Virus record (IMG/VR): IMGVR_UViG_2531839662_000018
Coordinates: 1 to 12,903 of that record
Reading direction: 5' to 3' (one strand)
Length of the DNA: 12,903 bases
Source of the DNA: a virus
Taxonomy: Duplodnaviria; Heunggongvirae; Uroviricota; Caudoviricetes
Shown here: piece after piece, positions 1 to 12,903 of the stretch
How positions within the stretch are numbered: position 1 is the first letter of the stretch
Layout: each line of letters opens with the position of its first letter
Translations under genes and position numbers: made by a program
Notes under the pieces: model-generated
Database searches by the model: none
Told to the model about the DNA's origin: nothing
What the model saw: the letters and a program-made list of their open reading frames with translations, nothing else

Positions 1-1242
1 ATGGCACGAAAAACCACCCCACTAACCATTACGGAGATCAAAAACGCACGACCAGGGGAAAAGGAATACACCCTGCAGGATGGTGGAGGATTATTTCTTC
101 TGGTGAAACCCTCCGGATCAAAAATCTGGCGTTTTACGTACTATCGCCCGGCAGATAAAAAACGGACTATCATCAGCCTCGGATCGCTGAATGATGTTTC
201 CCTGTCCGATGCCAGAGAACGACGGAATGAATACAGGTCACTCATAGCGAAGGGAGTTGACCCACAGGACCACGAACGCCGGAAACGTGAAGCAGAGAGT
301 CGGAAAAAGGGCAACACGTTCGAAAAAGTTGCCTCGGACTGGTACGAGATGAAAAAAGGCCAGAATCTGGCTTACAACACGATTAAGGATATCTGGCGAT
401 CCCTGGAAAAATACGTATTCCCGTACATCGGAAACACGCCAATAGATACCCTCACAGCTCGCCGCTTTGTTGAGATACTCACACCCATTAAAGCACGCGG
501 CAACCTGGAAACCCTGAAACGCGTTTTACAACGCATCAATGAAGTGATGGATTTTGCTGCCAACAGTGGGCTGATTGACATCAACACCGCCGCGAACGTC
601 CGCAAGGCATTCCCCTCACCCACCAAAAAGCACATGCCAACCATCCGACCGGAACAGCTACCGCAGCTAATGCACGATTTATCGGTCGCCAGCATAGAAC
701 GGCAAACCAGATTGCTGATTGAGTGGCAACTGCTGACCGTAGCACGCCCAGCCGAAGCAGCCGCCGCACGCTGGGAAGAAATAGATCTCGATGCCGAAAC
801 CTGGACGATTCCAGCCGGACGCATGAAGATGCGCCGTGACCATGTGATCCCTCTTTGCGGTCAGGCGATGGCTGTACTGGAAACAATGAAGCCAATCAGC
901 GCACACAGGGAACATGTTTTTCCCAGCCTTAAAAATCCAATGCTGCCAATGAGCAGCCAGACCGCTAACGCTGCATTGCGCCGGATGGGATACGCTGGTG
1001 TGCTGGTGTCTCACGGATTACGCGCCATATTCAGTACAGCAGCGAACGAGGAAGGATTCGAGCCGGACGTAATCGAGGCCGCACTCGCACACGTGGACAC
1101 GAACGAGGTAAGGCGAGCATATAACCGAAGTAACTACCTGGAAAAGCGCGTGGTGCTTATGCGCTGGTGGGGGGAATTTGTAGAGGCCGCAGCTACCGGA
1201 GTGACCATAGCCAGTGGTAAAAGGGGTATCCGTGCCGTGTAA
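1..1242 (+). CDS. int: P4-type tyrosine integrase/recombinase (413 aa)
   Basis: Full ORF from ATG at position 1. N-terminal arm-binding region with the DGGGL motif typical of P4-family integrases (KEYTLQDGGGLFLLVKPSGSKIWRFTYY). C-terminal catalytic region has HGLR, a later AHV, and the nucleophile Tyr in RRAYNRSNYLEKRVVLMRWW. Identified by eye from conserved motifs. Confidence 0.95.
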   Translation: MARKTTPLTITEIKNARPGEKEYTLQDGGGLFLLVKPSGSKIWRFTYYRPADKKRTIISLGSLNDVSLSDARERRNEYRSLIAKGVDPQDHERRKREAESRKKGNTFEKVASDWYEMKKGQNLAYNTIKDIWRSLEKYVFPYIGNTPIDTLTARRFVEILTPIKARGNLETLKRVLQRINEVMDFAANSGLIDINTAANVRKAFPSPTKKHMPTIRPEQLPQLMHDLSVASIERQTRLLIEWQLLTVARPAEAAAARWEEIDLDAETWTIPAGRMKMRRDHVIPLCGQAMAVLETMKPISAHREHVFPSLKNPMLPMSSQTANAALRRMGYAGVLVSHGLRAIFSTAANEEGFEPDVIEAALAHVDTNEVRRAYNRSNYLEKRVVLMRWWGEFVEAAATGVTIASGKRGIRAV

Positions 1243-1340
1243 CTGTACAAAAAGCCAGTGCAACCAGTGAAAACCATGCCAAACCATCGTATAATTGCCA
1301 CAAATTTAACGACAAGGCCGGAGTATATGAAAATTCTATT

Positions 1341-1571
1341 ATGCAAAATACCACCGCCTACGGCGAAGGCCTGCAACTGGCCTTAATGGCAAATCGTGAA
1401 TTCTGGTCAACGTACGATCCGGAAGACAAATCAACAGCCCCCACAAAACACGAGGTAGTCAGTTTTTTGCGCTCGCGTGGCGCATCGAAAAATCTGGCTG
1501 AAAGCATCGACAAGGTGCTGAGACCCACCAGCCTTAAATGCGGTGGACGACCTAAGAAGTGGAAGCGGTAA
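1341..1571 (+). CDS. hypothetical small protein (76 aa)
   Basis: Open frame between int and alpA with a protein-like, charged composition. Its stop is followed immediately by an intrinsic terminator. The ribosome-binding site is weak: the nearby GGAG (1319-1322) is better placed for a 19-codon ORF at 1327. A TATAAT hexamer lies at 1290-1295. Confidence 0.4.
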   Translation: MQNTTAYGEGLQLALMANREFWSTYDPEDKSTAPTKHEVVSFLRSRGASKNLAESIDKVLRPTSLKCGGRPKKWKR

Positions 1572-1576
1572 TCACA

Positions 1577-1607
1577 ATAGCGGCCCTTTGCGGTCGCTAT
1601 TTTTTTG
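1577..1607 (+). terminator. rho-independent terminator after the int / small-ORF unit
   Basis: A roughly 9-bp stem (ATAGCGGCC / GGTCGCTAT, one G.T pair) with a CTTTGC loop, followed directly by a T7 run (1600-1606). Confidence 0.6.
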
Positions 1608-1636
1608 CAAAAAGAAAAGCGTAATCAATGAGATAA

Positions 1637-1676
1637 AAAACAGTGGGTACCGTTTTAAAACGGTGGGTACTGTTTT
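1637..1676. promoter_or_regulatory. two tandem 20-bp near-palindromic sites upstream of alpA (candidate operator)
   Basis: AAAACAGTGGGTACCGTTTT (1637-1656) is followed directly by AAAACGGTGGGTACTGTTTT (1657-1676), 18/20 identical. In each unit the 8-bp arms are inverted repeats of one another. They lie about 65 bp upstream of the alpA start. Confidence 0.4.
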
Positions 1677-1741
1677 TCCCGCCCTGCCCTGTTTTACCGT
1701 ATTTATCACCGGAATACGCCGGATTAACGAGGTAAAACATA

Positions 1742-1948
1742 GTGGAAACAATCAGAAAAATCCTTACCCGTCAGGAAGTAAAAAATATTCTGCGCATCAA
1801 GGCAGACAGTTCGCTACAGGACATGATCAACGCCGGAAAATTCCCGAAAGGCTTCAAAATCGGTCTGCGTCGTGTTGGCTGGTATGAAGATGAGGTGCTG
1901 GCCTGGCTGAAAGAACGCGAGGAAGAAGCGCGCGGAACGGCTGCGTAA
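1742..1948 (+). CDS. alpA: AlpA-family (excisionase-like HTH) transcriptional regulator
   Basis: 68-codon ORF with a GTG start and a GAGGT Shine-Dalgarno about 10 nt upstream. The sequence fits the AlpA pattern (FPKGFKIGLRRVGWYEDEVLAWL), and int followed by alpA is the canonical order in these islands. Confidence 0.85.
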   Translation: METIRKILTRQEVKNILRIKADSSLQDMINAGKFPKGFKIGLRRVGWYEDEVLAWLKEREEEARGTAA

Positions 1949-1967
1949 TGGTGTGAGGCGTAACGCG

Positions 1968-2954
1968 ATGAACATAACAAAAAGCGCCCCGTTGCCGGAG
2001 CGCCTTTGTGAACGAATAGCCTACTGCGCCATATTGCTTACTGTCTACGAGGCAGATTATAGCGTTGTGGTCGCACAGAGTGAAGGCGCTGATCACCGTT
2101 ACTACAGCACGCCAGAAATGCAGAATATTTTGCTGCAAAATGCCGTTGGTCACGCCGTCCGGAAAGCAAAAAATTTTGCTGGTGGCGCGACTGATGCGAT
2201 TTTGTCAGGTCGCCAGGTGCTGATCAATCTGATGTCTGATTTCGTTCTGGATAAAACAAAGGCGACCGCAGAGAGCCGCCAGTGGAAAAGCTACATACTT
2301 GAACGCATCACCAACAATGCCACATTTGCGGCTGGTGGGCAAAGCGTAACCGGAAAAAAATTCCGGTGGGGCTATTCCTGCTCTTTGGCCTTGCGACGCT
2401 GGCGGTATTCAACTTCTCGCTTTAATGCTGCTGTTACAAACTGCCCTGTACTTTCACCAGGCATTTTTACCGCCTCAACATTGTTCATAACTTCATGCGG
2501 AACCCTTGCCGCAACTGTTTGTGATTTTGCGTTTACTGCTTTTGTTGCCATGTTGTGTACCCCTTACAAAAAACAAATGCAGTATGCAGGAAAAAAAATA
2601 AGTGTTCAACACTTGACGTGTTTAACACCAGGGCTTAAATTGGTGTTCAACACCTTACTGATGCAAGGTGCAGAAACGACGAAACCCGGCAGTGCGCTAA
2701 CACTAACCGGGCTTCTAACCACCAACGATAGAAAGCGTATCGAGGTAGCTATGAGAAATTATACCAGACACCCGCAAGGGCGGGACTCGTACAACCTGAA
2801 TAAATACATCTGGCGTTTTATCGCCCTGAGCACGGCACAACCGCGCGTGATTCACATCGTGGCCACCAGCGAACAGGAAGCACGCCAGCAATCCCCGGCT
2901 GGCTGCGTGATGGTATTCGCTGCCCGTATTCGCCAGGAGGTACGCCATGATTAA
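1968..2954 (+). CDS. long stop-free frame (328 aa from ATG 1968); probably a composite, not one protein
   Basis: The 5-prime 400 nt has a GAGG ribosome-binding site 9 nt upstream and coding-like, purine-rich first codon positions. The middle (2372-2654) reads as Cys/Ser/Thr/Phe-rich junk, is antisense to a well-formed RHH ORF, and contains three perfect palindromes plus a promoter. The 3-prime 204 nt (ATG 2751, GAGGT site) ends in an ATGATTAA overlap with the next gene. A gene finder would likely call the whole ORF; I consider that call doubtful. Confidence 0.3.
   Translation: MNITKSAPLPERLCERIAYCAILLTVYEADYSVVVAQSEGADHRYYSTPEMQNILLQNAVGHAVRKAKNFAGGATDAILSGRQVLINLMSDFVLDKTKATAESRQWKSYILERITNNATFAAGGQSVTGKKFRWGYSCSLALRRWRYSTSRFNAAVTNCPVLSPGIFTASTLFITSCGTLAATVCDFAFTAFVAMLCTPYKKQMQYAGKKISVQHLTCLTPGLKLVFNTLLMQGAETTKPGSALTLTGLLTTNDRKRIEVAMRNYTRHPQGRDSYNLNKYIWRFIALSTAQPRVIHIVATSEQEARQQSPAGCVMVFAARIRQEVRHD
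2372..2551 (-). CDS. ribbon-helix-helix (Arc/CopG-like) transcriptional repressor candidate, 59 aa
   Basis: Minus-strand ORF MATKAVNAKSQTVAARVPHEVMNNVEAVKMPGESTGQFVTAALKREVEYRQRRKAKEQE, below the ORF-track length cutoff. It has a beta-strand/helix/helix RHH pattern, an AAGGGG Shine-Dalgarno 8 nt upstream, and G/A-rich first codon positions, while the opposite strand looks antisense. It is transcribed divergently from the adjacent palindromic operators. Confidence 0.55.
   Translation of the reverse strand: MATKAVNAKSQTVAARVPHEVMNNVEAVKMPGESTGQFVTAALKREVEYRQRRKAKEQE
2601..2654 (+). promoter_or_regulatory. rightward sigma70-like promoter overlapped by three palindromic operators
   Basis: Palindromes AGTGTTCAACACT (2601-2613), GTGTTTAACAC (2618-2628) and GGTGTTCAACACC (2642-2654). 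Candidate -35 TTGACG (2613-2618) and -10 TTAAAT (2635-2640) with a 16-bp spacer. One operator sits just upstream of the -35, one in the spacer and one just after the -10. Confidence 0.55.
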
Positions 2955-3312
2955 CCTGTCAATTTCTGACCTTAACAGCATTCAGTTTGATGAGAAATTC
3001 ACCGGGCAGCTACTGGTTAACGTGGAGAATGGACGCGTGGCAAGTAATTATCACCTGCCGGATGGTGCAATTGCCGGAAGCGTTGAAGCATTGCTGGAGC
3101 TGGCAGAACGTGCGCGACTGATTAAGCCGTTAACGAGCCATCACGATGATGATCTGCATTTTACCGGACGCATGGTGAGTCACTACGAAAACGGCGTTGA
3201 AGTATCCCGAGAACGGCTGCGAGATGATTGCTGTTTCGGAACACTGCCGGAATTTATCGAATTGCTGACCAGTTGCGGTTATCAGGTTATTCAGGGGGTG
3301 AATCATGGATAA
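2947..3312 (+). CDS. hypothetical protein (121 aa); paralog of the next gene
   Basis: Strong AGGAGG Shine-Dalgarno 6 nt upstream. The start overlaps the upstream frame stop (ATGATTAA). Its N-terminal half resembles the downstream 66-aa protein. Confidence 0.75.
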   Translation: MINLSISDLNSIQFDEKFTGQLLVNVENGRVASNYHLPDGAIAGSVEALLELAERARLIKPLTSHHDDDLHFTGRMVSHYENGVEVSRERLRDDCCFGTLPEFIELLTSCGYQVIQGVNHG

Positions 3313-3505
3313 TCAGCAAGCAACAATGACAATTACCCTGAGTGTGCCAGATGATTTCACCGGACGCATACTGGTTTACCTGGATAAAGGGAAAGTGAAA
3401 TCACAATGCCGACTGAAAAGTAATGAGATTGTTGGTTCTCCTGAATTTTTTTCTGAACTCTGTATTCGTGCGGAAATAAAACCGGAACTGCTGACAGGAA
3501 AATAA
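3305..3505 (+). CDS. hypothetical small protein (66 aa); paralog of the N-terminal half of the previous gene
   Basis: Overlaps the previous gene by 8 nt, with a GGGGGTG ribosome-binding site. The two proteins share an alignable block (DDFTGRILVYLDKGKV ... IVGSPEFFSELCIRAEIKP versus DEKFTGQLLVNVENGRV ... IAGSVEALLELAERARLIKP). Confidence 0.7.
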   Translation: MDNQQATMTITLSVPDDFTGRILVYLDKGKVKSQCRLKSNEIVGSPEFFSELCIRAEIKPELLTGK

Positions 3506-3509
3506 AACC

Positions 3510-3809
3510 ATGAAAAAGAAAAATTCTGGCTTTACTGCCAGTGGTCTCCCTCGGCCTGAAATCCGCCCCGGCGATATTTTCCGGGATAACTACGGCGGCA
3601 CGGTAACGATTAAAAGTATTGCCGGACGGTGCGTTACTTACCGCCGTGATGGGTACAGCTACGACTGCGTGATGCCTGTTTATCAGTTCCGGCGTGATTT
3701 TTCACTGATACAGGCCACACCACGCAAACAGCCCACCAGCAACGCAAAGGCACGGGCAAATATTCAGAAAATGAAAAACATGATTAACGCATTCAGGGGC
3801 ACAAAATGA
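3510..3809 (+). CDS. hypothetical protein (99 aa)
   Basis: Tightly packed in the operon; its stop overlaps the next start (ATGA). No family recognised. Confidence 0.7.
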   Translation: MKKKNSGFTASGLPRPEIRPGDIFRDNYGGTVTIKSIAGRCVTYRRDGYSYDCVMPVYQFRRDFSLIQATPRKQPTSNAKARANIQKMKNMINAFRGTK

Positions 3810-5221
3810 AACTGGCACCGAACTTAAAAAAACAGCCACACGACAAAATGACCGAAGTCATTATTTTTGCGGGTAGTGATGCCTGGGCGCACGCGAAACA
3901 GTGGCAGGAGCAGGACGGGCGACTTGCTGGCGACAACGTGCCGCCTGTATGGCTGGGAGACAGCCAGCTTGACGAACTGGCAGACCTGAAAATTATCGAC
4001 GATGGTCGCTATTGTGTCCGGCTGTACAAGGCAGGCCACATCAAGCCGTCAAATATTAACGCCATCGGGCAAAAGCTGGCGGCGGCAGGTGTACGGGATG
4101 CGAATTATTACCCCGAGGGAATGCACAGCCAGAAACGCGAGGAGTGGCGCGAATATCTGGAACGAGAGCGCCAGAAAAGACTGTCCGGAGAGATACCAGA
4201 GGAAGAAAAAAACGACCAGCGAAAAACCACACTGCCAATGAGTATTGGATCTGCAGGGTACGACACACAGCTTGATTATGTCGTTAAGGGCGTGATTCCG
4301 GCTAATTCATTGTGCAGCACATACGGCGCGAGCGGTTCCTATAAATCGTTCCTCGCGTGTTCCTGGGCGTGTCATGTTGCCACGGGTCGCCACTGGGGAG
4401 GCCGCAGGGTGGCGCATGGTTCGGTGATGTATGTCGTCGGTGAAGGTGGCATTGGTGTCCCTCGTCGTATCAAAGCATGGGAAATCGTTAATGATGAACG
4501 GGTGAAAAATCTGTACCTGGTAAACCGCCCGATTTTTCCGGCGGTCCCGCTTGATGTTGATGAAATGGTCATCGCTTCCCGTCAGGTTGAACGGGAAACG
4601 GGTAAACCGGTACGCATGATTATTCTGGATACGCTGGCGCGTTGCTTTGGCGGTAATGATGAAAATGACGCGCGGGATATGGGGGCGTTTATCCGTGGAT
4701 GTGACGAACTGAAACGACGCACAGGGGCTACGGTACTGGTGGTTCACCATTCCGGCAAGGATGAAACAAAAGGGGCGCGTGGTTCCAGTGCATTTCGTGC
4801 ATCTCTGGACGCTGAATACCGTATTCGCCGTGAAGGTGCGGACAGTGAAGCCCTGGTTATCTCCTGCACCAAAATGAAGGACGCGGAGGAACTGAAAGAG
4901 GCTGCATATGATTTACGCGTGGTGGAGCTTTTTACCGACACTGACGGGGAGTTAATCACGTCGCTGGTGGTTGTGGATAAGCCGCGCCCACCTGTTGAAC
5001 TGGAACGCATCGAGGAGGCCGGGAACAAGACGGAAAATCACGCTGCGCTATGGCAGTGCATCAGAACGCGAACAGCACACGGGGAGGCGTGCACTATCGC
5101 CCTTCTCCGCGATGATATGAAAAAGCTGGGGTATGAAATGAAAAACTTCCGGCGCTGGCTGTACAAGCTGGAAAGCGACGGCGTAATCGCTATTGACGGT
5201 GATTATGTGCGCCCACTGTAA
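3806..5221 (+). CDS. replication protein with RepA-like RecA-fold helicase/ATPase domain (471 aa)
   Basis: P-loop-like YGASGSYKSF, Walker-B-like MIILDTLARCF and the LVVHHSGKD motif typical of RepA/AAA_25-type replicative ATPases. The N-terminal domain of about 160 aa is of unknown type. The gene is followed immediately by an iteron array. Confidence 0.85.
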   Translation: MKLAPNLKKQPHDKMTEVIIFAGSDAWAHAKQWQEQDGRLAGDNVPPVWLGDSQLDELADLKIIDDGRYCVRLYKAGHIKPSNINAIGQKLAAAGVRDANYYPEGMHSQKREEWREYLERERQKRLSGEIPEEEKNDQRKTTLPMSIGSAGYDTQLDYVVKGVIPANSLCSTYGASGSYKSFLACSWACHVATGRHWGGRRVAHGSVMYVVGEGGIGVPRRIKAWEIVNDERVKNLYLVNRPIFPAVPLDVDEMVIASRQVERETGKPVRMIILDTLARCFGGNDENDARDMGAFIRGCDELKRRTGATVLVVHHSGKDETKGARGSSAFRASLDAEYRIRREGADSEALVISCTKMKDAEELKEAAYDLRVVELFTDTDGELITSLVVVDKPRPPVELERIEEAGNKTENHAALWQCIRTRTAHGEACTIALLRDDMKKLGYEMKNFRRWLYKLESDGVIAIDGDYVRPL

Positions 5222-5612
5222 AAAGTGAGGAGCAAAAGTGAGGATGGCGGGTAATTTAACAAAAAATCAACGCCACTCCTCACTTTCTCACCTGTATATA
5301 GGTCAAAAAGTGAGGAATGAAAAACATATTGTAAAACAAGACATTACAACAACAAGAAAAACAGGTGAGGAGCAGGACGGGAATAACAAAAAGTGAGGAA
5401 CAAAAGTGAGGAATGGTGAGTTAATAGAAATGAGGTAATAAAAATAACAGGTAGGTTAAAAAACACACCATGCAAGATATTAACTAAAACTTAACTATTT
5501 ACCTCACTTTTGCGTATATATAAGGATTAAAAAGTGAGTACTTAAAAATACATTTAAAATCATATTGTTATTAACTTCATAAATTTTCACTGTGCAGCAG
5601 GTGAGGAATTAA
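5221..5612. repeat. iteron array / candidate replication origin
   Basis: At least nine copies of the core AAAGTGAGGA, with CAGGTGAGGA variants, in both orientations (for example 5221-5232, 5235-5245, 5278-5287 reversed, 5305-5319, 5361-5372, 5387-5399, 5402-5415, 5501-5510 reversed, 5598-5610). They are embedded in AT-rich DNA with no ORF, directly downstream of the rep gene. Confidence 0.75.
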
Positions 5613-5687
5613 AAAATCAGGAATGTTAAAAATGAAAACAGAATGTTGTGTCAGTGCCGTTGGGCAACGTAGCAATCAGTAAAAACG

Positions 5688-6230
5688 ATGGGGCAAAGCA
5701 TGACTAAGCTGACCATTAACAGAAAACCTAAAGGCATTTACGGCACGCCGCAGAAAACGACGCAGGCGGCGCAGGAGCAGGATAAAACCACGTCGGCGCA
5801 TAAAGTGATGCCCGGTAACCAGAAAGCGCAGCAGAAGCCCACAGGGGCGACACCGTGGCGGCATATGACCAAACGCCAGCGCAAAAACCGCAGGCGCGTT
5901 AACCGCCTTATCGAACTGTGGCCAGAATTATTCAGCCGGGAAGCACCGAAGCCGCTTAAGGTGGGGATATTTGACGACCTGATGCAGGATCTCGCCGTCA
6001 GGGGGCTGGCATTCGGGCCAGGGGCATTACGTGCGACGCTGGCATCTTATGCGCAGTGTCCGCGCTATTACCGCGCCTTAATGGCTGGTGGGGTACGCTA
6101 CGACCTGAAAGGCCAGCCGTGCGGCGAGGTGACACCACAGGAACAACAGGACGCAGAAACGCGGCTGGTGGCGCTGAATGAGAAGCGCAAACGTCAGCGC
6201 CGGGCAGCAAAGGAGAAAACAGGCGCATGA
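5688..6230 (+). CDS. ProQ/FinO-domain RNA-binding protein
   Basis: The central region (PLKVGIFDDLMQDLAVRGLAFGPGALRATLASYAQCPRYYRALMAGGVRYDLKGQPCGEV) matches, from memory, the conserved ProQ N-terminal/FinO domain. Basic Lys/Arg-rich N- and C-terminal tails. An alternative start at ATG 5700 has a better GGGG ribosome-binding site. Confidence 0.85.
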   Translation: MGQSMTKLTINRKPKGIYGTPQKTTQAAQEQDKTTSAHKVMPGNQKAQQKPTGATPWRHMTKRQRKNRRRVNRLIELWPELFSREAPKPLKVGIFDDLMQDLAVRGLAFGPGALRATLASYAQCPRYYRALMAGGVRYDLKGQPCGEVTPQEQQDAETRLVALNEKRKRQRRAAKEKTGA

Positions 6231-6514
6231 TTCACGACAGCAAAGCGGAAGCACTGGAAGCGCGTGGTCTGTACCGGAGAGCGGCGGCGCGGTGGGCTGA
6301 GGTCATCATGCTGGCGAATGATGACAAGGCACGGGAACAGGCGGCAAAACGTCGCGCGGAATGTATCCGCAAGGCAGCACGCCCACCAGCACGGCAGGAT
6401 AATTTCGGGGAGATGCGCGAAACCATCAGCCGGGCACATGCCGGGATGGGATTACATCAGCCCAATGGTAAGGCATTCAGGAAATACCCTGGATCGAAAA
6501 ATTGCAGTCAGTGA
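6227..6514 (+). CDS. PerC-like small transcriptional regulator candidate (95 aa)
   Basis: The start overlaps the previous stop (ATGA). The N-terminus (KAEALEARGLYRRAAARWAEV) resembles the conserved opening of PerC-family regulators, recalled from memory without alignment. Basic, Arg-rich protein. Confidence 0.6.
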   Translation: MIHDSKAEALEARGLYRRAAARWAEVIMLANDDKAREQAAKRRAECIRKAARPPARQDNFGEMRETISRAHAGMGLHQPNGKAFRKYPGSKNCSQ

Positions 6515-6519
6515 CGGAG

Positions 6520-6544
6520 GCCGGGATTTTTCCCGGCTTTTTTG
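6520..6544 (+). terminator. rho-independent terminator 1 after the ProQ/FinO-PerC unit
   Basis: 7-bp stem GCCGGGA / TCCCGGC with a TTTT loop, followed by TTTTTTG. Confidence 0.75.
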
Positions 6545-6555
6545 TGCCAGTAAAA

Positions 6556-6590
6556 AGCCCGCAGCCAGAAGTGTTGCGGGCTTTGTTTTT
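6556..6590 (+). terminator. rho-independent terminator 2 (tandem)
   Basis: 8-bp stem AGCCCGCA / TGCGGGCT with an 11-nt loop, followed by TTGTTTTT. Confidence 0.7.
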
Positions 6591-6715
6591 CAGGTGATTG
6601 AAGTCAATGGGAAGAACGCGATCATCATGCGTTATTGTTTCATAAATTGCAATGATGTAGATCGTCATTTCAGTTTGTGCAATCATAATCGTTGTTTTGT
6701 TCAGGAGATATGACT

Positions 6716-6889
6716 ATGAGAAAAGCCAGCGTGAAACCCGTTTTACTCGCTCGTGAGCAGATTGAAGCATTACAGCGCATCCAGGACGAGGAACGCCGCA
6801 ATTCTCCGCTGGGGATTGCTCCGAGCATTCATGAGGTCGCCCGGCGTTTAATGCAGCGGGCGCTTTATCCCGTAGAACGTCCGGCCTGA
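6716..6889 (+). CDS. hypothetical small protein (57 aa), first gene of the downstream operon
   Basis: ATG at 6716 with an AGGAG Shine-Dalgarno (6703-6707, 8-nt spacing). The ORF-track start at 6692 lacks a ribosome-binding site. An AT-rich promoter-like region lies at 6600-6700. Confidence 0.55.
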   Translation: MRKASVKPVLLAREQIEALQRIQDEERRNSPLGIAPSIHEVARRLMQRALYPVERPA

Positions 6890-6928
6890 TGGTCGTGATT
6901 TTTTGGTGAAAAAAGAGAGGTGGTAACA

Positions 6929-7513
6929 ATGCCAGCAAGCAAAGAAGATTTGCGATTAAAACTGATGGAGGTGGTTAACGCTCTGTCAGAGTCGCAGGGC
7001 AGCACTCCGCAGGAGATTATCGAAATTCTGAATGCGATCCCCGCACAGGATTTCACAAAAGCAGATGAGGACAACGCGAATCAAAACATCGTCGCGTCAG
7101 TCGAAGATGAATCCTCACTGGCAGAAGCCCAGGCTAAAGCAGATTCCGCATACAGCAATATGGGCCGTCGCGCTCCAGCCCCGTTTGCTGGTGAAAAGTC
7201 GATGGATTACCGCAAGCGTGCATTAATTGGTGCACAGAAGCTGGCTAAAAAATTCAGTGATGTGGATATTCGTTCCGTTTCAGATTCTGCAACGCTGGCG
7301 GTGCTGGAAGATCAGATTTACCAGGCTGCAAAAGACAGTGTTCAGTGGGCCGTGGAAAACACGCCGGGCCATTTGGGTAAAACCGTAAGAATGGATGAAG
7401 CTGGTCGTCGTATTACTGAATATCAGGGCGATCCGAACGTCTGGCTGAACGCCTTCAAAATCCCTCCCCGTCGCCTGGTCAAAATTAACACTGCAAGCCT
7501 CGCGGGGGCATGA
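6929..7513 (+). CDS. hypothetical protein (194 aa)
   Basis: ATG at 6929 with an AGAGAGG ribosome-binding site 8 nt upstream; the ORF-track start is a GTG at 6920. Acidic N-terminal half. No family recognised. Confidence 0.75.
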   Translation: MPASKEDLRLKLMEVVNALSESQGSTPQEIIEILNAIPAQDFTKADEDNANQNIVASVEDESSLAEAQAKADSAYSNMGRRAPAPFAGEKSMDYRKRALIGAQKLAKKFSDVDIRSVSDSATLAVLEDQIYQAAKDSVQWAVENTPGHLGKTVRMDEAGRRITEYQGDPNVWLNAFKIPPRRLVKINTASLAGA

Positions 7514-7577
7514 AAAACGTGCTGAGTTCAGCCCTGCCGGATTTGGCGGGGCTTATTGCTTATAACCGGATAACATT

Positions 7578-8249
7578 ATGCTTTTAACAGAAATTGAGGC
7601 GGCAAAGCAGATTCGGGACGGTCAGCTACCGTCGCCTTATCAGTTTTCCAACATGTGGCTGGTTAACCTGCGTATTACAGGAACCGGTATGGCCTACCGC
7701 GCCGAAGAAAAAGAATTTGTCTGGCGTTCACCGCAAACTTATCTCAATCCGCAGTTCCTGGAACGTTGCGCCGGAGTACCCGTCATTATCGACCATCCCG
7801 AAGGCAAAACCATTGAAGACGTTGGCGAACGGTCGCGCATTATTGGCACCGTCATGTTGCCGTATATTCGCGGTGACGAGGTGTGGGGTGTATGCCGGAT
7901 TTACGGGCAGGAAATCATCGATTACATCCAGAAAGCACGGGGGGAGGTATCCACCAGCCCGTCGGTTGTGTTTTGTGGTGCGTCCGGTGGGGCAGAAGTT
8001 CCTGATGTAATGGGCGAGGACAATTTTTTCATTGAGGGTACGCCATTCCTTATCGATCACGTTGCGCTCGTGCCGCTTGGTGTTTGGGATAAGGGCGGGA
8101 AACCATCGGGTGTGGAGGTAACAACGCCGACAGCAGAAGAACAGCTCGCCGGAATGGTCCGGGACGTTATTGATGCGGCCTGCAAGCCAGCCCTGGAAAA
8201 ACTGGAAGAAATATCCGGGCGGCTGGCTCAACTGGAAAAAACAGAGTGA
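7578..8249 (+). CDS. hypothetical protein (223 aa)
   Basis: Protein-like composition; only a weak ribosome-binding site. A faint resemblance to phage prohead-protease-like folds (PVIIDHPEG ... IGTV ... EVSTSPSV) is too weak to call. Confidence 0.75.
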   Translation: MLLTEIEAAKQIRDGQLPSPYQFSNMWLVNLRITGTGMAYRAEEKEFVWRSPQTYLNPQFLERCAGVPVIIDHPEGKTIEDVGERSRIIGTVMLPYIRGDEVWGVCRIYGQEIIDYIQKARGEVSTSPSVVFCGASGGAEVPDVMGEDNFFIEGTPFLIDHVALVPLGVWDKGGKPSGVEVTTPTAEEQLAGMVRDVIDAACKPALEKLEEISGRLAQLEKTE

Positions 8250-8256
8250 GTGAATC

Positions 8257-8874
8257 ATGAAAATTGCTAAAAACTTAAATCTGATTATCCCTGTGCGCAC
8301 TGAAAAGGGAAATGGCTGGATCCATGCCACGCCGATCAGCAAAGAGGTGTTTAAAGAGCATTTCTTCATCCTGAGTAAAACCTTTTCTGCCATTTTTTCT
8401 GAAGGTCTTGGTGTTGTTGCGGGTCCGCGCGTTGCCTGCCTTATGCTGGAGAAAATCTCCCGTGACTCCGGTTTATGGGATGGGGAGAAAGGCATACGTA
8501 ATACGCTCATAAACGAAATTATTCGCCTGGCAAACCTTGTTTATCCAGTGGAGGGCAAAGGCTACGACACAATCCCTCTCGATATGGCGCTGGAGCGTGA
8601 AATCGTTGATTTGGACGAAGTGGCGGGTGAACTTGTTTTTTTTACATGCGTCTCGTCGATAAATTCCCCGGAGCAGACGAAGGGGACTATGGATGCGGTG
8701 AATGGAATATGGAGCACTCAATGCTCGTCCTTGAGTCTTACGGAATGGATCGCTTCATTGCCGACATTGAAGCCTGCCGTCAGTTCTGGCGCGACGGCGA
8801 ACACGTCATCAGCGACATCCTCGACTACTCAGCCGGAGCCGGATTCAGAGACATCTGTGCAGATTCCGGTCTGA
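8257..8874 (+). CDS. hypothetical protein; zero-frame product 205 aa, candidate upstream partner of a -1 frameshift pair (G-like)
   Basis: The first 129 codons are protein-like. After the T8 run (8636-8643) the zero frame becomes Ser/Thr-rich low complexity until its stop at 8874, while the -1 frame carries a well-formed ORF. Confidence 0.6.
   Translation: MKIAKNLNLIIPVRTEKGNGWIHATPISKEVFKEHFFILSKTFSAIFSEGLGVVAGPRVACLMLEKISRDSGLWDGEKGIRNTLINEIIRLANLVYPVEGKGYDTIPLDMALEREIVDLDEVAGELVFFTCVSSINSPEQTKGTMDAVNGIWSTQCSSLSLTEWIASLPTLKPAVSSGATANTSSATSSTTQPEPDSETSVQIPV
8636..8643 (+). other. T8 homopolymer forming a U UUU UUU slippery heptamer (candidate -1 programmed frameshift site)
   Basis: Zero-frame codons GTT TTT TTT ACA. 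A -1 slip re-pairs both tRNAs on TTT and continues as TAC ATG into the frame of ORF 8646-8939. Confidence 0.4.
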
Positions 8875-8939
8875 ATGTAAAAACAGCAGCTCAGTTTCGT
8901 GAGCTGCTCAAATTCAAAAATCCCGCAGGAGTATTGTAA
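8646..8939 (+). CDS. -1 frame ORF (97 aa from its first ATG), probably the C-terminal extension of a frameshift fusion (GT-like)
   Basis: This frame opens at 8631 just before the slip site. Its stop overlaps the start of the 679-aa gene (TAATG). Protein-like composition (FIADIEACRQFWRDGEHVISDILDYSAGAGFRDICADSGLNVKTAAQFRELLKF). Internal ATGs at 8709 and 8721, the latter with a GGAG ribosome-binding site, allow independent initiation as an alternative. Confidence 0.5.
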   Translation: MRLVDKFPGADEGDYGCGEWNMEHSMLVLESYGMDRFIADIEACRQFWRDGEHVISDILDYSAGAGFRDICADSGLNVKTAAQFRELLKFKNPAGVL

Positions 8940-10978
8940 TGTCAGGTAATCAGATGCCAGTTCTAACGCTGGACGTTAATGAAGAACACCTCAAACGGCT
9001 TGAGGCAATTTTTGAAAAGTATCGCAACGGGCTGATGATCGGCCCTGCCGGAACGCCGATGAAAATACCGGGGCAAAGTGGGCGCAGCGTGGGGGCAGGC
9101 TTACCCGTGGCGGCAAAATCTGGTCGGACAGGACCGGATGTATCCGGGAGAGTGAGGGACGAAAAAGGGCGCTTTGTCGGCAGCGGAAAAACAGCAGATT
9201 CGTTCGTAAGCAACTATAAAGGTCGCGGCGAAACGATGTTTGATAAGTATCTCAGCGGGCTGGGGAAAAATGCCCAACAGACGCTGAAAACTTACAAGCA
9301 GATCAATTCTACACTACAGACGACCACTTCAAGATTAAACAACCTGTTTAAAACAACCGTATCGTGGGGAACAAAACTCTCGGTTATGGGCGTTGCCGGA
9401 CCGTTTGGCTTTGGCATGATGTCCCGTAGTGTTGTAGAGAAACAGAAAAATGCAGATGAGCTGGTGGCAACGCCAGGAGAGTTAAAGGCGGCAGAAAGCA
9501 CTTATTCGCCTTATTTTTCCGGTGTTGGCAATGTGCTCAATACACTGGCAGCAGCACAAAATGATATATCGCATCCTGCCCGCGTCGGCCTGCTTAATCT
9601 GGGGCTAAATCCTGATAAAAACGCGACTGAAAACCTGCCTGTATTCCTGAAAAAGGTTGCAGCGCTGGCAAAGGAATATCAGGGAACTGGTCTTACCCAG
9701 AGCAATTTCAGAGGAATGGGGCTTGGATGGGTAAATTTTGGTCTTACTAACCAGTTAGTCAAATATCAGGACAAAATACCTGAACTCAACAAAGAGTTTT
9801 CGTTACGTGCAGCGCAGAATGATTCGTTACTGACCTCTGCACATACAAGTAAATATCAGAATCTTACCAGTAACCTGGAAAAAAACTGGGATCGGCTTAC
9901 CAGCGGATTTCAGGGAGCAATGGCGGGGAATGAAGACGCTTTAATCAGAATGTCTGATGGTACCACGAATGCTGCCCTGAATTTCATGAATGGTGAGAAC
10001 TTTAAAAGGATTCTGACTGATGTTGAAACGGGGCTGGATAAACTTGGTAAGTACGTTAATGGCCCGGATTTTAATAACGACCTGAACAATTTTGCCGAAA
10101 ACGTTGCAAAGGTCACCAAGGCACTTAGCGGATTTGTTGGTTTTGCCGTTGAACATCCCTGGCTTTTTGGGGCCGCAGTGCTTGCGGGGCCATCAAGAGT
10201 TGGTGCCGTGGCAGCCACAACAACCGGAGTTGCCGCTCGTGTTGTCGGTGGAAGTCTTCTTGGGGCTACAGCCGGAACAGTAGCAGGATTGGCTATTCCT
10301 ACAAATAACACACCTACCACCAGTGAGGAAATGAAAGGGCTGGAGGGGCGTTTCAACTTTGATTATTTTAACGAAGTGCAGGAGTGGCAAAAAAACAATC
10401 CGGGTAAGGTCTGGCCTGGAGGATTGCAGGGATTTTCAAATCAAGTAAACAGATCTGCATATTTATCCAGAGGGATCAGGAATAACAATCCCGGAAATCT
10501 TAATTTCGCAGGACAAAAAGGGGCTACTCTGGAATCGGGGCCAAATGCCCGTTTTGCCAGCTTCCCGACGATGCTGGAAGGCATTGCCGCCTTAGATCGG
10601 CAGGTAATGCTATACCTGAAACGCGGCAAAAATACGATTGATCAGATTATTGATATTTATGCCCCTTCATCTGATGGAAATAACACATCGTCCTATAAAA
10701 GCTATCTTTCTCAGTACACCGGATTAGGTGTTAAGGAGAAAATTGATGGTTCTAATTTTGAGGTCATGAAAAAGCTAATTCAGGGCATTATTAACCATGA
10801 AAATGGTGCTGCCGCTAAAGCTGTAAGTGTTGAAGATGTGATCCGGGCGCTGGCTATGAATCGTGGGATTGTCCCTGCAGCAGGAAACAATGATCAGAAC
10901 GTTAAGTTGGAAATTGTTCGGAACGCTGGTGCCGATTACTTCGCGCAACTAATTGGTGCTCAACGGTTCCTGGGATGA
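8939..10978 (+). CDS. large protein (679 aa) with Gly/Ala-rich hydrophobic core; tape-measure-like candidate
   Basis: Strong AGGAG ribosome-binding site, coupled to the upstream ORF. An Asn/Thr/Gly-rich N-terminal 400 aa. A hydrophobic segment FAVEHPWLFGAAVLAGPSRVGAVAATTTGVAARVVGGSLLGATAGTVAGLAIP (nt about 10143-10300). A C-terminal domain of about 220 aa containing the motif RGIRNNNPGNL (nt about 10471-10503). Confidence 0.9.
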   Translation: MSGNQMPVLTLDVNEEHLKRLEAIFEKYRNGLMIGPAGTPMKIPGQSGRSVGAGLPVAAKSGRTGPDVSGRVRDEKGRFVGSGKTADSFVSNYKGRGETMFDKYLSGLGKNAQQTLKTYKQINSTLQTTTSRLNNLFKTTVSWGTKLSVMGVAGPFGFGMMSRSVVEKQKNADELVATPGELKAAESTYSPYFSGVGNVLNTLAAAQNDISHPARVGLLNLGLNPDKNATENLPVFLKKVAALAKEYQGTGLTQSNFRGMGLGWVNFGLTNQLVKYQDKIPELNKEFSLRAAQNDSLLTSAHTSKYQNLTSNLEKNWDRLTSGFQGAMAGNEDALIRMSDGTTNAALNFMNGENFKRILTDVETGLDKLGKYVNGPDFNNDLNNFAENVAKVTKALSGFVGFAVEHPWLFGAAVLAGPSRVGAVAATTTGVAARVVGGSLLGATAGTVAGLAIPTNNTPTTSEEMKGLEGRFNFDYFNEVQEWQKNNPGKVWPGGLQGFSNQVNRSAYLSRGIRNNNPGNLNFAGQKGATLESGPNARFASFPTMLEGIAALDRQVMLYLKRGKNTIDQIIDIYAPSSDGNNTSSYKSYLSQYTGLGVKEKIDGSNFEVMKKLIQGIINHENGAAAKAVSVEDVIRALAMNRGIVPAAGNNDQNVKLEIVRNAGADYFAQLIGAQRFLG

Positions 10979-11029
10979 TTTAAATACACGCGCTTTCCGG
11001 CGCATTAATACAGTCTGAGGGGAAGTGTC

Positions 11030-11554
11030 ATGTTTATGAGCAAGGCAGAATATGCCAAACACAAAGGCGTAAGCCGCCAGACAGTTTACGACTGGATCGA
11101 GAAAGGCGAAGTGGTCATGTCCGGTAAAAAAATCGATGTGGAAGCGACAGAGCAGCGGAACAGCCCACCAGCACAGGGAAAAGATACCGTTTCTGAAATG
11201 TGGCCAGAGAGAACGCTGGAAATGACGTGGGGCGAGTTCTGGAAAGCAGTTAAGGCCAGAGACGGTAAAATCCCTGCACCAGTAACGGACGATGACATAC
11301 AGCAGCGTGTGCAGGATGCAGCCGGGGAATTATGCTGTGAAGTGCAATTTCTTGATGATGGTGCTATCTGCCTTGAGGATTATGCTGGGCAATATTACTT
11401 TGAGCAGTATGATTTTCGGGAAAATGCCAGGCTGGCAATTCGTATGCTGCGTTGTGAGCTCTGCTATGTTGCAGGTGATTGTCCCGATGAGCTGGATAAC
11501 TGGAGTGAAGCCGGACTAAACGCCCTGGCTGAGTGGGAAAAATCATCCCATTAA
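11030..11554 (+). CDS. HTH DNA-binding protein (174 aa), excisionase/terminase-small-subunit-like N-terminal HTH with Cys-rich C-terminal domain
   Basis: GAGGGGAAG ribosome-binding site. The N-terminus (KAEYAKHKGVSRQTVYDWIEKGEV) is a classic HTH of the Xis/AlpA/TerS-Nu1 type. The C-terminal half has six Cys (CCEVQF ... CLEDY ... CELCYVAGDC). Confidence 0.8.
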   Translation: MFMSKAEYAKHKGVSRQTVYDWIEKGEVVMSGKKIDVEATEQRNSPPAQGKDTVSEMWPERTLEMTWGEFWKAVKARDGKIPAPVTDDDIQQRVQDAAGELCCEVQFLDDGAICLEDYAGQYYFEQYDFRENARLAIRMLRCELCYVAGDCPDELDNWSEAGLNALAEWEKSSH

Positions 11555-11565
11555 TGACCGTAAAA

Positions 11566-11857
11566 TTCGCGAAAAGTGTCAAGTCAGGCCGTCTGCCGGG
11601 TTGACACTTTACACTCTGAACGCGAAAAAGTGTCAACCTCGCTGTAAACCCCGCCGTTACTGGCTTTGCGCCAGATTTACCACGTCAAAAAGCCGAAAAA
11701 ATCGCGAAAAGTGTCAAGTTGCCATGCTTAGAAATGCTAAGGTTTGATAAGGTTTTTCGCGAAAAAGTGTCAAGTGTGTCAACCTGCGATGTTAAGGTTT
11801 GTTAAGGTCTTAAGCCGGAAAGTGTCAACCAGCCCCCTAAGATTTCCTAAGGTGTAA
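11566..11857. repeat. array of two interleaved short repeat families (candidate protein-binding or packaging/origin-like site)
   Basis: Family 1 is CGCGAAAAGTGTCAAG and variants (11566-11584, 11621-11638, 11702-11720, 11757-11784, 11817-11830, plus an inverted copy TTGACACTTT at 11601-11610). Family 2 is (C/T)TAAGGT(T/C)T in six copies (11738-11757, 11791-11814, 11836-11857). The region has no ORF. Confidence 0.7.
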
Positions 11858-11860
11858 ATC

Positions 11861-12040
11861 ATGACCATCACCGAAGCCGATATGCTGGAGATGATCCGCA
11901 GCATTGCCGGAATCAGACAACCAGCAAGCAAAATTAACAGGTGTTCAGCGCCTGTTTCCGTTGTGCTGCAACAGGAGCGCCACCAGCATGATGATGTGAG
12001 GCCGTATCAGTGGCGGAAACCGGACAGGCCGCGACGGTGA
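11861..12040 (+). CDS. short paralog (59 aa) of the terminal gene, with an internal deletion
   Basis: MTITEADMLEMIRSIAGIRQPASK ... RPYQWRKPDRPRR. Both ends are homologous to the 94-aa protein at 12619-12903 by eye at DNA and protein level, but about 40 central residues are missing. It has an AAGGTG ribosome-binding site and is below the ORF-track cutoff. Confidence 0.45.
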   Translation: MTITEADMLEMIRSIAGIRQPASKINRCSAPVSVVLQQERHQHDDVRPYQWRKPDRPRR

Positions 12041-12148
12041 GCGGAGCGTTCGGTAAGGCTACAGCCAAGCCTTACATTAAGCCTACGGGTAACCCTTCGA
12101 AGGGGCTTTAAAGGGGAGATGATTATCCTTACCCGTTGATAAACAAGC

Positions 12149-12168
12149 AAACCTCAAATTTGAGGTTT
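12149..12168. promoter_or_regulatory. perfect 20-bp palindrome AAACCTCAAATTTGAGGTTT (one of a pair)
   Basis: Perfect inverted repeat. A related copy AAACCTCGATTTGAGG lies at about 12349-12364, roughly 200 bp downstream. Confidence 0.4.
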
Positions 12169-12466
12169 GTATCTGCCTGACTTATTTTTGTGCTAAGTTG
12201 TTGATATATCCGACGACGCAAAATTGCGCTGGCTACATCCCTCACATCTGAGGACTGTTAACCAGCAGGCCGGAATATATTCACAAACTACGAAATTTTC
12301 GCAGTTTAATTACTCGCCAGCTTAATCGCTAACCCACTGATATTTTCGGAAACCTCGATTTGAGGAGACCGGAACGTCTACATGACTGCATCACCATAAC
12401 GATTTCCGTTACAGTTGATGTGCTTTTTTGCTGGTAAGGCCTAACCCGTTGATTCTTCCACAATTC

Positions 12467-12518
12467 CCCATTGGGGGAGGCTGGGCGGCCTGCTGTGGAC
12501 TTTTCCACCATTGGTGGG
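12467..12518. promoter_or_regulatory. pair of related palindromes upstream of the terminal gene (candidate operator)
   Basis: CCCCATTGGGG (12467-12477) and CCACCATTGGTGG (12506-12518) share the core CCATTGG, with centres 40 bp apart, about 100-150 bp upstream of the ATG at 12619. Confidence 0.4.
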
Positions 12519-12618
12519 AAACATGGCACCACATCCACCAGCTTAAACGCGCTTCACCTTCCCGTTATCAGTCGCCACAATTACGGCATTGTTTCCCCAT
12601 CCTCTGGAGGCCATGACA

Positions 12619-12903
12619 ATGACCGAAGCCGAAATGCTCAAAATGATTCGCCAGATTGCCGGGATCAGACCACCAGCAGGCAAACAGGAGGCCACGCAGC
12701 CGGACAGCGTGATAGCCGAAAATTACGCGCGTGTGGTGGCTGAGGTGATGCGCCGTGACGGTATCGAGCTTAACGGCGTTGATATGCGCGACATACGAAT
12801 CAGAGTTCTGGAGATGTTGTCATATCGTCGCCGCGTGGAGATGTACCGGGAGAGCGAGAAAAAGACTTACCAGTGGAAAAAACCGGAGCGGCTGCGTACG
12901 TAA
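12619..12903 (+). CDS. hypothetical small protein (94 aa)
   Basis: ATG at 12619 with a GGAGG Shine-Dalgarno at 8-nt spacing; the ORF-track starts at 12589 and 12613 lack a good ribosome-binding site. Highly charged, protein-like sequence (MTEAEMLKMIRQIAGIRPPAGKQ ... KTYQWKKPERLRT). The stop is the last codon of the window. Confidence 0.75.
   Translation: MTEAEMLKMIRQIAGIRPPAGKQEATQPDSVIAENYARVVAEVMRRDGIELNGVDMRDIRIRVLEMLSYRRRVEMYRESEKKTYQWKKPERLRT

Follow-up and report, generated by a model that had tools for sequence, protein, structure and literature searches.

A likely tape measure protein with a putative Enc34-type hydrolase domain, borne with its tail chaperone on a PICI-like satellite island of Escherichia coli

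The window analyzed in this work is a stretch of 12,903 nucleotides from a Caudoviricetes record, in which no capsid, portal, terminase large subunit, sheath, tube or baseplate genes were found. It encodes a 679-aa protein for which the original prediction proposed a hydrophobic segment of the membrane-inserting or tape-measure type and a C-terminal domain that might act on the cell wall. The question raised by this locus is what such a protein is, and what it does there. The predicted ORF, its RGIRNNNPGNL motif and the quoted hydrophobic stretch (exact, 43 aa) were all recovered, and the parts of the gene are as follows.

8939 to 10978, + strand: probable tape measure protein (TMP) gene, 679 aa, from ATG to TGA
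10172 to 10300, + strand: hydrophobic stretch rich in Ala/Gly/Val/Thr (aa 412-454), which may insert into the membrane
10460 to 10858, + strand: PHA02564 / Enc34-endolysin-type lysozyme-like domain (aa 508-640), recognized by phmmer, Foldseek and conserved residues
10469 to 10501, + strand: RGIRNNNPGNL (aa 511-521), within the PHA02564-type domain
10799 to 10801, + strand: codon of the putative catalytic Glu621, from alignment to Enc34 Glu131
10871 to 10975, + strand: island-specific C-terminal tail (aa 645-679), ending in ...AGADYFAQLIGAQRFLG, from comparison of endings

Judged from its sequence, this ORF is a real gene rather than a chance ORF, because PHROG 7694 covers the protein over its full length (E 7e-290), intact homologues number in the hundreds, and dN/dS is low (0.07-0.17 for the gene when island copies are compared, and dN is near 0 in both its hydrophobic segment and its enzymatic domain). 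The ATG start codon shares bases with the TAA that closes the -1 frame of the preceding chaperone gene (TAATG), with AGGAG 8 nt upstream. Pfam gave no real match for the protein (only DUF4897, below the cut-off), NCBIfam gave no match, and PADLOC returned nothing for it. The existing labels are "hypothetical" or "lytic transglycosylase domain-containing" in NCBI, and "unknown function" for PHROG 7694.

The layout of the protein agrees with the original prediction in part. The first 400 residues had been described as Asn/Thr/Gly-rich, but the enrichment is only mild (G 10.7%, L 10.5%, N 8.7%, A 7.7%, T 7.5%). The C-terminal domain had been put at about 220 aa; its motif is present, but the conserved fold spans only about 130 aa (508-640), with a linker before it and a tail of 35-40 aa after it. 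In the AF2 model, aa 100-410 are predicted to be 78% alpha-helical and the whole protein 59% helix, and a helical domain at aa 160-300, modelled with high confidence, has no significant PDB match. A degenerate SLT domain in the N-terminal region, prompted by the string AAESTYSP, was dropped, given no match of any sort.

The protein is almost certainly a tail TMP carrying a muralytic domain. Over its entire length it shares 88% identity with the 686-aa TMP (P0115) of a Rac-like myovirus prophage of E. coli UMNF18, which is complete and resides in the same genome as the island (this prophage is the presumed helper, and is called the helper below). Other homologues are gp56 of phage vB_Apl-pPE4 (89% identity over aa 1-501), the "lytic transglycosylase" of Rac-SA53 (51% over aa 1-414) and a protein of Yersinia phage vB_YenM_21.09 (23%). 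In all four elements, sheath (PHROG 205), tube and chaperone genes precede the TMP homologue, and baseplate hub (PHROG 196) and wedge genes follow it, whereas in the satellite island the chaperone is the sole tail-module neighbour of the TMP. The TMPs of Rac-like temperate myoviruses share the chaperone, its frameshift site and the hydrophobic segment; they share the PHA02564 domain too, except that pPE4 and Rac-SA53 carry an SLT domain at that position instead. Fold matches in BFVD comprise virion proteins, tape measure proteins and tail lysozymes. The protein also has the form expected of a TMP (i.e., long, mostly helical, with a Gly/Ala-rich hydrophobic segment), in that it combines a helical ruler with a hydrophobic zone at aa 395-455.

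Within this zone, the segment at aa 412-454 consists of Ala/Gly/Val/Thr to 74% (91% with Leu/Ile/Ser included) and contains the protein's top 19-residue Kyte-Doolittle mean (1.66). Two Arg residues break the hydrophobic stretch, and pLDDT is below 50 over the segment in the structure model. Its dN among island copies is 0-0.008, against a dS of 0.10-0.27, and the segment is identical in the helper TMP. Both the membrane-inserting or tape-measure-type segment and the tape-measure-type reading of the whole protein gain support from TMP homology and from the synteny of the phage homologues. Given that the C-terminal domain matches a known family and that TMP homology runs end to end, the protein is not novel as a protein, with the caveat that the end-to-end phage homologues are annotated as "lytic transglycosylase" or "virion protein" and not as tape measure.

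The gene preceding the TMP gene has the following parts.

8257 to 8874, + strand: G-like tail assembly chaperone, 205 aa, by homology (PHROG 11810)
8637 to 8643, + strand: slippery heptamer T_TTT_TTT of a predicted -1 programmed frameshift, after chaperone codon 128
8631 to 8939, + strand: -1 frame extension, the T part of a G-T chaperone fusion, seen as the 97-aa ORF 8646-8939 (PHROG 14324, E 3.5e-61)

ORF 8257-8874 is identified by its homologues as a tail assembly chaperone with a predicted G/GT -1 frameshift. It is 86% identical to the ORF lying between the tube and TMP genes in the helper prophage and in pPE4, with 83% identity in Rac-SA53 and 33% in the Yersinia phage. The heptamer follows codon 128 in all five elements (i.e., the island, the UMNF18 prophage, pPE4, Rac-SA53 and the Yersinia phage), and in each of them the -1 frame stays open for 98-107 codons, to a stop at the TMP start or shortly beyond it. 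The amino acid sequence of this frame is 75-79% identical to that of the same frame in the phages, with an E-value of 3.5e-6 to the Yersinia phage. The single-sequence AF2 model of the chaperone has a pLDDT of 34, too low for a fold check; a PDB sequence search with the chaperone gave nothing, and no further chaperone homologues emerged when the ORFs of 101 loci were all searched with an iterated HMM.

The C-terminal domain of the TMP is a putative peptidoglycan hydrolase of the Enc34 type (PHA02564), as indicated by sequence, predicted fold and conserved catalytic residues, and the guess that it acts on the cell wall was therefore a good one. Against the PDB, phmmer aligned aa 508-625 with 7q47 (E 1.2e-10), the same stretch that is matched by PHROG 873, 7182 and 2276, and also found Gp29 in 9vvp (E 3.6e-12). 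The structure model has a pLDDT above 93 over the domain, and Foldseek matched it to 7q47 with an E-value of 1.6e-6, a probability of 1.00, a TMt of 0.72 and an rmsd of 3.0. Trp79, Tyr95 and Glu131 of Enc34 correspond to Y574, Y586 and E621 in the island TMP; R514, N515-517, P518, N520, L521, Y586 and E621 are invariant in a 10-sequence alignment reaching down to 26% identity.

The endolysin ORF39 of Hafnia phage Enc34 (7Q47; PMC8943055) has the same all-helical fold, similar to the lysozyme alpha-lobe, together with RNNNPGN and a Glu/Tyr/aromatic triad. However, ORF39 is a 26-kDa enzyme of a lysis cassette, in which the catalytic domain is N-terminal and two transmembrane helices are C-terminal, while the hydrolase domain of the island protein lies close to the C-terminal end of a structural protein of the virion. 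According to the Enc34 authors, the domain is probably an N-acetylglucosaminidase, rather than a lytic transglycosylase (PMC8943055). A scan keyed on the conserved motif RNNNPGNL returned mostly unrelated carriers of the domain, with full-length relatives at two loci only (L006 and L007). The PHA02564-type domain is found in internal virion proteins of podophages as well. Peptidoglycan hydrolase motifs were reportedly described by Piuri and Hatfull in 2006 in TMPs such as that of mycobacteriophage TM4. The island TMP resembles the TM4 type in that a muralytic domain, which would aid infection, is embedded in a TMP, and differs from it in enzymatic family and in host envelope.

The remaining features of the window define the element on which the two genes are carried.

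1 to 5613, + strand: satellite backbone, with Pfam Phage_integrase, Phage_AlpA and AAA_25/RepA matches and iterons
1 to 1242, + strand: integrase (Pfam Phage_integrase)
1742 to 1948, + strand: AlpA (Pfam Phage_AlpA)
3806 to 5221, + strand: RepA-family helicase (Pfam AAA_25/RepA)
5219 to 5613, + strand: five iterons, beside the RepA-family helicase gene
6920 to 8249, + strand: two DUF2213 part ORFs (6920-7513 and 7578-8249), by homology to the helper's single 440-aa DUF2213 gene
8252 to 11029, + strand: chaperone-TMP cassette, 2.78 kb, a precise presence/absence polymorphism within the island family
11030 to 11554, + strand: 174-aa protein with an N-terminal HTH weakly like the N-terminus of terminase small subunits
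11558 to 11830: island-specific GTGTCAA repeats, downstream of the HTH gene

The backbone also includes an Icd-like gene and DUF4222, and 26-nt direct repeats are located 13.2 kb apart. It is highly likely that the window represents a PICI-like satellite island of E. coli, of about 13 kb, bearing a chaperone-TMP cassette. Like Gram-negative PICIs, it has an integrase, AlpA, a primase/helicase with an origin, a length within their range of about 10-15 kb and few virion genes. Classical PICIs are defined as lacking structural genes, whereas a TMP, a tail chaperone and ORFs derived from a putative scaffold gene are present here; given that it has no capsid or portal gene, it is not capsid-forming and differs from the cf-PICIs as well. 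Putative tmp genes have been noted previously in cf-PICIs and in mycobacterial EPIPs, and no description of this E. coli/Salmonella island family was found in the searchable literature. The 174-aa HTH protein matched only mad1 in PADLOC, below threshold (E 0.0084, 14.4 bits), and nothing in a PDB sequence search; PADLOC returned nothing for eight other island ORFs, and Rfam nothing in the window.

In Rac-like phages the TMP fills the tail tube with its C-terminus anchored at the tail tip, and is the first to leave at infection. On balance, we favor the reading that the island provides a satellite-borne, Rac-like TMP and chaperone that are built into helper tails when the helper is active. On this reading, the N-terminal part of the island TMP is a long helical ruler, followed by a hydrophobic segment rich in Gly/Ala, the Enc34/PHA02564-type hydrolase and a short helix at the C-terminus. 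Once a Rac-like helper becomes active (the co-resident prophage, for example), the island would express its own chaperone and TMP, and these would be built into the contractile tails made by the helper, yielding chimeric tails; for this particular use, which is proposed by analogy, we put the chances at about even. On infection, the hydrolase domain would open the cell wall locally, the hydrophobic segment may help to form a path across the inner membrane, and the rewritten tip-anchoring residues may make the satellite TMP behave unlike the helper copy. The identities of the TMP and its domain, the chaperone frameshift, the structure of the cassette and the satellite-like backbone are the established parts of this reading; that the genes are expressed, that their products enter tails and that the island gains from it are conjectural.

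The alternative that survives best, though we consider it unlikely, is that the cassette is passenger DNA, captured from the helper, kept intact by gene conversion and without function for the island. The chaperone-TMP DNA is 89% identical to that of the co-resident UMNF18 prophage, and segment trees are mosaic, interleaving island and prophage copies of the TMP gene body. A clean island-lineage selection on the TMP was consequently rejected, and the signal of purifying selection may be partly borrowed from the helper lineage, due to this recombination. The cassette is also dispensable: it is present in about 15 of the roughly 34 E. coli genomes with the island's DUF2213 block, and homology to the near-identical island of ETEC1747, which has the same integrase and the same tRNA-Pro site, breaks at window positions 8251 and 11030, such that in ETEC1747 the DUF2213 stop runs straight into the HTH gene. 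Hence, the island can be maintained, and perhaps transferred, without the cassette.

Against passenger DNA, however, stands the distribution of the cassette. It occurs on at least four island backbones with differing integrases and replicases, at three E. coli chromosomal sites and in one Salmonella island, and the late block of the island as a whole recurs with other integrases, replicases and insertion sites. Related Citrobacter and Pantoea islands carry a TMP of about 39% identity in a different gene order (with a baseplate hub gene in addition in the Pantoea island), which argues for independent retention. All island TMP copies examined are intact, with no frameshift or premature stop, and their island-specific 3' end is itself conserved on three backbones. 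A link to the helper has indirect support in the co-occurrence of island and helper: of the 15 genomes with a cassette-bearing island, at least four also appear among the 60 helper-bearing genomes that were listed out of 86, against a background of 1.6% (binomial P of about 7e-5, with relatedness ignored). A helper prophage is present in laboratory E. coli W too.

The end of the TMP bears on a second alternative, which we regard as rather improbable: that the satellite TMP acts as a poison subunit, co-assembling or competing with the helper copy and crippling tail assembly or DNA ejection, in which case a lower helper yield would be a satellite-mediated defence, rather than a service to island transfer. 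The differences between island and helper TMPs lie mainly in the last ~17-35 residues, plus a variable linker at aa ~40-85; the linker was rejected as island-specific, given that some prophages share the island form. The TMP ends in ...AQLAG(M/T)QQIPG in all six phage or prophage contexts, whereas island TMPs have four different endings (QRFLG, QQFHR, SGLMPR or VWVPR). A terminal helix is predicted at aa 667-678, and the pattern ...D..AQ..G... is retained. When the gene is divided into segments, only the 3' segment yields a tree that splits E. coli islands from prophages, with the Salmonella island (L098) outside that group. In phage Pa193, it is through the counterparts of the changed residues that the TMP is anchored at the tail tip and hub, and interference with tail assembly is documented for satellites and prophages (PMC11364771, PMC10884400, PMC12987554). 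Nonetheless, a poison would need no intact catalytic site, hydrophobic segment or frameshifting chaperone, yet all of these are conserved with dN near 0; the island depends on tails for its own spread, and none of the interference proteins known so far copies its target at nearly full length. TMP length sets tail length, and a satellite-driven change of tail length was rejected, as the TMP has 679 aa in the island and 679-693 aa in the helpers.

That the window is instead a decayed Rac-like prophage, with the TMP left over, is very improbable. Three of its blocks, namely those of the DUF2213 parts, chaperone and TMP, do have homologues among Rac-like phage genes. ORFs 6920-7513 and 7578-8249 correspond to the C-terminal and N-terminal parts, respectively, of the helper's putative scaffold of the DUF2213/Pa193_gp24 type, and hence in permuted order; gp24 of Pa193 was assigned as a scaffold (PMC11456595), and these ORFs are candidate capsid remodelling genes, for which a PDB sequence search with a DUF2213 ORF gave nothing. 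However, they are only 53-59% identical to the helper's gene and rearranged, against 86-88% for the cassette, a contrast that fits separate acquisitions rather than decay in place. In addition, the architecture is compact and PICI-like, its integrase, AlpA, replicase and iterons have no counterpart in the structural halves of the compared phages, and it recurs in many strains and in three genera. Finally, a free lysis enzyme, i.e., a membrane-tethered endolysin like Enc34 ORF39 or a secreted toxin, can practically be dismissed, since although the protein pairs the catalytic domain family of a proven endolysin with a hydrophobic segment, its 500 N-terminal residues are TMP-homologous, its gene follows a frameshifting tail chaperone, its domain order is opposite to that of Enc34, and no holin or spanin genes lie nearby.

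Until 2025-2026, satellites were viewed as simply stealing finished tails. PLE satellites of Vibrio cholerae were then reported to encode a TMP, a chaperone and a hub and to build chimeric tails (Mathur, Boyd et al., Nature 2026, PMC12987554), and this satellite of a cholera phage is so far the only one for which a satellite-borne TMP and chaperone have been experimentally demonstrated. As in our proposed reading, a TMP and a chaperone are encoded by a satellite that has no sheath, tube or fibre genes of its own, the helper is contractile-tailed, and the PLE hub gene is paralleled in the Pantoea relative of the island. Yet the satellite families, hosts, helpers and backbones are unrelated, making this an analogy and not a membership. 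PLE proteins are about 20% identical to those of ICP1, whereas the island TMP is 88% identical to its helper's and recombines with it. Given the near-equal TMP lengths, no tail-length change is predicted for the island, unlike PLE11, and the cassette is optional in the island family. No Rta-like tail inhibitor was identified in the island.

We tentatively suggest that a mobile chaperone-TMP cassette of enterobacterial PICI-like satellites (with a hub in some relatives), copied from Rac-like helpers and given a rewritten tip anchor, may be a second, independent case of chimeric-tail piracy. If so, the satellite would control which TMP enters the tails, or how the tail fires. At the protein level, an annotation gap is closed, the protein being read as a TMP with an Enc34-type hydrolase. 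The locus matters more than the protein, however. The PLE work established that one satellite family rebuilds the tail core, and left TMP selection and its benefit open (PMC12987554). The island family offers a near-isogenic pair of TMPs differing mainly in the tip-anchoring C-terminus, as well as naturally occurring islands that have or lack the cassette, a strain in which island and helper prophage reside together, and a genetically tractable host. Together, these would make TMP selection and the benefit to the satellite directly testable.

The window is 100% identical to positions 2,651,638-2,664,540 of the E. coli UMNF18 chromosome, flanked by tRNA-Pro/yejM and yejO, and 26-nt direct repeats lie 13.2 kb apart at the island flanks. 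[quoted passage not shown] Classical PICIs lack structural genes, and as some are present here, the element is called PICI-like. It resembles a satellite rather than a phage, and genes for capsid, portal, large terminase, sheath, tube and baseplate are absent from the window. The late block has the order 65-aa ORF, two DUF2213-derived ORFs, chaperone, TMP and a 174-aa HTH protein; Icd-like protein and DUF4222 genes are also encoded in the window. The main features are listed below.

Features of the island
1-1242: integrase
1742-1948: AlpA
3806-5221: RepA-family helicase
5219-5613: five 19-nt iterons directly after the helicase gene (core AAAAAGTGAGGA, spacing 67-141 nt)
5688-6514: ProQ/FinO-family RNA chaperone gene and PerC-family regulator gene, after the iterons
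6554-6584: terminator-like hairpin, preceding the late block
6692-6889: 65-aa ORF, head of the late block
6920-7513 and 7578-8249: DUF2213-derived ORFs, corresponding to a single 440-aa gene of the likely helper, split and in permuted order
8257-8874: tail assembly chaperone ORF, 205 aa, with homologues encoded between tube and TMP in phages
8939-10978, plus strand: TMP ORF, ATG to TGA, 679 aa

The 679-aa protein is a TMP that contains an Enc34-type hydrolase domain. PHROG 7694 (“unknown function”) covers it end to end (E 7e-290), and its BFVD fold matches, aligned over the full length, are named “virion protein”, “phage tail lysozyme domain-containing protein” and “tail tape measure”. Among phages searched with tblastn, the best matches are gp56 of vB_Apl-pPE4 (89% over aa 1-501), the “lytic transglycosylase” of Rac-SA53 (51% over aa 1-414) and the Yersinia vB_YenM phages (23% over aa 8-621). 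In all of these phages the homologue follows a 445-aa sheath, a tube of ~145 aa and a 205-aa ORF, and precedes baseplate genes. A 686-aa homologue (P0115), 88% identical end to end, is encoded by a complete prophage of UMNF18 itself (1,707,983-1,730,043), in which PHROG scans identified portal, DUF2213 protease/scaffold-like, major head and wedge genes, a tail sheath (PHROG 205) and a baseplate hub (PHROG 196). Nearly all structural genes of this prophage are annotated as “hypothetical protein”; its hub has 335 aa and its spike 237 aa.

The hydrophobic stretch quoted in the original prediction matches aa 412-454 exactly (74% A/G/V/T), is part of a hydrophobic zone spanning aa 395-455, and contains the maximum 19-residue Kyte-Doolittle mean of the protein (1.66); two arginines break it. 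The N-terminal richness in Asn, Thr and Gly holds only mildly (G 10.7%, L 10.5%, N 8.7%), and this region is better called helical, with 78% helix content over aa 100-410 in an AF2 model whose input comprised 68 diverse homologues. Within the TMP “ruler”, aa 160-300 (window 9416-9838) form a helical domain (pLDDT 91-98) with no significant match among solved structures, which is identical in P0115 save for one substitution, V175Q.

The motif RGIRNNNPGNL was found at aa 511-521, and the C-terminal domain, described as 220 residues long and as unassignable, has a conserved folded part of about aa 508-640 that is now placed in the PHA02564/Enc34 endolysin family. [quoted passage not shown] The AF2 model has a pLDDT above 93 over aa 510-640, and 7q47 is the sole significant Foldseek match against the PDB (probability 1.00, target TM 0.72, rmsd 3.0). 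PHA02564 was defined in the Enc34 study as an all-helical fold resembling the lysozyme alpha-lobe; muralytic activity was shown for the endolysin, an N-acetylglucosaminidase mechanism was argued, and Glu131 was reported as catalytic, with Tyr95 and Trp79 important (PMC8943055). Allowing for a chain numbering offset of +1, these three residues align to E621 (in HENG), Y586 and Y574 of the TMP. An alignment that extends down to 26% identity shows R514, N515-517, P518, N520, L521, Y586 and E621 unchanged throughout. The observation of the original prediction is confirmed, and both of its functional guesses, a membrane-inserting or tape-measure-type hydrophobic segment and a cell-wall-active C-terminal domain, were right.

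The same domain is found in PHROGs named tape measure, “endolysin” (1277 aa) and “tail injection transglycosylase”, as well as within podophage internal virion proteins, and is therefore a common virion-associated wall hydrolase. In pPE4 and Rac-SA53 an SLT-type domain replaces it, with homologous flanks on both sides; thus, exchange of the enzymatic module takes place among the phages themselves and does not depend on the island.

E. coli phages have a counterpart of the chaperone between tube and TMP, with 83-86% identity; identity to the counterpart in a Yersinia phage is 33%. A T_TTT_TTT heptamer follows codon 128 in five of the five elements compared, and the -1 frame entered there runs for 98-107 codons, up to the TMP start or slightly beyond it; the junction reads TAATG in the window, with AGGAG upstream. 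The -1 frame is conserved as protein (75-79% in E. coli phages, E 3.5e-6 in the Yersinia phage) and matches PHROG 14324 (E 3.5e-61). As read from sequence, the two frames have the classic G/GT arrangement.

In strain ETEC1747, an island with the same integrase protein occupies the same tRNA-Pro site; its identity to the window is 97% as far as position 8251 and 91% from 11030 onwards. As its DUF2213 stop leads directly to the HTH gene, 8252-11029 is a precise 2.78-kb indel. The island DUF2213 block (coverage of 80% or more) is present in 34 of the 5426 complete E. coli genomes, 15 of which have the DUF2213-to-chaperone junction. Positions 8257-10868 share 89% DNA identity with the co-resident prophage, and the DUF2213 ORFs only 65-69%. 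The first of these ORFs corresponds to the C-terminal part of the prophage gene (59% to aa 300-437) and the second to its N-terminal part (53% to aa 3-226), this Pa193_gp24-type gene being a putative scaffold. The head-tail/sheath block of this prophage type is found in 86 of the 5426 genomes (1.6%), among them E. coli W, KO11FL, LY180 and two entries that bear the label DH5alpha. At least four of the 15 cassette-bearing genomes (UMNF18, ETEC1716, STEC719 and TUM1881) are among the 60 of those 86 helper-type genomes that were listed, an overlap that is a lower bound and has a binomial P of about 7e-5, uncorrected for relatedness. The helper of the island is likely this Rac-like myovirus.

Elsewhere, the same late block is found with other integrases, other replicases (DUF927 primase, DNA primase) and at other chromosomal sites. 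In Citrobacter sp. NCU1 and in Pantoea stewartii, related islands arrange the integrase, primase, PerC, TMP (~39% identity) and paired DUF2213 genes differently, and the Citrobacter island also has TerS-like genes. The Pantoea island, which is broken by apparent duplicated insertion elements, has a baseplate hub homologue beside the TMP (12232-13251 in locus L007; PHROG 196, 50% to the 335-aa hub of pPE4) and no detectable chaperone homologue. The 65-aa ORF is 65-68% identical in these islands and has no family match in Pfam or PADLOC. The ProQ/FinO and PerC genes are conserved in every island variant seen; the iterons are probably the island's replication origin, and no Rfam family matched anywhere in the window.

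Two further elements were also observed. An element of ~65 nt, GCAGAATATTTTGCTG...GTCCGGAAAGCA..AAATTTTGCTG (window 2120-2181; 1184-1245 in locus L005), is 80% identical between the islands and pPE4, where it lies immediately upstream of the small/large terminase block; it could be a packaging signal or a late-promoter/activator site common to both. At 11558-11830, downstream of the HTH gene, whose product weakly resembles the TerS N-terminus, lie about six copies of CGCGAAAA(A)GTGTCAA / GTGTCAAC. Every island of the family has these copies, whether it carries the cassette or not, and none of the fetched phage loci does; they could serve as a pac site or as an array of operators.

From this analysis we infer that helper induction would lead to expression of the late block, that the island TMP and chaperone would then enter tails made by the helper, and that at infection the TMP would act as in phages, through local wall digestion and membrane insertion for DNA passage. 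All Vibrio PLEs encode a TMP and a chaperone, and some a hub; these proteins replace those of ICP1 in PLE virions, and efficient transduction needs them (PMC12987554). The island family taken together has the same trio, completed by the Pantoea hub. The cassette would work alike, although it is not homologous to the PLE module as far as known. Unlike in PLEs, the island TMP is nearly identical to the helper's, no tail-length change is predicted, and the cassette is optional within the family. Since a PLE small RNA targets helper tail-gene transcripts, the island-encoded RNA chaperone is of interest.

All phage and prophage TMPs with context checked (P0115, P0084, P0074, P0046, pPE4 and Rac-SA53) end in ...PGSDI(L/V/Q)AQLAG(M/T)QQIPG, whichever enzymatic domain they carry and at overall identities of 51-88%. 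Island TMPs all end otherwise, in ...AGADYFAQLIGAQRFLG (window, L089, L090 and L103), ...QQFHR (L002), ...SGLMPR (P0025) or ...VWVPR (P0081, Salmonella); two of these assignments were called from the sequence before context look-up. Besides the last 35 aa, peptides of aa 40-85 tell the island TMP and the helper TMP apart. In the Pseudomonas myophage Pa193, tail tip gp44 and hub gp42 are bound by a helix and an extended tail that the final 19 residues of the TMP make up (PMC11456595); satellite TMPs thus differ from phage copies in just the part that docks in Pa193. This alteration would fit a rival reading, a poison subunit, by which the island TMP sabotages helper tails; the cassette would then lower helper titre, and swapping the last 35 aa to ...SDILAQLAGMQQIPG would abolish the effect. 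If the cassette proteins are built into chimeric tails, loss of 8252-11029 would lower island transfer.

Such a loss would have no effect if the cassette were a passenger without function, kept intact through gene conversion. All examined island copies of the TMP gene are intact, with a dN/dS of 0.07-0.17 at a dS of 0.09-0.23 between islands, and a dN of 0-0.008 in the hydrophobic segment and enzymatic domain. Island and prophage copies interleave along the gene body in neighbor-joining trees by segment, so the two continue to recombine, and part of the purifying selection seen may come from the helper copies. The other two rivals are that the window is a prophage remnant, or that the protein is a free lysis enzyme.

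Putative tmp genes were noted in other satellites (PMC12987554), and TMP genes were reported for mycobacterial EPIP satellites in a preprint (PMC12822802). No description of this island family was found in the openly accessible literature, which does not prove novelty. Novelty of the protein itself is refuted: TMPs that contain an Enc34-type hydrolase domain belong to kinds already known, and this one is unremarkable among them. Despite this ordinary protein, the locus merits attention, as it is probably a second, tractable case of satellite tail remodelling.

Follow-up and report, generated by a model that had tools for sequence, protein, structure and literature searches.

The pac site of SPP1 (pacL-pacC-pacR) and the cosB site of lambda (R3-I1-R2-R1) are built alike: two clusters of repeats that bind the terminase small subunit (TerS) flank a spacer, the DNA between the sites is bent or bendable, and the whole extends over about 200-300 bp. 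The cosB repeats of lambda are established terminase recognition sites. Among phage satellites, the Rpp proteins follow a design principle in which a terminase DNA-binding head is joined to an unrelated body (PMC6739421). In SaPIs, the pac site is followed by the accessory genes and then by the end of the SaPI (PMC12829572), and in P4-like satellites a defence hotspot lies near cos (PMC11364771, PMC9122126). Many enterobacterial PICI-like islands have no Rpp, cos mimic, terminase or capsid genes by which their entry into helper capsids could be explained.

In the present study, we analysed a stretch of 12,903 nucleotides (hereafter, the window) that is recorded as a virus of the Caudoviricetes (IMG/VR record IMGVR_UViG_2531839662_000018, positions 1 to 12,903). 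A preliminary description, made from the letters alone, had drawn attention to a gene for a helix-turn-helix (HTH) protein of 174 amino acid residues and to an array of two repeat families behind it. We found that the gene and the array form a module shared by many enterobacterial islands, and we propose that this module may determine how the satellite is packaged. In the literature, we found no description of the island, its protein accessions, the protein family, or the array.

The island and its gene order

The chromosome of E. coli UMNF18 contains a stretch identical to the window, and the island lies there beside tRNA-Pro, between yejM and yejO. A partial repeat of the tRNA 3' end (attR-like) is found about 330 bp past the right end of the window. 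Judging from its make-up, the element is a PICI-like phage satellite: it has an integrase, an AlpA-type regulator, a replicase with an adjacent origin, a size within the range of about 10-15 kb, and no full virion set. The annotation, based on Pfam, PHROG, and RefSeq, gave the following order on the + strand; the origin and one small gene to which we return are given with their coordinates.

Island genes 1: P4-type tyrosine integrase, AlpA-like HTH, Icd-like, DUF4222
Island genes 2: RepA-family helicase, AT-rich region with iterons, ProQ/FinO, PerC, 57-aa protein
Island genes 3: morphogenesis-like block (DUF2213; a 679-aa protein with a lytic transglycosylase domain)
Island genes 4: 174-aa protein (HTH174), repeat array, two small paralogous ORFs
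About 5220-5540: origin iterons AAAAGTGAGGA, seven copies, in the AT-rich region after the RepA-family helicase gene
6716..6889, + strand: h57 (57 aa), ribbon-helix-helix-like, co-conserved with HTH174 across the family

In the annotation of the 12.9-kb window, there were no terminase, portal, or major capsid genes. TerL was absent from the window and from the related islands, and neither Rpp nor a recognisable cos was found in the island; therefore, some other packaging determinant is needed.

In the islands, HTH174 is the last conserved core gene and is followed by the array, the variable cargo, and attR. The cargo 3' of the array differs among relatives; in O104:H4 C227-11, for example, it includes a PARIS-like AAA ATPase and a DUF4435 protein (PARIS as defined in PMC9122126). 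Only the integration and replication genes, one small RHH-like protein, and the module of HTH174 and array are conserved across these islands. In the window, the array is followed by a 59-aa ORF, starting at 11861, which is a copy of a 94-aa ORF further on with an internal deletion.

The HTH174 protein

The ORF of 174 aa was confirmed, and its product has two domains.

11030..11554, + strand: HTH174 gene (174 aa, two domains)

A winged-HTH of the small-terminase/excisionase (MerR-like) type spans residues 1-44, and a disordered linker (45-58) connects it to a compact alpha/beta domain (59-170). AlphaFold modelled the whole protein with a confidence (pLDDT) of 89 and the C-terminal domain, taken by itself, with 95.

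The best PHROG match of HTH174 was phrog_57, 'terminase small subunit' (E 4.8e-7), at profile positions 11-57 only. When the N-terminal peptide was used, the sole significant phage matches were TerS of Serratia phage BZS1 and of Citrobacter phage phiNP (E 1e-4 and 3e-4, respectively). In BLASTP, HTH174 was 47-49% identical over 38-41 aa to TerS of BZS1, phiNP, and E. coli prophages, all of which are full-length members of phrog_57. Weak matches were obtained with TIGR01764 'excise' and phrog_575/66. The winged-HTH is of the Xis/MerR type, and the same fold occurs in BldC, Cox, MerR-type, and RacR/CI-like regulators.

For the C-terminal domain (59-170), we found no known structural relative, and it resembles neither the TerS oligomerisation domain nor Rpp. 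The architecture of TerS, with an oligomerisation core and a TerL-binding C-terminus, is absent from HTH174, and our searches found no full-length phage homolog. As the N-terminus is terminase-like and the C-terminus is unrelated, HTH174 is, as read from its sequence, a chimera of a terminase DNA-binding head and an unrelated, fast-evolving body. Among the homologs, the first 42 residues are 71-86% identical and the C-terminal domain falls to 20-23%, with the 10-bp core of the array sites invariant. The C-terminal domain had been described as Cys-rich. This is not a conserved feature, and a Cys-rich metal-binding domain was rejected, since no Cys is invariant among 54 homologs.

The repeat array

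The features of the array are as follows.

11568..11583, + strand: site 1, CGCGAAAAGTGTCAAG, with the core AAAGTGTCAA at 11573-11582; in the Escherichia subgroup only
11599..11610, - strand: site 2, inverted copy GGTTGACACTTT, left arm of the universally conserved inverted pair
11621..11638, + strand: site 3, CGCGAAAAAGTGTCAACC, which lies 16 nt from site 2 and is the right arm of that pair
11639..11702: spacer of about 65 bp, which splits the proximal cluster (sites 1-3) from the distal cluster (sites 4-7)
11703..11718, + strand: site 4, CGCGAAAAGTGTCAAG
11727..11757, + strand: second-family pair 1, CTTAGAAATG CTAAGGTTTG ATAAGGTTTTT, 10-bp-phased, with T-tracts
11758..11784, + strand: sites 5 and 5b, CGCGAAAAAGTGTCAAGTGTGTCAACC, two overlapping cores 9 bp apart
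11790..11815, + strand: second-family pair 2, TGTTAAGGTTTGTTAAGGTCTTAAGC
11814..11830, + strand: site 6, CCGGAAAGTGTCAACC
11837..11853, + strand: second-family pair 3, CTAAGATTTCCTAAGGT

The 9-mer AAGTGTCAA occurs in six exact copies (+ strand at 11574, 11628, 11709, 11765, and 11820; - strand at 11601), and a seventh GTGTCAA core is located at 11776, in agreement with the at least six copies noted earlier. When both strands were searched, all seven GTGTCAA copies of the window fell in 11576-11828. We compared this clustering with 1000 first-order Markov simulations of the window, in which GTGTCAA reached a maximum of 3 copies per 300 bp (observed, 7) and TAAGGT, the motif of the second family, a maximum of 3 per 150 bp (observed, 5); neither observed cluster was reached in any simulation. 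The inverted pair GTGTCAA-18 bp-TTGACAC of the preliminary description is present (11576-11582 / 11601-11607), and a longer inverted pair, GGTTGACACTTT / AAAGTGTCAACC, with a spacer of 16 nt, is found at 11599-11610 / 11627-11638. The full 16-mer quoted before, CGCGAAAAGTGTCAAG, is exact at two positions (11568 and 11703); the other copies have one extra A or another 5' flank. The spacer at 11639..11702 is partly conserved (GTTACTGG...) and holds a small palindrome, CTGGCtttgcGCCAG; should the array be a pac site, the candidate cleavage region would be this spacer. The GC content of the array is 0.40-0.48, i.e., the array is not AT-rich, and no IHF consensus was found within it. A copy, AAGTGTCAT, at 11023 might have been an autoregulatory site at the start codon of HTH174; it is specific to this window, and this candidate was rejected.

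Five of the nine TAAGGT copies of the window lie within 11738-11853. Six copies of YTAAGGT had been counted; four are exact (11737, 11792, 11802, and 11847), and two have one mismatch (ATAAGGT at 11747 and CTAAGAT at 11837). These repeats form three pairs with a 10-bp period, and since each pair is placed after a GTGTCAA site, the earlier description of the two families as 'interleaved' is correct. A composite unit of 40 nt (a TAAGG pair and then CGCGAAAAAGTGTCAA) recurs 55 bp apart. The last TAAGGT copy in the window is also the ribosome-binding site of the 59-aa ORF. In a distant subgroup of relatives, the position of the second family is occupied by GTTATGGTTTGTTATG or GTTAGnnnnnGTTAG; here, too, the period is 10 bp and a GTGTCAA site comes after the repeats. 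Thus the place of the second family is conserved and its sequence drifts, whereas the GTGTCAA core does not drift.

The co-conserved h57 may be a second DNA-binding partner of the module. The idea that h57 reads the second repeat family gained no support: the repeats drift, the strand with which h57 would contact DNA is invariant, and the two therefore do not covary.

Linkage of the gene and the array across relatives

By protein search, we obtained 70 relatives of HTH174, all from Enterobacterales and annotated no further than 'hypothetical' or 'HTH'; one source calls a homolog 'Repressor'. We then examined 33 genome loci chosen by protein similarity, one genome per species, from Escherichia, Rouxiella, Raoultella, Buttiauxella, Pantoea, Lelliottia, Enterobacter, Mangrovibacter, and Pseudocitrobacter. 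The array was found downstream of most full-length homologs, and the motif AAAGTGTCAA lay directly 3' of the gene even for homologs that were merely 37-39% identical.

The scan of IMG/VR relied on DNA alone, with the pattern TTGACACTTT-N12-22-AAAGTGTCAA. The inverted pair was found on 106 contigs, 102 of which encode a homolog of HTH174, and on these 102 contigs the stop codon of the homolog is 7-80 nt upstream of the pair. Over 104 non-identical loci, the skeleton of the array is an inverted pair (- and then +), 26-27 nt from start to start, with one to four more + copies 80-250 nt downstream; the Escherichia subgroup has one additional + copy ahead of the pair. Among relatives, the distance from site 1 to the inverted site shifts in 8-bp steps, so that this part of the geometry is not tightly constrained. 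In the same 104 loci, the 350 bp 3' of the gene contained 11.07 sites per kb, against 0.041 per kb in the remainder of the loci. As the sites are confined to the array, there is one target locus per element, as with pac or cos and unlike a regulon. The region upstream of the HTH174 gene is not conserved among relatives, and the distant subgroup has an intrinsic terminator directly upstream of the gene.

As a cis element, the array is conserved together with the gene in different genera, and consequently it is not the lineage-specific remnant, absent from relatives, that the preliminary description had allowed for. The module was present in 166 of the 5426 complete E. coli genomes, as well as in many other genera, and it is this wide distribution that makes it of interest.

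Arrays beside phage terminase genes

The closest relatives of the DNA-binding domain of HTH174 adjoin arrays of their own. In BZS1, the annotated left cohesive end occupies bases 1-12, terS starts at base 75, and three GGTAACA repeats lie between them. The arrangement is the same in phiNP and in a prophage of E. coli C8, with 3 GGTAACA copies between cosN and terS. In a prophage of E. coli EC22, the cosN-terS interval is 190 bp long and contains seven GGTAACA (five on the + and two on the - strand), which are all the copies in the 5.7-kb locus. Across BZS1, phiNP, C8, and EC22, the copies lie within 150 bp and point in both directions. From the comparison with lambda cosB, the GGTAACA arrays of BZS1-type phages are probably terminase recognition sites. 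They are arrays of the same kind as that of HTH174.

Possible function of the module

We put at about even the chance that HTH174 and the array constitute the packaging-specificity module of a PICI-like satellite, one that works like Rpp or SaPI TerS and belongs to neither family. In the mechanism that we propose, the N-terminal winged-HTH, as a copy of the DNA-binding domain of lambda-like TerS (phrog_57, Nu1-type), would bind the 10-bp sites AAAGTGTCAA, using the inverted pair just past the stop codon and one to four direct copies 80-250 bp on. The GTTAAGG-like repeats, phased at 10 bp and carrying T-tracts, would bend the DNA or bind a second factor, and would thus be the counterpart of the IHF site between the R sites of lambda cosB. 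A wrapped nucleoprotein complex would then form at a single place in the element. The fast-evolving C-terminal domain would stand in for the part of a true TerS that oligomerises and binds TerL, and would capture the terminase of the helper (TerS or TerL); helper capsids would then fill with satellite DNA, starting at the array, where the complex would initiate packaging. As the C-terminal domain is unlike the TerS oligomerisation domain or Rpp, its contact with a terminase is purely what we infer.

The preliminary description had offered, as one hypothesis, a packaging-redirection module of the Rpp/cos type. The conserved cis element tied to the gene speaks for such a module, and the layout, in which the last core gene is followed by the array, variable cargo, and attR, fits it; what did not stand is the assignment to a strict Rpp/cos system, which is treated below. 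The search for cosN-like sites or homology to a helper cos, recommended earlier, gave none: the window contains no cosN of the lambda, P2, or BZS1 type (for lambda cosN, nothing above chance and nothing near the gene), and the array and the conserved block after it in relatives have no likeness to any phage record. We identified no helper phage; prophages with a phrog_57-type terminase occur in 59 E. coli genomes, of which UMNF18 is not one. Other observations also count against the packaging reading. The sites lie downstream of the gene, unlike those of lambda cosB/Nu1 and of cos/rpp; excisionases, Cox, and BldC-type regulators share the fold of the head and also bind repeat arrays; and the variable distance of site 1 from the inverted site leaves part of the geometry loose.

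A broader claim would be that these islands represent an undescribed and widespread form of satellite packaging, in which an adaptor with a TerS head, a helper-capturing domain of new fold, and a private downstream 'pac' array act with no helper cos copied; this we advance tentatively, as possible and somewhat less than probable. As a hotspot of defence genes lies just past the array, the same site could also drive cargo shuffling or lateral transduction. The module thus offers a testable answer to the packaging of this satellite class. If it is the packaging determinant, it would provide a sequence signature for the class, its variable C-terminal domain would be a handle for finding helpers, and the piling up of defence cargo (PARIS-like) right after the module would be explained.

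A serious rival to the packaging reading is a regulator or insulator at the junction of core and cargo. HTH174, like MerR, BldC, or Cox, would coat the array and repress, activate, or insulate transcription from the core operon into the cargo, where we take the core operon to be helper-induced and the accessory (defence) genes to be constitutively expressed. On the evidence that follows, we think this unlikely. The fold of the head is indeed common to BldC, Cox, MerR-type, and RacR/CI-like regulators, and one homolog bears the name 'Repressor', but by sequence the DNA-binding domain is most closely related to terminases and not to regulators, and a C-terminal domain that diverges so rapidly is more to be expected of a partner in an arms race than of a housekeeping regulator. 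The array lies exactly at the junction of the core operon and the cargo; however, neither subgroup has a sigma-70-like promoter in the array, and six to seven sites over 255 bp, with a spacer of 16-17 nt in the inverted pair, would make an unusual operator. The terminator directly upstream of the gene in the distant subgroup suggests regulated read-through, and the last TAAGGT copy in the window is the ribosome-binding site of the next ORF, but both the downstream gene and its distance vary among relatives. This variation and the lack of a sigma-70-like promoter in the array also weaken the idea, raised before, that the array is an operator for the downstream small gene.

The array could instead be another kind of architectural site, namely, that of an Xis/Cox-like directionality complex, a single-protein partition centromere of the pSK1 Par type that would serve the excised, replicating form, or a site related to replication, which we consider quite improbable. 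Proteins of these kinds bind arrays of direct and inverted repeats, and the weak matches to TIGR01764 'excise' and phrog_575/66 point in the same direction, but the islands already have their own AlpA-type HTH gene next to int, and no partition ATPase is present. The distance between the array and attR varies with the cargo, from about 1.4 kb in UMNF18 to 3.6 kb in L014 (more than 2 kb in the thrW islands), and att arm sites were rejected on this distance and on the variable cargo in between. With regard to replication, the preliminary description had suggested a second origin, and also that one protein family reads both the array and the origin iterons, which share a half-site, AAAAGTG. The half-site exists in the window, where the origin spans 5221-5536, and is not conserved in relatives. 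The replicase-specific iterons, which lie elsewhere in the islands, are GCGGGATAT, GGTAGACAGTT, GGTATACACGGT, or GGGTAGA in relatives, according to the type of replicase, whereas the array motif is the same in all. The sharing of AAAAGTG is therefore a coincidence, common reading of the two arrays is not supported, and a second origin is unlikely, the more so as the array is not AT-rich. It would be more surprising still, and we give it almost no weight, if the array acted as RNA, with base pairing in the HTH174 3' UTR between the inverted copy and the direct copies that flank it, as a ProQ/FinO target or as alternative hairpins. Site 2 could pair with site 1 or with site 3, to both of which it is complementary, giving mutually exclusive hairpins, but the predicted fold is no more stable than that of shuffled sequence (z = -0.21), no Rfam family matched, and a structured RNA was rejected. 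The arms are invariant and do not co-vary, and the unpaired distal direct copies are equally conserved. A ProQ/FinO protein is encoded by the island, but in the subgroup B islands the array is present and ProQ is absent.

Comparison with known systems

The Rpp proteins of cos-type PICIs of E. coli (RppA and RppC of EcCICFT073; PMC6739421, PMC9026076) are like HTH174 in several respects. Their N-terminal winged-HTH mimics the DNA-binding domain of the helper TerS, and the C-terminal part attached to it is unrelated and poorly conserved; the core genes end with this gene, and the accessory region comes next; and a private recognition sequence, unlike that of the helper, is proposed. The winged-HTH of HTH174 is likewise structurally equivalent to the TerS DNA-binding domain. 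However, neither the family profile nor the N-terminal peptide, searched against all PDB sequences including RppC, gave any similarity to RppC at E<=1 or E<=10. HTH174 has 174 aa and a globular alpha/beta C-terminal domain, whereas Rpp has 135-153 aa and a coiled-coil helix. There are 6-7 putative sites downstream of the HTH174 gene, as opposed to one proposed R3-like site upstream of rpp, and no lambda-type cosQ/cosN occurs near HTH174, whereas in Rpp systems a helper-type cosQ/cosN lies about 100 bp upstream of the gene. Strict membership in the Rpp/cos systems thus fails on the lack of RppC similarity, the lack of cosN, and the position of the sites downstream rather than upstream.

The DNA-binding domain of HTH174 is closest to TerS of phrog_57 (BZS1, phiNP, and E. 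coli prophages), not to lambda Nu1. The two DNA-binding domains are 47-49% identical, and in both cases the gene adjoins an array of a 7-bp motif in direct and inverted copies (3-7 copies in the phages). Only the first ~45 residues are common, the oligomerisation and TerL-binding parts are missing from HTH174, and there is no adjacent terL. The motif is GTGTCAA in the satellite and GGTAACA in the phages, and the satellite array is 3' of the gene without cosN alongside, in contrast to the phage array, which lies before terS.

In the SaPIs, TerS and pac resemble HTH174 and the array in that the last gene of a helper-induced operon is followed by accessory genes up to attR, and in giving the satellite, as we propose for HTH174, a packaging specificity of its own. 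The SaPI protein is a TerS homolog over its whole length and takes the place of the phage TerS, whereas HTH174 keeps the DNA-binding domain only. Like SPP1 pac and lambda cosB, the array has two repeat clusters around a spacer over about 200-300 bp; unlike in lambda cosB, the bending element would be the phased T-tract repeats and not an IHF site. P2 Cox, the Xis proteins of lambda and mycobacteriophages, and BldC have one domain and 50-90 aa, and they act at promoters or att sites, whereas HTH174 has an extra domain of 115 aa and sites that lie away from att and from any recognisable promoter.

HTH174 is thus neither an Rpp, from which it differs in sequence, cos position, and architecture, nor a TerS, from which it differs in full-length structure and in adjacency to terL. 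If the module is the packaging determinant, it would represent a second, independent borrowing of a terminase DNA-binding domain by satellites, alongside Rpp.

Replication origin and genes upstream of the HTH gene

The replication origin of the island lies at 5220-5540 of the window, where seven copies of AAAAGTGAGGA, in direct and inverted orientation, occupy an AT-rich stretch immediately 3' of the RepA-family helicase gene. At the equivalent position in relatives with other replicases, the iterons are different. Between the origin and the gene for HTH174, the 174-aa protein with a TerS-like N-terminal winged HTH, we found the following features:

6716-6889, 57-aa protein with a ribbon-helix-helix-like pattern (a VKPVLL strand and two helices)
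6929-10978, morphogenesis-like block

The 57-aa protein matched no family in Pfam, NCBIfam, or PHROG. It is co-conserved with HTH174 in almost all related islands, usually encoded one to five genes upstream. The morphogenesis-like block encodes a 194-aa protein, a DUF2213 protein with a weak match to head maturation proteases, a protein of 205 aa, and one of 679 aa whose C-terminus carries a lytic transglycosylase domain. Only some relatives have this block; others, the O104:H4 island among them, have unrelated genes in its place. The block has the appearance of a second module that is variable and directed at the helper.

Terminator upstream of the HTH gene and sequences related to its domains

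In L014 and most other loci of the distant subgroup B, a strong intrinsic terminator, AGGCCGCCTGAGGGCGGCTTTTTT (7956-7975 in L014), ends about 25 nt upstream of the start codon of the HTH gene and thus leaves no space for a promoter. Expression of the gene in these loci would require read-through or antitermination.

In P0051, a 226-aa protein from E. coli, an AntA/AntB antirepressor N-terminal domain is joined to residues 85-174 of the C-terminal domain of HTH174 (82% identity). P0051 is probably a deletion product from a decayed island, yet demonstrates that this C-terminal domain is able to occur without the HTH. In Lelliottia wanjuensis (L021), the segment coding for the N-terminal 43-aa HTH exists in three separate copies within 4 kb, each 70-74% identical to HTH174:

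4386-4514, HTH segment
6192-6320, HTH segment
8001-8129, HTH segment

Spacing within the array and a similar array elsewhere

Directly 3' of the HTH174 gene, the array of GTGTCAA sites and TAAGGT-like repeats varies in its internal spacing. In the E. coli relatives L064, L081, L117, L089, and L137, the interval from site 1 to the inverted site (corresponding to 11583-11598 of the window) contains one to seven copies of an 8-bp tandem repeat, GCTTGCCA; site 1 therefore moves in 8-bp steps relative to the inverted pair. The repeat may be prone to slippage, and its copy number may tune the proposed complex.

In L057 (IMGVR_UViG_3300012979_000276), an unrelated AT-rich phage contig, AAGTGTCAAG, TTGACAC, and GTGTAAA motifs are densely arrayed in an intergenic region at 3900-4150, with no HTH174 homolog near them. 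This array may reflect convergence on a site that contains TTGACA; alternatively, it may be a promoter cluster.

Region 3' of the array and the cargo boundary

Three features follow the array in the window:

11861-12040, 59-aa ORF
12041-12618, non-coding stretch of 580 bp
12619-12903, 94-aa ORF (phrog_1561)

The 59-aa ORF is a paralog of the 94-aa ORF with an internal deletion: both ends are kept, the first 73 nt are 82% identical, and the C-terminal YQW(R/K)KP motif is common to both. The non-coding stretch contains a perfect 22-bp palindrome, CAAACCTCAAATTTGAGGTTTG (12148-12169). Of the four matches to the IHF consensus in the window, three fall in this stretch, each on the - strand (12194, 12330, and 12442).

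In many relatives (79 related loci), a conserved block ending in CTCTAAGTTACAGTTG is the point of divergence into variable cargo. The block may serve as a promoter for the cargo (it has a -10-like TACAGT) or mark a recombination boundary. Only GTTACAGTTG of this block is retained in the window, at 12408-12417. In the related island inserted at tRNA-Thr in E. coli O104:H4 C227-11 (L035), the 2011 outbreak strain, the array is directly followed by an AAA ATPase and DUF4435 pair (13611-15567), a PARIS-like defence system.

Follow-up and report, generated by a model that had tools for sequence, protein, structure and literature searches.

The window analysed here, a stretch of 12,903 nt, is a 100% match to E. 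coli UMNF18 and, judged from its gene content, can be assigned to a 13.2-kb PICI-type phage satellite inserted at tRNA-Pro, between yejM and yejO. The integrase (PF00589, PF22022, PF13356) adjoins tRNA-Pro, which lies 210 nt upstream, and the 10-nt att repeat CTCTCGTGCC is found at the two island ends only (positions 4178 and 17624 of locus L001). The island also encodes an AlpA protein (Phage_AlpA, PF05930, E 4.5e-8) and a replication module with an AAA_25 RepA-family helicase (E 3.2e-44) and iterons AAAAGTGAGGA at 5220-5640, and all of its annotated genes but one are on the plus strand. In its integrase beside a tRNA, AlpA, iteron replication module, unidirectional genes, packaging-type genes close to the right end and overall length of about 13 kb, it resembles the Gram-negative PICIs (e.g., EcCICFT073) and the cf-PICIs. 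Unlike PICIs, it has no Rpp homologue recognizable by sequence, neither the 174-aa HTH protein nor ORF2 described below having a PDB match, and it is without a lambda-like cosN. The region is matched in 1284 of 5426 complete E. coli genomes, or about one-quarter. The 1-kb stretch under study is the right-hand end of the satellite, where the following genes and junctions lie, together with the last genes that precede them.

11030..11554, plus strand: 174-aa gene with an N-terminal HTH, resembling a small terminase subunit; last packaging-type gene before the terminal module
11558..11860, plus strand: repeat-rich region upstream of ORF1, from repeat finding
11861-12040, plus strand: ORF1, 59 aa, a chimeric, truncated copy of the terminal gene of the satellites (phrog_1561 family)
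11919..11932, plus strand: crossover point AACCAGCAAGCAAA, the 14-nt overlap of two parental similarities
12535..12544, no strand assigned: joint CCACCAGCTT between module 1 and the ORF2 module, a 10-mer whose first 8 nt are the Chi complement
12545..12618, plus strand: native upstream region of the terminal gene (module 2), from homology to leaders in other islands
12619-12903, plus strand: ORF2, 94 aa, intact member of the terminal-gene family (phrog_1561)

The 174-aa protein matches phrog_57 (terminase small subunit) over residues 1-42 (E 4.8e-7), and its match to Pfam HTH_17 is below the cut-off; an Rpp-like identity was considered and dropped because no PDB relative was found. Downstream of this gene, the repeat-rich region carries at least six copies of (CGCG)AAAAGTGTCAA, five direct and one inverted, and is conserved at 98-99% in the related islands L002 and L003. 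No such repeats occur upstream of ORF2, and they are candidates for recognition or operator repeats.

ORF2 is the working copy of the terminal gene. It matches phrog_1561 over the full length of the family (1-93 of 93, E 4.5e-48) with all invariant columns present, as expected of a true member. Its product has no match by sequence in Pfam, NCBIfam or PDB, none among INPHARED phages by tblastn, and none in a scan of genome contigs with the single protein as the query. The AlphaFold2 model consists of four helices (pLDDT 78.5), and a Foldseek search of it against PDB gave no fold match at E<=0.001. Homologues form 972 clusters at 90% identity, nearly all from E. coli, and only 34 representatives at 50% identity. 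The gene is single and last in L002, L004, L005, L007-L009 and 12 IMG/VR contigs, and in such satellites it encodes a phrog_1561 protein of 94-97 aa; ORF2 shares 86-92% identity with its counterparts in L002, L004, L005 and L008. It is preceded by a ribosome-binding site, GGAGG, at 12606-12610, and an alternative start at ATG 12613 is possible, with ORF1 and the 96-aa homologues starting at the equivalent position. The leader is also that of other islands: 12535-12890 is 91.6% identical to L008, and similarity to L007 and L005, where it lies directly upstream of their single gene, begins at 12551 and 12573, respectively.

ORF1 is most likely non-functional. About 22 N-terminal and 12 C-terminal residues align with ORF2 by BLASTP (E 3e-10) around a 39-residue gap in ORF1, and similarity at the DNA level is confined to 11860-11932 versus 12612-12684 (82% over 73 nt) and 12005-12033 versus 12868-12896 (76% over 29 nt). 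The match to phrog_1561 is limited to residues 3-34 (E 3.2e-5), the entire central region being absent along with the invariant residues G48, L51, D55, I59, R60, R62, L67 and R70, and ORF1 thus has neither the full-length match nor the invariant core residues of a family member. An earlier note on this DNA, made from the letters alone, had recognized that the two ORFs are homologous at both termini, which the alignments confirm; its description of ORF1 as a deleted copy is only roughly right because the central 23 residues have no homology to the family. The parental sequences explain this composition. Over 10900-11932, the window and L002, where this position is occupied by a full 96-aa gene, are 99% identical, and 11919-12165 is 96% identical to a segment of L007 that lies 607-853 nt downstream of a full-length gene and carries a relic with ..AACCAGCAAGCAAAC... 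Similarity to L002 stops at 11932 and similarity to L007 begins at 11919, so that the two overlap at AACCAGCAAGCAAA, where a crossover created ORF1 by fusing, via the 14-nt repeat, 24 N-terminal codons of one allele to a downstream relic. The relic part retains just the last ~12 codons of the family. Islands with ORF1 alone also exist (L003, L143 and L144).

The sequence between the two genes is likewise a patchwork of blocks that are found separately in other islands. The block 12277-12521, for example, recurs at 96-98% identity in L004 and L005, 114-358 nt downstream of their single-copy gene, with similarity to these islands beginning at 12277. At the boundary with the ORF2 module lies CCACCAGCTT, which is also present in the canonical right-end element (window-equivalent 13070) and in one copy near the right end of L002-L005, L007 and L009. 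In L008, CCACCAGCTT directly abuts a truncated terS at the same joint, and an identical joint is found in L142. The composite is inherited: at least 17 assemblies have it at yejO, and so does L142, whose backbone is a second one at a different site. Because it recurs in so many independent assemblies, an assembly artefact is unlikely. The comparison with related islands that the earlier note had called for therefore reveals a mosaic, and its proposal of a junction between tandem or recombined islands is borne out by the two gene lineages, the patchwork of blocks and the joint at CCACCAGCTT: the two gene copies come from different lineages. The locus could also have arisen if the small gene had been duplicated in tandem in situ and the first copy had then suffered an internal deletion and decayed, the structured spacer being unrelated. 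That scheme accounts for the shared termini of ORF1 and ORF2, but it is extremely improbable, given the low similarity of the copies in their two aligned blocks against 99% identity of the ORF1 flank to an island with a full-length gene, the location of the 3' part of ORF1 some 600 nt downstream of a complete gene in L007, and the possession by ORF2 of its own leader, homologous to those of other islands.

Tandem accretion and module shuffling at tRNA att sites provide a parallel, in that a second, partial right-end module of another lineage is retained beside the resident one and mosaic blocks are common to islands at other sites. Unlike in tandem accretion, however, there is neither a second att core nor an integrase remnant between the UMNF18 copies; tandem integration via a second att core in the spacer was dropped as a candidate because CTCTCGTGCC is found only at the two island ends. 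The location of the joint at a Chi-containing 10-mer argues for homologous or short-homology recombination rather than tandem site-specific integration. Chi octamers number 16 in 12.9 kb, which is a four- to six-fold excess, and about five of eight mosaic block boundaries lie near palindromes (rough binomial P about 0.09, an estimate), a coincidence that is suggestive without reaching significance and that makes recombination directed by hairpins no more than a possibility.

The spacer between ORF1 and ORF2 is 578 bp long, and its longest ORFs encode 69 aa on the minus strand and 62 aa on the plus strand. The following elements were located in it.

12053-12075, no strand assigned: hairpin GTAAGGCT..AGCCTTAC, from a palindrome search
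12093-12104, no strand assigned: palindrome CCCTTCGAAGGG; by alignment, L008 has CCCCTGAAAGGGG at the position homologous to 12053..12104
12127..12169, plus strand: unit 1, box CCTTACCCGTTGATA and perfect 22-nt palindrome CAAACCTCAAATTTGAGGTTTG; IHF core with one mismatch
12194..12228, plus strand: unit 2, box TAAGTTGTTGATA and palindrome CGCAAAATTGCG; strict IHF core on the minus strand
12240-12253, no strand assigned: short dyad CCTCACATCTGAGG, from a palindrome search
12273-12282, no strand assigned: short dyad GAATATATTC; L004, L005 and L011 have a different hairpin, GACTATCTTTCAGATAGTC, there
12291-12301, no strand assigned: short dyad CGAAATTTTCG, from a palindrome search
12330..12373, plus strand: unit 3, box TAACCCACTGATA, AAACCTCGATTTGAGG and tail AGACCGG; IHF core with one mismatch; homologous to phage Roi genes
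12423..12521, plus strand: unit 4, box TAACCCGTTGATT (12442-12454) and palindromes CCCCATTGGGG (12466-12476) and CCACCATTGGTGG (12505-12517); strict IHF core
12483-12494, plus strand: GGGCGGCCTGCT, between the two palindromes of unit 4

All palindromes that had been named beforehand are present, including the related AAACCTCGATTTGAGG at 12350-12365 and the pair CCCCATTGGGG and CCACCATTGGTGG; the one described as a perfect 20-bp palindrome is indeed perfect and measures 22 nt, at 12148-12169. Against 2000 dinucleotide shuffles of the spacer, perfect palindromes are in excess (6 observed versus 1.08 expected with arms >=5, P 0.0015; 3 versus 0.26 with arms >=6, P 0.0025), and the longest arm, 11, has a P of 0.0005. 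The spacer also folds better than shuffles on both strands (z -3.98 for plus, -3.77 for minus), and the excess of structure is therefore strand-symmetric. The impression of a structured non-coding spacer is thus correct, while the suggestion that it could encode a small RNA finds no support: the window has no Rfam hit at the gathering score, the sole hits at E<=5 are outside the island, at the yejO terminator, and the structure excess is equal on the two strands. ARAGORN detects no tRNA or tmRNA, in line with the initial reading. No intrinsic terminator was detected on the plus strand of the spacer; the 22-nt palindrome scores as one on the minus strand only, and terminators are as numerous as expected from shuffles. 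The palindromes of the units and a few other dyads alone give the spacer its structured look.

The units belong to an array that is shared among satellites. Behind the terminal gene of about 20 related satellites lie one to seven units, all in the same orientation, each of which (~50 nt) consists of a box with the IHF consensus (plus strand TAACCCGTTGATATTTTCGG, minus strand WATCAANNNNTTR) and, about 10 nt on, a short perfect palindrome. The boxes have both the IHF core WATCAANNNNTTR and a 5' A/T-rich tract and are candidate IHF sites by sequence, the core being strict at 12194-12206 and 12442-12454 and having one mismatch at 12129-12141 and 12330-12342. In most loci, the 700 nt downstream of the gene contain two to four strict cores, always in one orientation, where 0.011 are expected. 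A perfect stem of at least 5 follows 32 of 48 distinct candidate boxes (shuffles, 11%); 69% have stems of at least 6 (shuffles, 3%). The palindromes covary between units: 17 different ones occur, stem position 4 is occupied by four Watson-Crick pair types, and stem positions 6-7, which are outside the selection criterion, pair in 60% within units versus 22-33% between units. At least 20 distinct units are limited to ~45-65 nt, reaching barely past the palindrome on one side and the box on the other, and such tight boundaries favour retention of a site over random gene debris. The four N positions of the IHF box are also largely conserved, with C at a consensus T in 9 of 32 boxes; since conservation extends beyond the IHF consensus positions, common descent explains much of the box. 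Variation at single units is seen in L007, which has at unit 1 nothing but the 14-nt core CCTCAAATTTGAGG with the usual tail AAGCCGG behind it, and whose similarity stops at 12165, within the 3' arm of the unit 1 palindrome; in L007, L009, L032 and L113, the array opens with a different, terminator-like element. A scan of viral contigs with the 14-mer box gave mostly chance matches, and the 12 of 120 loci with both gene and array were used. A role of the box as a replication iteron, considered because TAACCCGC occurs in an ori-like cassette of L143 and L008, was rejected because it is absent from the UMNF18 island, whose iterons are AAAAGTGAGGA.

The origin of the units is suggested by phage sequences. 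Each is homologous, in antisense, to one and the same internal segment of lambdoid-phage roi/rha genes, which codes for ..PPMGISENINGLG.., and different unit palindromes match different roi alleles. The unit 3 segment 12338-12373 is 91.7% identical to the gene for PhiR49_2 Roi (E 2e-4), and the palindrome class CCTCAATTTGAGG, to which AAACCTCGATTTGAGG belongs, lies inside roi of HK620, PhiR49_2 and JLK-2012. In unit 4, 12423-12483 is 78.7-85% identical to rha-type Stx-phage genes for a "DNA-binding protein," Roi and an anti-repressor, and 12480-12521 is 85.7% identical to the SSU5 antirepressor gene. By tblastn, QPPPMGNCGRINGLGLTSKKAHQL of unit 4 aligns with QLPPMGISENINGLGLTQKSKHYL of a phage protein that is Phage_pRha (PF09669), and unit 4 is a ~100-nt fragment of a rha/antirepressor-type gene with the gene on the minus strand. 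Units of L105 match phiP27 (88.9%), Stx1a phages (86.5%) and roi of HK620, H-19B and Stx2-86 (88.6%), so that four array parts from the window and L105 match the same place in phage Roi, Ant or "DNA-binding protein" genes. Taken one by one, the units have marginal E-values (2e-4 to 4e-2 in searches of 2.3 Gb), and the case rests on their consistency; in nine of nine phage loci compared, the gene is on the strand opposite to the unit. The first half of the spacer (12041-12330) has no Roi match in phages. The roi origin of the units also explains a repeated ..ENINGL.. peptide on the minus strand of the array, which otherwise holds only short ORFs with stops. Cargo ORFs beside the arrays of relatives contain no Rha domain, and a Panacea antitoxin is encoded in L009 only.

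Binding of phage HK022 Roi to a site inside the roi gene itself, near an IHF site, was reportedly found by Clerget and Boccard (1996, J Bacteriol 178:4077), with IHF making the binding more stable. In HK022 roi, the sole strict IHF core within 8 kb, at 34807 of the HK022 sequence, has the palindrome CTGCATTGCAG (34785-34795) 11 nt off, and the alignment and allele table reveal the same layout of box plus palindrome inside the phage genes, with allele-specific palindromes. The units share with this site both the bipartite layout of an IHF core and a palindrome ~10 nt off and direct homology, and by homology the segment with the IHF core and adjacent palindrome corresponds to a putative autogenous site of Roi/Rha. 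The phage site is, however, single and inside coding sequence, whereas the satellite units are non-coding, occur in one to seven copies with several allele types side by side, and often have longer or more perfect palindromes. The possibility, raised in the earlier note, of operators for the terminal gene thus holds in part: the IHF boxes and the homology to the roi/rha segment point to operator-like sites, though not to sites for the terminal gene.

These observations are probably best explained by a recombination mosaic that carries a DNA-level array of predicted IHF and Roi-type operator sites. The architecture of mosaic and array is well supported, while we infer its function. Recombination has joined two terminal modules from different satellite lineages in head-to-tail order, module 1 comprising ORF1 and four units, and module 2 comprising an 85-nt native leader, intact ORF2 and attR-proximal sequence. 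The units would provide a DNA platform for IHF and Roi/Rha-type DNA-binding proteins of helper phages, and the array might be a set of allele-specific operator copies by which the satellite senses or titrates a helper protein. Repeated boxes and many Chi sites would make the island end a recombination hot zone, which would explain both the mosaic and the extra gene copy. A more far-reaching idea, which we put forward tentatively, is that E. coli phage satellites keep, directly behind their last gene, a heritable library of helper roi autoregulatory sites (IHF site plus allele-specific Roi operator), updated by recombination. With such a library, a single satellite might recognise or titrate Roi/Rha-type proteins from many different helpers, or respond to them; if transcribed, the library might instead silence roi mRNAs by antisense pairing. 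Either way, it would be a new cis-acting layer of satellite-helper interaction.

The units might instead be neutral debris, that is, scars of repeated illegitimate or short-homology exchanges with helper roi, from which palindromes and IHF boxes, perhaps important there, were inherited without having a role in the satellite. The mosaic nature of the entire right end with its variable cargo, the Chi richness of the satellites, the differing order and number of units between islands, and the conservation of the box at non-consensus positions, which is expected from recent common descent, all agree with this explanation. Nevertheless, we regard it as unlikely, if worth keeping in mind, because up to seven copies of one 50-nt internal segment cannot come from one gene and because, in at least 20 distinct units, the boundaries fit closely around the bipartite site; moreover, the palindromes are perfect despite 10-25% divergence of the units, their differences are compensatory, and several of them are longer or more perfect than those in the phage genes. 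An action at the RNA level seems a degree less likely still. The array would then be a 3' UTR of the terminal gene yielding antisense RNAs against helper roi mRNAs, possibly with the ProQ/FinO protein encoded by the island (PF04352, E 6.9e-24), or its hairpins would stabilise or terminate the operon transcript. The units do start at the stop codon and are all in gene orientation, in each of the nine phage loci they run antisense to roi, their hairpins covary, the plus strand folds well (z -3.98), and a canonical terminator with compensatory changes exists in this region of L142 and L008. Antisense action, however, needs complementarity to roi and not palindromy, and palindromes in satellites are often closer to perfection than those in phages. 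In addition, no Rfam family is recognized, the minus strand folds equally well, the plus strand is without T-tracts after the unit hairpins, and no ProQ gene is seen in L005-type satellites. A comparison of G-U asymmetry, which bears on RNA versus DNA level, had an n of 1.

The array adjoins terminase genes and lies ~0.3-1.5 kb from attR, and it might therefore be a cis site of the satellite life cycle, such as a cos/pac packaging site, an extended attP arm, or att relics of roi-targeting elements. IHF sites are typical of cosB and attP, GGGCGGCCTGCT at 12483 is like lambda cosN at 9 of 12 positions, and EcCICFT073 carries two cos sites (PMC6092414, PMC6739421), a precedent for duplicated cis elements at PICI ends (PMC6092414). 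A role of this kind is nonetheless very unlikely. The cosN-like matches are at chance level (9 found versus 10.5 expected), and the array follows three unrelated terminase set-ups, namely P27-type TerS+TerL with HNH, another TerS, and the HTH protein of UMNF18. Arm-type repeats (TTTTTAGCTACACGTT..) lie elsewhere, near the att cores and outside the array, and the islands are located at tRNA or other chromosomal sites, not in roi. A lambda-type cos site (cosN-like 12-mer GGGCGGCGACCT plus cosB) was likewise rejected as a candidate, the best match, at 12483, having three mismatches. An integron attC was also rejected: by inspection, GCCTAAC and GTTGAT(T/A) are adjacent and do not flank the palindrome, GTTGATW misfits GTTRRRY (R'' = RYYYAAC and R' = GTTRRRY being expected), and the island has no IntI.

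As a duplication, the locus is an ordinary case of mosaic evolution at a variable satellite end; the composition of the spacer is not ordinary. The literature on PICIs that was searched describes neither the terminal gene family nor the array, and in the literature searched Roi is not connected with PICIs, nor "Roi protein" with IHF. An array of short copies of the roi binding-site region in satellites was previously unremarked. If the copies bind Roi-type proteins of helpers, they would be a simple DNA-level means to detect or blunt many helpers, and roi, a lambdoid gene that is widespread but little understood, would gain a function. The arrays, together with the Chi excess, would also help explain the free recombination at the cargo end of these islands. 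The combination is found in other contexts as well, since the terminal gene and array also end the cf-PICI-like island L004 and, at the same proL site, the capsid/TerS island L005.

Among bacterial repeats, the RIP/RIB elements (BIME-1) of E. coli, in which REP palindromes flank an IHF site, are comparable, being extragenic repeats after stop codons that combine an IHF consensus with palindromes in variable copy number. Unlike these elements, the units have roi and not the REP consensus as their source, point in one direction and are not arranged as inverted pairs, and occupy one position in satellites and are not dispersed. Against the operator interpretation, palindromes of 18-25 nt exceed the typical length of an operator, which could point instead to hairpin formation or template-switch mutation.

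The window matches an island of E. coli UMNF18 (NZ_AGTD01000001.1), with 100% identity over 11600-12903 and one base different over the whole length. In that record the island, 13.2 kb long, is flanked by tRNA-Pro (downstream of yejM) and yejO, and the window opens with the start codon of the integrase and closes with the stop codon of the final annotated gene. The sequence CTCTCGTGCC lies inside the tRNA 3' end and its sole further copy in the region is found 320 nt past the window end; the two copies are, therefore, attL and attR.

Features of the island
Tyrosine integrase with an arm-binding domain
AlpA, Icd-like protein and DUF4222
RepA-family AAA_25 helicase, then iterons AAAAGTGAGGA (replication part)
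5220-5640, ori-like region immediately past the gene of the RepA-family helicase: at least nine AAAAGTGAGGA copies in both orientations around A/T-rich DNA
5688-6514, adjacent ProQ/FinO-family RNA-binding protein and PerC-family regulator (E 6.9e-24 and 2.2e-32)
DUF2213 protease-like protein
679-aa protein, C-terminus transglycosylase-like
174-aa protein, N-terminal HTH resembling small terminase subunits

This layout is that of a Gram-negative satellite of the phage-inducible chromosomal island (PICI) type, and the island is an ordinary member of that class. Repression of the locus of enterocyte effacement by an E. coli PICI has been reported (PMC11773190). Two adjacent ORFs, 6920-7513 and 7578-8249, match phrog_6216 (545 positions) in permuted order, the upstream one covering positions 402-545 and the downstream one (DUF2213, protease-like) positions 115-329. 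The motif TTTTTAGCTACACGTT(T/A)AGCTATACG, found near attL and attR just outside both window ends (4310-4340 and 17536-17566 of the UMNF18 locus, L001), probably represents integrase arm-type sites. In 11558-11860, between the TerS-like HTH gene and ORF1, (CGCG)AAAAGTGTCAA(G/C) is present at least six times (five times in direct orientation and once inverted), and TAAGGTTTG repeats are found as well. These repeats are kept in the related satellites L002, L003 and L009, none occurs upstream of ORF2, and they may be recognised by the 174-aa HTH protein (a packaging site) or form a regulatory region.

Both small ORFs, ORF1 (11861-12040, 59 aa) and ORF2 (12619-12903, 94 aa), were confirmed. ORF2 matches the phrog_1561 profile over its full length (E 4.5e-48) and has no relative in Pfam, NCBIfam or PDB, and its AlphaFold2 model (four helices and a basic tail, pLDDT 78.5) gave no fold match. 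The homologues form 972 clusters at 90% identity, nearly all of them E. coli "hypothetical proteins" with lengths of 94-97 aa; only 34 representatives are left at 50% identity, and the family is therefore narrow. Elsewhere the gene is present in single copy as the last gene of the island, preceded by terS-terL in a capsid-forming island (L004), by terS in another island that occupies the same proL site (L005), and by the 174-aa gene in L002 and L009, as in the window. Translation of ORF2 might alternatively start at ATG 12613 (MTMTEAE.., 96 aa), a start that is in register with those of ORF1 and of the homologues of 96-97 aa, while the RefSeq start, 12619, is better spaced from GGAGG (12606-12610).

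The earlier note took ORF1 for a deleted copy of ORF2, homologous to it at the termini only. Their alignment is indeed confined to the ends, and the central part is absent from ORF1, which matches the phrog_1561 profile over residues 3-34 only and lacks the segment carrying all invariant core residues; a simple deletion, however, does not describe it, because ORF1 is a chimera. Positions 10900-11932 are shared with L002 at 99% identity, and L002 has a full-length gene of 96 aa here; 11919-12165 are 96% identical to a stretch 607-853 nt downstream of the complete gene in L007, where ..PASKLNGCSAPVSVVLQQERHQHDDVRPYQWRKPDRLRR* is coded without a start codon. Because these similarities overlap at 11919-11932 (AACCAGCAAGCAAA), ORF1 is an N-terminal stub fused to a downstream relic in which just the final dozen codons of the family survive. 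The 59-aa form is common (72 sequence variants; the exact sequence on 120 contigs) and is found with and without a second copy (without: L003, L143 and L144). One genome, GCA_030346045.1, harbors two ORF1-only satellites, L143 and L144.

Two copies of the family are present, as had been claimed, but their DNA likeness is restricted to 82% over 73 nt and 76% over 29 nt, which is too low for a recent local duplication. The ORF2 module is instead foreign in origin: ORF2 carries its own leader of ~85 nt, homologous to single-gene leaders in L005, L007 and L008, and the left-hand module extends to ..ATCCACCAGCTT, directly after which the leader starts (12535-12545). ATCCACCAGCTT is otherwise found once in each related island, close to its right end (window-equivalent 13070 in the UMNF18 island). 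The CCACCAGCTT-leader joint is also found in L008, there adjoining a truncated terS, and the first 8 nt of the joint motif are the Chi complement. Comparison of related islands, which the earlier note had proposed, found the composite conserved in L142 (GCA_023600585.1, 2501-3688), where 12394-13096 recurs at 98.9% identity with the same joint and an identical ORF2 protein in a different backbone and chromosomal site, but the mid-spacer block 12124-12321 is exchanged there for another. The exact ORF1 and ORF2 proteins, with consecutive accession numbers, co-occur on about 117-120 contigs; the UMNF18 layout was seen in at least 17 of the 24 contigs inspected and, among 5,426 complete genomes, in UMNF18 only. 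Since the composite exists in a second backbone and neither an att core nor an integrase remnant was found between ORF1 and ORF2, the suspected island junction is best read as recombination between satellites rather than as site-specific integration in tandem. The duplication of the gene is an ordinary case of module shuffling.

Chi (GCTGGTGG) occurs 16 times in the 12.9-kb window (7 on the plus and 9 on the minus strand), including 11980, 12535 and 12670, and 18 times in the island, where shuffles of the 33-kb locus predict 1.4. In related satellites (L020, L033, L042, L063, L102, L103 and L113) its density is 0.7-1.5 per kb, ~4-6 times the E. coli average of ~0.2 per kb.

The 578-bp spacer between the ORFs is a mosaic: 12277-12521 is 96-98% identical to L004 and L005 sequence located 114-358 nt past their single gene, and further blocks recur in L003, L007, L008 and L009. 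All the palindromes named earlier exist, the large one being 22 nt (12148-12169), and the asserted density of structure is borne out by 2000 dinucleotide shuffles: six perfect palindromes with arms of at least 5 were found against 1.08 expected (P 0.0015), the longest arm is 11 nt (P 0.0005), and folding gave z scores of -3.98 and -3.77 on the two strands. The covariance-model check suggested earlier found no Rfam family in the spacer; neither tRNA, as already noted, nor tmRNA was found, and a scan detected no terminator-like site on its plus strand. L142 (2757-2790) and L008 have a canonical plus-strand terminator with compensatory differences (GGGATGGT..ACCATCCCTTTT and GGGGAGgTG..CAcTCCCCCTTTT), of which window 12107-12127 is a disrupted version.

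Side-by-side reading of the regions downstream of 21 gene copies revealed that the palindromes belong to a repeated unit, TAAC(C/T)CG(T/C)TGAT(A/T)TTT(C/T)CGG followed by ~10 nt, a short perfect palindrome and a tail such as AGGTCGG. The window has four units, which include the 22-nt palindrome together with the "related copy" and "palindrome pair" named earlier.

Units in the window
12127-12169, unit 1
12194-12228, unit 2
12330-12373, unit 3
12423-12521, unit 4

In the downstream regions compared, all units are oriented as the gene, and the first begins at the stop codon (CGG CGG TAA C). Read on the minus strand, the box gives the IHF core consensus WATCAANNNNTTR, with an A/T tract before it, and box conservation reaches beyond the IHF consensus positions. 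Strict IHF cores number 2-4 per 700 nt downstream in most loci, against 0.011 expected, always in one orientation. A perfect stem of at least 5 follows 32 of 48 distinct candidate boxes (shuffles: 11%), and 69% of these 32 have a stem of at least 6 (shuffles: 3%). There are 17 different palindromes, e.g., TTCGCCAGCGGCGAA, CAGCCAACGGCTG, CCTCAATTTGAGG, GCGCAAAATTGCGC, CTCCTCAATTTTGAGGAG, CGGCTCAAAATTGAGCCG and TCCCCCATTGGGGGA; all four Watson-Crick pair types are used at one stem position, and stem positions beyond the selection criterion are paired in 60% of cases within units vs 22-33% between units. A different, terminator-like element opens the array in some satellites, and a rough estimate gave no significant association of block boundaries with palindromes. 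The 22-nt palindrome is an extended form of a 14-nt core, CCTCAAATTTGAGG, which in L007 (4190-4210) bears the usual unit tail; the extension starts at 12165, where L007 similarity stops, and could have come from a template switch or a junction event.

When window 12277-12580 was searched against 50,697 phage records, the matches were to antirepressor-type genes only: 12423-12483 to "DNA-binding protein", Roi and anti-repressor genes of Stx phages (78.7-85%), 12338-12373 to PhiR49_2 Roi (91.7%), and 12480-12521 to the SSU5 antirepressor (85.7%), with marginal E-values for single-unit matches. The array of another satellite (L105), taken unit by unit, matches phiP27 Ant (88.9%), DNA-binding proteins of Stx1a phages (86.5%), and roi of HK620, H-19B, Stx2-86 and CUS-3 (88.6%); window 12041-12330 has no Roi match in phages. 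The phage product is a Phage_pRha domain protein, the unit-matching segment lies inside the domain, and the phage gene is on the strand opposite to the unit in 9/9 loci examined. According to alignment A4 and the allele table, the phage genes share one layout: an IHF core, ~10 nt, and an allele-specific palindrome.

Palindromes of roi-type genes
CCTCAATTTGAGG, roi of HK620, PhiR49_2 and JLK-2012, codes P-Q-I-E
TCCCCATTGGGGGA, an Stx2 phage, codes P-P-M-G
CCACCATTGGGGG, HK629 and VT2-Sakai, codes P-P-M-V
CAGCCATTGGCGG, phiP27, codes P-P-M-A

The palindrome classes of the satellite units are, accordingly, those of different roi alleles. HK022 roi (34655-35377) contains the sole strict IHF core in 8 kb, with a CTCGATTGCAG-type dyad, CTGCATTGCAG, 11 nt off. 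Clerget and Boccard reportedly found in 1996 that Roi of HK022 binds inside its own gene, at a site beside an IHF site, and that the complex is stabilised by IHF.

The units derive from antirepressor-like roi/rha genes of lambdoid helper phages, to which they are homologous. They might be neutral remnants, but this reading is not favoured, and a function seems likely because the decay of a single gene could not produce as many as seven copies of one 50-nt internal segment, because unit boundaries hug the bipartite site, and because the non-coding palindromes stay perfect through compensatory change, many of them exceeding those of the phage genes in length. The function might be exerted by RNA, the 3' UTR of the terminal gene providing antisense RNAs to roi, perhaps with the ProQ/FinO protein of the island; the opposite strands of unit and phage gene are consistent with this. 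A role at the DNA level is, however, favoured over RNA, because it is the palindromy as such that has been kept and because both strands alike show the excess of structure. The units would then act as IHF and Roi/Rha-type binding sites, a sensor or decoy for helper proteins. The literature search found no link of Roi or roi-derived sites to satellites, and neither the terminal gene nor the array was described in the PICI literature searched; the island and the duplication are of known kinds, and the array is therefore rated as a new form of cis-acting helper-related sites in satellites.

In relatives, the cargo between array and attR varies: L009 (4429-5324) has a Panacea-domain (SocA-like) antitoxin pair, and L002 (6654-7361) an extra PerC regulator and a 96-aa ORF. 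Some relatives (L143 ~3300-3480, also L008, L103 and L004) have an ori-like cassette there, absent from the UMNF18 island, which is made up of an IHF core in A/T-rich surroundings together with three copies of GCGGGTTA and three inverted copies of TAACCCGC.
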